The position numbers and the translations under genes are program-made. Source: Gammaproteobacteria bacterium (GTDB lineage: Bacteria > Pseudomonadota > Gammaproteobacteria > SZUA-229). Taken from it: 64,000 bases of DNA. Positions 1 to 64,000 of this stretch are shown piece by piece; positions within the stretch are counted from its first letter, which is position 1, and the number at the start of each line of letters is the position of its first letter. The DNA lies in NCBI GenBank assembly GCA_041589175.1, contig JBFHWF010000005.1, forward strand, positions 2,555 to 66,554, read 5' to 3'. The notes under the pieces were generated by a model. The model did not search any database. It was not told the DNA's origin and was given only the letters and a program-made list of their open reading frames with translations.

Positions 1-1
1 C

Positions 2-241
2 GATAACACGGTATACCCGGTACTTGCAGACATATGCAGAGAAGATGAACATATCAGTGTTGAAATTCCTGTTGATAGAATGGTGTTTGAAGAACTTCGC
101 AGGAATCTTATGGAATATGCCGATATCGACGGTATTCATATCATGGTCTCCATATGCGTGGCCCATCCATCCACGTCCTGGGCTATCGGCCAGACTCTGC
201 CCCTGCTAGAGCTCGATTACGCCATGCGAGGTGACGCATAA
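2..241 (+). CDS. 3' end (80 codons) of an unidentified gene entering from the left edge
   Basis: The frame is open from nt 2 to TAA 239-241, which overlaps the next ATG (TAATG coupling). The tail ...VAHPSTSWAIGQTLPLLELDYAMRGDA is not assignable to a family by eye. Confidence 0.35.
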   Translation, partial: DNTVYPVLADICREDEHISVEIPVDRMVFEELRRNLMEYADIDGIHIMVSICVAHPSTSWAIGQTLPLLELDYAMRGDA

Positions 242-642
242 TGAGCTCACTTCATCCGCGACTGGAGACCGACACACACCAGCTGGGATCCACCCAGTCA
301 GGTATATTATTACTGCATACCAATGCACTCGTACCCTGGTTCATTCTGGTTCCCGATACAGAACATCAGGAACTATTTCATATGCCCACTCCCCAATGCG
401 ATAACACCTGGGCAGACATACATACAATAGCCCGTTTCGTCGAGAGTCATTTCGAAGCAGACAAAATTAACATCGCAACGATTGGCAATATTGTTCCACA
501 GCTACACGTCCATATCATAGCCCGCTTTACATCCGACCCCTGGTGGCCGGATCCTGTCTGGGGCAAGCCCGATAAAAAAACATACCAGCCCGATCAGGTC
601 GACAGCATTCGCATTGCGCTGCAACAACAGGGCATCATCTAA
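241..642 (+). CDS. HIT (histidine triad) family hydrolase
   Basis: 133 aa with a histidine-triad motif in ...VPQLHVHIIARF...; the size is typical of HIT proteins. Confidence 0.8.
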   Translation: MSSLHPRLETDTHQLGSTQSGILLLHTNALVPWFILVPDTEHQELFHMPTPQCDNTWADIHTIARFVESHFEADKINIATIGNIVPQLHVHIIARFTSDPWWPDPVWGKPDKKTYQPDQVDSIRIALQQQGII

Positions 643-1519
643 AACCACTTTCATCTTCTACAGCAAGCCACTGATCCAGTTGCTGACGTATCACATCACG
701 AGCCTGTTGACTGGAAAAAAGGGAATTATGCCCACCGGGTATACGCACCAGGAAACTTGAGTGAGGTACTCGCTGGTGCAGGCGAATCACGTGATCGTCG
801 GCAACAACCTCATCCTGCTTACTGTATAAAAATAACTGTTGTTGAGAGAGCTGATTAACGACTTCGATTGGATCATACTGTTTCGTCACCAGCCAGCTGG
901 CCAGCCATTGAGCTGGCCAGGTTAGCCAGTGCCTGCTAAGCATTTCACGAGCAATCAGCGGATATTCACTAAACGGAGCCACCCAGATCATGCCATTCAC
1001 ACCCTCACTCTGGCTGGCCATACTGTAAATACCCATACTTGCACCTAAACTATGGCCGATTATAAATAGTGGACGCTGAGAAGCACGTGCGCTTACATAG
1101 TTCCGCGCAGTTTCGATATCATCTATCGCGCCCGACAACTCTGCTTCACCACTGGACCAGCCATAACCGCGATAATCGAACACAAATACATCATACCCAT
1201 ATTGTGTCAGCCAGTAGACAGCTCCCGTGTGACTACTGATATTCTGAGCGTTTCCATGCAGATACAGTATTGTCGCCTTCGCGACTTCTGTGTTCTCTGC
1301 AAAGAACCACCATCCATGTAACCGTGGCCCTGTCTCCTGTCCAAAATAGATATCTTCATAGGCAATACCATAGTTTGCAGGTGAATCTATGTGCATCTCG
1401 GTTGGCTGCAGAAAATAGCGACTACATGACTGCATACTCAAACATAAACACAGTATTAACAGTCGCTTAAGTACATACATACCGTTAATCTGGTAGAACA
1501 TGTGATTGACCTTTATCAA
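635..1519 (-). CDS. alpha/beta-fold hydrolase, probably exported
   Basis: 294 aa with nucleophile elbow GHSLGAS, LYLHGNAQN oxyanion-type motif and a hydrophobic N-terminal leader. Start is uncertain (in-frame ATGs also at 1501 and 1480). The 3' end overlaps the convergent HIT gene by 8 nt. Confidence 0.75.
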   Translation of the reverse strand: MIKVNHMFYQINGMYVLKRLLILCLCLSMQSCSRYFLQPTEMHIDSPANYGIAYEDIYFGQETGPRLHGWWFFAENTEVAKATILYLHGNAQNISSHTGAVYWLTQYGYDVFVFDYRGYGWSSGEAELSGAIDDIETARNYVSARASQRPLFIIGHSLGASMGIYSMASQSEGVNGMIWVAPFSEYPLIAREMLSRHWLTWPAQWLASWLVTKQYDPIEVVNQLSQQQLFLYSKQDEVVADDHVIRLHQRVPHSSFLVRIPGGHNSLFSSQQARDVIRQQLDQWLAVEDESGFR

Positions 1520-1679
1520 ATTCCCTTGCCTTGCACTAAAACCATGAATGAATCACACATACTGTAAAAAAACGACAACAGAGGCAAGCTTTCTTGCTTC
1601 GCACATAATTACTGCTACTATTGCCGAAGGCGTCCTCACAGACCCTCAATCAAACGAACTCGATATGGAGAGATGTTGT

Positions 1680-2156
1680 ATGAAAAAATTAACAGCAGGT
1701 TCGATTTTATTATTAGCATCATCAAGCGCATTTGCCGTCGCTCCGGGTGGAGGTGGATGCGGCTGGGGTAACGCACTATTTGAAGGCCAGTCTGGTGTAG
1801 CACCTCATGTGCTAGCGGTTACCACAAACGCCACTTCCGGCAATAATACTTTCGGTATGACAACGGGCACAAACGGCTGTAAAGTTGATGGTAAGCTTGG
1901 CTATTCTGGCAAATCCATGCTGGCTTCACTTATGGACGAATTCTCTGAAGATGCCGCTAAAGGCGGTGGCGAAGCACTCACAGCAGTAGCCGTTATGCTG
2001 GGTGTACAGCCAGAAGATCGCGCTCACTTTGCCGAGCTCACACACCAGAACTTTGCCAGCATTTTCCCTGATGAAAATGTCACTACGGACGAGGTTTATC
2101 ACTCTCTTCAGCAAATGATGAAGAATGACGACACATTATCCCGATACGTCATATAA
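1680..2156 (+). CDS. secreted DUF3015-like protein
   Basis: Taken from ATG 1680; the ORF-track start at 1548 adds a non-secretory extension. Signal peptide MKKLTAGSILLLASSSAFA, then GGGCGWGN...TTNATSGNNTFGMTTGTNGC, a pattern I recognise as DUF3015. Confidence 0.6.
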   Translation: MKKLTAGSILLLASSSAFAVAPGGGGCGWGNALFEGQSGVAPHVLAVTTNATSGNNTFGMTTGTNGCKVDGKLGYSGKSMLASLMDEFSEDAAKGGGEALTAVAVMLGVQPEDRAHFAELTHQNFASIFPDENVTTDEVYHSLQQMMKNDDTLSRYVI

Positions 2157-2171
2157 AACCTGTAACTCCAA

Positions 2172-2203
2172 CAGGGCCTGGAATACCAGGCCCTGCTTCT
2201 ATC
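2172..2203 (+). terminator. hairpin downstream of the DUF3015-like gene
   Basis: Perfect 10-bp stem CAGGGCCTGG-AATA-CCAGGCCCTG (2172-2195) followed by the T-rich CTTCTATCT. It lies 16 nt after the stop. Confidence 0.55.
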
Positions 2204-2236
2204 TGCCAAATAATAATACTAACGATAGTTTTGTAG

Positions 2237-4141
2237 ATGCTACTTAAGAAAATACGCCCTGCACTTTCTTTTATTTTTCTAATATCACAATCAATTGTTT
2301 ATGCAGCTGAAAACGATACTCCAAACCTGCTTCAACAAGACATTCAATTTTTGACTACACATCAATTATGGAATCACGACGAGTGGCTCAATTTATTACA
2401 CTATCAGCCTGATGGTTTTTCGGGTGGCTATTTAAGCCAGGTTGACGATAGCGCCTTCTTTTATTCGGAAAACGGCAAGCACAATCCTCAACAGGAAATG
2501 ATCGAAACCCTTAAGCAAATTTATCAGCCGCCTGGTAATCATCCCGACAGCCACGCAAAATGTCGTTTTATTGCTCGCTACCACTGGCTGAAAAATAAAT
2601 TACCTGATCGACTGTCTAACACAAGCAACATACAATGCCCCGAGTATGAGAACTGGCGTAAAAATGTTCCCGAAAACAAAGTCAGTCTTATTTTTCCCGC
2701 TTATCACCTGAACAGTCCTTCATCCATGTTTGGCCACACACTATTAAGAATAGATGCGGCCGATGAAGAAAAAGGATCAACTCTTTTATCGATGGCTGTC
2801 AATTTCGGCGCAACCATAGACATAGAAGACAACTCCTTACTGTTTGCTGTCAAGGGACTGTTTGGCGGCTACTATGGAAACTTCATCGTTACTCCCTACT
2901 ATAAAAAAATAAAAGAATATAACCGACATGAAAACCGCGATATCTGGGAGTACGCCCTTAATCTTACAGCTGCAGAAACATTACGTATCGTAGAACATCT
3001 GTGGGAATTAAAAGACATCAATTTTGATTACTATTTTTTCGATGAAAACTGCTCATACCGTCTTCTCGAACTGCTGGAAGTTGCTCGGCCAGGGCTTGAT
3101 CTGAAAAGCCAGTTTGGCCTTACCGCCATACCCGTCGACACGGTGCGCTCGATTCAACAGGCTGGACTCATTAACGGAATTGAATACCGCCCTTCGCAGA
3201 CCACTAACATCAATGCGCTGTTAAAGAAAATGACGACTAAGCAGCAACAGCAGGTACACCAGCTCACAACCCATGCAGACTATATGGACCATCCTGACTT
3301 CACCTCAGAGCCCACTGAATCACAGATGATGATACTCGACACGGCTTATCGCTATTTACGTTATCAGCAGAATGAACAGGGCAGAAGCGAAAGCAATGCA
3401 CGCAATAGTTACAGAATATTAAACCGCATCAATCAATATACTAACTTCGTATCCTCCGCAGCCACATACCAGGCACAGCAACAGCCAGAAATGGGCCACC
3501 TTAGCAAACGCCTTGCTATAGCCATCGGTGAATATCGCACCGAGGCTTTTCTCGACCTGCGGTTTCGAATGTCTTTCCACGACCTTGAAGACAACATCAA
3601 CGGCTTCCTGGAAGGTGCACAGATCAATATGGGCAGCCTGTCATTACGTATGACTAAAGACGAGGCACAGATACAGCAGCTTGATTTTATCGATATTTTT
3701 TCACTAACCCCACGAAATGCGTTTTTCCAGCCACTCTCCTGGAAAGTCTATACGGGACTGGAGCAGCAGTGGATTCATGGAAAACAGCATCTGACAGGTC
3801 ATGTGACGGCGGGCGCTGGAGTCACCTATGATACCTGGCGTCATGGCTATATCTATGGGCTAATCACTGCCCGGCTGGAAACCAACAGTCAGTTCGACGC
3901 GGCCATTACACCTGCAGCTGGCTTTTCCACTGGATTATTACACCATTTTTCGTCGAGCACCGTACATCTGAATATTAGCGGCGAGGAATTCAATAACGAC
4001 GAACATCGCCATCGTATTGATTTTAAATACAATTTCGTAATATCTCGAAATCATTCAATGGCTTTACGCTGGCTCAGGCAACGTCAGCCTGACACCCTGT
4101 TCAGCCAGCTTGAGCTGGCTTATCAGTACTATTTCCATTAA
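2237..4141 (+). CDS. DUF4105 (Lnb N-terminal periplasmic domain) family envelope protein
   Basis: 634 aa with a signal peptide (...IVYAAEN). The N-terminal region has ...PSSMFGHTLLRI..., typical of DUF4105. The C-terminal third has alternating beta-strand-like sequence ending ...LAYQYYFH. Confidence 0.6.
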   Translation: MLLKKIRPALSFIFLISQSIVYAAENDTPNLLQQDIQFLTTHQLWNHDEWLNLLHYQPDGFSGGYLSQVDDSAFFYSENGKHNPQQEMIETLKQIYQPPGNHPDSHAKCRFIARYHWLKNKLPDRLSNTSNIQCPEYENWRKNVPENKVSLIFPAYHLNSPSSMFGHTLLRIDAADEEKGSTLLSMAVNFGATIDIEDNSLLFAVKGLFGGYYGNFIVTPYYKKIKEYNRHENRDIWEYALNLTAAETLRIVEHLWELKDINFDYYFFDENCSYRLLELLEVARPGLDLKSQFGLTAIPVDTVRSIQQAGLINGIEYRPSQTTNINALLKKMTTKQQQQVHQLTTHADYMDHPDFTSEPTESQMMILDTAYRYLRYQQNEQGRSESNARNSYRILNRINQYTNFVSSAATYQAQQQPEMGHLSKRLAIAIGEYRTEAFLDLRFRMSFHDLEDNINGFLEGAQINMGSLSLRMTKDEAQIQQLDFIDIFSLTPRNAFFQPLSWKVYTGLEQQWIHGKQHLTGHVTAGAGVTYDTWRHGYIYGLITARLETNSQFDAAITPAAGFSTGLLHHFSSSTVHLNISGEEFNNDEHRHRIDFKYNFVISRNHSMALRWLRQRQPDTLFSQLELAYQYYFH

Positions 4142-4247
4142 TCGTAAAACCGAGCCTGTCGCTAATTAGCCCTTCTCCATCAGTTCAAAGCATCGTCCAA
4201 CTGCGTTAAAATAGCAGCCCGTTTTTTTACGCTGACCGGATACCAAC

Positions 4248-4643
4248 ATGCTACTCAAACTGCTACGTGAAGGCCTTGGCCGCTTTATCATATTGATCAG
4301 TTTTTTCATCCCTACGGGTCGCACAAGACGCACTGCGGAAGAGCAATCCTGTGTGGATAAAAAAACCTCCGCCCTCTCGCTTTATCAGTTCTACGCATGC
4401 CCTTTCTGCCTGAAAACTCGCAGGGCGTTTAAACGTCTGGGCCTGAATATCGAAACCCGTGACGCACAGAAGAATCCACACCGAGCCGAGCTGTTAGCAG
4501 GTGGCGGCGAAATTAAGGTTCCCTGCCTGCGCATTGAGCAAAATGGTGAAACCATCTGGATGTACGAGTCCAGCGATATTATCGCCTTCCTTGAACAGCA
4601 ATATGGCGAGAATAGCCAGCCCTGCAGTGAAATTTCTGGCTAA
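4248..4643 (+). CDS. glutaredoxin-family protein with N-terminal hydrophobic segment
   Basis: 131 aa with a CPFC active site in ...LYQFYACPFCLKTRRAF... and a downstream ...KVPCL... element of the thioredoxin fold. Confidence 0.75.
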   Translation: MLLKLLREGLGRFIILISFFIPTGRTRRTAEEQSCVDKKTSALSLYQFYACPFCLKTRRAFKRLGLNIETRDAQKNPHRAELLAGGGEIKVPCLRIEQNGETIWMYESSDIIAFLEQQYGENSQPCSEISG

Positions 4644-4654
4644 TACTGACATAC

Positions 4655-5302
4655 ATGGAGCAGCGCCATCCGGTCTTATATAGCTTTCGACGCTGCCCCT
4701 ACGCCATGCGGGCTCGTATGGCAATCCGCTATGCCGGAGTTAACGTCGAGTTGCGCGAAATCATCCTGAAGTGCAAACCCGAGGCCATGCTGAATGCATC
4801 ACCCAAGGGTACAGTTCCCGTGCTGGTACTAACAGACGGCGCGGTACTGGATGAAAGCATCGACATCATCAACTGGGCGCTTTCACAGGGAGACCCTGAT
4901 GGCTGGAAGCCAGCCAGCGTAGCGCATACACACGCTACCGAGCTATTGCTCGACAAGAATGACAACCACTTCAAGACCCACCTCGATCACTATAAATATC
5001 ACGATCGCTTCCCGGAATTTGATCAGCTACACTACCGCAGGCAGGGTGAGGCTTTTCTCGCTTTACTTGACGAGCAGCTAGCAACCCATAGATTCCTGCT
5101 GTCGAACCTGCCCGGCCTGATTGATATTGCAATATTTCCCTTTATTCGTCAGTTTGCCTATGTCGATATAGCCTGGTTCCGGCAGTCCGGGTACACAAAC
5201 CTCATCCGCTGGCTCGATTACTGGCTGGAATCCAGCCTGTTTGAGTCGATTATGGAAAAATACCCTGCCTGGGATAGTCAGCAGCAACCGATTATTTTCT
5301 GA
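4655..5302 (+). CDS. glutathione S-transferase family protein
   Basis: 215 aa with a GST N-terminal thioredoxin-like domain (LYSFRRCPYAMRARMAI...GTVPVL...ESIDII) plus a helical C-terminal domain. Confidence 0.7.
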   Translation: MEQRHPVLYSFRRCPYAMRARMAIRYAGVNVELREIILKCKPEAMLNASPKGTVPVLVLTDGAVLDESIDIINWALSQGDPDGWKPASVAHTHATELLLDKNDNHFKTHLDHYKYHDRFPEFDQLHYRRQGEAFLALLDEQLATHRFLLSNLPGLIDIAIFPFIRQFAYVDIAWFRQSGYTNLIRWLDYWLESSLFESIMEKYPAWDSQQQPIIF

Positions 5303-5404
5303 GCTATTTATCAATCAGCCTGGCTGTACTATAAAATAACTATTATCCAGCGTTTTCTGGTATAAGAATTTATACATCATCATTAAGACAGCAAGGAGTG
5401 TACA

Positions 5405-7078
5405 ATGTCTCACGCCTGGTACAAAAGCTACCCCGAAGGCATCCCTCATGATGCAGACATACACGCCTATGACTCGCTCATCGACGTGCTAGAGCAGTCT
5501 TTTTCACAATATCAGAACAATCCCTGTTTCTCGAATTTCGGCAAAACTCTCAGCTACAGGGAAATTGACCAGTATAGCCGTGACCTTGCCGCCTACCTGC
5601 AGAATGGACTTGGTCTTAATAAAGGTGATCGCATTGCTATCATGATGCCCAACCTGTTACAGAATCCGGTCGCAATCATTGCCGCATTACGTGCCGGACT
5701 TACTGTGGTCAATACCAACCCCCTGTACACCGTGAGCGAATTAAAGCATCAGCTGAATGACTCTGGTGCAAGCGCAATTATTATTCTTGAAAATTTTGCC
5801 AGCACACTGGAAAAAGTTATCGCAGATACATCCATCAAACACACCATTATCACTCGCATGGGCGATATGCTTAGTTTCCCCAAAAGCTGCATCATCAACC
5901 TTGTCGTAAAACATGTGAAAAAAATGGTACCGGCATTTACAATCAACCATTCGATCGCCTATAAACACGCACTCAAAACGGGTCGTTCGCAGGAACTTAA
6001 ACGCCCATCTCTTACACAGCAGGATATCGCGTTCCTACAGTACACTGGTGGCACTACCGGCGTCGCCAAAGGCGCCATCCTGACTCATGGGAACATGGTT
6101 GCAAATCTACAACAGGTCAGTGAATGGATTGAACCTTTTGTCGATAAAGGCAAGGAACATATCATAACCGCTCTGCCGCTTTATCATATCTTTTCCTTAC
6201 TGGCGAATTGCATGTTCTTTATGAAAATTGGTGGGCTCAATCACCTGATAACAAACCCACGCGACATGAAAGGCTTTGTAAAGGAAATACGTACTGCACA
6301 ATTTACCGCTCTCACAGGTGTTAACACACTATTCAATGGTTTATTAAACACGCCGGGCTTTTCAGATGTAGATTTTTCCAAACTAAAAATTACCCTGGGT
6401 GGGGGCATGGCGGTACAGAAATCCGTAGCTGACAGGTGGCAGGACATAACAGGCAGTTGTCTGCTGGAAGCCTACGGCCTAACAGAAACATCACCCGCTG
6501 TATGCATTAACCCTATGAACCTTAAATCCTATAATGGAAAAATAGGGCTACCGATACCATTAACGGATGTCTGTATTAAAGACGACAATAATCAGCAACT
6601 CCCCGCCGGTGAAGCGGGTGAAATCTGCATCAAAGGGCCCCAGGTAACACCGGGGTATTACAATCGTCCCGAGGAAACCGCTAAAGTCTTTGACGATGAG
6701 GGCTGGTTTCATAGTGGTGACATTGGCTTTATGGATGACGATGGTTATTTCCAGATCGTGGATCGTAAAAAAGACATGATTATTGTTTCTGGCTTTAATG
6801 TATACCCGAATGAAGTTGAAGCCGTTATTTCCAGTCATGAGGATGTGCTTGAAGTGGGTGTGATTGGTAAACCCGATGACATCTCTGGCGAGGTGGTCAT
6901 GGCGGTTATCGTCAGTAAAAACCCAGATTTAAGCCTCAAAGATATACAACTACATTGCGAGGCATCTCTGACGCGCTATAAAATACCCAAGCATGTCGAG
7001 TTCGTGGATGAAGTGCCCAAGTCAAATGTTGGAAAAATACTACGTCGTGAGCTTCGTGAGATGTTTTTCAAAACATAA
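5405..7078 (+). CDS. fadD: long-chain-fatty-acid--CoA ligase
   Basis: 557 aa with AMP-binding motif YTGGTTGVAKGA, the later GEICIKGPQVTPGYY and SGDIG...DRKKDMIIVSGFNVYP motifs, and RBS AAGGAG upstream. Confidence 0.9.
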   Translation: MSHAWYKSYPEGIPHDADIHAYDSLIDVLEQSFSQYQNNPCFSNFGKTLSYREIDQYSRDLAAYLQNGLGLNKGDRIAIMMPNLLQNPVAIIAALRAGLTVVNTNPLYTVSELKHQLNDSGASAIIILENFASTLEKVIADTSIKHTIITRMGDMLSFPKSCIINLVVKHVKKMVPAFTINHSIAYKHALKTGRSQELKRPSLTQQDIAFLQYTGGTTGVAKGAILTHGNMVANLQQVSEWIEPFVDKGKEHIITALPLYHIFSLLANCMFFMKIGGLNHLITNPRDMKGFVKEIRTAQFTALTGVNTLFNGLLNTPGFSDVDFSKLKITLGGGMAVQKSVADRWQDITGSCLLEAYGLTETSPAVCINPMNLKSYNGKIGLPIPLTDVCIKDDNNQQLPAGEAGEICIKGPQVTPGYYNRPEETAKVFDDEGWFHSGDIGFMDDDGYFQIVDRKKDMIIVSGFNVYPNEVEAVISSHEDVLEVGVIGKPDDISGEVVMAVIVSKNPDLSLKDIQLHCEASLTRYKIPKHVEFVDEVPKSNVGKILRRELREMFFKT

Positions 7079-7155
7079 TGAAGATCTCACTGATCTCGCT
7101 CTAGCGGTCAGTATTTGTTAAAATATCGGGCTGTACACTCAAGCCAGATAAGACC

Positions 7156-8034
7156 ATGAGCCTTCATACTAGCAATATAAGCAACCTCAAACTCCTGCAT
7201 AAAGGCAAGGTTCGCGATATCTATGATATCGACGACAAGCATATGCTCATCGTGACCACCGACCGTATTTCCGCGTTCGATGTAATTATGCCAAACCCGA
7301 TCCCGGATAAGGGCATCATCCTCAATGAAGTAACACGCTTCTGGCTTAATCGACTTGAGCACATTATTCCAAATCATCTGGCCGATATTCCGCTCAGCGA
7401 CATCATAACAGACGCTAATGAGCGCAAAGCCGTTGAGCGACATGCAATGGTCGTAAAGAAACTGAAGGCTCTGCCCGTCGAAGCTATCGTACGTGGATAT
7501 ATTATTGGCTCCGGCTGGAAAGATTACCAGACCAGCGGTAGCATCTGTGGCATTAAGCTGCCCGAAGGCTTACACCTGGCCGATAAATTACCCGAACCGA
7601 TTTACACACCTTCCAGCAAGGCAGACGTCGGCGAGCACGATGAGAACATCGATTTCAACAAGACCGTTGAATTACTGGGTGAAGATCTCGCAAACCAGGT
7701 AAAAGATGTCAGCCTCAGGCTCTATAAGGAAGCCGCAGATTTTGCACTGCAGCGTGGCATTATCATTGCCGACACCAAATTCGAATTTGGCGTAGATGAA
7801 AACAATCAGCTCGTTCTGATCGATGAAGTCCTGACACCTGACTCCTCAAGATTCTGGCCGGCAGATCAGTATCAACCCGGCACAAGTCCAATGAGTTTCG
7901 ACAAGCAGTTTGTTCGCGATTACCTCGAAACACTCGACTGGAACAAGACGGCTCCTGGCCCCGAATTGCCAGATGATATCGTCAGTAAAACCTCAGAGAA
8001 ATATCACGAAGCACTGACCCGTCTTACTCGCTAG
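7156..8034 (+). CDS. purC: phosphoribosylaminoimidazole-succinocarboxamide (SAICAR) synthase
   Basis: 292 aa with N-terminus ...[29 protein letters not shown] and ...[10 protein letters not shown]..., typical of the long PurC form. Confidence 0.93.
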
Positions 8035-8036
8035 AA

Positions 8037-8699
8037 ATGCGTGGCTTATTTATTACAGGCAGCGACACAGGCGTAGGTAAAACCTATATCAGCTGCCAGC
8101 TACTTGAGACTATTTCCAGGCAGCTCAGTGTAACCCCCTGCAAGCCTGTGGAGTCTGGCTGCGAGCTGATTGATGGAAACCTGTTTCCAGCTGATGCTAA
8201 CGCCCTCAGGCTTGCAAGCCAGTCTCAACTTTCACTGGATATGATATGCCCAAACACCTTTAGTGATGCCCTGTCACCACAACTGGCAGCACGTATTGCC
8301 GATCGTCGCGTTAGTCTCGAACAACTTGCAGACCACTGTAAATCACTCTCAGAGAAGAGCGACATTCTGCTGGTGGAAGGTGCCGGAGGCTTTCTTTCGC
8401 CTATCTGCGAAAAAGCACTCAATGCCGACCTGGCACATGCCCTCAATCTACCAGTAGTACTCGTTGTCGATGATCGGCTTGGTGGTGTCAACCAGGCACT
8501 TATGGGACTGAATGCCATACAGCATTATCAGCTGCAGGCTCGCGCTGTGATCCTTAATCAGACCAGTCAACAGACGCCACCTCATGGCATGGATAATGCT
8601 GCGGAGCTGGCTGAGTTGTCGCCTGTACCAGTTTTTACCAACGCTTATGGACAAAGCCTGGATACTTCAACCCTGTCGTCCATCCTTCACCCACTGTAA
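8037..8699 (+). CDS. bioD: dethiobiotin synthase
   Basis: 220 aa with P-loop ITGSDTGVGKT, VEGAGG motif and the expected size. It starts 2 nt after the purC stop. Confidence 0.85.
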   Translation: MRGLFITGSDTGVGKTYISCQLLETISRQLSVTPCKPVESGCELIDGNLFPADANALRLASQSQLSLDMICPNTFSDALSPQLAARIADRRVSLEQLADHCKSLSEKSDILLVEGAGGFLSPICEKALNADLAHALNLPVVLVVDDRLGGVNQALMGLNAIQHYQLQARAVILNQTSQQTPPHGMDNAAELAELSPVPVFTNAYGQSLDTSTLSSILHPL

Positions 8700-8846
8700 T
8701 CCGCAGAAGCTTGAGTTGGCTCACATTATCACTCAGCTATAATTGCCATACTAAAAAATGCATCTCCACGCTCATCGATTTATTGTGATATCAGAGAAAT
8801 ACAGGATCTGACTTACTGACAATAATTAATACAGGCAGGACTTATT

Positions 8847-9653
8847 ATGTATTCATATACACGCATCATTCCGATAACAGGCTTTCTTATTCTCACTGGT
8901 TGCGGCGGCAGTAGCAGCTCTCCCTCGATTACCGCCGATAATGTGCAGAGCCTGTCGATAGCGGCAACCGAGGGTGCCAGCCAGAGCATTAGTTCAAACA
9001 AGGCCAATTTATTCAATTATAAAACGTCTTCTGACGTCAGTACTTCACAGGCTGTTGATGACTTCAATAAATCTTTAACTGAAAATATTTACAGCCCTGC
9101 CTTCGCCTGCATTAACTCACCCACAGGTCAGTTTACTGATAATTTCGGCACTGGCCCAACTGGCAGTTATGATTTTGTACAGTGTGAGGTTACTACGGGT
9201 ATCGTCATTAATGGCTCGGTAGTGATATCCGGTTCTCAGTCAGCTTTTTCACTAAGCTATAATAACTTCACGGTTAAGATTGGTGACAATCCGGCACAGG
9301 AAATTGATCTTTCGATAGACTGTGAAATTACTAATAACACTACGAGCTGCACCAAGAGTTCCTCTGTACTCGGCATAGACAATCGTACCTATACCATATC
9401 GAATCTCAGTGTTTCCGGGGATGAGGTGAATGGATACAATGTTACCGCCACGGTCACAGACCCTGACCATGGCAAGATCGATATAAACGCATCAGATATG
9501 TACTTTAATTGCAGCTCACCTTATGAAGACCGACCCAGCTCCGGTCAAATCACCTTTTCAGCTGGTGGAAAATCGGCAACGGTCGTTTACAACAGCTGCA
9601 ATAGCTATACCGTTACACTCGATGGTGTCGCCAATATTTATAGCTGGCTATAA
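8847..9653 (+). CDS. orphan lipoprotein, Ser/Thr/Asn-rich with 8 mature-region Cys
   Basis: 268 aa with lipobox LILTGC followed by GGSSSS. No family was recognised. Confidence 0.6.
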   Translation: MYSYTRIIPITGFLILTGCGGSSSSPSITADNVQSLSIAATEGASQSISSNKANLFNYKTSSDVSTSQAVDDFNKSLTENIYSPAFACINSPTGQFTDNFGTGPTGSYDFVQCEVTTGIVINGSVVISGSQSAFSLSYNNFTVKIGDNPAQEIDLSIDCEITNNTTSCTKSSSVLGIDNRTYTISNLSVSGDEVNGYNVTATVTDPDHGKIDINASDMYFNCSSPYEDRPSSGQITFSAGGKSATVVYNSCNSYTVTLDGVANIYSWL

Positions 9654-9694
9654 ACAATTTTCAAACAGCCTTTTTAGCGTCATATAACTTACAG

Positions 9695-9724
9695 AAAAAA
9701 GCCCCGTTATCGGGGCTTTTTTAT
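9695..9724. terminator. bidirectional intrinsic terminator between convergent genes
   Basis: A6-GCCCCG-TTAT-CGGGGC-T6, with A-run and T-run flanks, lying between the lipoprotein (+) and FKBP (-) genes. Confidence 0.8.
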
Positions 9725-9793
9725 ATTTTTAGCTAAACAACATCGTTTAATCTGTTTAAGACGCTATGATTTTACACGGCATCGCATCAACAT

Positions 9794-10129
9794 TTAACGT
9801 ATATCTAATAGCTCAACCTCAAATACTAGTGTTGCATTGGGTGGAATCACGCCGCCCGCGCCATGAGCACCATAACCCATTTCTGGCGGAATGGTTAACT
9901 TACGCTTACCGCCAACCTTCATACCTTTAACACCTTCATCCCAGCCACGAATAACCTGGCCAACACCCAGCGTAAAACTAAATGGGTCATTACGATCCAG
10001 GCTTGAATCAAACTTGCTTCCATCCGTTAACCATCCGGTGTAGTGCACAACTACAATCTGTGCGCCTTCACCCGCACCGGCTTCTGCACCTTCACCAACA
10101 GTTAAATCTTCAATCAGTAATTCAGACAT
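9794..10129 (-). CDS. FKBP-type peptidyl-prolyl cis-trans isomerase
   Basis: 111 aa containing ...[16 protein letters not shown]...[36 protein letters not shown]...LVFEVELL. Confidence 0.92.
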
Positions 10130-10147
10130 ATTTTTACTCCAGTTTAC

Positions 10148-11509
10148 TTAGTCTTTTTCGGCGGTTTGATGACGCTTAAAATAGTCATCTTTCATTTTCT
10201 TAACCAGCGCACTTAATAATACCAATGCTATCAGGTTAGGTATTGCCATCAGTATATTTGTGATATCGGCTATATTCCAGACAAGATTCAGTGGCACCAT
10301 AGCACCAACCACAATAAGCCCGGTATAAATGACGCGATAGGGCTGTACCGCTTTTTCACCAAACATGAATTTTACACTGCGATCACCGTAATATGACCAT
10401 GCGATGATCGTGGAAAACGCAAATAGCGCGAGCCCACAACCAACGATAATCCCGCCAGCCTCTCCAATCGAATGACTGAAGGCGTATGCTGTTAGTGACG
10501 CCCCTTTTACATCTTCTGGTGAGCTTATATGAGACTCGGTTACTATAATCGCAAGCCCCGTTAGCGTACAGATAATCAGTGTATCGACGAAAGGCTCCAT
10601 CATCGCGACCAGACCTTCTCGTACAGGCTCTTTCGTACTTGCCGCGGCATGCGCCATCGGCGACGACCCCAATCCGGCCTCATTACTGAACAGCCCTCGC
10701 GCCACACCCCAGCGTATGGCCTCACCCACTGCAGCACCACCTACCGCCCATGGGTTTAAGGCATGATTAATAATCGTAGAAAATGCCGCTGGAATCTTCT
10801 CATATTCATTCAACAGTACGGCCAGAGCAATCACGATATAAGTAATTGCCATAAACGGGACTATCGTACTAGCAACTTTCGCAATACGTTTTACCCCGCC
10901 GAGTATTACCATACCCACCAGTAATGCCATGGTAATACCCACCAGCCAGCTATAGTCCCTCACCTCTGGTGCAATATAGGCTAAGCCATCAACCACAGAA
11001 TTAACCTGAACAAGATTACCGATACCGAACGAAGCAATAGCGGCAAACAGGGCGAACAGGATTGCCATTCGTTTCATTTTGAGCCCATGCAATAATGTAT
11101 ACATAGGCCCACCAGAAACGCCGTTTTCATCAATTTCCCTGAATTGTAGCGCGAGGGTACTCTCCGTGAACTTTGTTGCCATACCGAGAAAAGCGGTTAT
11201 CCACATCCAGAACAGAGCACCTGGCCCACCTAATGAGATAGCAGTAGCAACACCGGCGATATTACCTGTACCCACTGTGGCAGATAGCGCGGTCGACAAT
11301 GCCTGAAAGTGATTAACATCTCCAGGATCATCCTTACAGCTGTATTTGCCACTTACTATATGTAAGGAGTGACGAAAGCCTCTAATCTGTATAACGCCTA
11401 ACCTGATAGTCAGATACAGTCCTACCCCTAGTAGTACCGCCAGTGTTATCCAGCTACCCCATAAAAGGCTCGCAAGTTGACCCGTGAAATTCGTGATGGT
11501 TTCGAGCAT
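10148..11509 (-). CDS. alanine/glycine:cation symporter (AGCS family)
   Basis: 453 aa, polytopic, with ...FQALSTALSATVGTGNIAGVATAI... and ...GLFSNEAGLGSSPMAHAA... signatures. Confidence 0.88.
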   Translation of the reverse strand: MLETITNFTGQLASLLWGSWITLAVLLGVGLYLTIRLGVIQIRGFRHSLHIVSGKYSCKDDPGDVNHFQALSTALSATVGTGNIAGVATAISLGGPGALFWMWITAFLGMATKFTESTLALQFREIDENGVSGGPMYTLLHGLKMKRMAILFALFAAIASFGIGNLVQVNSVVDGLAYIAPEVRDYSWLVGITMALLVGMVILGGVKRIAKVASTIVPFMAITYIVIALAVLLNEYEKIPAAFSTIINHALNPWAVGGAAVGEAIRWGVARGLFSNEAGLGSSPMAHAAASTKEPVREGLVAMMEPFVDTLIICTLTGLAIIVTESHISSPEDVKGASLTAYAFSHSIGEAGGIIVGCGLALFAFSTIIAWSYYGDRSVKFMFGEKAVQPYRVIYTGLIVVGAMVPLNLVWNIADITNILMAIPNLIALVLLSALVKKMKDDYFKRHQTAEKD

Positions 11510-11601
11510 TATTCACCTCATGTCCAATTCACTTCACAATAAACCGAATCGAGGTAAAATACAAAGGTCTACATTTACAACGCAAGATGAGCCTTTAACC
11601 T

Positions 11602-12129
11602 GTGAAAAAATTCGAACATATTTTTGAAAGCATGCTGTGGCAAAGTCGATATATCGTCATCGCCGCCGTTATTATTAGCCTGGTCTCGAGTCTGGCGATG
11701 TTTTTCATGGCCACTGTTGATGCTGTTTACATGATAGGCCACCTCGTCGAGTACCCTTCTCTCGTTGGTGAAGATCGCTTTCTACTGAGAAGCGAAACTA
11801 TCACTCACGTTGTAGAACTTATTGACGGTTATTTACTTGCAACTGTTTTACTTATCTTCGCACTCGGTTTATACGAGTTATTTATTAGTAAAATCGATAT
11901 GGCAGAGGACGCAGAAAACGCCTCACAGGTCCTTGTCATATCCAGCCTGGATGATTTAAAAGCGCGCCTCGCGAAAGTTATTCTGATGATTCTAATCGTC
12001 AAGTTTTTTGAGTTTGCCTTGCAGATGAGCTTCAACACACCTATGGATCTACTCGCCTTCGCAGGTGGTATCGCATTGATAGGCCTGTCCCTGTATCTTT
12101 CACATGCAAATGAACCTCACAACAAATAG
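11602..12129 (+). CDS. YqhA (UPF0114) family membrane protein
   Basis: 175 aa with a GTG start, N-terminus MKKFEHIFESMLWQSRYIVIAAV and 3-4 TM helices, resembling E. coli YqhA. Confidence 0.7.
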   Translation: MKKFEHIFESMLWQSRYIVIAAVIISLVSSLAMFFMATVDAVYMIGHLVEYPSLVGEDRFLLRSETITHVVELIDGYLLATVLLIFALGLYELFISKIDMAEDAENASQVLVISSLDDLKARLAKVILMILIVKFFEFALQMSFNTPMDLLAFAGGIALIGLSLYLSHANEPHNK

Positions 12130-12133
12130 CGAG

Positions 12134-14290
12134 TTATATCAGCCACTTTCTTATAACATTATCAAGCTCTTCAATCTCGAAGGGCTTGCTCATAAAATCA
12201 TCCATACCAGCTTCGCGACACCTTTGCCTGTCATTAAGACTTGCGTTTGCTGTCACCGCTACGATAGCCGTATCACCATTTTTACTTGCCTGTTTTATTA
12301 ATCGTGTGGCCTCTATTCCATCCATTTCAGGCATATTAAGATCCATCAAAATAAGATCATAATTATTTGATTTCGCTTTTTTAACTGCTATCACGCCATT
12401 ATCTGCAACATCCACACTTAAGCCAGATTGTTCAAGCATCGATTTTGCAACCAGCTGATTTACCATATTATCTTCAACGAGGAGTATCGACATGCCTTTC
12501 AGATCGGGCACACAAGCTTCCGGCTGAGACTCTTCGATAGTCTTTTTATCCAGGTCATCAACTCGCTTTAGCTTCAATTCAAAACTGAATTCCGAGCCCA
12601 CGCCTTCTTTACTCTTCAGGGAAATAGCGCCTCCCATTAAGCTCACTAACTTACTCGATATGGCCAGACCAAGTCCCGTGCCGCCATATTTTCGTGTTGT
12701 CGTACTATCTGCCTGTGTAAATGATTCAAACAATCTTTTTTGCGCCTCTTCTGAAATACCTATACCCGTGTCTTTTACAGTAAATCGTACACAATCTTCT
12801 TTATTATCAGGTATTACAGTGACCCGTAATTCTACCGTGCCATGATGCGTGAATTTATTCGCATTGCTAATCAGGTTCACCAGAACCTGTCTTAATCGCG
12901 TAACATCCCCCAATAAACGATTTGCGCCATCATTTATAGTCACAATAAAACTGTTGCCACTTTCATCAAAGTGTAGCTGCATTAACTCTCTAACTTTATT
13001 AATTAATTCCGACAGCACAAACTCATGACTTTCAATTTCCAGTTTTCCAGCTTCAATTTTTGAATAATCAAGAATGTCATTTATAATTGAAAGAAGCATT
13101 TTTCCAGACTGATTAATAACTTCAACATGCTTTTTCTGCGTCTCATCGAGTTCAGTTTTTTTCAGCAGCTGAGCCATACCGATCACCCCATTCATCGGCG
13201 TTCGAATCTCATGACTCATAGTTGCAAGAAAGTCACTTTTCGCCTGTGATGCCGCTTCCGCTCTTTTCTGCGCTTCTACTAGCGCCTGTTCGGCTCGCTT
13301 GCGTCCAGTAATACTTGATCCTGCACCACGAAACCCTGAAAACCTGCCTGCCTCATCATACATCGGAACGCCGTTTATCTTCTCCCAGCTCTCTAATATT
13401 TCCTCAGAACCGACTTTAAACTCCACGGAAAAGCTTTTTTTAATCTCGAGTGAGTCTTCTAATATTTTTCTAATTCGCTCTACTTCTGACTTATCTACCT
13501 GATCCAGAATTGATTTACCAATCATTGCTTCTGGACCATATCCTCTGGCCTCCATGACCTTTTCACTCACAAATGTATATCTATATAGCGCATCTGTTTC
13601 CCAGATATATTCTCCTGCAGCCTCGCTTACGTCCCTGAAACGCTGCTCATTTTTTTTAATTTCCAGTGACTGATGCTCACTAAACAATCTTAGATAAATG
13701 TTCTGCAATGTATTTTCATACATTCGCTTGCCTGATGACAGTAGAAGCAACATGAAAGCAACACTAAGGAATGCCATTGAGTGGTAATCTTTTCCAAGAT
13801 ATACAAAACATGCCGCATACACACTCAGAACAGGCAGTATAAATATTACCAGGGCTTTTAGCTGTGCCGTTAAACTGGATACTGCACCCGCACACACACC
13901 CGCAACTGCCAGGCTTATCACCAGCCTTTCGATTGTGTTTATATCGGACACAATAAATACACTACATAATGACCAGCTTATTACTGACGCGACAAGTCCT
14001 ACATAAAATATTTTCTGCAGCTGCTCTACATTTTTATTATCTTTTTGTTTCTTACTGTAAAGCGATATTGTGCCCAGTCGCACAACTGAAACTATCGTTA
14101 TCAAGGCCAACCAGACCGTAAGATATAGATGGTTCACACTACCCCAGATCGAATATACGACAATCAATGCCACAGCAATTGAACCAGCCATCGAAAATTT
14201 TAGCGCCATATATAACTGATATACCTGCTCAGCACGTATATCATCCATATATTCAAGATACTTATCTTCAGCAATATCTGTTTTTTTCAT
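12134..14290 (-). CDS. hybrid sensor histidine kinase/response regulator (multi-TM N-domain, PAS, HisKA, HATPase, REC)
   Basis: H-box [20 protein letters not shown] boxes (NLISNANKFT, DTGIGI, GGTGLGL) and a REC domain with ...DLILMDLNMPEMDG. The ATG at 14290 is preferred over the TTG at 14320. Confidence 0.88.
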   Translation of the reverse strand: MKKTDIAEDKYLEYMDDIRAEQVYQLYMALKFSMAGSIAVALIVVYSIWGSVNHLYLTVWLALITIVSVVRLGTISLYSKKQKDNKNVEQLQKIFYVGLVASVISWSLCSVFIVSDINTIERLVISLAVAGVCAGAVSSLTAQLKALVIFILPVLSVYAACFVYLGKDYHSMAFLSVAFMLLLLSSGKRMYENTLQNIYLRLFSEHQSLEIKKNEQRFRDVSEAAGEYIWETDALYRYTFVSEKVMEARGYGPEAMIGKSILDQVDKSEVERIRKILEDSLEIKKSFSVEFKVGSEEILESWEKINGVPMYDEAGRFSGFRGAGSSITGRKRAEQALVEAQKRAEAASQAKSDFLATMSHEIRTPMNGVIGMAQLLKKTELDETQKKHVEVINQSGKMLLSIINDILDYSKIEAGKLEIESHEFVLSELINKVRELMQLHFDESGNSFIVTINDGANRLLGDVTRLRQVLVNLISNANKFTHHGTVELRVTVIPDNKEDCVRFTVKDTGIGISEEAQKRLFESFTQADSTTTRKYGGTGLGLAISSKLVSLMGGAISLKSKEGVGSEFSFELKLKRVDDLDKKTIEESQPEACVPDLKGMSILLVEDNMVNQLVAKSMLEQSGLSVDVADNGVIAVKKAKSNNYDLILMDLNMPEMDGIEATRLIKQASKNGDTAIVAVTANASLNDRQRCREAGMDDFMSKPFEIEELDNVIRKWLI

Positions 14291-14356
14291 TACAGCAATT
14301 TTTTTATTAATGTTGTACAAGTTTAGAGCAGATTAAAATACAAATCCGTCAGGCAC

Positions 14357-14382
14357 AAAAAAAGGGGAGCAAATGCCCCCCC
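14357..14382 (-). terminator. intrinsic terminator of the tkt-fba operon
   Basis: On the minus strand, GGGGGGC-ATTT-GCTCCCC followed by T7. It lies 28 nt after the fba stop. Confidence 0.75.
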
Positions 14383-14409
14383 TTCTTTTATACAAGCTGA
14401 TCGCTAAGA

Positions 14410-15447
14410 TTACTTGTAGAAATCAACCATTTTCTCCAGAGAAACTGGCTTGATCTTATCTGCCTGACCCGCACAGCCAAATGCTTCGTAGCGTGCCTTA
14501 CAGATATCCTTCATTGCCTTTGTAGATTCCTTCAGGAACTTACGCGGGTCAAAGTTAGATGGGTTATCTGCCAGGAACTTGCGGATCGAACCAGTCGATG
14601 CCATACGCAGGTCCGTATCGATGTTAACTTTGCGAACACCAGACTTGATACCTTCAACGATTTCTTCAACTGGTACACCGTAAGTCTGACCCATGTCACC
14701 ACCGTAGTTGTTGATGATTTCCAACCAGTCCTGAGGCACTGAAGAAGAGCCGTGCATAACCAGGTGAGTGTCAGGAATCTTGGCGTGGATTTCCTTGATG
14801 CGGTCGATACGCAGAATTTCACCAGTAGGTTCTTTTGTGAACTTGTAAGCACCGTGTGAAGTACCGATCGCGATCGCCAGCGCATCAACACCTGTCTGCT
14901 TTACGAAGTCAGCTGCTTCATCAACGCTTGTCAGCAGCTGATCCATGTCTAGCTTGCCTTCCGCGCCGTGACCATCTTCTTCACCCATTTCACCGGTTTC
15001 CAGTGAACCCAGACAACCCAGCTCACCCTCAACAGATACACCGCCCGCGTGAGCCATTTCAACAACCTGCTTGGTAACAGCAACGTTGTACTCGTATGAA
15101 GATGGCGTCTTCATGTCTGCCATCAGTGAGCCGTCCATCATTACAGATGAGAAACCAGACTGGATAGAGCGCAGACATACTGCAGGCTCAGAACCGTGAT
15201 CCTGGTGCATAACAACTGGAATATGTGGATACATTTCAATTGCAGCAGAAATCAGGTGACGCAGGAATGGTTCACCTGCGTAAGAGCGTGCACCTGCAGA
15301 ACCCTGCATGATAACGGGGCTGTTAGCTTCATCAGCAGCCTGCATGATGGCATGCACCTGCTCCATGTTGTTAACGTTGAACGCTGGCATGCCGTAGCCG
15401 TTTTCAGCAGCATGGTCCAGTAACTGGCGTAGTGATACTAATGCCAT
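14410..15447 (-). CDS. fba: class II fructose-bisphosphate aldolase (CbbA/Pseudomonas-type)
   Basis: 345 aa containing [27 protein letters not shown]...PVVMHQDHG...LVMHGSS. Confidence 0.95.
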
Positions 15448-15511
15448 AGTATTTACTCCTTAAACAAGGTTGTTAAAGTGGCTATAACGGCCACGTCATT
15501 TCTAAAAAATC

Positions 15512-16957
15512 CTAAGAATTTGCTTCTTGTATACTACCGATGGTAACGATCTTCATGTTATTGGTACCGCCACCTTCGTCACCCAGGGAGTCGCCCCGCG
15601 TGATAATAATCCTGTTTCCATCATCGAGGATGCCCTTGTCCTTCAGCAGGCCAGCAACCGTCGAACTGACATTGTAATCTCCTACCTGACTAAAATCGAT
15701 ACTGGTCGGATAAACGCCACGGTAAAGTGTTAATTTTCGTCGAGTCTGCTGATGCGGTGTCATTGCATATATCGGTATACCCGAGCTAATGCGTGACATC
15801 CAGAGTACTGTAGAACCCGATTCCGTTAGCGCAGCAATACCATCAACCTCAAGATGATTAGCGGTATACATCGTTGCCATAGCAATCGCTTCATCAACCC
15901 GGCCAAAGGTCAGCTCCATACGGTGATCCGACTTTAACGCACGCGGGTGGCGCTCGGCTGATGTACAGATACGACTCATCGCCTTTACTGTTTCGATAGG
16001 GAATTTACCCGCAGCTGTCTCACCAGAGAGCATAACTGCATCAGTGCCATCGTGTACCGCATTCGCTACGTCAAACACTTCGGCGCGAGTTGGAATCGAG
16101 TTATCGATCATCGACTCCATCATCTGTGTTGCCGTAATCACTACGCGATTCATACTACGCGCCTTTGATATCAGGTCTTTCTGTACCGCTGGTAGCTCAG
16201 CATCCCCAATTTCAACACCCAGATCGCCACGCGCAACCATAATAGCATCGGATGCTTCTATGATTTCATCAATAACATCAAGGGCTTCTGCTCGCTCGAT
16301 TTTCGAGACAATAGCACCATGACCACCAGCATCTCTCAACAGTTTACGAGCCTGAACGATGTCGTCTGCAGTTTTAGGGAATGATATCGCAACATAATCA
16401 GCTTCTAGAGCTGCGGCTGATTTGATATCTTCCTTATCCTTATCAGTAAGCGCAGGCGCAGAAAGCCCTCCGCCCAGCAGATTAATACCCTTCTTGTCAG
16501 ACAGATAACCACTATGCACAACTCGGCAGTGTATTTTCATTCCATCGACATGATCGACATCCAGTAACATACGACCGTCATCGAGTAGCAGGCGATTTCC
16601 TGGCTTAACATCCTTCGGCAGAGTTTTATACGTAATGCCTACAGCATTCACGTTGCCAGCGGTTGGATCCATATCTGCATCAAGGCAGAACATATCGCCT
16701 TCTTTAAGAAATACCTTGCCATCCACAAAACGCTCTGTACGGATTTTTGGGCCCTGCATATCTGCAAGCACACCTACTACACGCCCACACTTTTCTGCTG
16801 CCGCTCGTACCATTTCGACACGCTTTGCCTGCTCTTCATGTGTGCCATGTGAATAATTCAAACGCACGACATCAACACCAGCTCGCACCAGCTCTTCGAT
16901 AACCCTGGGCTTATCAGTCGATGGCCCTAATGTTGCTACTATTTTCGTTCTACGCAA
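15512..16957 (-). CDS. pyk: pyruvate kinase
   Basis: ...RRTKIVATLGPS...NYSHG...MVARGDLGVEI... I prefer the TTG at 16957, which has GAGGAG 9 nt upstream. The ORF-track start at 16990 is also a TTG. Confidence 0.93.
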   Translation of the reverse strand: MRRTKIVATLGPSTDKPRVIEELVRAGVDVVRLNYSHGTHEEQAKRVEMVRAAAEKCGRVVGVLADMQGPKIRTERFVDGKVFLKEGDMFCLDADMDPTAGNVNAVGITYKTLPKDVKPGNRLLLDDGRMLLDVDHVDGMKIHCRVVHSGYLSDKKGINLLGGGLSAPALTDKDKEDIKSAAALEADYVAISFPKTADDIVQARKLLRDAGGHGAIVSKIERAEALDVIDEIIEASDAIMVARGDLGVEIGDAELPAVQKDLISKARSMNRVVITATQMMESMIDNSIPTRAEVFDVANAVHDGTDAVMLSGETAAGKFPIETVKAMSRICTSAERHPRALKSDHRMELTFGRVDEAIAMATMYTANHLEVDGIAALTESGSTVLWMSRISSGIPIYAMTPHQQTRRKLTLYRGVYPTSIDFSQVGDYNVSSTVAGLLKDKGILDDGNRIIITRGDSLGDEGGGTNNMKIVTIGSIQEANS

Positions 16958-17061
16958 GGGTAGAAGCTCCTCTATATTTTTACCGCTCAATTCTTACTTC
17001 TTCAAAACTACTTTAATACAACTGGACACCCCCTGGTGCCCGACGGAGCTATTCAAAATCT

Positions 17062-17095
17062 TCAGGTCAGTGCTTCATCGAAGCAGCTGACCTGA
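17062..17095 (-). other. intercistronic hairpin between pgk and pyk
   Basis: TCAGGTCAG-TGCTTC-atc-GAAGCA-g-CTGACCTGA, 15 bp of stem. On the minus strand only a weak ATTTT tract follows. Confidence 0.5.
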
Positions 17096-17152
17096 CTTTG
17101 ACGCAAACCGCATGCAGACCAAACGAGGCATCACCTCGTTTTGTGTCAGTAA

Positions 17153-18337
17153 TTATGCGTCTTTTGCTCGTGCCTCAAGCATTGCCACAGCTGGCAGTTC
17201 TTTACCTTCCAGGAATTCCAGGAACGCACCACCACCTGTTGAAATGTATGAGACCTTGTCAGAAATATTGTACTTATCAACAGCTGCCAGTGTGTCACCA
17301 CCGCCTGCAATAGAAAATGCTGGAGAATCAGCAATCGCCATTGAGATCGCTTTTGTACCTTCGCCAAACTGATCGAATTCAAACACGCCGACAGGACCGT
17401 TCCAGACAATAGTACCGGCTTTCTTCAGTACTTCAGCAAGCACCGCTGCCGAGTCAGGGCCGATATCAAAGATCATGTCATCATCTGCGCATTCTTCAAC
17501 TTTCTTAAGCGTTGCTTCTGCAGTTTCAGCAAATTCTTTAGCACATACGATATCCGTTGGAACAGGAATATCACCACCACGAGCCTTTGCATCTTCTGTC
17601 AGCTTCTTCGCTGTATCAATCAGGTCTTCTTCGTAAAGTGACTTACCAACATTATGACCCGCAGCTGCAATAAATGTATTCGCGATACCACCGCCTACAA
17701 TCAGCTGATCGACTACTTTCGATAGCGACTCAAGAACCGTCAACTTGGTTGATACTTTAGAACCACCAACAATCGCAACCATTGGGCGAGCCGGGTTATC
17801 CAGTGCCTTACCTAGCGCATCCAGCTCCGCTGCCAGCAGCGGGCCTGCACATGCAACGGGAGCAAACTGACCCGCGCCATGAGTGGAGGCCTGTGCACGG
17901 TGAGCTGTTCCAAATGCATCCATTACATACACATCACACAGAGCTGCGTACTGTTTGGAAAGTGCTTCGTCGTTCTTCTTTTCACCAACATTGAAGCGAC
18001 AGTTTTCAAGTACAACAACTTCACCATCTGCAAGTTCAGGTGCCTTATCAAGATAGTCTTTTACCAGCTTAACTTCTTTTCCAAGCGCATCCGTCAGGTA
18101 GTTAACAACTGGCAGCAGTGAAAACTCATCTGCAGGTTCGCCTTCAGTAGGACGCCCCAGGTGAGACATCAGCATAACTTTAGCACCTGCTTCGATGCAG
18201 TGCTTAATCGTTGGCATAGATGCTTCAATACGCTTTGCACTTGTTACCTTGCCATCTTTAACTGGTACGTTCAGGTCCTGACGAATCAGAACACGCTTAC
18301 CCGCAAGATCAAGATCAGTCATTTTAATTACTGACAT
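17153..18337 (-). CDS. pgk: phosphoglycerate kinase
   Basis: 394 aa containing ...[12 protein letters not shown]...MSHLGRP...VGGGIANTF...[10 protein letters not shown]; RBS AGGAG. Confidence 0.96.
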
Positions 18338-18371
18338 GAAAACTCTCCTAAAAAATAAATAAATTACTCAA

Positions 18372-18409
18372 AAGTTGTTTGCTAAATATTCACTTAGCAA
18401 ACAACTTTA
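18372..18409 (-). other. perfect 15-bp intercistronic hairpin between gap and pgk
   Basis: AAAGTTGTTTGCTAA - 8-nt loop - TTAGCAAACAACTTT. On the minus strand it is followed by a T-rich stretch and then the pgk RBS. Confidence 0.55.
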
Positions 18410-18435
18410 AAAACCTTATCGATGTGGCAGTCTCT

Positions 18436-19440
18436 CTATGACGCACTCATCATTGCAATTGTGGTATCAATCATGCGGTTTGAAAAACCCCATTCATTGT
18501 CATACCAGGCACAAACCTTAACCAGATTGCCTCCAATGACGCGTGTTAATGTTGCATCAAAATTTGAGGTCGTACTGGTGTGATTAAAGTCGACCGAAAC
18601 CAGCGGACCATTGCTGTAACCCAGCACCTTGCCGTCAGCCGCCTCCTTCATAATCGCGTTGATTTCTTCAACCGTTGTGTCACGACTTGCACTAAAGGTC
18701 AAATCCACTAGCGACACATTTATTGTCGGCACACGCACAGCAAACCCATCCAGCTTGCCATTCAACTCTGGCAACACCAGGCCGACTGCAGCAGCCGCAC
18801 CGGTTTTCGTCGGTATCATTGAACTGGTTGCAGATCGAGCGCGACGCAGATCACTGTGATACACATCCGTTAACACCTGATCATTGGTATATGAATGAAT
18901 GGTTGTCATCAGACCATTCTCAATACCTATTTTTTCATTGATCGGCTTGACCAGTGGCGCAAGACAATTTGTTGTGCATGATGCATTCGAAACAACCGTA
19001 TCATCGGGCTTCAGTACATCATGGTTCACACCGTACACTATCGTTGCATCTACACCATGACCACCGGGCGCAGATATAAGCACTTTACTTGCACCAGCCT
19101 GCACATGTAGAGACGCTTTATCCTTACTGGCAAAAAACCCCGTACACTCATGCACAATATCAATACCCAACTCACCCCATGGCAGATTTGCAGGGTCTTT
19201 CTCAGCAAGCACACGAATTTTGTCACCGTTGACGACCATATAATCGCCATCAACTGTAACCTCACCAGGGAAACGGCCATGCGCCGTGTCATACTGGGTT
19301 AAATGCGCATTGGTAAACGCATCGCCAAGGTCATTGATCGCAACAACCTGCACCTCATCCGTACGCCCAGACTCATAAATTGCACGCAATATGTTACGGC
19401 CGATTCGACCATAGCCATTTATTGCAATTTTGATTGCCAT
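18436..19440 (-). CDS. gap: glyceraldehyde-3-phosphate dehydrogenase, GapB/CbbG/Epd-branch paralogue
   Basis: 334 aa containing [19 protein letters not shown], ...[21 protein letters not shown]..., [15 protein letters not shown] and [12 protein letters not shown]. It occupies the position next to pgk, as epd does in E. coli. Confidence 0.9.
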
Positions 19441-19630
19441 ATCAAACCCTTCGACTCATAACACTGACATGTCACAAGCCTGATATCTGTTTTACTCAAC
19501 CCGCTTAAACGGGGAGTCATTTAAAGCCTACTGGTAAAATTACTCAACCACTCGAGCAACTTTACAAACAGGTTTTAAGCTTTAAAGGGCGAGCCATCAA
19601 ACCACAATGACTCACCCTCTAAATTCCTTT

Positions 19631-19660
19631 TTGCCACCATCGTAGAAAACTACGATGATG

Positions 19661-19664
<4 letters not shown>
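19631..19664. repeat. hairpin TTGCCAcCATCGTAG-AAAA-CTACGATGaTGGCAA
   Basis: An inverted repeat of 14 pairs plus one mismatch, seen directly. It abuts the compound inverted repeat at 19661. Confidence 0.6.
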
Positions 19665-20789
<1,125 letters not shown>

Positions 20790-20835
20790 TTATCCTCGGT
20801 TATATTTTCAAAAATTAAACTTACTTTAATCCGTC

Positions 20836-20920
20836 GCTCCCGAATGCCTCTGTCGGGAGCCTAGTGACTTTTTACTTTCAGCCCAAAGACACTGGATCCC
20901 CGACAGAAGCATTCGGGGAT
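20836..20920. repeat. inverted pair of REP-like hairpins between tkt and gapA
   Basis: GCTCCCGA-ATGCCTCTG-TCGGGAGC (20836-20860) and ATCCCCGA-CAGAAGCAT-TCGGGGAT (20896-20920). The second matches the reverse complement of the first at 20 of 25 positions. It shares the ATCCCCGACA...TCGGGGA frame with the element at 19749-19775. Confidence 0.7.
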
Positions 20921-20936
20921 GACAGCAATTCGCTAC

Positions 20937-22910
20937 TTAGAGTACAGACTCAACTGCTTTAACAACATTCTCAACAGTGAAGCCAAATTCTTTGAACAGC
21001 TCACCTGCAGGTGCAGACTCACCGAAGTGGTCAATACCTACAACCGCATCCGCATACTTGTACCACAGCGCAGTCGCAGCAGCTTCAACGGCAACTGTTG
21101 GCACACCCGCTGTCAGGACAGATGCACGGTAGCTATCGTCCTGCGCTTCGAAACGATCAACAGCAGGCATAGATACAACACGAATCTTCTTGCCAGACAT
21201 CGCTTCTGCAGCGCCTGTTGCCAGTGCAACTTCAGAACCCGTTGCAATAATGATTGCATCCGGCGTGCCGTCGCAGTCTTTCAGGATGTAACCACCCTTA
21301 GCAATTGCAGCGATCTGTGCATCAGTACGCTCCTGGTGAGGCAGACCCTGACGCGAGAAGATCAGACAAGACGGACCGTCTTTACGCTCAATCGCCTGCT
21401 GCCATGACACGGCCGATTCAACCGCATCACAAGGACGCCATACTGACATGTTTGGAATCAGACGCATGGTTGGGATTTGCTCGATTGGCTGGTGAGTCGG
21501 ACCATCTTCACCCAGACCGATTGAATCGTGCGTGTAAACGAAGATGCTCTGAATCTTCATCAGCGCCGCCATACGCAGTGCGTTACGCGCGTACTCAGAG
21601 AACATCAGGAAGGTTGCACCGAAAGGAATCAGACCGCCATGCAGCGCGATACCATTCATGATTGCAGACATACCAAACTCACGCACACCATAGCGAACGT
21701 AGTTAGCTTCTTCGTTGGCATCCATTGGCTTGTAACCAGACCATTCAGTCAGGTTTGAACAACCCAGGTCAGCTGAACCACCAAACAGTTCTGGAACCAT
21801 TGGCGAGTAGTTTTCGATAGACGCTAATGATGCCTGACGCGTCGCAGGACTTTTCGCTTCTGCATTAACAGACGCGATATAGTCAGCCGACTTCTGCGCC
21901 CAGTCAGCAGGCAGATCGCCAGCAACACGACGCTCGAACTCAGCCGCCAGCTCTGGGAATTCTGCTTTATATGCCGCGAACTTTTCATTCCATGCGGCTT
22001 CTGCAGCTTTGCCTTTTTCTTTCGCATCCCAACCCTGGTAAACAGACTCAGGCACTTCGAAAGCACCATGATCCCAACCCAGCGCAGCTTTAGTCAGGTT
22101 AATTTCTTCATCACCTAATGGTGCACCGTGACAGGCATGAGAACCCGCCTTGTTTGGCGAACCAAAACCGATGGTTGTCTTACAACAGATCAGCGTAGGC
22201 TTGTCAGTCATTGCCTTCGCCATTTCAGTGGCTTTAGCAATCGCTTCAGGATCATGACCATCAACGTCTGCAATCACATGCCAGCCGTAAGCTTCGAAAC
22301 GCGCAGGCGTATTATCCGTGAACCAGCCTTCAACGTGGCCATCGATAGAGATGCCGTTATCATCCCAGTAAGCGATCAGCTTGCCCAGACCTAAAGTACC
22401 GGCCAGTGAACACGCCTCATGCGAGATACCTTCCATTAAACAGCCGTCACCCAGGAATACATAGGTATTATGGTCAACGATAGTGTGACCTTTCTGGTTG
22501 AACTTGCCAGCCATTGCCTTTTCGGCGATCGCCATACCAACTGCATTTGTAATACCCTGACCCAGTGGGCCGGTAGTAGTTTCTACACCTGGCGCATAGC
22601 CATATTCAGGATGACCTGGTGTTTTAGAGTGCAGTTGACGGAACTGCTTCAGATCATCAATAGACAGATCGTAACCTGTCAGGTGAAGCAGTGAGTAAAT
22701 CAGCATAGAGCCATGACCATTAGAAAGAACGAAGCGATCACGATCTGCCCACTTGGGATTAGTCGGGTTGTGCTTCATGTGGTCGTTCCACAATACTTCT
22801 GCAATATCTGCCATACCCATAGGCGCACCTGGGTGACCAGAATTAGCTTTTTGCACTGCATCCATACTTAAAGCACGGACCGCATTCGCAAGCTCTCTGC
22901 GTGATGACAT
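20937..22910 (-). CDS. tkt: transketolase
   Basis: 657 aa containing ...[16 protein letters not shown]...[12 protein letters not shown]...[16 protein letters not shown]... Confidence 0.97.
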
Positions 22911-23324
22911 AGGATATCTCCAATCAAGTTTTTTAAAATTTGCACCGTTGTGACGGCTTTCGCCGAGCCCACACAGCGGCAGGAATTCTGTTAATCAGTT
23001 CACTGTTTTTGTGTGCACAAAACAGCAGGGTATACCTACCCACTCTTAAGTAAAGGGGCGCTATTTTCCCTCACTTCGGCCAATTCGGCAACTTTAATCC
23101 TTGAGACAGATCAGCCAAATCGCCCATCGAAACACATGGCCAGCGCACGTTCAGCACTTATGCCAAGCCACTATATTCTTATTTTTCAGAAACTTAGAAA
23201 GCTGTGCGCGGCATCATCAATACCCGGTCCAAGCGTTTTTTATACCCAGATAAAAACAATCGCATTCTGATTATTTTTTAACCAGCATCACCAGACAGCC
23301 CTTGCACAGCGAGCCGTCATCGCC

Positions 23325-23885
23325 TCATGCGCCTTCTTTCCATTTAATCGAGCACCCCATACTTGGAATCTGCTCTTCTGGCCCCTTCCCGGTCTGCGCA
23401 ACCTGCCTCATCGCCTCAAACAGATCACGACGCACATCAGCAGACGCGGCCTCCTTACGACTTTCATCGAGACGCCCCCGGTACTGCAACTTGAGTTCAC
23501 TGTTATAACCGAAGAAATCAGGCGTACACACCGCACCATAGGCTTTTGCTACCTGCTGGCTCTCATCTAGCAGGTAAGGAAAATCAAACCCCGACGCCTG
23601 CGCAATCTTCTGCATATTTTCGAACGAGTCTTCCTCATACTCCGTCGGATCATTGGACATAATTGCCACCGTATTCACGCCCAGCGCTTTCAGCTCATTC
23701 GTATCCCTCACGATACGGTCACGAATTGCCTTCACATACGGGCAGTGATTACAGATAAACATCACCAGCAGGCCGTTTTCCCCCTTACACTCCTGCAGGT
23801 TCCAGGTTTTACCATCGACCCCCGGCAGCTCGAAGTCGATGGCTGGAAGGTCAAACTCGCACACGGGCGTCTGCAAACTCACCAT
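23325..23885 (-). CDS. thioredoxin-fold redoxin (AhpC/TSA-like) protein
   Basis: Taken from ATG 23885 (RBS GAGGGG 8 nt upstream; the ORF-track start at 23969 is an extension). CxxC-type site in ...FICNHCPYV..., with a bacterial redoxin-like layout. Confidence 0.75.
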   Translation of the reverse strand: MVSLQTPVCEFDLPAIDFELPGVDGKTWNLQECKGENGLLVMFICNHCPYVKAIRDRIVRDTNELKALGVNTVAIMSNDPTEYEEDSFENMQKIAQASGFDFPYLLDESQQVAKAYGAVCTPDFFGYNSELKLQYRGRLDESRKEAASADVRRDLFEAMRQVAQTGKGPEEQIPSMGCSIKWKEGA

Positions 23886-24151
23886 ATTGATACCCCTCAG
23901 AAATAAATCGTCATTCGGCCAGCTACCATGCCACCAAGCACCTGTCTGCGCAATTCCTTTTCCAGCCATCCGCCACGAATGCGCCGCCTGGCATGGAACC
24001 CGCCTTCACCGCAACGGTCTTACCGTATATCGCATTAGTTATATTTATGATGGCATGACTAAATTATCTTTATGATATGTATAGCTACAGGCCGCCATGC
24101 ATGCTAAAATGAGTGGTTCAGTTTTGAATTCTTGAAACTTTGTGGATAACC

Positions 24152-26035
<1,884 letters not shown>

Positions 26036-26046
26036 TCTTGTCTCAT

Positions 26047-26082
26047 AAAAACAGACGCTTATAATAGGCGTCTGTTTTTTTA
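26047..26082 (+). terminator. rpoD intrinsic terminator
   Basis: ACAGACGC-TTATAATAG-GCGTCTGT followed by T7. Confidence 0.85.
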
Positions 26083-26112
26083 TTGGGTTTTACTTTCCCT
26101 TTAAATATATAC

Positions 26113-26189
26113 GGGCCCGTAGCTCAGTTGGTTAGAGCGTCCGACTCATAATCGGCAGGTCGAAGGTTCAAGTCCTTCCGGGCCCACCA
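26113..26189 (+). tRNA. ileX: tRNA with CAU anticodon, most likely tRNA-Ile2 (lysidine-modified); elongator tRNA-Met not excluded
   Basis: 77-nt cloverleaf: acceptor GGGCCCG/CGGGCCC, D-arm GCTCAGTTGGTTAGAGC, anticodon loop CTCATAA, T-arm GAAGGTTCAAGTCCTTC, encoded CCA. It resembles E. coli ileX (GGCCCC..., CGACTCATAATCG, GGTTCAAGTCC) and lies just downstream of rpoD, as ileX does in E. coli. Confidence 0.9.
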
Positions 26190-26315
26190 TCTTCTTCCTG
26201 ATTCATTACTTTCTCAGACACCCCATACCTCAAATGCGCTTCGCGTTTGTATGCCTTCGGCAGTTCTCTTTGCGCATCCTGCTGGCACGCAAGCCATATG
26301 CCATTTATAAAACCA

Positions 26316-27323
26316 TCACTCCTGAGCCAACCCCATGGGGATATCATTGGTAACAATAGCGTCTACACCAAATGAAGTGTTCAACTGCCATTCACTCTCG
26401 GTATCAACCGTGTATGACAGCACCTTAAAGCCCGATGCCTGTAATTGCTGAACCAAATACGCTGCACTACCTGCATTCATCTGCTCTACCTGATAAAGCA
26501 TCAGCTTGTCGATGGTTAAAAACTGTGTACCTAGATGAAATGCCACACCCGTATACTCATCGAATGATGCATAACCCGGCAAGCGAAAGAGCGCACCGAT
26601 TTCAGCCCACTGCAACCCAAACCCCGCCTGCTTGTCAATATAGTTAACAACAAGACCTGTCGCCGCCTGAATTTCTGCCGCCGATAGCAACTGTAATACA
26701 TTTAAGCTGAGATTACGTTTTAATTCCACCGCGTCAGTTGAAAACAATCCCAGCAAGGCGGGTGAAAAACTTTCAATAATAACCTGCTGCTGCATACCTG
26801 TTTTTGTTACCGCATCAACAACGGATGCAACAAGGGACATCTCTCCCGCATCATTAGGGTCGCATAATGGCGATGGTGTTTTAACTTCTATATTAACAAG
26901 GCCGCTTATATTCTCGCTCTTGCGTGCATATTTTTTTGCTTTTCGTAATAGCTGTGATAATTTTGAAACATGCGGAAGTCGCTGCTTTAGCGCATCATAA
27001 CTCAGCGTATTTACACAGGTATAATCACTTAAGTAGTCATCATGCATTACGACCGCTTTACCGTCAGACGTAACGGTTACATCGATTTCGACAATCGGCA
27101 CACCTTCATCGAACGCACGCAACACTGATTCAACTGTATTTTCAATCGGCTTATCTGGAATATCGCCAGTGTTTTCGCCATAGCCGCGATGCCCCATCAC
27201 AAATGGTTTATCAGCAGAAGACAGCAGGTCATCCACCGTCCAGTACGCAACTTTGGATTGCGCACCCGCATTACCGAAAACCACCAGGCCAGCGAACAAC
27301 AATACAACGTTAATAATTTTCAT
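26316..27323 (-). CDS. secreted glycerophosphodiester phosphodiesterase family protein
   Basis: Taken from ATG 27323 (RBS AAGGAA; the ORF-track start at 27461 is an extension). Signal peptide MKIINVVLLFAGLVVFGNAGA, and GDPD motifs HRG...ENT...VEIDV...VVMHDD. Confidence 0.8.
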   Translation of the reverse strand: MKIINVVLLFAGLVVFGNAGAQSKVAYWTVDDLLSSADKPFVMGHRGYGENTGDIPDKPIENTVESVLRAFDEGVPIVEIDVTVTSDGKAVVMHDDYLSDYTCVNTLSYDALKQRLPHVSKLSQLLRKAKKYARKSENISGLVNIEVKTPSPLCDPNDAGEMSLVASVVDAVTKTGMQQQVIIESFSPALLGLFSTDAVELKRNLSLNVLQLLSAAEIQAATGLVVNYIDKQAGFGLQWAEIGALFRLPGYASFDEYTGVAFHLGTQFLTIDKLMLYQVEQMNAGSAAYLVQQLQASGFKVLSYTVDTESEWQLNTSFGVDAIVTNDIPMGLAQE

Positions 27324-27788
27324 AAATACATTCCTTTGTTTGTGAACTTCTTTCGAGTGAGAATAAGTAATAAATCCGTTCCAAAATGTAACAGCGAACT
27401 CTCGATACAACAATAGAAAAATCACCTGTTTTTCTGACAGATTAACAGGCACAGCACTCACGACATTAAATTATAATGATATGTTAATGCCGATTTCGCA
27501 CCAATGACACATTGGCAAACTTCGCCGACAGACATAAAAACACACCCACTGTTACTGACAAGCGCAGTCAATTCCTAAAAGTGCACGACTCCAGACAACC
27601 CTGCAAGTCACATATAGAAACACGCACTCAATTAATCATTGTCAACTAAATGACTTCTAATTGACTGGAACAGTCACTGGCTGGCACTTTCAATACTATA
27701 CTCATCTATGAATGAAAGTGTATCGTTACACACCCCTATTCAGTAGAACCCCGGTGAGAATCACTGATTTCGATCTGACGAGTTAGTT

Positions 27789-29393
27789 ATGCATGAAAGT
27801 ACCTTAGCCAGCCTGTTTAAGCACAGGCATGCTCTAGCTGCTCTGGTAATTTTTGCGGGCATCTCTGCCTGGCTGGCTTATTACATCCACACGGGGTCAA
27901 TTTCTCTTTACTCGGAAGCCGAAAGTGCGATAACCCAGATTCATCAAAAGCGATATGCCTTGTCTGAAATGACATCTGCCGCCAGGGAACGCTCGGTGAT
28001 CCTGCTTGAAATGTACATACTCGAAGATCCATTTGATCGCGACAGCCTAAGACTGGAAATGGATACTGAAGCTGCTCGATTTATTAAGTTCAGACAGGTA
28101 TTTCAAGAGTCAACACTAAGCAATGAAGAATCCCGGCTTTTTAGCCAGGCACTTGAATTAATATCAGACAATGTACCCATTCAGAAACAAACAGTAGAGC
28201 TTTTACTCGAAAACAGGATGGCCGATGCAGGTCAATTACTATTTGAGAAAGCGCTACCAAATCAAAGTCAAATTCTTGATAAGTTCAGTGAGATTCACCA
28301 TCTAATGGAAGCCAACTCTCTGAAAAAGGTAGCCAGCCTGAAAAACCACCTAAATAACACGAACAGAAACACCCTGCTACTCCTGGCTCTGGTTATCGGT
28401 GCGACTTTCATCGCCTTTACTTTTATTTACTCTCGCGCAAAAAACAGAGAAAGAGATCTACAAGGCCTTGTAAATGAACGAACTAGAGAATTAGAAAAAG
28501 CCCATAGACTTACACAATCGCTGGTCGAAAACTCTTCTGATGGAATCATAAGCATCAACAAAGATCAAAATATTGTTCTATTTAATCCTGCGGCCGAAAA
28601 GCTCTTTCAATACAGCGCAAGCGATATAGCGGGACAACACATATCAATTCTGCTACCAGATGAAGCACGAAATCAGCATCAGCAACATGTAACTGATTTT
28701 GGCAACGACCCACAGCACCAATCAAAAATGATGGATGCCAGGCCCGAAGTCATGGGCAAGCGACGTGACAACAGCCTGTTCCCGGCGGAAGTCAGCATAT
28801 GTAAGTCACAGATAGGGGACGAAACCTGCTACACAGCCTTTGTAAGAGACATAACAGAAAGAAGAGAAGCCGAAGCCGAAATTCGCCGCCTCGCCATGTC
28901 TGACAGCCTAACAGGGCTAGACAATAAGCATCATTTTCACAAGCAACTCGAAGATGCAGTTGCCTACCACAATCGCTATCCAGAACACAGATTTTCACTG
29001 CTCATGCTAGACCTGGATCTCTTCAAACAGGTAAATGATACTCATGGACATCTAATAGGTGACAAGCTGCTTCAACTGGTGTCAAACATTATAAGACGCA
29101 ATGTTCGCAATGCCGACCGTGTTGGTCGACTAGGTGGTGATGAATTCGCAATACTTTTAAATGAAGTCTGCAACGCATCTCAAGCCGCGGCCATTGCAGA
29201 AAAAATCATACATGAACTATCCCGACCCATAAATATAGATGGCAACGCCATTCAAATCGGCGCAAGCATTGGCATCGCCATATGCCCAACATCGGAAGTT
29301 ACAGCGGAAACATTGCTTAATAGCGCAGATAAAATGCTCTATAAATCCAAGAGCGCCGGAAGAAATACATATCGAATAGAAGACAGCAAATAG
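27789..29393 (+). CDS. sensor diguanylate cyclase (2 TM + helical periplasmic domain, PAS, GGDEF)
   Basis: 534 aa with a PAS segment (...SSDGIISINKDQNIVLFNPAAEKLF...) and a GGDEF domain with an intact RLGGDEFAILL. Confidence 0.88.
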   Translation: MHESTLASLFKHRHALAALVIFAGISAWLAYYIHTGSISLYSEAESAITQIHQKRYALSEMTSAARERSVILLEMYILEDPFDRDSLRLEMDTEAARFIKFRQVFQESTLSNEESRLFSQALELISDNVPIQKQTVELLLENRMADAGQLLFEKALPNQSQILDKFSEIHHLMEANSLKKVASLKNHLNNTNRNTLLLLALVIGATFIAFTFIYSRAKNRERDLQGLVNERTRELEKAHRLTQSLVENSSDGIISINKDQNIVLFNPAAEKLFQYSASDIAGQHISILLPDEARNQHQQHVTDFGNDPQHQSKMMDARPEVMGKRRDNSLFPAEVSICKSQIGDETCYTAFVRDITERREAEAEIRRLAMSDSLTGLDNKHHFHKQLEDAVAYHNRYPEHRFSLLMLDLDLFKQVNDTHGHLIGDKLLQLVSNIIRRNVRNADRVGRLGGDEFAILLNEVCNASQAAAIAEKIIHELSRPINIDGNAIQIGASIGIAICPTSEVTAETLLNSADKMLYKSKSAGRNTYRIEDSK

Positions 29394-29424
29394 ACTTTAA
29401 CATTTTTCATGTCGCATGCCGTCT

Positions 29425-30651
29425 TCATGGAGTTACTTTATCAGACTTTTTTTGCATCTTATTCAGCTGCTTCTCAACCCACTCAACCATCCTCTGATTA
29501 TCAGCTTTTCGATATATCTTTAACGCTCTTAGATATGCATTCCTCGCTTCCCTGCTCTGCCCTCTTTTGAGATGCAATGACGCATAATAATATTCCAGCT
29601 GCGCCAGCCTTGCCTGGCTATTGCTTTTAACAAGTAACATTTTTGCCTCATCATATATTTCTGCAGACTTTTCATAATCCCCCATCAACTCCTGGACCTT
29701 GCCAATCTCCATTTTAGCCATGCCGAGTCCACTGACTGAACCGCTCTTCACATAGTGGTACGCTGCATCTTCATAGTTCATAATCGAAACACCATACTCC
29801 TTCTCTTTTCTGTTGATGTTTCCCAGATTATAAAGACAATTAGCCGTACCATGATGGTCCCTCACTTCTCGATAATAGCCAAGAGCCTGCGTGTAGCTTT
29901 GCCTGCTTTTTTCAATTTCACCCATTGATTTATATAGATTACCAAGCACTTTACTGGCATGCCCAAGCCCTTTGGTTCTCCCTGTATTTTCATAAATCCT
30001 GAACGCATTATCCGCCGCTGCCACCCCTTTTTGATAATCCGATAATTTATAATATGACTCTGCAGCACTAAATAACGCATCTGCCCTGTGGCGGCTATCA
30101 CCATTTGAATACTCATTAATGATCCGTAAAGATGCGTCTAGAGACTTGCTGTAATCACCATTCGTATAATGTGCATCTGCAATCATACTTAGAATATATA
30201 CAAAACGGTTTTGAGTATGTTCACCATACTTCTGCATATAATCAATCGCTTTATTGCCATTTAAGACAACATCGTCATATCGTCTATCATACATATCAAG
30301 CGTCATCCTTAGCACATGTACTTTCGCTTTATTTCGATAGTCATTAGTACGTCTTTTTAAATCATATTCTGCAATCGAAATGTATGCCTGAGCTTTCTTA
30401 TATTCTCTACGTTTAAATATCAGCTCACCGGCGATAAAGACTGCATAATCGATTTTTTCATCTGACGAGACATTATTCTTCATAAACGTCCTGATGTTAT
30501 TTTCTGGCAATGCCAGCAATTCATCGACCAGCTGTTTATCTGGCTGCCATACTTTCTGCGCCTGTGATGAACTAATGAAGATTAATAATAGAACCAGGGA
30601 AACCCTGGCAACATTTACCGGGGTTACTGCACATCTCATAAAGCCGCTCAT
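29425..30651 (-). CDS. exported tetratricopeptide-repeat protein
   Basis: 408 aa with a signal-like N-terminus and repeated TPR-like helix pairs (...YTQALGYYREV..., ...AEIYDEAKMLL..., ...ARNAYLRALKIYRKA...). Confidence 0.7.
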   Translation of the reverse strand: MSGFMRCAVTPVNVARVSLVLLLIFISSSQAQKVWQPDKQLVDELLALPENNIRTFMKNNVSSDEKIDYAVFIAGELIFKRREYKKAQAYISIAEYDLKRRTNDYRNKAKVHVLRMTLDMYDRRYDDVVLNGNKAIDYMQKYGEHTQNRFVYILSMIADAHYTNGDYSKSLDASLRIINEYSNGDSRHRADALFSAAESYYKLSDYQKGVAAADNAFRIYENTGRTKGLGHASKVLGNLYKSMGEIEKSRQSYTQALGYYREVRDHHGTANCLYNLGNINRKEKEYGVSIMNYEDAAYHYVKSGSVSGLGMAKMEIGKVQELMGDYEKSAEIYDEAKMLLVKSNSQARLAQLEYYYASLHLKRGQSREARNAYLRALKIYRKADNQRMVEWVEKQLNKMQKKSDKVTP

Positions 30652-30739
30652 CCATGACTCCTGTTATTGTTATTCATGTCATGCCTTAATAATTCAATGG
30701 CAAGACGATACTGGAAATTTTTATAATGTCACAACAGCT

Positions 30740-31507
30740 TTAGCAGCTGACTTTATACATGCTAACCCTGTAAACATAATACAGAAATGAGAAACAGGCT
30801 AGTGACCAGACTATGAGTGGAGCTGCTGGCAAATTAGCAAACAGCGATACAATCAAACCTGATAAGTATGCAAGAAAACCAATAATACAGGCTACAAATT
30901 CGGCACGACGTCCCGTAAGATTTTTAACTGCAAGCGCAGGAATAATAAGGCTTGCAAACACAAGATACACACCTACCAGCTGAACCGATGCGGTCACTGC
31001 AATCGAAAATACAAGATAAAACCCTATGCCTCGAATATAGCTTGATGCAAACCGCCATAGTAACAGCACAATTCCAAATAGTACGGCTGCTGGTATCAGT
31101 TGATCCAGTCGAACCCAGAGTATCTGCCCCAGTAACAGGTCATGTAGATATTCTGCACCATGCGCATGATTCGCCAGTATCAACATTGTGGCGCTCGCCG
31201 CCAGTACAAATGTGGCACCTATAATTGCCTCCTGTATTTCCGGCCAGCGACGCTCTGTCATCAACAGTATCGTTCCACCTATCAACGCGCTGATTCCGGC
31301 CGACACCTGCACACCGTAACCACCCAGGTTCACATCCATTATTTGCGCAACAACAACACCAAGGCCTGCTATTTGCGCTATCGCGAGATCAATAAAGATA
31401 ATACCTCGCTTAAGCACTTCACGCCCCAGAGGCACATGGGTCAAAACAACCATGATACCAGCTAGTAGTGGCGCGATAATAATCTGAAAATTATCAATAT
31501 CCATCAA
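30740..31507 (-). CDS. metal ABC transporter permease (ABC-3 / ZnuB-like)
   Basis: 255 aa, ~8 TM, N-terminus ...LLAGIMVVLTHVPLGREVLKRGIIFIDLAIAQIAGLG, typical of ZnuB/MntB-type permeases. It overlaps the upstream gene by 4 nt. Confidence 0.8.
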   Translation of the reverse strand: MMDIDNFQIIIAPLLAGIMVVLTHVPLGREVLKRGIIFIDLAIAQIAGLGVVVAQIMDVNLGGYGVQVSAGISALIGGTILLMTERRWPEIQEAIIGATFVLAASATMLILANHAHGAEYLHDLLLGQILWVRLDQLIPAAVLFGIVLLLWRFASSYIRGIGFYLVFSIAVTASVQLVGVYLVFASLIIPALAVKNLTGRRAEFVACIIGFLAYLSGLIVSLFANLPAAPLIVWSLACFSFLYYVYRVSMYKVSC

Positions 31508-32403
31508 TCAGCATACTTTAATAATGAGCTGATGGTTTCATCGAACAGCGCAAACAGGTCCTTTGCCTGTTCACTCCCTCCTACAGTAAAGGGTAGTGCC
31601 AGTGTCGGCAATCCAGTTTCTTCACTTAGCCATTCAGACGCACGCGGGGACTGGTAAGCTGCTCGAATAATAAGTGTTGCTGGTTTCGACTTTAGCCCAT
31701 TTGTAATCTGCGCAAGATGGCTTGCTGACGGTGGCAGACCGGGCTTTGGTTCCAGCACGGCTACCTCCTCCAGGCCCAGCCAGTCGTTCATATACACCCA
31801 GCTTTTATGCTGCGTCACAACACGCATTCCTTTAAGCTTTCCTGCCATGACTTCCCATCGTTTTACAGCCTCCCGCCAGCGCTGTTCAAAGCTGTCCAAT
31901 CGTTGTCGATACCATTCTGCATTCTCATCATCCAGCATTACAAGCCTCTGTGTTAATGCCTGCGCAATGGGAATATAGTTTCGTGGATCTGTCTGTATAT
32001 GCGGATTACCGCTGGCATGTACATCACCTTCACTCCGATCCAGTGATGCCGGTATCTCTTTCATCTCTACGAATGAAGACACCTCCAGATAACCCCTCTG
32101 CCCCGGCAACACTTTTGAATTTCCCGCCTTACGTAGTAACAAAGGTAACCATGCTGCCTCCAGACTAGCCCCCGTGCAGATCACCAGATCTGCACGACGC
32201 ACTTTTGCAATAAGGTTTGGGCGAGCCATTACCTTATGCACATCCTGCAAGCCAGTTGTTGCGGAAAAGACATCCACCTTGTCCGACCCAATTTCACTGG
32301 CTAGTGCGGCCCATTCCGGTTCGCAACTAAAAATACGAAGCTGATCAGCATTCAACTGCCATGATGACATTAGTAAGCACAGTGCAAGCCATGCGTTTTT
32401 CAT
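31504..32403 (-). CDS. metal ABC transporter substrate-binding protein (ZnuA/TroA-like)
   Basis: 299 aa with a signal peptide. Metal-ligand-type segments ...SCEPEWAAL..., ...GDVHASGNPHIQTDP... and ...LEPKPGLPPSASHL... There is no long His-rich loop. Confidence 0.78.
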   Translation of the reverse strand: MKNAWLALCLLMSSWQLNADQLRIFSCEPEWAALASEIGSDKVDVFSATTGLQDVHKVMARPNLIAKVRRADLVICTGASLEAAWLPLLLRKAGNSKVLPGQRGYLEVSSFVEMKEIPASLDRSEGDVHASGNPHIQTDPRNYIPIAQALTQRLVMLDDENAEWYRQRLDSFEQRWREAVKRWEVMAGKLKGMRVVTQHKSWVYMNDWLGLEEVAVLEPKPGLPPSASHLAQITNGLKSKPATLIIRAAYQSPRASEWLSEETGLPTLALPFTVGGSEQAKDLFALFDETISSLLKYAD

Positions 32404-32412
32404 ACATTACTC

Positions 32413-33729
32413 CTAGAACTGATGACCACCATGAGCGCCAAAACTCACAATATATTGCAACGTCCATTGCTGGTCTGCTTCGCCGGGTAATGATTCGTCA
32501 TGGTTATACTGCAGGCGCAAACGACTGAATTCATTGCGTGAATAATCCAGCATAATGCCTGTACGTTTTGGAGAATGTTCACTACTCAGGCCCGCTTCTT
32601 CCAGCACATCTGGATCTGCCGCCTGATTATCACTATTCAGCACATCATAGCGCAGACCCACTCGCCAGCGTGGCATAAACTGATATACCGCCTGCAGATA
32701 CCAGCCATCCTGTTCACCCTCATACTCCGTAATTTCAGCGCCGTCATCCACAGATACCTCACCCGCTTCTTCACGACTAAAATATTCAGCCTGAATCTTC
32801 AGATTAGTATCCGTTACATTTCCATCTGGTGCCCACTTCCATACAAGATCCAGCACCCAGAGATCACTATCACCATCAAATACCGACGGCTCAACACCGC
32901 CTGCACCATGGGCATGCCCCTCTTCACCACCGGCTAGCCGTTCATGTGCCTCTGCCTGCAATGTCGAGACACCCGCTCGCCAGCTATGACTGCTACCAAT
33001 ATCACCTCCCAGGTGAGCAAATACTATATTAGCGCCTGCACCAGACTTGCCCGATCCAGCCGCCGGAAAGCCATCACCCCGCATATACTCCGTACCTATC
33101 TGCAAATAGATATCTGTCGGTGCGACCCAGCGTAACTGAATACCGTTATCGGTGTACTGATCGCCAAGAAATGCTCGATATACCAACGGTTGATCTGCGA
33201 AGTCCCAGCTGTGGGAATGCTGTCGATTCAGATAGCCAAGCTCCGAATAAAATCGACCTGCCTTCAGACCCAGTCCCGCAGGCAATCCCAGCGTCTCAAT
33301 AAACGCTTCTTCCAGATCAAGCTCTGTTTCAGCACCCGCCTGATGAATACCCAGTGTTACACTGGCAAACACCCGGTCATCCACATTTCCACTGAGCCCA
33401 ATTTCGGTTTCCTCTGCAGTTAAGCCTTCACTAGACAGACCTGCCTCACCACCAAGCTGAAATCCCGGTAGCGCATACTCGTCTTCTGGCTGGCGATAAC
33501 GGTTATACTTTCCATTCAGGAAAACAGCAACAGCCGGGTTGTAACGATTACTCTCTCGACGCAATTCTCCTGCGCTACCTCGCTGCTGACTTTCCTGCTC
33601 AAGTTGCTGCATTCGCAATTCAAGCTGCTCCAGCCTCTCAACAGAATTTGTATCAGCAGCCTCAACAGAAGCCACGCCAGTCAAACATAGCAAAGCTACA
33701 GATGCATGCTGGTTCATGCCCTTTTTCAT
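32413..33729 (-). CDS. outer-membrane beta-barrel (porin-like) protein with His-rich loop
   Basis: Taken from ATG 33729 (RBS GGAG). It has a signal peptide, an N-terminal coiled-coil (LEQLELRMQQLEQE), alternating beta-strand pattern, loop GGEEGHAHGAGG and C-terminus ...FGAHGGHQF with terminal Phe. Confidence 0.6.
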   Translation of the reverse strand: MKKGMNQHASVALLCLTGVASVEAADTNSVERLEQLELRMQQLEQESQQRGSAGELRRESNRYNPAVAVFLNGKYNRYRQPEDEYALPGFQLGGEAGLSSEGLTAEETEIGLSGNVDDRVFASVTLGIHQAGAETELDLEEAFIETLGLPAGLGLKAGRFYSELGYLNRQHSHSWDFADQPLVYRAFLGDQYTDNGIQLRWVAPTDIYLQIGTEYMRGDGFPAAGSGKSGAGANIVFAHLGGDIGSSHSWRAGVSTLQAEAHERLAGGEEGHAHGAGGVEPSVFDGDSDLWVLDLVWKWAPDGNVTDTNLKIQAEYFSREEAGEVSVDDGAEITEYEGEQDGWYLQAVYQFMPRWRVGLRYDVLNSDNQAADPDVLEEAGLSSEHSPKRTGIMLDYSRNEFSRLRLQYNHDESLPGEADQQWTLQYIVSFGAHGGHQF

Positions 33730-33810
33730 TTTCTTTACTCCACGCAATGATTCCGTCAACACAGTTGACGGGCGTTTATAAAACAGTTCTGGTTTAATTT
33801 AAGGTGTGAA

Positions 33811-34095
33811 CTAAAGATGTAATGGGGGTGCACGAGCCTGCCAGCCATACAGAACTACACTGTAATCACCTTGCGGCAGTGGCTGAACCTGACCCAACAG
33901 GGCTATTGAGGATGGTGACACCCGCTGACTGTTAAGCAGCCCGGCATCTGAAGAGTGGCTGATATGACAGACATCACAGGCATGGATACCTGCAGAAATC
34001 GACTCGTGGTGATGGGATACTGAAATATACTGCCCTATACTCAGGAGGAGTATTAGCAATATGATGGATCGGCTGATGTCGTAATGACGCTTCAT
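33811..34095 (-). CDS. small exported His/Cys-rich protein, DUF2946-like
   Basis: 94 aa with one N-terminal TM/signal segment, ...VSHHHESISAGIHACDVCHISH... and the tail ...ARAPP... that I associate with DUF2946 proteins found beside metal TonB receptors. Confidence 0.4.
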   Translation of the reverse strand: MKRHYDISRSIILLILLLSIGQYISVSHHHESISAGIHACDVCHISHSSDAGLLNSQRVSPSSIALLGQVQPLPQGDYSVVLYGWQARAPPLHL

Positions 34096-34247
34096 GGCGC
34101 AAGTATAGCGTCAACAGCTTATCAGTGAAAAGGGACTTTTGGCGCAGCCTCACAGATCACAGGCCTCGATTCCATCGCTTGCTATGCACCCGCGACTGTT
34201 ATATGTTGCATAAATCCCTGGAATATATAAAAACAATCGATAAACCA

Positions 34248-36281
34248 ATGAAAAAACAATCGCTTGCTGCAGTAATCATGGGCACTCTGCTATCCCCACC
34301 ACTTCTAGCAGATAGCACTCAACGTCTCGACCACTTCCTTTCACTCAGCCTTGAAGAACTGGTCAGCCTGGAAACCACTATCGCAACCGCCACCAAGCGT
34401 ACCGCAAGTAAAGCACCAGCAGTAGTCACCCTACTCACCGCTGATGACATCAAGGCTACTGGTGCCACGAACCTGGTAGATATACTACAAACCGTACCCG
34501 GATTGCATATTCGCTATAACCATTTCGGCAACCGTCCACTGGTTCAGTTCCGTGGCACCGTAGGCAAACAGACACTGATCATGGTTAATGGCAGTTCATT
34601 ACGTGACCTCAACTGGAATATGGGTATTTTCTGGAAAGGCATGCCGGTCAGCATTATTGACCGTGTTGAAATCATTCGTGGTCCTGGCTCTGCGTTGTTT
34701 GGTGCTGATGCCTCCGCAGGTGTGGTTAATGTCATCACCAAGACAGCCAGCCGTATACATTATTCTGAGGCCGGTGTGCGCACTGGCAGCTTCGGCACCC
34801 AGACAGCCTGGCTACAGCACGGTGCCAATATTGACGGTTATGAAATCGGTTTCACAGCCGACCTGTTTAACACTGACGGGCACAGTCCACTGATCCAGGA
34901 GGACCGCCTCACCTTCATCTCAAATCCCGCATCGTCGGCACCCGATGAGGCCGAGTTTGGCTGGCAAAGCCAGGACCTGCGTTTTTCTATCGCCAAAGAG
35001 CACTGGCGTTTACATGCTGACTACGCCAGACGCAGCGATGTTGAAATAGGGTTTGTCGGTACCGGTGTACTCGACCCTCGTACCAAAGGTGAGGACACCC
35101 GGTTCAATATAGACCTTTTCTATAACAATGCGCGCTTTACAAAAAACTGGACACTCGACTCTGAACTTCGCTTCCAGCACCTCGACTACAATTCTGGTAA
35201 TGGCTATTATGAAAACCCACCCGGCTTTTCCGATACATCGGGCACCTATCCAGACGGACAGATCAAGATGGAATCTGCCGATGAGAGACGCATTAGCTAT
35301 CAACTCAGCAGTACATACAGCGGCATAGACAAACACTCCATACGCATTGGCGCCGGCTACACCTGGACCGACCTCTATAGAGTTAGCCATATGCAGAACT
35401 ATGGCACTGCACCCGACGGCAGTGACATACCCGCCGGCAGCCCACTCATCGATTTCTCTGACACCGAATCTGCCTTCGCTCCTGAGCGTACACGACAAGT
35501 TTCCCATGTCTTTGTGGAAGACGTATGGACTATAAATGACAAATGGGAGCTCACTGCGGGTGCTCGCTATGATGACTACAACGATTTCGGAGACACATTT
35601 AACCCACGCCTTGCATTAGTCTGGCAAACCAGCGAAACACTCACTTCAAAACTCTTGTACGGACAGGCATTCAGACCGCCGACTTACACCGAACTATTCG
35701 CCGAAACATTTACACAACCCAATCCTGATCTTGACCCAGAACGCTCTGAAACAATTGAGTTAGCATTTAGCTACCATCCGACAAACGAGCTGATTCTCGA
35801 TATCAATCTTTTCTATCTGGAACAGACCGACCTCATCTCACGATCAAACCAGAATCTGCAAGAGGCTCACTCCATTCGCGGTCTTGAATTTGAATCTCGC
35901 TGGCACGCCTCCAAAGAGATAAAGTTACTGGGTAACTTCACCGTACGCAGCCAGGATGATAACCCTCCGGGAATTACCGAGGCCAACCGTGAAGCCTACC
36001 TGCGCGCCGACTGGAAGATGGCAGCTAACTTGAACTGGAACTTTCAGACCAGCTGGATTGGCGAACGTGAGAGACGCTCAAATGACCCTCGCAACAAACT
36101 TCCTTCACACGCCATTAGCGACACAACCCTGCGATATGCGCACTCTAACAGCTGGGAGTTTAGTGCTTCAATTCGCAACCTGTTTGATAAAGATGCCCGT
36201 GAATTTACCGGCCAATCTATCTACCATGACTTACCTCTCGCGGAACGTAATTATTATATAGAGGCACGCTACGCTTTTTAA
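34248..36281 (+). CDS. TonB-dependent outer-membrane receptor
   Basis: Taken from ATG 34248 (signal peptide MKKQSLAAVIMGTLLSPPLLA; the ORF-track start at 34125 is an extension). Plug motifs ...VDILQTVPGL...VNGSS...IDRVEIIRGPGSALFGADASAGVVNVITK. The barrel ends ...YYIEARYAF. Confidence 0.9.
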   Translation: MKKQSLAAVIMGTLLSPPLLADSTQRLDHFLSLSLEELVSLETTIATATKRTASKAPAVVTLLTADDIKATGATNLVDILQTVPGLHIRYNHFGNRPLVQFRGTVGKQTLIMVNGSSLRDLNWNMGIFWKGMPVSIIDRVEIIRGPGSALFGADASAGVVNVITKTASRIHYSEAGVRTGSFGTQTAWLQHGANIDGYEIGFTADLFNTDGHSPLIQEDRLTFISNPASSAPDEAEFGWQSQDLRFSIAKEHWRLHADYARRSDVEIGFVGTGVLDPRTKGEDTRFNIDLFYNNARFTKNWTLDSELRFQHLDYNSGNGYYENPPGFSDTSGTYPDGQIKMESADERRISYQLSSTYSGIDKHSIRIGAGYTWTDLYRVSHMQNYGTAPDGSDIPAGSPLIDFSDTESAFAPERTRQVSHVFVEDVWTINDKWELTAGARYDDYNDFGDTFNPRLALVWQTSETLTSKLLYGQAFRPPTYTELFAETFTQPNPDLDPERSETIELAFSYHPTNELILDINLFYLEQTDLISRSNQNLQEAHSIRGLEFESRWHASKEIKLLGNFTVRSQDDNPPGITEANREAYLRADWKMAANLNWNFQTSWIGERERRSNDPRNKLPSHAISDTTLRYAHSNSWEFSASIRNLFDKDAREFTGQSIYHDLPLAERNYYIEARYAF

Positions 36282-36352
36282 GCAGAACATCACATGATTA
36301 ATTTTTATAAAGCCCGAGCCAGGGCGCCTGATTAACGTCAGCGGAGGACGTA

Positions 36353-36910
36353 TTGCTGAAACGCATTTTATACAGCATATATACGACATTAATAGCATTC
36401 CCACTGCTATTCGTATCGCCTGTGGTCTACGGACAGACGATTGAGGAGGAAAACGAATTATTCACAGCCGCCTTCATTTATAACTTTATCAAGTTCACTG
36501 ACTGGCCAGATTCACACTGGGCCGCCGTCGATGATATTCGTTTTTGCATCTCAGGCAATGACAACCTTGTTGATGATCTACAGCGGCTTAATCACCGGGT
36601 TTTACGAGGACGAACACTCAAGGTTGAAATTCTTACAGCTGATTCTTTCCCGGAAGAGTGCCATCTGCTTTATTTCGCGCTCTCAGAAACACTAAAGTTC
36701 AGATCGACATTACTGAAATTCAATCAATTACCCGTGCTCACAATTTCAAGGATCGAATTCTTTGCCGCACAGGGCGGCATGATTGAAATCGACCGAGGCG
36801 ATGGGCAGACACATCTCACGATTAATCTTGTCCCTGTCAACAATAGTGAGCTCAAAATTAGTTCACGCCTGTTAATCCTGGCAGATATTCTAAACAGGGA
36901 ACAGCAATGA
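36353..36910 (+). CDS. YfiR-like (DUF4154) periplasmic protein
   Basis: 185 aa with a TTG start and GGAGGA 4 nt upstream, a signal peptide, and ...[18 protein letters not shown]... typical of YfiR/DUF4154. The stop overlaps the next ATG (ATGA). Confidence 0.65.
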
Positions 36911-39225
36911 ACTTACATAACTTTTCCCTCAAGCATAAAATCGAAGCCATCATCCTGATCACCTCGGCTATAGTGCTTGCCGTCTGCATTATTCTGTTCA
37001 TGATCATTGAAGTGACTTCTTCTCGCACACAAGCCGAGTCACGACTAACTGCACTAGCTACTGTTCTTGGCGCCAACAGTAGTGCCGCGATTCTATTCAA
37101 TGACCCCCGAACCGCAAACGACATTCTTGCCAGCCTTAGTACACAACAGGAGATAATTTCTGCCACGTTATACACGCGAAACGGCGATGTTTTCGCCAGC
37201 TATCTCAAACAACCACAAACAGCTACTGCAGACACCTATACAGATTTTTTTTCTGGACTACTCGAGAACACCAGCATACAAATACCCATTATTCTCTATG
37301 AAGAGACTATTGGTGACATCCGCATAACCGCTACAATGCAACATGCTCAGACAATTCTTTTCCGGCAGAGCCTCACTGCCATCGCCATATTCGCCATTTC
37401 CATGATGCTTGCGCTTCTTATTTCAAGCCGCCTGCAGAAAATTATTTCTCAGCCTATCCAGCGCCTGCTCAACAGCATGAAACAGGTCGCTGAACGAAAG
37501 GACTTCACTTATCGAGTGCAACGCACTTCGGAGGACGAGTTCGGAAAACTGATTGATGGCTTCAATATCATGCTCGACCGACTCGAACATTACGATGAAG
37601 AACTAACTGATTATCGTAAAGACCTCGAACGCCTTGTGATAGAACGCACACATGAACTTGAGGCCGCCAAACGACAGGCGGAATCTGCAAATCGAGCCAA
37701 AAGCGATTTTATCGCCACTATGAGCCATGAAATTCGCACACCCATGAATGGCGTTATCGGCTTCACAGGCCTGTTGAATAAAACCGAACTCAGTGAACAG
37801 CAAACTGAATTTGTTGAGAATATCACTCGATCGACTGAAAACCTGCTTGCCATTATTAATGACATCCTCGACTTTTCAAAAATTGAGGCCGGTAAACTTG
37901 AACTTAATCCTGCGGCCTTTAGCCTGCATCAGCTCGTGGACGACGTGGTCTCAATTTTCAAGCTTGAAGCCGATAAAAAGAATATTCAGTTGCTGACACA
38001 CTTCGATACACATCTGCCTGATATGCTTTATGCAGATGCAACTCGCATTCAGCAAATACTTGTTAACCTCGTTGGCAATGCTATCAAGTTCACCCATCAG
38101 GGCGAAGTTACTATAGATGTCTCATGTAATATTGTTGATAAGTCACCTCAACCATCAGCTCAATTATCTCTCGCTATTTCAGACACAGGCATCGGAATAC
38201 CCGCAGACAAACAACTACAGCTTTTCACACCATTCCAGCAGGGCGATGCTTCTATTACACGCCGCTACGGTGGCACCGGTCTCGGGCTGGTTATTACCAA
38301 ACGTTTAATTGATCTTATGCAGGGTACAATAGAACTACAAAGTACACCTGATATTGGCACACGCTTCACCATTCATCTCGAATTACCTGTTATACAAGAG
38401 CAGAAACTAATTCAACAGACAGAGCCTCTTACGCTTGAGGCATTACGTGGTGTCTACGCGCTCGTAGTCGATGACAATCCCATTAATCTCAAAGTCGCCA
38501 CAACCTTCCTCAGGGATGAAGGCGTTATAATCGATGATGCGGCTACTGGCCAACAGGCCATTGACCTGGCAAGTCGTAATCACTATGACCTGATACTGAT
38601 GGACCTGGAAATGCCGGACTTAAGCGGCATCGAAACAACTCAGGCTATTCGCAAACTACCTGATCATGCACATACCCCTGTTATTGCCTTAACGGCTCAT
38701 GCATTTAGTAGTACCCGTAATGAAGTCATTGCAAATGGTATGACTGACCTGCTTAGCAAACCTTATAAACCAGATGCACTGTTCTCGATTATCCTTAAAT
38801 GGCTAAGTGATGACAGGCAGATCATCGATTTCAACACTACCGATGCCGGTAAAAAACAATCCGACGAAGTTTATGACAGGGAGCTTGCACTTATCGCCGT
38901 GGGCGGCAAGGTGAAAACCGCAGACAGTTTACTGCATGAGTTTACCGCGAGTCTTCCAGACATACTCGCAACAATCCAGACTGCACAAAATGAAGAAGAC
39001 TACCTGAGCCTGTATAACACAGTACACAAACTGGCTGGCTCTACCTGTGTGATTGGCGCACAGGCTATGCATGCCACTGCTGATTTACTCATGGATTATC
39101 TGAAAGCTGTTCCACGTGATGAGCAGAAAGTTAATCAGGCTTGTGTAAAGCTGCTATACGAAATCAATCGATTCCTGCAGAGAGACGATTCGCCCGGTTA
39201 CGAACAACCCGGCGAATCTACTTGA
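36907..39225 (+). CDS. hybrid sensor histidine kinase (TM-periplasmic CHASE8-like-TM, HAMP, HisKA, HATPase, REC, Hpt)
   Basis: 772 aa. Periplasmic segment ...[31 protein letters not shown]...[15 protein letters not shown]-box [29 protein letters not shown] ...[14 protein letters not shown], and C-terminal Hpt ...[13 protein letters not shown]. Confidence 0.88.
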
Positions 39226-39227
39226 TA

Positions 39228-40772
39228 CTACTTACTAAACGATTGCAGTAATACGCTTGTGCCCAGCATATCGGGTGGCTGTTGCAGCCCCATCAACTGC
39301 AGTATGGTTGGTGCAATACTGCTTATCCCCATACCCGTATTGAGTCTCCAGTTTTCATCATCGATAATCATACATGGTACAGGGTATATAGTATGCTGTG
39401 TATGTGGTTCACCTGTTACAGGATCAACCATTTCGTCACAGTTTCCATGATCTGCAGTAAGCACCACTGAGTAGCCTTCTTCTACTGCCGTATCGAGTAA
39501 TCGACCCACCTGCTCATCCATGGCTTCTACACCCTGAATGATTGCATCACGTTTCGCTGTGTGACCGACCATATCCCCATTCGCAAAATTCACTACAAGG
39601 AAGCCATAATCGTGCGATTCCAGTGCCTTAATCACGGCATCTGCAACTTCACGCGCACTCATTTCTGGCTTCTGATCATATGTTGAGACTTTGGGCGATG
39701 GGATCATGACACGCTCTTCACCCGCCCAGGGCTCTTCGCGCCCGCCGTTGAAGAAGAATGTCACATGAGCATATTTTTCGGTTTCTGAACAATGAAACTG
39801 CTTAAAACCTGCACGACTCACGACAGATGCCAGCGTTGTAGTTGGGCGCTGTGGTGCAAACGCAATCGGTAACAGGAAATGCGGATCATATTCAGTCAGA
39901 CAGGTTACTGTAACGGGATCATAATCACCTCGATCAAAGCCATCGAAGTTCGTCTGACTCAATGCCGCCGTTAGCTGTCGTGGCCGATCGTTTCTGAAAT
40001 TAAAGAATATGATATTGTCATCGTCTTCAATCTTCTCTGCCTCAGGGAATATGCACGGCCTGATAAATTCATCGGTAACATCGTTGGCATACGAAGCCTC
40101 TATCGCATAGCGCGCCGCCTCATGATGCTCACCTTCAAGGTTCGCCATAGCCTTGAACGCGACCTCGGTACGGTCCCAGCGGTGATCTCGATCCATGGCA
40201 TAATAGCGGCCACACAGCGTAGCAATTGCACCTTCTGCATCGTCCAGCGCTTCTTCAAGCCCAGGCAGATAACCCATGGCTGCCATCGGTGCAGTGTCAC
40301 GCCCATCCGTGATCATATGTACCAGTGGCCTCACCTTGTATTGCGCACACATGCGAATTAATGCACACAGGTGGTTGGTATGGCTGTGTACTCCACCATC
40401 TGACACCAGGCCAACGACATGCATGGGGCGACCACGCCTGGCAGCATCTTCCATAGCTGCGACCAGCGCGGCATTTTCGAAGAACTCACCACTTTCAATA
40501 GCATCATCAATGCGCACCAGGTCCTGCTTCATGATGGTGCCGCAACCCAGTGTCAGATGCCCCACTTCAGAGTTACCCATCTGTCCATTGGGCAGGCCAA
40601 CCGAGCGGCCAGAAGCATCCAGGGTAATATGTGCATTACGGCAAAAATACTCGTCTAGTCGGGGCGTATTTGCCTCAACAACGGCGTTGTTGATTCGACT
40701 GGGGTTAACGCCAAATCCGTCCAGGATCACGAGGAGTGTTGGGCGTCGGGGTACACTGCGCTTTTCAGCCAT
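39228..40772 (-). CDS. gpmI: 2,3-bisphosphoglycerate-independent phosphoglycerate mutase
   Basis: 514 aa containing ...LLVILDGFG...GQMGNSEVGHLTLG...SDGGVHSH...ADHGN... Confidence 0.95.
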   Translation of the reverse strand: MAEKRSVPRRPTLLVILDGFGVNPSRINNAVVEANTPRLDEYFCRNAHITLDASGRSVGLPNGQMGNSEVGHLTLGCGTIMKQDLVRIDDAIESGEFFENAALVAAMEDAARRGRPMHVVGLVSDGGVHSHTNHLCALIRMCAQYKVRPLVHMITDGRDTAPMAAMGYLPGLEEALDDAEGAIATLCGRYYAMDRDHRWDRTEVAFKAMANLEGEHHEAARYAIEASYANDVTDEFIRPCIFPEAEKIEDDDNIIFFNFRNDRPRQLTAALSQTNFDGFDRGDYDPVTVTCLTEYDPHFLLPIAFAPQRPTTTLASVVSRAGFKQFHCSETEKYAHVTFFFNGGREEPWAGEERVMIPSPKVSTYDQKPEMSAREVADAVIKALESHDYGFLVVNFANGDMVGHTAKRDAIIQGVEAMDEQVGRLLDTAVEEGYSVVLTADHGNCDEMVDPVTGEPHTQHTIYPVPCMIIDDENWRLNTGMGISSIAPTILQLMGLQQPPDMLGTSVLLQSFSK

Positions 40773-40944
40773 TATTGTTCTCGAAGTTTCTCAGATTGTT
40801 CGGGTTCACTGTTTTCTACTTTCAATTTTCGGCGCGTATTATACCCGAGTTTGGCCTGTTGTGCTGGGAATATTAGCCGTTTCTCATCTTTAAAAAACCA
40901 CTTCGACGCCACTTTCCCATGATTTTCTCATGGTTTTATGCAGG

Positions 40945-42687
40945 TTAGTTATTATACTCAAGCAGCCTGCTAGACAGACCTGATGCATATTCAGCCGGCG
41001 AATCCAGCACCATACTATCAACCAGGTTCACACGCACCAGCTCTTTTGCGTAAAGCGCCTGCCACGACACCGACTGATGTTTCACCAGCGCCATAAGTCG
41101 CCCATCTGCTGCGGGCAGATTACCATCTTTCAAACTCAGGCTACGACCCGGCATTGGCAGCAGCTCCTCCGCACTGATGCGCCAGCCCTCATCACTATAG
41201 TACCTTTGAATTATCTGCCTGACCTGGCCACCCAGCAGATCTCCTTTTAAGCCTGACTCACTAAATGAAGACCACTTCCATAATGCGTACACCGACATAA
41301 CATGCTGCTGCATGCTCAGCGGTTTTATGCCTTTAGCCGGCATTAATAACCGATTTCGAATTCGCCTGGCTAATCGCTCAGCCGCTTCCTGATACCGCGC
41401 CACCTTCTCCACAGCGAGCAGATCTACCATTGAGCTAAGCAAATAGGCATTCCAGGCTAGCACGAACTTTTCATCTCGTAGCACGCCGCTGTGTGGCCTC
41501 AACTGTAACAGACGCTGCCGTATCTGGCTTGCTGTTTTACCCACCGGCATGCCTGTCAGTAGTTTACGCTCACTGTGCGCCACAGGCATAAGCTTCAGAT
41601 TTTCATCTACCCATTGCAACTCAGCCGGTTGCAACGCCGACCTGATGTCAGCCTCACTCCATAAATACGACTCGCCTTCACGTTGCAGACTATCCTGCGC
41701 GGTAAGGGCACTCACAAAACCACCTTCCGCATCTGCCATTTCCCGCAACACAAAATCAAGGGTGTTTTTTGCTATTTCGAGATAGTTGCGATTATCGTAA
41801 ATTCTTGCAGCCGTCGCATACAACTCAATCATGGCTGCATTGGTATAGAGCATTTTTTCAAAATGCGGTGTTGCCCACCCCGGATCAACGGTATATCTGA
41901 AAAATCCACCTCGAACAAAATCATTTAAACCGAGCGATGCCATTTGATGCAGACTAAGCTTCACAAAATCAGCCAGCTGCTGCTCGTCATTTTCCTCAGC
42001 CAGTTGCATGATAAGCAACAGCCTCTGCGACATTGGGAATTTTGCCTGATCACCAAACCCACCAGATAACTCATCCATCTCATTAAGGGTTTGCTGCAAA
42101 AACGCCTCGCGCATTTCATCTGCGTCAAATGTCACTGATTTTTTATATAGCTGCTTCTGATACTCGAAAACATTCTCAGCAATTTCTTTCAGGCCTTCCG
42201 TATCTGTACGCCATCGACGCTCAAGTTTTTCGAGCAGACGAATAAATTTATCGGTTTGCAAATAGACAACACCCGTTAACGGATACCCCTCAGGCGTCAC
42301 AAATACGTTTAACGGCCACCCGGCATAGCCCTGTGCACGACTCATAAAATCAATTAGATACGCGTCGAGTTCTGGATGATTTTCACGATCTATTTTTACC
42401 GGAATATAATTTCGGTTTAATAACTCTGCCACACTTGCATTCTTGAAACTTTCTTTTTGCATTACATGGCACCAGTGGCAGGCAAAATAACCACTGGAAA
42501 TCATAATCAGCTTATTTTCCTTTCTGGCACGGGACAATATAGAGGCATCCCATGTTTGCCACTGAACGGCATCATCAACATGCATACGAATATATGCTGA
42601 AGGATCATTGTGAGATATCGGCTGCGCATAAAGGCTGCTACAAACCGAAAACAGGAGTAGTGTCAGACGTATAATCATCGTCACCAT
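40945..42687 (-). CDS. thioredoxin-domain (DUF255 / YyaL-like) protein, exported
   Basis: 580 aa with a signal peptide. The N-terminal thioredoxin-like domain has ...SGYFACHWCHVM..., followed by a long alpha-helical (six-hairpin-like) region. Confidence 0.75.
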   Translation of the reverse strand: MVTMIIRLTLLLFSVCSSLYAQPISHNDPSAYIRMHVDDAVQWQTWDASILSRARKENKLIMISSGYFACHWCHVMQKESFKNASVAELLNRNYIPVKIDRENHPELDAYLIDFMSRAQGYAGWPLNVFVTPEGYPLTGVVYLQTDKFIRLLEKLERRWRTDTEGLKEIAENVFEYQKQLYKKSVTFDADEMREAFLQQTLNEMDELSGGFGDQAKFPMSQRLLLIMQLAEENDEQQLADFVKLSLHQMASLGLNDFVRGGFFRYTVDPGWATPHFEKMLYTNAAMIELYATAARIYDNRNYLEIAKNTLDFVLREMADAEGGFVSALTAQDSLQREGESYLWSEADIRSALQPAELQWVDENLKLMPVAHSERKLLTGMPVGKTASQIRQRLLQLRPHSGVLRDEKFVLAWNAYLLSSMVDLLAVEKVARYQEAAERLARRIRNRLLMPAKGIKPLSMQQHVMSVYALWKWSSFSESGLKGDLLGGQVRQIIQRYYSDEGWRISAEELLPMPGRSLSLKDGNLPAADGRLMALVKHQSVSWQALYAKELVRVNLVDSMVLDSPAEYASGLSSRLLEYNN

Positions 42688-42726
42688 CCACAGTCAGGAC
42701 ATAACAACATGCGTTGTTTATGCCAC

Positions 42727-43569
42727 TTAAAGTTTTGGAGATTTATCTTCTTCCGAATCCATACGATCAAGCTCCGCTTCCATTTCATCTTCCGTCATTG
42801 GATGATATTGCTCATCATCCTCTACCTCTTTCTTCCTTATCATTTTCGACAGCTGCAAACCAAGCTCGAACAGTATCCACATAGGAATCGCCAGCATAAC
42901 CTGTGACGCAGGATCCGGGGGTGTTAACAGCATGCCAAATATGAAGGCACCAACAATTATATAGGGGCGTTTTTCAGACAGACTCTCCGGTGTTGTTACA
43001 CCACCCAGCACCAGTAATATCGTTGCGATTGGCACTTCAAACGCAATACCAAAAGCAAAAAACAGCTTAAGCGCAAAGTCGAGATAATAGGTTATATCAG
43101 GCGCATGCTGCACACCTTCTATACCCATAGAAACCATAAAGGTAAAAACATTTGGCAACACGATAAAGTATGCAAACGCGATACCTACATAAAACAGAAT
43201 CGCACTTGAAACAATCAGTGGCAATGCCAGCTTTTTCTCATGCTTATACAGGCCTGGTGCAATAAAAGCCCACGCCTCGAACATCAGATAAGGAAATGCA
43301 ACAAAAATGGATACGATAAAAGCCAGCTTTATAGGCGTGAGAAATGGCGATATCACTCCGGTAGCAATCATCGATGCACCCTCACCCAGGTTTTCGACAA
43401 CCGGCAATGCCAGGTAGTGATAAATATCATTTGCGAATGGAAACGCGAAAAGAAATACAATAATAACTGCAATTACACTACGCAGTAATCTGTCTCGCAA
43501 TTCAATCAGATGCGCAATAAAACCCATTTCCTGTGAATCGGGGGATTGCTGGCCCGGGGCCTGACTCAT
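42727..43569 (-). CDS. tatC: twin-arginine translocase subunit TatC
   Basis: 280 aa with 6 TM, ...HLIELRDRLLRS... and ...LLTPPDPASQ... Confidence 0.95.
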   Translation of the reverse strand: MSQAPGQQSPDSQEMGFIAHLIELRDRLLRSVIAVIIVFLFAFPFANDIYHYLALPVVENLGEGASMIATGVISPFLTPIKLAFIVSIFVAFPYLMFEAWAFIAPGLYKHEKKLALPLIVSSAILFYVGIAFAYFIVLPNVFTFMVSMGIEGVQHAPDITYYLDFALKLFFAFGIAFEVPIATILLVLGGVTTPESLSEKRPYIIVGAFIFGMLLTPPDPASQVMLAIPMWILFELGLQLSKMIRKKEVEDDEQYHPMTEDEMEAELDRMDSEEDKSPKL

Positions 43570-44066
43570 GATGCTTTATCCTGCGTGACTGACGCATCCT
43601 GTTTTTCGTCTTCTGATGGTACGTCTTCTTTTGTGTCACTCACTGCTTTTGTCGGATTACGCTCTTTCAGCTCATCCCACTCGTCATCATCTTCTTCGAT
43701 AATATCGTACAGAGGTGCTGATGGCTTTTGCTGCTGTGCATCGGATGTTTCGTCGACTGCTTCTGCCGTGCCTGGATCCAGCTTATTTTCAAACTGGTTG
43801 TGATAATCCTGGTCGATAAAATTTTCACCATCCTGCAATTTACTTTGCAACTCTCGAATCTGAACTTCCTGATTATGTAACAGGCGTTTAACTTCACTGG
43901 CGTCTAACTCTGCCTCAACCTGTGACTTCATACCTTCGACATAGCGGCGAGCCTTACCAAACCAGTAGCCCACTGTACGTGCAGCTTTAGGCAGGCGTTC
44001 GGGCCCTAGCACCAGTAATGACAATACCAGTATGACGGCCAGTTCGAGAAAGCCAATATCAAACAT
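43566..44066 (-). CDS. tatB: twin-arginine translocase subunit TatB
   Basis: 166 aa with N-terminus MFDIGFLELAVILVLSLLVLGPERLP and an acidic tail. It overlaps tatC by 4 nt. Confidence 0.92.
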   Translation of the reverse strand: MFDIGFLELAVILVLSLLVLGPERLPKAARTVGYWFGKARRYVEGMKSQVEAELDASEVKRLLHNQEVQIRELQSKLQDGENFIDQDYHNQFENKLDPGTAEAVDETSDAQQQKPSAPLYDIIEEDDDEWDELKERNPTKAVSDTKEDVPSEDEKQDASVTQDKAS

Positions 44067-44091
44067 GTCTGCTGCGACACTTCAGCCGTGA

Positions 44092-44310
44092 TCAGGCCTG
44101 GTCTTTCTCTTTTTTGGTAACTTCGGCTTCGATTACATCATCCTTGTTTTCCAGGCTTTTATCCGCATCCTTTTCACCATCTTTCATCGCCTTTTTGAAG
44201 CTATTAATAGCCGAGCCCATGTCGCCACCAATATTTCGAAGTTTTTTTGTACCGAATAGCAACACAACGATGCCCAAAACGATCACCAGCTGCCAAATAC
44301 TAATACCCAT
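44092..44310 (-). CDS. tatA: twin-arginine translocase subunit TatA
   Basis: 72 aa with [32 protein letters not shown]. Confidence 0.93.
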
Positions 44311-44362
44311 TATGTGTTCCTCATCTTACAGTGGAATGTCATGCAGAATGGTTACTGCCAAT

Positions 44363-44680
44363 TTAGTTTGATCTCGAAGCCTTTTCTTCAAGTCCCGACA
44401 GACCAAAACGCCTGTCTAATTCCTTTAAAACATCCTCGGGCCCCAGCCCCTGTTGCGCCAGCAGTACCATCGTGTGAAACCACAGGTCCGCTGTTTCATA
44501 AATTATTTTTTCGGGGTCTCCGTCCTTGGCAGCCATTACGGTTTCTGTGGCTTCTTCACCTATTTTTTTCAGAATGGCATCGAGCCCCTTGCTATACAAC
44601 TTTGCCACGTAGGATGAATCTGCCTCGGCCTGTTTACGCTGCTCAAGTACCTCGGCGAGTCGATTTAGAACATCACTCAT
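44363..44680 (-). CDS. hisE: phosphoribosyl-ATP diphosphatase
   Basis: 105 aa containing ...[24 protein letters not shown]...ETADLWFH... Confidence 0.92.
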
Positions 44681-45093
44681 TCGCTTTTGTCCCGTGGTTT
44701 GGGTTTTGAGCCATAAATCTCATCGGGATTCCTGATGACATCATCCACAGCCACCCATTCACCATTGCGGAACTCACGATAAAAACAGCTCTCTCGACCC
44801 GTATGACAGGCAATACCCCCAACCTGTTCAATTTCCATGATAATGACATCACCATCACAGTCGAGGCGCAGTGACTTAACCTTCTGCGTATGACCGGATT
44901 CTTCACCTTTATGCCATAACCTGGCCCTGGAACGCGAGTAATAAACGGCCTCGCCTTTCTGTACCGTCAGCCCCAGAGACTCACGATTCATCCAGGCAAA
45001 CATCAACACGCGACCGGTTTCTGCATCCTGCGCAATGGCAGGTACCAGGCCGTCATCGGTCCATTTGATTTCATTGAGCCAGTTATCAGTCAT
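44677..45093 (-). CDS. hisI: phosphoribosyl-AMP cyclohydrolase
   Basis: 138 aa containing ...[25 protein letters not shown]...[18 protein letters not shown]...CDGD... Confidence 0.93.
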
Positions 45094-45147
45094 TCGCTTA
45101 TTTTATCACAGACAGTATTCAGTGGGGTGCGCCATGCACAGCGCAGG

Positions 45148-45921
45148 CTAGAGTCGGACCTCAACACCACGGGACGCCATATGACGCTTGGCTTCCTCTA
45201 CGGTGTATTCGGCGAAATGGAATATGCTCGCGGCCAGTACAGCATCAGCCTTGCCTTCGATGACACCCTCGGCCAGGTGATCCAGGTTACCCACGCCACC
45301 CGACGCAATCACAGGTATCGGCACCGCCTCACTGATGGCAGCGGTCAGCTCAAGATCGAAACCAATCTTGGTGCCATCGCGATCCATGCTGGTCAGCAAA
45401 ATCTCTCCTGCGCCATAGTCAGCCATTTTCCTGGCCCACTCAATAGCATCAAGGCCGGTTGGCTTGCGCCCACCATGCGTAAAAATTTCCCAGCGATTGT
45501 CTTCACCTTCGGCACTGACCTTCTTGGCATCAATAGCCACAACGATACACTGCGAGCCGACACGCTCGCTCGCTTCTCTGACAAACTCCGGGTTAAATAC
45601 TGCCGCAGTATTGATTGCAACCTTATCTGCACCTGCATTCAGCATTCGGCGCACATCTTCGAGTTTACGAATTCCACCACCAACAGTTAATGGAATAAAC
45701 ACCTGCTCGGCAACCTGCTCAACCACATGAACAATCGTTTCCCGATCATCCGAGCTGGCAGTGATATCAAGAAAGGTAATTTCATCTGCGCCTTCACGAT
45801 CGTAGCGCCGCGCCACCTCAACCGGATCACCTGCATCTCGAATGTCGACAAACTTGACGCCCTTTACCACGCGGCCATTATCAACATCCAGACAGGGAAT
45901 AATTCGTTTAGCTAAAGACAT
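45148..45921 (-). CDS. hisF: imidazole glycerol phosphate synthase, cyclase subunit
   Basis: 257 aa containing [22 protein letters not shown]...PLTVGGGIR...TSMDRDGT...ASGG... Confidence 0.96.
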
Positions 45922-45932
45922 AGAAATTCACA

Positions 45933-46667
45933 TCAGGACTGGTTATCAACCCAGGCCTGCGCCTCGGCAAAGTCCAGCGTGCCTTCGTATATCGCACGGC
46001 CGGTAATGGCGCCCATTATGCCTTCGTCTTCAACTGCGGCCAGCGCTTTGATGTCATCCATATTGGTAATACCACCGGACGCAATCACGGGAATATGAAT
46101 AGCCTGTGCCAGTTTAACCGTGGCATCCACATTCACACCCTGCATCATGCCATCACGGGAAATGTCGGTATAGATAATCGATTCCACACCGTCCTCTTCA
46201 AAACGCTGTGCCATATCGATCACGTCATGACGCGACACCTTGGACCAGCCCTCAGTTGCCACCTTACCATCTTTAGCATCCAGACCGACTATGATATGCC
46301 CGGGAAACCCGGCACAGATATCCGCAATAAAGTGCGGATCGGTCACAGCTTTGGTGCCGATAATCACGTAACTGACACCCGCGTCGAGATAGGTTTCGAT
46401 CGTCGACTCATCACGAATTCCGCCACCGATTTGCACAGGCACATCGGGATAAGCCTCAACGATACTATGTACGACTTCGGCATTCATTGGCTTGCCTTCA
46501 AAAGCGCCATTCAGATCCACCAGATGCAGGCGTCGACAACCCGCCTCAACCCACTTGCCTGCCATCGCAACAGGATCATCCGAAAAAACCGTGTTGTCTT
46601 CCATCACACCCTGGCGTAAGCGCACACACTGCCCGTCTTTCAAGTCAATGGCCGGAATTAATAACAT
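45933..46667 (-). CDS. hisA: ProFAR isomerase
   Basis: 244 aa containing [17 protein letters not shown]...HLVDLNGA...QIGGGIR...TDISRDGM... Confidence 0.95.
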
Positions 46668-46705
46668 TGTTTCACCTGATTGTTATCTCACGATACGTAA
46701 ACTGA

Positions 46706-47344
46706 TTACCCACGCCACTGCGTGAAGTTTTTTAATAACTGTAGCCCATCCTGTGCGCTTTTTTCCGGGTGACACTGGATAGCAAATACATGCCCGCTGG
46801 CAATGGCAGAAACGAAAGTGCGACCATAGTCAGTGGTAGCTGCAACAATATCCTGTTGTTGCGGATCCATATAATAGCTATGCACAAAATAGAATCGGCC
46901 ATGATCATTAATCTGGTGCCACATAGGGTGATCTATTTTCTGATCAACACGGTTCCAGCCCATGTGCGGGATTTTTAGTCGATGGCCCTGGGCATCCTGC
47001 AGATTCTCTCCAAAAAAACGCACATTACCAGGAAAAAGGCCGAGACACTCCACACCATCATTTTCTTCACTGTGATCCACCAGCACCTGCATTCCCATGC
47101 AGATCCCCAGAAAGGGCTTTTCTGCCGCAGCGTCACGCACGACCTTATCCAGCTTCCTGTCCTGTAGCTCACGCATACAGTCACGTGCCGCACCCTGGCC
47201 GGGAAACACAACCCTCTCGGCACTGGAAATTAACTGCGCATCGGAGCTTACCGTAACCGACTTATCCGGTGCCACATGCTCAATCGCCTTGGCAACGGAG
47301 CGCAGGTTACCCATGCCGTAATCAACGACAACAATATCGGCCAC
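46706..47344 (-). CDS. hisH: imidazole glycerol phosphate synthase, glutamine amidotransferase subunit
   Basis: 212 aa containing ...VVDYGMGNLRSV...PGQGA...GICMGMQ...FVHSY...HPEKS. Confidence 0.95.
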   Translation of the reverse strand: MADIVVVDYGMGNLRSVAKAIEHVAPDKSVTVSSDAQLISSAERVVFPGQGAARDCMRELQDRKLDKVVRDAAAEKPFLGICMGMQVLVDHSEENDGVECLGLFPGNVRFFGENLQDAQGHRLKIPHMGWNRVDQKIDHPMWHQINDHGRFYFVHSYYMDPQQQDIVAATTDYGRTFVSAIASGHVFAIQCHPEKSAQDGLQLLKNFTQWRG

Positions 47345-47937
47345 TACAGGCTACCTTTAGTCGATGGCATAACGCCCTGCATGCGCGGATCCTCTTCCAG
47401 CGCCATGCGCAGTGCACGGCCGAAGGCCTTGAAAATCGTTTCTGCAACATGATGCGCATTACGACCCCGAATGGAATCGACGTGCAAGGTCACTTTGGCG
47501 TGATTAACAAAGCCCTGAAAAAATTCATAGAACAGATCCACATCGAAGCCACCGATACTGGCACGCGGAAATTCAACTGGCATTTCGAGACCAGGGCGCC
47601 CGGAAAAATCGATGACAACACGTGACAGTGCCTCATCCAGCGGCACATAAGCATGACCATAACGTCGAATGCCTTTTTTATCTCCTACCGCCTTATCGAA
47701 AGCCTGTCCGAGGGTAATGCCGATATCTTCCACGGTGTGGTGAGCATCAATGTGCAAATCCCCTTTGGCATTCACTGTGAGATCTATCAGGCCATGACGA
47801 GCCACCTGGTCTAACATGTGATCGAGGAATGGGACGCCTGTATCAAAACTGGACTGCCCGGTACCATCTAGATTTACTTCGACTGAAATCTGTGTTTCCA
47901 GCGTATCGCGAGCGACTTTCGCAGTGCGAACGGTCAT
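47344..47937 (-). CDS. hisB: imidazoleglycerol-phosphate dehydratase
   Basis: Taken from ATG 47937 ([25 protein letters not shown]...; the ORF-track start at 48015 is an extension). Contains ...[11 protein letters not shown]... and ...[14 protein letters not shown]... Confidence 0.94.
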
Positions 47938-48072
47938 TGAATTGCTTCTCCAGCGGGTGAGTATATTAGCGCCATAGGATACACTGTTATACGCCCTGGG
48001 AAAACTCTTGAACACATAAAAGACAAATAGAAAACACCCGTAAAGCGGGGCTCCACGGGCTTTATGCGAGAC

Positions 48073-48339
48073 TTACTCGGCAGGGCGCTGCAAGTTGTAG
48101 CGCGTACGCGAAAAATAACAGTTAAGGAAAGTCGATGCCGCAAATGCCAGCCACAGAAAAACAAAGCTGAAGATATAGGCCTGAATACGGAAAACACCCT
48201 CGTCAACGTCCAGCATCAGTGCAACTGCTATATCAGCTGGATCAATAAACGCAAACACCATAAACACCAGCACAGCCACTACCAGCGCGTTCGTCCACAA
48301 ATACGACAGGACACACTTACAACTCGGCGCATCACCCAT
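48073..48339 (-). CDS. small hypothetical membrane protein (2-3 TM)
   Basis: 88 aa, hydrophobic. It lies between a near-consensus promoter and hisB on the same strand. No family was recognised. Confidence 0.4.
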   Translation of the reverse strand: MGDAPSCKCVLSYLWTNALVVAVLVFMVFAFIDPADIAVALMLDVDEGVFRIQAYIFSFVFLWLAFAASTFLNCYFSRTRYNLQRPAE

Positions 48340-48442
48340 AAGCCACCCCCAAGCACATATTCATTTAAATTAACGGTTATCCGGCTAGCCCACCTCTTAA
48401 TAAACCCAGAATCAATTTATGAGCCACCACGCTTGCGCATCA

Positions 48443-48471
48443 TTAATAACCAACAGACCTGTGCCTGTCAA
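48443..48471 (-). promoter_or_regulatory. near-consensus sigma-70 promoter reading toward the 88-aa ORF and his operon
   Basis: On the minus strand, TTGACA (48471-48466), a 17-nt spacer, then TATTAA (48448-43). Confidence 0.5.
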
Positions 48472-48702
48472 GCAAAACATTGCAGGATATCATTGTTTTT
48501 CAAGTGAAATATTTGCTTATTCAAAATAATTAATATTAATTTAATTTATCTTGATAACCATCAAGTAGAAAAGGCTCTGTACGCGACACCTTAATAAACC
48601 AGCAGCGCATATTTTTACCGACAAGGACAGGGTGGCCATTAATTAAACAAAATATTTAATCAATTCATTTATTTACACGCGATTAAAAAACCATACGCAT
48701 TT

Positions 48703-49140
48703 TCAGGTCTGCAAATAGAACGTTACCGGGCCGTCATTCACCAGGCTCACCGCCATATCCGCTCCGAACCGCCCCTGCCCAACCTTAGAATGTAACGCCT
48801 GACACTGACTCACAACATAGTCAAACCACTGACTACCCTCCTGCGGCGGCGCCGCAGAGGAAAAACTCGGACGCATTCCCCTGTCTGTATCCGCTGCCAG
48901 GGTAAACTGTGGCACCAGCAGCAGGCCACCATCCACCTGCTGCAATCCGAGATTCATCTTGCCCTGCTCATCCTCAAACACACGGTAATTCAGCAGGCGA
49001 TGCACCATTCTGTCAGCGCGCGCCTGATCATCCCCTTTTTCAACCCCCAACAGCACCATCAGGCCCTGACCGATTTCAGCAATACGCTGCCCCTCAACCA
49101 CCACATCAGCCCGGCTCACTCGCTGTATCAGAGCAATCAC
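48703..49140 (-). CDS. dtd: D-aminoacyl-tRNA deacylase
   Basis: 145 aa containing [18 protein letters not shown]...[19 protein letters not shown]... Confidence 0.93.
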
Positions 49141-50087
49141 CGCAGCCTCTCAGCCAGCTCTCGGGTTGCCCGGATCAAGGCACGACTGATACCCGGCTCA
49201 ACCACTGCATGCCCGGCATCAGCAACGATATCCAGCTGCGCCTCTGGCCAGACACTGGCAAGCTCCCAGGCCTGCTCGACCGGACATATCACATCATATC
49301 GACCGTGGATGATATAGGCAGGAATGTGCCGAATACGCTCAACATCACGTAATAGCTGGTCTGGCTCCAGCCAGGATTGATGTACGAAATAATGGCATTC
49401 GATCCGCGCAATACTCAGCGCCGTATGGCTATCGGCAAAACTGTCCACCAGCGAGGCATCCTGCAGCAGGGTAGCCGTTCGCCCCTCCCATATCGACCAG
49501 GCTTTTGCCGCGCGCAGCTTACGCACCTCATCATCCCCGGTCAGCAGGTCATAGTAAGCCGCTACCATATCGCCACGTCGTGATTCATCTACCGGGTCGA
49601 CAAAATCTTCCCAGTAGTCGGGAAACAGTCGGCTGGTCCCCTCCTGATAAAACCACTGGATATCTCTGTCACGAGCCAGGAATATCCCTCGCAAGATCAG
49701 CCCGCTCACCGATTCTGGATGAGTCTGCGCATACAGCAGGCCAAGGGTTGAGCCCCATGAGCCACCGAATACCACCCACTTTTTGATGTCCAGATGACGG
49801 CGAATCTGTTCAATATCGGCAACCAGATGCTGACTGGTATTATCCTGAAGGCTGGCATGAGGTGTCGATTTACCACTCCCGCGCTGATCAAACAGCACAA
49901 TCCGATAGACATCCGGATCAAAAAACTGGCGGTAAAACGGCGCGCAACCTGCGCCAGGGCCACCATGAAGGTACACAACCGGAATACCTGACGGATTGCC
50001 ACATTCCTCGATATACAGGGTATGCGTATCATCCACATCCAGGTGATGGGTTACATAAGGTTTTATCGGTGGGTACAGATTATCCAT
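49137..50087 (-). CDS. pip: prolyl aminopeptidase (proline iminopeptidase)
   Basis: 316 aa containing ...LHGGPGAG...FDQRGSGKS...GGSWGSTL...; alpha/beta fold. Confidence 0.9.
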
Positions 50088-50134
50088 TTAGGCCTCGCTC
50101 TTTAAACTCCACATGACTTGCTCCATATTGACAA

Positions 50135-50176
50135 CCCCCATTGCCTTGTAGGATTTTTCCTACAAGGCAATGGGGG
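50135..50176. promoter_or_regulatory. 42-bp perfect palindrome containing a GacA/UvrY-box-like core TGTAGG-N6-CCTACA
   Basis: CCCCCATTGCCTTGTAGGA-TTTT-TCCTACAAGGCAATGGGGG. The 18-bp core (50147-50164) has the geometry of TGTAAG-N6-CTTACA. It lies ~77 nt upstream of a CATAAT -10-like hexamer (50232-50237). Confidence 0.55.
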
Positions 50177-50243
50177 ATAATCTGACGTCAAGCACCTGAA
50201 ACAGCTGATATCTATTTTTATCGCACACCCCCATAATTTAACC

Positions 50244-50441
50244 ATGGACACAGGGACATGGCATCACAGGGACACATGGATGTAAGGAAGTAGCTGGAAC
50301 GGACATACATGGAAACGGAGTCCACGGAAGATCAGATCTTTTTACAGGAGTATATGGAAAAACGGATCGAGCTACAACGCCATACTCAATCACCAGGGCA
50401 AGGGATGTCCAGAAACCCGGCAGGGATTGCCGGGTTTTTTT
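50244..50441 (+). ncRNA. Csr/Rsm-family (CsrB/RsmY/RsmZ-like) CsrA-sequestering sRNA, ~200 nt; 5' end approximate
   Basis: 15 GGA motifs between 50246 and 50426 on the plus strand only. There is no credible CDS, the terminal hairpin has GGA in its loop followed by U7, and a GacA-box-like palindrome lies upstream. Confidence 0.7.
50413..50441 (+). terminator. intrinsic terminator of the GGA-rich sRNA
   Basis: AAA-CCCGGCA-GGGAT-TGCCGGG-TTTTTTT. Confidence 0.85.
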
Positions 50442-50509
50442 ATGCCTGAAACAATCTCTCTTACCCCTGCAAAATAACACATCGAACACTTTGCAATAGC
50501 CGACTTCCC

Positions 50510-51286
50510 ATGTATGGTTCGCCCATGAGCGAATTCATCCCACCCCCTAAAACACTGTTACGCCAGGCTGGCCGAGCCCTGATCGACTTTGGCATGATCC
50601 GGGAAGGCGACCGCGTACTACTGGGATTGTCTGGCGGCAAGGACTCACTATCGCTACTGCATATTCTTAATCACTTCCAGCGCCACGCCCCGATACACTT
50701 CGAATTTGGCGCTATGACGGTGGACCCCATGGCCGGTGACTTTGATCCATCGCCCATGATCCCGTATCTGGAATCTCTCGGTGTGGAGTACCACTACCGA
50801 AAAGAACCCATAATGGACATGGCGAAACAGCATATGGGCAAGCCCTCCTACTGCGCATTCTGCTCACGTATAAAGCGCGGCATCATGTATAGCACTGCAC
50901 GAGAGCATAAATATAATGTGATCGCACTGGCACAACATCTCGACGACCTGGCAGAAAGCTTTCTGATGTCTGCATTTCACGGTGGTCAGCTAAAAACCAT
51001 GAAGGCACATTACACCAATGATGATGGCGACCTGCGCATCATTCGTCCACTGGTCTATGTGCGTGAACGACAGACCCGTGACTTTGCATCCAGCGCCGAA
51101 CTCCCCATTATTCCCGACTCATGTCCGGCCTGCTTTTCAATGCCCACACAGCGTCAACATATGAAAGAATTACTCGCTGCCGAAGAACAGGACAACAAGC
51201 TGCTATTCAAGTCACTGCTTTCAACCCTGCGCCCCCTTATGTCGAAAGGTATGCCAGAAACCGAAGCATCCGACGAAAGGAAATAA
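50510..51286 (+). CDS. ttcA: tRNA 2-thiocytidine(32) synthetase
   Basis: 258 aa with PP-loop LGLSGGKDS, Cys pairs CAFCSR and CPAC, and ...DDLAESFLMS... An alternative ATG lies at 50525. Confidence 0.9.
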   Translation: MYGSPMSEFIPPPKTLLRQAGRALIDFGMIREGDRVLLGLSGGKDSLSLLHILNHFQRHAPIHFEFGAMTVDPMAGDFDPSPMIPYLESLGVEYHYRKEPIMDMAKQHMGKPSYCAFCSRIKRGIMYSTAREHKYNVIALAQHLDDLAESFLMSAFHGGQLKTMKAHYTNDDGDLRIIRPLVYVRERQTRDFASSAELPIIPDSCPACFSMPTQRQHMKELLAAEEQDNKLLFKSLLSTLRPLMSKGMPETEASDERK

Positions 51287-51298
51287 TTTCCCACTATA

Positions 51299-51323
51299 CT
51301 CCTGTAATCCATCATTACAGGAG
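51299..51323 (+). promoter_or_regulatory. perfect 10-bp hairpin sequestering the Shine-Dalgarno of the CDGSH gene
   Basis: CTCCTGTAAT-CCATC-ATTACAGGAG. The 3' arm contains most of AGGAGG (51319-51324), which lies 5 nt before ATG 51330. No U-tract follows. Confidence 0.5.
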
Positions 51324-51329
51324 GTATAG

Positions 51330-51977
51330 ATGAGCGATTCCGTTTATCGGTACTGCGGCAACACACTTGACGTCGCATGGGACGAAAGGCTCTGCATTCA
51401 TATTGGTGAATGCGGCCAGGCAGAAGGCCATGTTTTTGTCGATGGACGAGACCCCTGGTGCCAGCCAGACCTGTGCGCCAATAGCAGCACACTGAAGGAA
51501 ATCGTTCAACGCTGCCCATCGGGTGCCCTCTATTGCCTGGACCACAACAATCAGCTTATTGAAGATCCACCCGTAGAAAACACTATTATGGTCAGCTATT
51601 CAGGTCCTTACTTTGTTCGCGGCAGGCTCTCACTCGATAACACCACAGATAACATGCCCGGCATCCAGCACCGAACAGCCCTCTGCCGATGTGGACTGTC
51701 AGCTAACAAGCCATTTTGCGACAACAGCCATATAAAATCTTTTACTGATAGCGGTGCCGTGGGCGAAACAGGAAACACCGCCTCAATAACTAGCGGTTTA
51801 CTTGAAATCAGCTGCCTGCCAGATGGCCCCCTATGGCTCAGCGGCAAATTTTGCATTATTGCTGGCAGTGGACGCCGAGCCTGGTGCGGCGATGAAGCCG
51901 CACTATGCCGATGCGGCGCTTCAAACAACAAGCCTTTCTGCGATGGTAGTCACCGTAACATCAACTTCAGGACCTAG
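51330..51977 (+). CDS. iron-sulfur protein: divergent 4Fe-4S mono-cluster-like N-domain plus two CDGSH zinc-finger-type [2Fe-2S] motifs
   Basis: 215 aa. The N-terminal Cys pattern is C..C....C...C..C, followed by ...CRCGLSANKPFCDNSH... and ...CRCGASNNKPFCDGSH... Confidence 0.8.
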   Translation: MSDSVYRYCGNTLDVAWDERLCIHIGECGQAEGHVFVDGRDPWCQPDLCANSSTLKEIVQRCPSGALYCLDHNNQLIEDPPVENTIMVSYSGPYFVRGRLSLDNTTDNMPGIQHRTALCRCGLSANKPFCDNSHIKSFTDSGAVGETGNTASITSGLLEISCLPDGPLWLSGKFCIIAGSGRRAWCGDEAALCRCGASNNKPFCDGSHRNINFRT

Positions 51978-52003
51978 CAGAATAACACCTCGAGATATTA
52001 CAC

Positions 52004-52405
52004 ATGAGCGAACGTACATTTAGACTGATACTCGGCTTTACCCTCTGGGGACTGCTTGTCTATTCTGCATATTTCCAGACTATGTGGCCAATCTATGCTT
52101 TCTGTATCTACCTTGTTTTTGAGGGCATCACCAATTTACGTTTCACACTACTCGTTAGCCGATTAAAAACAGGAAGCACATTTTCAGAGACAGAACCCAG
52201 TACCTGCACATCTCGCATCATCAACCGCATTGACTCGGAACGCGTATTACGCATCATAATCGCCGCACTTATCATTATTTCATTCAATTTCACACCCGAT
52301 CTTATCTGGTTCTTACCATGGTTTATTTCTGGCATGCTGATCATGGCCGGCATCACCAACATCTGCCCCATGGCAATGTTTCTGAAATGGTCGGGTATGC
52401 GCTAA
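52004..52405 (+). CDS. DUF2892 (YgaP-like) membrane protein
   Basis: 133 aa with 4 hydrophobic helices and a C-terminal ...MLIMAGITNICPMAMFLKW motif resembling DUF2892. Its stop overlaps the next ATG (TAATG). Confidence 0.5.
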   Translation: MSERTFRLILGFTLWGLLVYSAYFQTMWPIYAFCIYLVFEGITNLRFTLLVSRLKTGSTFSETEPSTCTSRIINRIDSERVLRIIIAALIIISFNFTPDLIWFLPWFISGMLIMAGITNICPMAMFLKWSGMR

Positions 52406-54594
52406 TGAAGCCTGTAAAAATCTCAGATTTAACCAGCAACTGGAATGGCAGTATCGCCATTAAGGTTACCGCAATCACAATCTGGATAATTCTGATTCTG
52501 GCTTTTGCGACAACCATCCCATTTGTCTCCAGCTTTGAATCCTACAGCGAACGAAACTACTCATGGAAAAATTTACAGTTGATCAAGCAACTTGAAAAGC
52601 TAGATGAATACGCAAACACTCCACTGATAATACAAAACACGGTACAGCAATTTATTCATGACAACGGTATCCATTATGCCCACATAACGATAAACGGAAA
52701 AGCATATGAAATCGGATCAGCCGCTAAAGACAACTACATACTAACAACTAAATTTGATGGAAAATCGATTCAGGATCTTCATCTTGAATTTCCATCATTA
52801 TCTCGATCCGCAACACTGCTGCGCGTTAAAATTGGCAGCTCAATTGTCGGTTTCTCCGTGCTTTTTAGTTTGTTCCTGTTCTGGCTAAACAAACAGATCA
52901 TTCATCAACCCTTCAATGAAATAATAACACTAATTCAACGCATATCGTCCGGCTCACACGAGCTTCGATTTGACAACCAGCGCAAGGACGAGTTTGGCCT
53001 GGTTGCAAGATTTCTTAATGAGATGCTCGACACATTGCAACAAAATCAGCTGCAACTAAGCCACGCCAACAGTGAGCTTACAGAGGAAATAAAACATCGA
53101 GAAGAAGCCCTTGCGGCTAGCCGACAGAAAAGCACCTTCCTGGCAAACATGAGTCACGAAATACGCACCCCGCTATCATCAATTATGGGGTATACAGAAC
53201 GCCTACGTTACAGCAATATAAAATCCGAACCGGAAAAACAGCAGATGCTGGATATTGTGTTGCAAAATGGCAATCATCTGATGCATCTAATCAATGATAT
53301 TCTTGATCTGTCGAAAATAGAAGCCAACAAGCTTGTCATCCATCGTCAGGATATATCTATCATCAAAATCCTTGAACACACCCGACGACTACTCAGTGAA
53401 CGCGCAATCGAGAAAGGCATACAACTTAACATTAACTACCAGCTGCCTGTTCCTGAATTAATTCACAATGATCCCACACGGATAAAACAGATTATTCTGA
53501 ATCTTGCCAGCAATGCCATCCGCTTTACAGACGAAGGAAAAGTTGACATTAATGTTTACTATGACAACAAAGATGAATTAAAAGTGGAAGTGACTGACAC
53601 TGGCATTGGCATGACGCAAAAGCAACAGAACAATCTGTTCCAGCCCTTTTCTCAGGCTGATGACTCAATTGAGGAACGCTATGGTGGCACCGGGCTTGGG
53701 CTTACAATCTCACGGCGACTCGCTGAACTAATGGATGGCAATATTGAAGTTGAAAGCATCAGCGGCATAGGCAGCAGATTTACCTTTCGCTTCAGAACTG
53801 GAATAGACCCCGATAAAATCACACTAATAGAGTCACTCAATCCACAGGACTTCGATATAAGAGACTATGACAAGCCTGTCGACAATCTCCGGTTAAATGG
53901 CAAAATCCTGTTAGTTGAAGACACTCCTGAAATCCAGCAACTTGTAAAGGCTTACCTGGAAGACTACGGAATTGAAATTGAAACTGCAGATAATGGCACA
54001 AGCGGCGTCGAAAAAGCACTCAGGAATGATTATGACCTTGTGCTTATGGATATACAGATGCCTGTTATGAACGGCATAGAGGCCATGAAAGAACTCAAGC
54101 TCAGCAGCTATGCTAAACCTGTTATTGCCTTAACTGCGGATGCAATCCCCGAACACGAAGACCAGTTTAGACAGGTCGGCTTCGCTCACACGCTGACAAA
54201 ACCCATCATAATAAATAAACTGATCTACACCATTCAAAAATATTTACCCCATGAGCCATCAAAAGCTATTACACAGAAAGACACTACAGAGCGGCACCGT
54301 CAACCAGCAACAGTCACTGATAGCAATGCAGACAAGACGGACATACTAAGAGACCTGAAAGAAAAATACCTGATACAGTTACCTATTTATCTAAACGAGC
54401 TTAGACAATCAATGGAAAGCGGAAACTATATGCAGGCACATGCAGTACTACATCAGCTGAAAGGCATTAGTGGCAGCCTTGGCTATCAGGACCTCACAGA
54501 CATCGCCAGCGAAACCAGCGAGTTACTACGACACGGAGAAAAAGAAAAGGCCGAAAAGAAAATCGATCTTATCGAAAGCTACTTCATCCATTAA
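52405..54594 (+). CDS. hybrid sensor histidine kinase (TM-periplasmic-TM, HAMP, HisKA, HATPase, REC, Hpt)
   Basis: Taken from ATG 52405 (the ORF-track start at 52318 lies inside the previous gene). H-box [29 protein letters not shown] ...DLVLMDIQMPVMNG, and Hpt ...LHQLKGISGSLG. Confidence 0.88.
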   Translation: MKPVKISDLTSNWNGSIAIKVTAITIWIILILAFATTIPFVSSFESYSERNYSWKNLQLIKQLEKLDEYANTPLIIQNTVQQFIHDNGIHYAHITINGKAYEIGSAAKDNYILTTKFDGKSIQDLHLEFPSLSRSATLLRVKIGSSIVGFSVLFSLFLFWLNKQIIHQPFNEIITLIQRISSGSHELRFDNQRKDEFGLVARFLNEMLDTLQQNQLQLSHANSELTEEIKHREEALAASRQKSTFLANMSHEIRTPLSSIMGYTERLRYSNIKSEPEKQQMLDIVLQNGNHLMHLINDILDLSKIEANKLVIHRQDISIIKILEHTRRLLSERAIEKGIQLNINYQLPVPELIHNDPTRIKQIILNLASNAIRFTDEGKVDINVYYDNKDELKVEVTDTGIGMTQKQQNNLFQPFSQADDSIEERYGGTGLGLTISRRLAELMDGNIEVESISGIGSRFTFRFRTGIDPDKITLIESLNPQDFDIRDYDKPVDNLRLNGKILLVEDTPEIQQLVKAYLEDYGIEIETADNGTSGVEKALRNDYDLVLMDIQMPVMNGIEAMKELKLSSYAKPVIALTADAIPEHEDQFRQVGFAHTLTKPIIINKLIYTIQKYLPHEPSKAITQKDTTERHRQPATVTDSNADKTDILRDLKEKYLIQLPIYLNELRQSMESGNYMQAHAVLHQLKGISGSLGYQDLTDIASETSELLRHGEKEKAEKKIDLIESYFIH

Positions 54595-54602
54595 TGTAAT
54601 TT

Positions 54603-55568
54603 TTATGTAGCCGTAGAATTATAGGGATTTTTCTCACCCTCGGGACGCGTTTTAAACAGCTTCATTGTCCAGAAATACTGTTCGGGACATATATCAACCA
54701 GCTGTTGTAATGACTGATTCATCAATGTCGCATCCTGCATATCGTCTTCACCATCCATGCCCTCAATCGCTGGTAAAAAATGCACATGATACCTGTGATC
54801 ACGTTCATCATAACAGGCCACACAGGGAATTACCTCTGCCTGGCAGCGCTTAGCCAGTCGCCCCAACACTGGAACAGTCGCTTTTAACTCACCATAAAAA
54901 GGAACAAAGATCGACCGGTTTGCACCCAGATCCTCATCTGGCAAATAAAACAGGATTGCACCTGCATTGACATCTTTAATGACTGGTCGCAAGCCCGCTT
55001 CACGGGGATAGATATAGGTGCCAAAGCGCACACGACCTCGCGCAACCATCCAGTCTACCAGTGCATTTTTCATCGGCTTAAATGGGCCCGTGACCTGATA
55101 TTTACGTGACACCATAGTCACCGCCATTTCCAGCCCCAGACTGTGTGCAGCCATTATAATCATTGGTCGCTCTTTGTTTCGACAGGCATTAACATGCTCA
55201 ATACCATGCAACTGAATTCGCCTGTCCAGCTCTCTTTCACCAGCCCACCACAACAGGCCATAGTGCAGTGCACTGCGAGCCTGATGACGAAAATTATTTT
55301 TTATTAGCCTGTCTTTCTCTGATTTTGAGATCGAAGGAAAACAGAGATCGATATTGATGCCCGCAATCCGTCTTCGCTTTGCATTCAGCTTGTAAGCCAG
55401 TTGACCCAGCCCATTTGCTAATCGATCCTGAATACTCACAGGAACGAAACGCATAACATACAAAACACCTATAAGTAGCCACGTAGGCCAGTAAACGGGT
55501 TTCAAATATGACATACGAAACGTCGTGTCATAACGCTTACTGCTTGATGATGCCTGTCTGTCAGTCAT
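54603..55568 (-). CDS. lipid A biosynthesis (LpxL/HtrB-family) lysophospholipid acyltransferase
   Basis: 321 aa with an N-terminal TM, an H-x4-E catalytic-type motif (AAHSLGLE), and length and layout typical of LpxL/LpxM. Confidence 0.7.
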   Translation of the reverse strand: MTDRQASSSSKRYDTTFRMSYLKPVYWPTWLLIGVLYVMRFVPVSIQDRLANGLGQLAYKLNAKRRRIAGINIDLCFPSISKSEKDRLIKNNFRHQARSALHYGLLWWAGERELDRRIQLHGIEHVNACRNKERPMIIMAAHSLGLEMAVTMVSRKYQVTGPFKPMKNALVDWMVARGRVRFGTYIYPREAGLRPVIKDVNAGAILFYLPDEDLGANRSIFVPFYGELKATVPVLGRLAKRCQAEVIPCVACYDERDHRYHVHFLPAIEGMDGEDDMQDATLMNQSLQQLVDICPEQYFWTMKLFKTRPEGEKNPYNSTAT

Positions 55569-56127
55569 GATTTTTCCTGGCTACAAACTGCACCTGACCA
55601 GGTACCCAGCCATCGCAAACAGCATCATACTCACGATAAAACAGCAACTGTAGATCCTTAAAAACCTCCAGCAATTCACCACGTGCAAGTCGAAACTCAG
55701 GCCTTGATGGCCCACATTGCTCAAACGGCTCACCAGAAAATGTCTGATAAAATAGCAGGCCACCGGGCTTTAGAAGATCAGCCAGCATTCGAAGGCTGTT
55801 TCTGTGCAGGAAATAACTCACCACAATCACGTCATATGTGGTTGATTCCGTAAGTGGTGACTGTTCAAGATCGAGCACAAAGGTATCAACAGGCAGCCCA
55901 GTTTCATCGGCATACTGCCTGAGTTTATCCATTGCAACGGGGGACAGGTCGTAGGCATCAGCCTGCAAGCCATGTGCAGCAAGTAACTGAGCATTACCGC
56001 CAAGACCACTGGCATAGTCCAGCGCACGCCCCTGTTTCGGCAACAGCTCGATATGCATTTGCAGTACACTAGCTGCAACCGCATCACTTGCCGACTTCTC
56101 TGCGTATACCTTATTCCAGTCTGGCAT
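55561..56127 (-). CDS. class I SAM-dependent methyltransferase
   Basis: Taken from ATG 56127, which overlaps the trkH stop (TAATG). Motif I is ...ALDYASGLGGNA... Confidence 0.7.
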   Translation of the reverse strand: MPDWNKVYAEKSASDAVAASVLQMHIELLPKQGRALDYASGLGGNAQLLAAHGLQADAYDLSPVAMDKLRQYADETGLPVDTFVLDLEQSPLTESTTYDVIVVSYFLHRNSLRMLADLLKPGGLLFYQTFSGEPFEQCGPSRPEFRLARGELLEVFKDLQLLFYREYDAVCDGWVPGQVQFVARKNHD

Positions 56128-57578
56128 TATTTTCTCCAGAAGGCAGGCGTTAGCAGCACCAGCAAGGTGAATATTTCGAGACGACCCAGTATCATGCCGA
56201 CACTCAATACCCACTTTGAAAAATCATTGATACCCGCGTAATTTGCCGCAACATCCCCCAGACCTGGTCCCAGGTTATTCAGGGTTGCAGTCACCGCAGA
56301 AAAAGCGGTTATCTGATCAAGCCCGGTTGCCATCAGTAACAGCATCATAATGACAAATACCGCCACGTAAGTTGCAAAGAACCCCCACACGGCATCGATA
56401 ACCGAATCTGCAACAGGCTTTTTACCAATCTTTACTGTGACCAGCGCATTAGGATGTATCAGACGCATCATTTCACGCATGCCCTGCTTGAGCAGCAGAA
56501 TAATTCTTATAACTTTCATGCCACCACCCGTGGAGCCGGCACACCCACCTATAAAGCTGGTAAACAGTAACAGCACGGGTAAAAATGTAGGCCACAAGTA
56601 GTATTCAGATGCCGCGAAACCGGTTGTTGTTCCTATCGACACAACATGAAACACACCCTGTACCAGAGATTCATTCAGACTTTCAGTTGCACCACTAAAC
56701 TGTAGATAGCTCACGGTAATTATCGATACTAGAAGTAGCACGCTAAAATAAACTTTGAATTCTGTATCTCTGAAATAGGATTTTAGATTCCAGCTTCTAA
56801 AAACTATGAAATGCAAGGCAAAGTTCACGCCGCCCAGAAACATGAAAACAATAGCAACGATATCAATCGTGGTGCTGTTAAAATAACCCAGACTTTCATC
56901 ATGTGTAGAAAAACCACCGATAGCAACGGTCGAGAAACTATGACTGATGGCATCAAACACATTCATACCGGCAAACCAGTAAGATACCGCGCATAACACT
57001 GTCAATCCCAGATAAATATACCAGAGTGCTTTTGCAGTTTCGGTTATACGCGGCGTTAATTTTGTATCTTTAATCGGACCCGGTGTTTCAGCCTTGTACA
57101 GCTGCATACCACCGACGCCCAGCATCGGCAGTATTGCGACTGCCAGCACGATAATTCCCATGCCGCCAAGCCATTGCAGCATTTGACGATAAAACAGTAT
57201 CGAATGCGGAAGCTCATCCAGTTCCGTCAATACGGTTGCGCCCGTTGTTGTCAGCCCGGATATTGATTCGAACACAGCATCAGTAATAGATATCTCAAGT
57301 TGCTCACTCAAGATAAACGGCAATGAACCCGATAGACTCAATACCAGCCAGAACATAACGACAACTAGAAATCCGTCTCGGAGTCGTAGTTCTTTCTTAA
57401 CGTTTTTAACAGGCAACCAGATCAATAGCCCCGTACCCATCAACAGGAAATAGGACGTCAAAAATGACTGATAGGTATTTTCCTGATAGAGAAAATCTAC
57501 CAGTATTGGAGGTACCAGCGTCAGACTGAAGAGCATCAGCAAAATACCGGAGATGCGTTGTATGACCGTAAAGTGCAA
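56127..57578 (-). CDS. trkH: Trk-type potassium uptake protein TrkH
   Basis: 483 aa, polytopic, with repeated selectivity-filter-like ...TTTG.../...GGFST.../...TTGF.../...GSTGGG... segments. Confidence 0.93.
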   Translation of the reverse strand: MHFTVIQRISGILLMLFSLTLVPPILVDFLYQENTYQSFLTSYFLLMGTGLLIWLPVKNVKKELRLRDGFLVVVMFWLVLSLSGSLPFILSEQLEISITDAVFESISGLTTTGATVLTELDELPHSILFYRQMLQWLGGMGIIVLAVAILPMLGVGGMQLYKAETPGPIKDTKLTPRITETAKALWYIYLGLTVLCAVSYWFAGMNVFDAISHSFSTVAIGGFSTHDESLGYFNSTTIDIVAIVFMFLGGVNFALHFIVFRSWNLKSYFRDTEFKVYFSVLLLVSIITVSYLQFSGATESLNESLVQGVFHVVSIGTTTGFAASEYYLWPTFLPVLLLFTSFIGGCAGSTGGGMKVIRIILLLKQGMREMMRLIHPNALVTVKIGKKPVADSVIDAVWGFFATYVAVFVIMMLLLMATGLDQITAFSAVTATLNNLGPGLGDVAANYAGINDFSKWVLSVGMILGRLEIFTLLVLLTPAFWRK

Positions 57579-57588
57579 ATCGCTTACC

Positions 57589-58965
57589 TTAGATAAATGT
57601 CACACTCACCTGAAACAGGTGCTCGATATCGTGAATTTTACGCTTATCAATCATAAACATGATGACATGATCTTCCGACTCAATAACCGTATCATGATGC
57701 GCGATAATTACCTGATCACCCCGCACAATTGCGCCGATAGTCGACCCCTCTGGCAACTCGATCTGCTCTATTGATCGCCCCACTACCTTGGATGTCTTTT
57801 CATCGCCATGGGCGATTGCCTCAATGGCTTCTGCGGCACCGCGACGCAATGAGTGCACCGCCACGATATCACCACGCCTCACATGGGTCAGTAGTGCGCC
57901 GATGGTAACCTGCTCTGGCGATATCGCAACATCTATCGCTTCCTGGTTTTCCATCAGATCAACATAGGCGGGTCGATTAATCAACGACATCGTCTTACGT
58001 GTACCGAGACGCTTGGCCAACATCGCAGAGAGTATGTTTGCCTCGTCATCATTCGTCACCGAGCAGAATACATCCATACTGTCGATATTTTCTTCCAGCA
58101 GCAATTCTTCGTTAGCTGAGTCACCCATTAACACCACAGACTTGTTAAGACTCTGCGACAAATGATGTGCTCGCCTGGGGTCACGCTCGACAATCTTGAC
58201 CTGATGGCGCTCTTCGAGACGTTCCGCAAGTCGCTTACCGATATTGCCGCCACCTGCAATAATAATACGCTTATTGCGCTTATCGAGTTTACGTAGCTCA
58301 CGTATAACGACACGTATATCTTCGCGGGCGGCGATAAAAAACACTTCATCACCCGCTTCTATCACCGTATGACCCATTGGAATAATGGCTCGACCACGTC
58401 TGTAAATTGCTGCCACCCGCGTGTCAGTACCCGGTGTATGTTTCGGCAGATCACTCAGCTGATGCCCGACAAGTGGACCACCATAGTATGCGCGAAGACC
58501 AACCAGAACGGCTTTACCGTCCGCAAAGTCCAGTACCTGTAACGCACCGGGGTATTCGATAATATTAAAGATATAATTAGTGACTATTTCTTCAGGACTG
58601 ATGATGACGTCTATTGGTACAGCATTACCACGGAACAGGTCATTGTGTTTGAGATACTGAGCAGAGCGAATACGCGCAATTTTGGTTGGCGTGTGGTGTA
58701 GTGTCCAGGCGACCTGGCAGGCAACCATATTAACTTCATCACTATTGGTCACTGCAATCAGCATATCAGCATCCTGCACGCCCGCCTGCTCAAGAATATT
58801 TGGATGCGCCGCATTCCCCGTCACGGTCTGTATATCCAGACGGTCACGTAGTTCGTGCAGCACATCCTGTCGATTATCGACCAGGGTGATATCGTTAGCT
58901 TCAGATGCCAGATTGGAGGCGACGGACGAGCCGACCTGGCCTGCACCCAGAATCAGAATTTTCAT
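57589..58965 (-). CDS. trkA: Trk system NAD-binding subunit TrkA
   Basis: 458 aa with two Rossmann motifs (MKILILGAGQVG and IIIAGGGNIG). Confidence 0.95.
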   Translation of the reverse strand: MKILILGAGQVGSSVASNLASEANDITLVDNRQDVLHELRDRLDIQTVTGNAAHPNILEQAGVQDADMLIAVTNSDEVNMVACQVAWTLHHTPTKIARIRSAQYLKHNDLFRGNAVPIDVIISPEEIVTNYIFNIIEYPGALQVLDFADGKAVLVGLRAYYGGPLVGHQLSDLPKHTPGTDTRVAAIYRRGRAIIPMGHTVIEAGDEVFFIAAREDIRVVIRELRKLDKRNKRIIIAGGGNIGKRLAERLEERHQVKIVERDPRRAHHLSQSLNKSVVLMGDSANEELLLEENIDSMDVFCSVTNDDEANILSAMLAKRLGTRKTMSLINRPAYVDLMENQEAIDVAISPEQVTIGALLTHVRRGDIVAVHSLRRGAAEAIEAIAHGDEKTSKVVGRSIEQIELPEGSTIGAIVRGDQVIIAHHDTVIESEDHVIMFMIDKRKIHDIEHLFQVSVTFI

Positions 58966-59045
58966 AAGTACGTCTTATATGTTTTCAGGTGACATCTGCC
59001 GCGAAGTGTACGCCTTTCTACAGCAGATTCCAGCGGTTTATCGAC

Positions 59046-60407
59046 TTATTCACCTTTCTTACCCAGTAGAGCATAGTAGAAACCATCACTCACCGGTGTT
59101 AGCGGCAGCAGCTGGATACCTGCCTCCCGGCGCTGTATATTCTCTAACAGCCCACAGTCATCAAAAGTTACAGGCATTTCAAGTAATGTTGCATCTGGCT
59201 GTTGCTGTAAAAACGCCGCAACCTGTAATTCGTTTTCACAACTGAATAATGAACATGTCGCATACAACAATCGACCACCTGGCTTTAACAGCTTCCAGCC
59301 GCTCTGCAATATACGTTGCTGTAACTCCACCAGCACTTGCAGATCTTCCTCTCGACGCAGGTGTTTAATATCAGGGTGTCGACGAATAACGCCACTGGCC
59401 GAACAGGGCACATCCAGCAGGATGCAGTCAAAAACCGGCTCCGACCAGCATTCACTCAATTGAGTAGCATCTGCAACGCTTAATGCTGCTTTAAATCCAA
59501 GACGCTCTGCATTCTCCTGTACCCGCTGTAATCGTTGCTCATCAATGTCTACCGCAGTTAATGTAATATCAGGTTGTCGCTCATAGAGGTGCGCCGTTTT
59601 TCCACCCGGTGCCGCACAAGCATCAAGCACAGCGTCACCTGCCTGTGGATCTAGTAACATGGCCGCCAGCTGTGCGCCAGCATCCTGCACCGATACGTAT
59701 CCCATTTCAAATCCGGGCAGCTGGCACACATCTACTGCAGCTTCAAGTATCAGGCACGCGTCCATACCTTTTAGTGATGTAAATGCGAAACCGGCTTTCT
59801 GCAATTCCAGCACATAGTCATCAAGTGAGATTTTAGAAAGATTTACCCGAAGGCTCATCGGTGGCTGTGTATTATTGCCTGAGACAACCTGCCGCCAGTG
59901 TTGAGGCCAGTCCTCACGAATTCGATCCAGCATCCACTGTGGATGCGCGAAGTCTGCATCAGTGCCCGTTAGTTTCTCGTCCAGAGTCTTATGCTGGCGC
60001 AGAAAATTTCGTAGCACACCGTTCACCAGCTTACCCGCCCAGTTTTTCTTGCATTTGCGCGTTTGTTTCACCGCAACATCAACAGCGGCATAGTCTGGCA
60101 CTCGGGTATATTGCAACTGAAATAGTGCAAGCAGCAGGATCAGTTCGATATCCTGATCTTTGGATTTGAGCTTTTTCTGCATCAATAGCCCGAGCTGGGC
60201 CTGTAAGCGCACCAGGTAACGCAACACGCCATAGCTGAGCATCCGCGCAAATGCAGCATCCCTTGGCTCTAGTGACGCACTAATAGCATCCAGACTACTG
60301 AGGGAAGAACCATCCCTTAATACGGCAAGCAATATACGTAGCGCGACCTGTCTGGCTGCAATGGATTCGTTTGAGCCAGACTCTGTCTGTTTAGCACCCG
60401 TTGACAT
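59046..60407 (-). CDS. rsmB: 16S rRNA (cytosine967-C5)-methyltransferase
   Basis: 453 aa with a NusB-like N-domain, ...DACAAPGGKT..., ...DVPCSASG... and ...YATCS...; it has the def-fmt-rsmB-trkA synteny. Confidence 0.93.
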   Translation of the reverse strand: MSTGAKQTESGSNESIAARQVALRILLAVLRDGSSLSSLDAISASLEPRDAAFARMLSYGVLRYLVRLQAQLGLLMQKKLKSKDQDIELILLLALFQLQYTRVPDYAAVDVAVKQTRKCKKNWAGKLVNGVLRNFLRQHKTLDEKLTGTDADFAHPQWMLDRIREDWPQHWRQVVSGNNTQPPMSLRVNLSKISLDDYVLELQKAGFAFTSLKGMDACLILEAAVDVCQLPGFEMGYVSVQDAGAQLAAMLLDPQAGDAVLDACAAPGGKTAHLYERQPDITLTAVDIDEQRLQRVQENAERLGFKAALSVADATQLSECWSEPVFDCILLDVPCSASGVIRRHPDIKHLRREEDLQVLVELQQRILQSGWKLLKPGGRLLYATCSLFSCENELQVAAFLQQQPDATLLEMPVTFDDCGLLENIQRREAGIQLLPLTPVSDGFYYALLGKKGE

Positions 60408-61372
60408 TATTGACCAAACACTCGACCCGTGAGATCGATGGCATTGGTAAAATCACTCACGTCCATCGGCTTCTTACCGGGAGCCTGCACCCTGAGCAAA
60501 CGCAATACACCGTCACCAGTAGCCACATCCACACCCTCACGACCTGACTGTAATACTTCTCCCGGCGATAGATTACCGGCCGAAGGTAAAACCTCTGCCT
60601 GCCAGATGCGTAACATCTCTGACTTACCCTGCCCCCTGAGATCAATCGGACTCTGAGCAACTGGCCATGCATTAAATGCCTGAACCTGACGGCGAATACG
60701 CTCTGCAGGCTGCGTCCAGTCTATCAACGCCTCCGCTTTACTGAGTTTATGTGCATAGGTTGCGAGACTGTCATCCTGCTTCTCTGCGTTGAGCTGCCCC
60801 GATGCTATACCCGGCAATGCCTGCATCAGCGCCTCGGCTCCCAGCCCGGCCAGGCGATCATGTAGCGTACTTCCGGTATCTGTTTCCTCTATCCTGCAGC
60901 TGAGCTTCAGTAGCATGTCTCCCGTATCCAGCCCGGCATCCATCTGCATAATGGTGATGCCGGTTTCGGTATCTCCCTGCAGAATACTGCGCTGAATGGG
61001 TGCCGCACCTCGCCAGCGAGGTAACAGGGATGCATGTATGTTAATACAGCCCAGTCGCGGCATATCCAGCACCGCCTGAGGCAGAATGATGCCATAGGCA
61101 ACCACCACCATTAGATCTGCATCGAGCTGGCTCACCAGTCGCTGATCTTCCTCTGCTTTGAGTTTTTCTGGCTGAAACACGGGAATATTATGTGCCAGCG
61201 CACAGGCTTTGACCGGACTGGGGGTGAGTTTACGGCCACGGCCTGCAGGGCGATCCGGCTGAGTAAAAACACCGACGACCCGATGTTCAGATGCGATTAG
61301 CGCTTGCAATGGCGCCACAGAGAAGTCGGGGGTGCCCGCAAAAATAACGTTCAATGATGGACTGTCACTCAC
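60407..61372 (-). CDS. fmt: methionyl-tRNA formyltransferase
   Basis: 321 aa containing ...FAGTPDF...QPDRPAGRG...[18 protein letters not shown]... Confidence 0.96.
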
Positions 61373-61878
61373 TACATATCCGCCGTTTTATAGTGTTTTT
61401 CCAGCTTTTTCTTGATGCGGTTACGCTTCAGTGGCGACAGGTAATCAACAAACAGCTTGCCTTCCAGGTGATCCAGCTCATGCTGGATGCAAATTGCCAG
61501 CAGGTCTCCGGTTTCCAGTTCAAACTCATTGCCATCACGATCCAGCGCCTTCACTTTAATATGCTCGGCTCGCTCAACTGTCTCGTAAATACCCGGCACC
61601 GATAGACAGCCTTCTTCATACTGCTCAATCCCATCTCTGGCAACGATCGTGGGGTTAATCAGACAGAGTGGCTGATCATTTTCTTTAGAGACGTCGATAA
61701 CGACGATGCGCTTGTGCACATTCACCTGGGTTGCCGCCAGCCCGATTCCCGGGGCGGCATACATGGTTTCAAACATGTCATCGACCAGCTGACGAATCTC
61801 GTCTGTAACCTCATCAACGGGCTTCGCCTGGGTGCGTAAGCGCTCATCGGGGAATTTAAGTATTTCCAGTACTGCCAT
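61372..61878 (-). CDS. def: peptide deformylase
   Basis: 168 aa with motifs [13 protein letters not shown] and HELDH. Confidence 0.97.
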
Positions 61879-62033
61879 AATGCCTCACCTTGATTGAGTG
61901 CCTATTTTACATTTCACCTGCAATTTTGGGAAATAATGTCTATTATCTTTCAATTACTGACCAAACTTACTTCATTAATTCAAGTATATCGGCTAAACTC
62001 TTGAAAACCACGGATATATATGGGGATCAAACC

Positions 62034-63257
62034 TTGGATATAAATGCACGTCGGAACCACTATGGCCGCCTTGCCGTCATACTCGCATCGGCGATGACCC
62101 TGTTTGCATGCAGCAGCCAGCCCCGTCAGGACACTGTCGCTGATGAAGAGGCTTTCCAGCAGAAGAGCGGAACCATTGCATCAAGCGAGGCACCCGTTGC
62201 TGCCACGACAGAAGCTCCGAAGCCAGTTCAACTGACGGCCAACTACCCCAGTGAATACGTAGTGAAAAAAGGCGACACCCTGTGGGATATCGCCAGCATG
62301 TTCCTCAAAGACCCCTGGTACTGGCCGGAAATCTGGCAACGTAACCCCCAGGTCCAGAATCCACACCTGATTTTTCCTGGTGACATCCTCACCCTCATTT
62401 ACGTTGACGGGATGCCCCGCATTTCCGTAGCACGCCCCGAAGACGGTGTACTACGCCGTGAAACTACCGATATGTCTGGCCGCAAGGTGGTCAAGTTAAC
62501 ACCCAGTATTCATCGCCAGAGCCTGAGCGAAGCCATTCCCAGTATTCCTGCAGATGCCATTCGTCAATTCCTCACACGCCCTCGTGTGGTTAATTCCGAC
62601 GTCTGGGATGACGCACCCTACATTGTCGGCAGCGATGATGACCACCTGGTGCTCGGCTCCGACAACAAGGTTTATGTACGCGGCGAACTCGACAAGGAAC
62701 GCGTACGCTATAGCGTATTCCGCCGTGGCAACCGTCTGATTGACCCTGAAAGCGGCGACCTGCTGGGCTACGAAATTGTCTATGCTGGCCAGGCCAAGAT
62801 TACTAACTTCGGTGACCCGTCCACTGCAATTCTAACGAAGACGACCCGAGAAGTACTGCTGGGTGATCGCCTGCTACCCACCGACAAGGGCGCTATCGAT
62901 CAGCAATACTACCCCAAGCTGCCCGAGAAACCCGTTTATGGCCAGGTGATTTCCCTGTTCGACGCCATTTCCTCAATTGCGAAGCACCAGATTGCCGTAA
63001 TTAACCGTGGCAGCAACCACAACCTGGAAGTTGGCCACCTGCTGGCAACCTACCAGTTTGGCGGGCTTACCCGTGATCGCTTCCTCGACAAGACCAGCGT
63101 CAAGCGCGGCGACGACAAGAAACTCGAAATCATGCTGCCCGATGAACGTAGCGGCATTATGATGCTGTTTAAGGTTTTCGACGACGTCAGCTATGGCCTG
63201 ATTCTCAAATCCACCCGCACAATCAGCAAGCTTGATAAGGTGGAAAGACCCAGATAA
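62034..63257 (+). CDS. LysM peptidoglycan-binding lipoprotein (TsaP-like, the conserved neighbour of dprA/def)
   Basis: LysM motif ...YVVKKGDTLWDIASMFLKDPWYWPEIW..., with lipobox-like LFAC. I prefer the TTG at 62034 (GGGGA upstream), giving MDINARRNHYGRLAVILASAMTLFAC. The ORF-track ATG at 61890 adds a non-secretory extension, so the start is uncertain. Confidence 0.8.
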   Translation: MDINARRNHYGRLAVILASAMTLFACSSQPRQDTVADEEAFQQKSGTIASSEAPVAATTEAPKPVQLTANYPSEYVVKKGDTLWDIASMFLKDPWYWPEIWQRNPQVQNPHLIFPGDILTLIYVDGMPRISVARPEDGVLRRETTDMSGRKVVKLTPSIHRQSLSEAIPSIPADAIRQFLTRPRVVNSDVWDDAPYIVGSDDDHLVLGSDNKVYVRGELDKERVRYSVFRRGNRLIDPESGDLLGYEIVYAGQAKITNFGDPSTAILTKTTREVLLGDRLLPTDKGAIDQQYYPKLPEKPVYGQVISLFDAISSIAKHQIAVINRGSNHNLEVGHLLATYQFGGLTRDRFLDKTSVKRGDDKKLEIMLPDERSGIMMLFKVFDDVSYGLILKSTRTISKLDKVERPR

Positions 63258-63285
63258 TAACAATAATAACGAAGTTTGACCTTGA

Positions 63286-63314
63286 GCTGGCTGCCTAACG
63301 GATTAGGGGCCAGC
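63286..63314 (+). terminator. two-tier hairpin after the LysM gene (weak terminator candidate)
   Basis: GCTGGC-tg-CCTAA-cgga-TTAGG-g-GCCAGC. The downstream tract is only moderately T-rich. Confidence 0.35.
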
Positions 63315-63433
63315 AACCTCTCTCCCTTTTCTCTGGCTGCTTGCCTTACTCTTTCACCTGCTATTACACTGGCAACTCTGACACCGACTAACTGTCACTC
63401 ACGTCACCAACTCTAACCTGCAGGGACAATATC

Positions 63434-64000
63434 GTGGCCTCATCCGTGGACACACTTTCAGATTGCGAACTGGAAAGCCGCCTGGCACTCATTCATAGCA
63501 AGCTCCCCCGACAACAGTGTATTTCACTCGTGCAGCACTTCACAAATGCACGACACATCCGCGAAGCCAGCGTATCCCGGCTGAAAGCACTCAACGTCGA
63601 CGACATCGGGATCCAACAGCTCAACGCTGAGCAGGATATCAGCCGTGCACTGGCCTGGCTATCTCACCCGGGCCACGGCATTCTCTTCTATGATCAGCCT
63701 GACTACCCGCAAAGCTTACGTGAAATAAACGACCCTCCCTTTGCTCTCTTTTATATAGGTGACCCGGATTACCTCAATCAGCCTCAACTCGCCATGGTCG
63801 GCAGCCGCACACCAACAGCAGCTGGTCGGCAGACAGCCAGTGATTTCGCAGAACACCTGTCGAATGCAGGCATTACCATTACCAGTGGGCTGGCCTGCGG
63901 AATAGATGCAGCCTGCCATACTGGTGCACTACAGGGTATCGCAGGAAGCGTTGCCGTGGTGGCCAATGGCCTGCATACCATTTACCCGAAGTCGAATACA
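63434..64000 (+). CDS. dprA: DNA-processing protein DprA (Smf), 5' part; runs off the right edge
   Basis: GTG start with AGGGA 7 nt upstream, and an open frame to the window end (189 codons). Contains ...LAMVGSRTPTAAGRQTASDFAEHLSNAGITITSGLACGIDAACHTGAL...VAVVANGLHTIYP... Confidence 0.88.
   Translation, partial: MASSVDTLSDCELESRLALIHSKLPRQQCISLVQHFTNARHIREASVSRLKALNVDDIGIQQLNAEQDISRALAWLSHPGHGILFYDQPDYPQSLREINDPPFALFYIGDPDYLNQPQLAMVGSRTPTAAGRQTASDFAEHLSNAGITITSGLACGIDAACHTGALQGIAGSVAVVANGLHTIYPKSNT

Follow-up and report, generated by a model that had tools for sequence, protein, structure and literature searches.

The region 50244-50441 of the window, by which we mean the whole 64-kb stretch of DNA that was analysed, can be regarded with a probability of about 0.78 as an independent non-coding RNA gene of approximately 198 nt that specifies a putative sponge for a protein of the CsrA/RsmA family and is a counterpart of CsrB/CsrC and RsmX/Y/Z. 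The region displays gene-like conservation, a defined promoter architecture, a sponge-like content and context of GGA motifs and a covarying RNA structure, and coding potential is absent. The initial annotation had proposed a Csr/Rsm sponge of about 200 nt at this place, a view that is supported by a GGA density and context resembling those of CsrB and CsrC, by unpaired GGAs, by a promoter with fixed spacing and by a covarying terminator. In Gammaproteobacteria, carbon metabolism, motility, biofilm formation and host interaction are under the control of Csr/Rsm sponges as master switches; these RNAs evolve fast and have to be discovered lineage by lineage. The locus described here represents a new sequence family and not a new mechanism or principle, and an RNA of this kind is expected by specialists.

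Genomic context, coding potential and conservation

The predicted RNA gene is located in the 422-nt gap between pip and ttcA (50088-50509).

49137-50087, minus strand: pip, prolyl aminopeptidase (TIGR01249, 430 bits)
50244-50441, plus strand: predicted small RNA of about 198 nt with 15 GGA motifs, 14 of them as A(N)GGA or AGGA
50510-51286, plus strand: ttcA, best NCBIfam match the TtcA equivalog NF007972 with 218.6 bits (below the 272-bit cutoff), Pfam PP-loop domain ATP_bind_3

The 5' end of the RNA was placed at position 50244 by means of an invariant CA located 6-7 nt past the -10 box, and it is a deduced end. The host of the RNA is an uncultured gammaproteobacterial lineage of sediments, and the genomes closest to the lineage of the window are MAGs with TtcA identities of up to 90%. 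The only public contig encoding an identical TtcA is L001 (a Logan contig of SRR29257444), which covers the RNA, ttcA and a CDGSH gene; its position 1 corresponds to window position 50251 and lies 7 nt 3' of the predicted transcription start, which may be a coincidence. The window as a whole is strand-asymmetric, with 20.4% G and 27.0% C on the plus strand (GC skew about -0.14), and the majority of its long ORFs are located on the minus strand.

According to the initial annotation the gap contains no credible CDS, and this held with respect to both the size of the gap and the lack of a conserved ORF. No ORF over the element is conserved on either strand across the homologues. It is extremely unlikely that the element encodes a small protein: the window does contain a 46-aa ORF on the plus strand (50309-50449) and an 83-aa ORF on the minus strand (50238-50489), but the frame of the latter, which had been singled out initially as the coding alternative, is not conserved in relatives, the longest open frame switches strand and frame among species and comprises only 32-39 codons in L018 and L022, the alignments contain many indels of 1-2 nt, and conservation tracks the GGA motifs and the helices rather than codons.

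A scan of 80 ttcA loci for GGA-rich stretches revealed a plus-strand peak of 12-17 GGA motifs just 5' of ttcA in 12 other species-level genomes (L003-L006, L008-L011, L018, L022, L028 and L031), which together with the window constitute the set of 13 genomes referred to below. The gene order dtd-pip-RNA-ttcA is kept in these 13 species-level genome sequences; the RNA element is absent from more distant relatives, in which the pip-ttcA gap amounts to 70-125 nt. An alignment of the 13 genomes contains a series of conserved blocks, namely an upstream palindromic box, a half-site about 20 nt downstream of it, a CTGAT(A) motif, the -10 box, the GGA motifs, an AAUCACC block and the terminator, with little conservation in between. 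Judged by these sequence comparisons, the region 50244-50441 is a real and conserved gene.

Additionally, a metagenome scan with the promoter pattern yielded 106 contigs, 58 of which carry a homologue of the RNA (nhmmer scores of 54-169 bits) with 8-15 GGA motifs in a fixed span of 210 nt and at least 10 in all but one. The RNA adjoins dtd, pip or ttcA in 56 of the 58 contigs, and clear homologues outside the ttcA neighbourhood are present in L157, where the gene is located after dnaG, and in L182. Two contigs harbour the long RNA in two tandem copies each (L108, 908-1433; L184, 5548-6116), an arrangement that resembles the gene amplification described for rsmX of Pseudomonas. A GGA-rich candidate with the same promoter module was noticed near T6SS sheath genes in L175, where it is cut by the contig end and gave no nhmmer match. 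Moreover, a GC-rich genome whose TtcA is 67% identical contains a candidate RNA with 11 GGA motifs between dtd and ttcA (L036, c.2560-2960), along with CCTACA half-sites, a CACAAT -10 box and a terminator loop with a GGA; this candidate is a probable distant relative of the RNA family. Minus-strand GGA-rich stretches about 250 nt 5' of ttcA (L038, L051, L054 and others) were considered as inverted homologues and turned out to be protein-coding sequence, and the GGA-rich start of L050 is a tandem repeat (GGACAGA)n.

In relatives of the window lineage, a second GGA-hairpin RNA gene of about 110-120 nt was observed between the long RNA and ttcA.

L006, c.2725-2920: short RNA
L008, c.2750-2950: short RNA
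L010, c.2745-2945: short RNA
L018, c.2655-2860: short RNA
L022, c.2690-2890: short RNA
L031, c.2690-2890: short RNA
L028, c.1270-1460: short RNA
L034, 245-440: short RNA, present without the long RNA

The promoter of the short RNA includes the right half of the box only, which reads CTTACA in L018, L022 and L031, followed by a CTGA motif and a -10 box as in the long RNA. The short RNA contains 4-5 GGA motifs versus 15 in the long RNA, displayed in hairpins such as GAUAC-AGGAU-GUAUC and in the loop of its terminator. It is absent from the window, where the terminator of the long RNA is separated from ttcA by 68 nt. This short distance, the orientation parallel to ttcA, the conserved linkage with ttcA and the fact that a promoter scan did not identify a separate ttcA promoter would also be consistent with a cis-acting leader or attenuator of ttcA in place of a free-standing RNA. 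Such a function is nevertheless very improbable, since the strong U7 terminator is conserved and covarying, 300-560 nt including the short RNA gene with its own promoter separate the long RNA from ttcA in seven relatives, the homologues in L157 and L182 are located away from ttcA, and some contigs contain two tandem copies. These data favour a free-standing RNA gene.

GGA motifs, RNA structure and family assignment

The GGA motifs of the RNA start at plus-strand positions 50246, 50254, 50270, 50278, 50286, 50296, 50301, 50311, 50317, 50326, 50347, 50356, 50364, 50403 and 50424, in agreement with the 15 motifs counted initially within 50246-50426; the spacing of 5-38 nt given at that time has to be corrected at its upper bound, as the largest start-to-start distance is 39 nt. 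The minus strand of the same interval contains two GGA motifs. On the plus strand of the window, the background amounts to a mean of 1.68 GGA (sd 1.44) per 198 nt, all 198-nt windows with at least 10 GGA overlap the RNA locus and no other place exceeds nine, which is also the maximum per 198 nt anywhere on the minus strand. In 100,000 mononucleotide shuffles of the region, the count never rose above 14 GGA. The motif context is likewise biased: 14 of the 15 GGAs of the window RNA and 168 of 180 (93%) over the 13 genomes occur as A(N)GGA or AGGA, compared with a background of 46% among the other 527 GGAs of the window, and the base at position -2 of the GGA is an A in 72%.

Single-sequence folding of the window RNA resulted in z = -3.3, and in every homologue the mean probability of being unpaired was higher for the GGA motifs (0.57-0.75) than for the rest of the RNA (0.36-0.48). 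A consensus fold was derived with RIBOSUM scoring from the 10 closest sequences and was tested on 13 and then on 63 distinct sequences. With the 63 sequences, 84.9% of the cells were able to pair, versus 36-42% when the partners were slid by 1-3 columns; compensatory changes were detected at 18 pairs, and the covariation score was reached by none of 500 column shuffles. The compensatory changes back at least four helices, and most GGAs are located outside of them. The following plus-strand elements were deduced, with pairing percentages referring to cells.

50258-50262 (AUGGC) with 50379-50383 (GCCAU), plus strand: outer long-range helix (helix 3), 87% paired, two compensatory pairs
50290-50295 (GUAGCU) with 50370-50375 (AGCUAC), plus strand: inner long-range helix (helix 7), 87% paired, three compensatory pairs
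50341-50354, plus strand: small hairpin UUUAC-AGGA-GUAUA (helix 8; stem 50341-45 with 50350-54), AGGA in the loop, 75% paired, four of five pairs compensatory
50396-50410, plus strand: penultimate hairpin GGGC-AAGGGAU-GUCC (helix 9; stem 50396-99 with 50407-10), GGA in the 7-nt loop, 89% paired, three of four pairs compensatory
50411-50441, plus strand: intrinsic terminator (helix 10; stem 50411-50422 with 50428-50438), 91.5% paired, five compensatory pairs
50388-50394, plus strand: AAUCACC block, invariant in 13 genomes, conservation above 90% in 63 sequences

The inner long-range helix, for which the change to GUAACU/AGUUAC in L010 provides an example of compensation, encloses about 75 nt with 8-9 GGAs. 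The terminator comprises the core CCCGGCA/UGCCGGG, the loop GGGAU (50423-50427) with the last GGA and a T7 run at 50435-50441. The GC-rich hairpin with a GGA in its 5-nt loop and a following U7, as described in the initial annotation, was thereby recovered at 50411-50441, and the terminator hairpin with its loop GGA is kept in the homologues. A simple terminator scan returned no site in spite of this; the scan extends stems greedily and probably takes in some of the U-run, and both the sequence and the folds clearly show the hairpin. Short closing contacts connect the first two GGAs with the ACUC..CACC region, and these two GGAs are predicted to be partly paired. A further helix of the consensus fold (50269-70 with 50281-82) was dropped, as 34% of its cells paired in the test on 63 sequences. 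RNAalifold with default settings reported the terminator only, and the long-range helices were seen with RIBOSUM scoring. Folding had been suggested initially as a check of the sponge reading, and the GGAs proved to be preferentially unpaired, with three of them in loops of covarying hairpins. In this model, the RNA would present three GGAs in loops together with an extended, mostly single-stranded GGA-rich region.

With respect to known RNA families, a search with Rfam 15 at gathering thresholds gave no match in the window or in 20 homologous loci. The models concerned are those of clan CL00106 (CsrB RF00018, CsrC RF00084, RsmY RF00195 and RsmZ/PrrB RF00166) and RsmX RF02144. Under permissive settings RsmY was the only Csr/Rsm model that aligned, with 12.5 bits (E about 1) in the window and 17 bits in L008, whereas its gathering score is 57. 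Sub-threshold matches to mir-651, rdlD (at the palindrome) and rnk (at the terminator) were classified as generic hairpin matches. As anticipated initially, standard annotation misses the RNA, and since no Rfam model reaches its threshold, the element constitutes a sequence family that is new and lies outside the curated Csr/Rsm families, while its functional kind is known.

The AAUCACC block deserves separate consideration, as its conservation exceeds that of most GGAs. In the consensus fold, the CC of the block is paired with the GG of the first GGA (helix 1). The block is displayed as a hairpin loop in the L018 group, and the sequence AUCACC is common to the block and the 3' tail of 16S rRNA. 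The conservation of the block, the lack of homology to known Csr/Rsm families and the failure to find csrA within the 64-kb window would also suit a conserved small RNA that is not a CsrA sponge and that either titrates another RNA-binding protein with a purine motif or base-pairs through AAUCACC, the GGAs being secondary. We consider this unlikely, because the RNA agrees with CsrB and CsrC in A(N)GGA context, GGA density and base composition, 12-17 A(N)GGA motifs per approximately 200 nt are not accounted for by another known protein family, and pairing with the 5' end of the RNA explains AAUCACC in part. Furthermore, the non-syntenic homologues in L157 and L182 have lost AAUCACC and yet keep 13-15 GGAs. 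As to the binding protein, a tblastn search of the window and of about 1.3 Mb of retrieved loci did not detect csrA; homologues of CsrA and of BarA-UvrY co-occur in most Gammaproteobacteria (PMC1488887), so that their presence in the host genome is likely. A sponge for CsrA is the reading that we retain.

Promoter architecture and candidate regulators

The region upstream of the RNA contains the following elements.

50135-50176, unstranded: perfect inverted repeat with 19-bp arms and a 4-nt centre, DNA hairpin of -24.3 kcal/mol, z = -9.7
50147-50164, unstranded: 18-bp core box TGTAGGATTTTTCCTACA of the GacA/UvrY type, TGTAGG-N6-CCTACA, inside the inverted repeat
50182-50187, plus strand: position of a second half-site about 18-20 nt past the palindrome, CTGACG here and CTTACA/CCTACA in most relatives
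50205-50210, plus strand: conserved CTGATA motif, 21 nt 5' of the -10 box
50232-50237, plus strand: -10 hexamer CATAAT, identical in 12 of the 13 genomes and CATACT in L006

Both the CATAAT hexamer and the TGTAGG-N6-CCTACA palindrome about 77 nt upstream of it had been recognized in the initial annotation; the centre of the core box lies 76.5 nt 5' of the -10 box, and the repeat extends to arms of 19 bp. The distance from the start of the core box to the -10 hexamer is 84 or 85 nt in all 13 genomes, and the palindrome, the -10 box and the terminator keep a fixed spacing in the 58 metagenome contigs as well. No other perfect box occurs in the 64 kb. The core box matches the published consensus TGTAAG-N6-CTTACA (PMC3171408) at 10 of 12 positions, and the orthologous core sites in L022 and L031 read TGTAAG. 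A consensus promoter scan of the locus gave no plus-strand promoter, and no -35-like hexamer is present at 16-18 nt from the -10 box, as expected of an activator-dependent promoter. The CTGATA motif, at 21 nt, is too distant to serve as a sigma-70 -35 element and is therefore probably the site of another factor.

The palindrome is longer than the 18-bp core in four of the 13 species, with 12, 10, 5 and 5 extra perfect base pairs per arm.

Window, 50135-50176: extended palindrome
L008, c.2413-2450: extended palindrome
L004, c.382-409: extended palindrome
L010, c.2412-2439: extended palindrome

The flanking sequences differ among the species, which indicates that the palindromy itself is maintained or regenerated. 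A function as a cruciform or hairpin, or an extension by template switching, is possible; no U-run follows the extended palindrome on either strand.

The protein binding to the box in the window lineage is very probably a GacA-like regulator of the NarL family. A tblastn search through the window and the loci retrieved from the lineage detected no full-length uvrY/gacA gene, and full-length UvrY-like genes were found only on contigs from outside the lineage. Two unorthodox sensor kinases are encoded in the window.

36907-39225: kinase with HAMP-HisKA-HATPase-REC-Hpt architecture and a CHASE8 domain, YfiR-like neighbour, 521 bits with the BarA model (cutoff 890)
52318-54594: kinase with HAMP-HisKA-HATPase-REC-Hpt architecture, 1.9 kb downstream of the RNA, 362 bits with the BarA model (cutoff 890)

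Both kinases have the architecture of BarA, which is also their best NCBIfam match, and either could be the counterpart of GacS; as both score under the cutoff of the BarA equivalog, neither could be called GacS.

Among the 48 pattern contigs without a homologue of the small RNA, 13 carry a full-length UvrY-like gene with 32-38% identity to UvrY of Escherichia coli (L082, L089, L121, L150, L160, L180, L183, L186, L152, L158, L139, L092 and L097). The gene is located just 5' of the box and in the same orientation in all but one, the exception being the divergent gene of L097. These regulators derive from Methylobacter, Methylovulum and other Methylococcales, and their best NCBIfam match is UvrY/SirA/GacA with 173-187 bits, below the 280-bit cutoff. 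Their partner kinase is a cytoplasmic protein with the architecture REC-PAS-PAS-HisKA_3-HATPase and is not of the BarA/GacS type. The Methylococcales promoters share the module of the RNA promoter, consisting of the box, a half-site at +37-46, CTGAT at +62-69 and CATAAT at +84/85. Where examined, the genes located 3' of the module encode PAS-GGDEF-EAL proteins (L190-L194), hemerythrin and PAS proteins (L082) or large ORFs (L121, L183). On sequence grounds, the kinase/regulator operon and the module look like an undescribed regulon of a GacA paralogue. The contigs of the UvrY-like regulators P0103 and P0110 come from other samples and show no tie to the genomes with the small RNA. In L152, L169 and L186, a receiver-domain/response-regulator gene begins about 300 nt past the box, and the leader that precedes it has eight GGAs within the first 210 nt 3' of the promoter; this leader is possibly a CsrA-controlled 5' UTR rather than a free sponge.

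The initial annotation had assumed activation by GacA. A conserved box of the GacA/UvrY type is in accordance with this assumption, but GacA specifically is weakened as a candidate by the occurrence of the same module beside a GacA-like regulator that scores below the threshold, and the activator may be a relative of GacA rather than GacA itself. Extending this view, the long and short RNAs could be the output of a GacA-like, non-orthodox pathway, in which the sediment lineage has connected a deep-branching GacA paralogue with a broad regulon to a CsrA sponge; we regard this idea as tentative and rather doubtful. If true, it would link two-component signalling to the Csr system by a second route that is independent of the first, the same module driving PAS-GGDEF-EAL, hemerythrin and chemotaxis-type genes in Methylococcales.

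Proposed function and comparison with known Csr/Rsm RNAs

From the features described above we infer that the region is transcribed, that the transcript binds CsrA and which type of protein activates it. In the proposed mechanism, a GacA-like response regulator of the NarL type would bind the TGTAGG-N6-CCTACA palindrome about 88 nt 5' of the start and activate the promoter, which contains the CATAAT -10 box and is devoid of a -35 element, and transcription would stop at the GC-rich terminator. Two long-range helices would close the RNA around a largely single-stranded centre in which 8-9 A(N)GGA motifs are spread over about 75 nt, three more GGAs would be shown in hairpin loops, and each RNA could hold several CsrA dimers. 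Switching on the kinase pathway would then relieve the repression or activation of mRNA targets by CsrA.

The family comprises at least 63 distinct sequences, and its structure is supported and its promoter defined; the alignment can be used to build a covariance model and offers an annotation handle for the family. The RNA family may moreover serve as a metatranscriptome marker of upstream two-component activity, in a host group that is uncultured, sediment-dwelling and abundant in several metagenome series. The long and short sponge genes, with 15 versus 4-5 GGAs and with full-box versus half-box promoters, offer a natural comparison.

Five criteria have been formulated that define CsrA-regulating small RNAs (Kulkarni et al. 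2006, PMC1488887). The window RNA shows all five features: it is intergenic, being located in the pip-ttcA gap, has a density of AGGA/ARGGA motifs above background, ends in a rho-independent terminator composed of a stem and U7, shows GGAs repeatedly in loops or free regions of its predicted structure and is preceded by a conserved 18-bp site that is of the UvrY/GacA type by sequence.

When measured with the same script, CsrB of E. coli (369 nt) contains 22 GGAs, 19 of them in context, and CsrC (246 nt) contains 14, with 13 in context. The window RNA resembles both in its intergenic position, its intrinsic terminator, its many A(N)GGA motifs in loops or single strands and its upstream 18-bp inverted repeat, and the base composition of all three RNAs falls within A 0.30-0.33, C 0.17-0.20, G 0.29-0.33 and U 0.18-0.19. 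The GGA density is one per 13 nt in the window RNA and one per 17-18 nt in CsrB and CsrC. In contrast, there is no detectable sequence homology, the window RNA is shorter, and its fold has a GGA-rich centre enclosed by long-range helices, whereas CsrB and CsrC form a string of hairpins. The loop of its terminator itself holds a GGA, unlike those of CsrB and CsrC, and its box is centred near -88, whereas the csrB box starts at -191.

The likeness to RsmX/Y/Z of Pseudomonas concerns the promoter type with a GacA box (TGTAAG-N6-CTTACA) and the GGAs in hairpin loops, and a parallel can also be drawn with the half-box short RNA that occurs in tandem in the relatives. RsmX, RsmY and RsmZ of P. brassicacearum contain 6, 7 and 10 GGAs, respectively (PMC7911923); the window RNA is longer and has about twice as many, and the halves of its box mostly read TGTAGG/CCTACA. 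CsrB1 and CsrB2 of Shewanella and Vibrio were predicted by CSRNA_FIND (PMC1488887; PMC3171408), and the window RNA was recognized by the same logic of AGGA/ARGGA density, terminator and UvrY box. These RNAs comprise about 420 nt and are homologous to CsrB, whereas the window RNA belongs to an unrelated sequence family.
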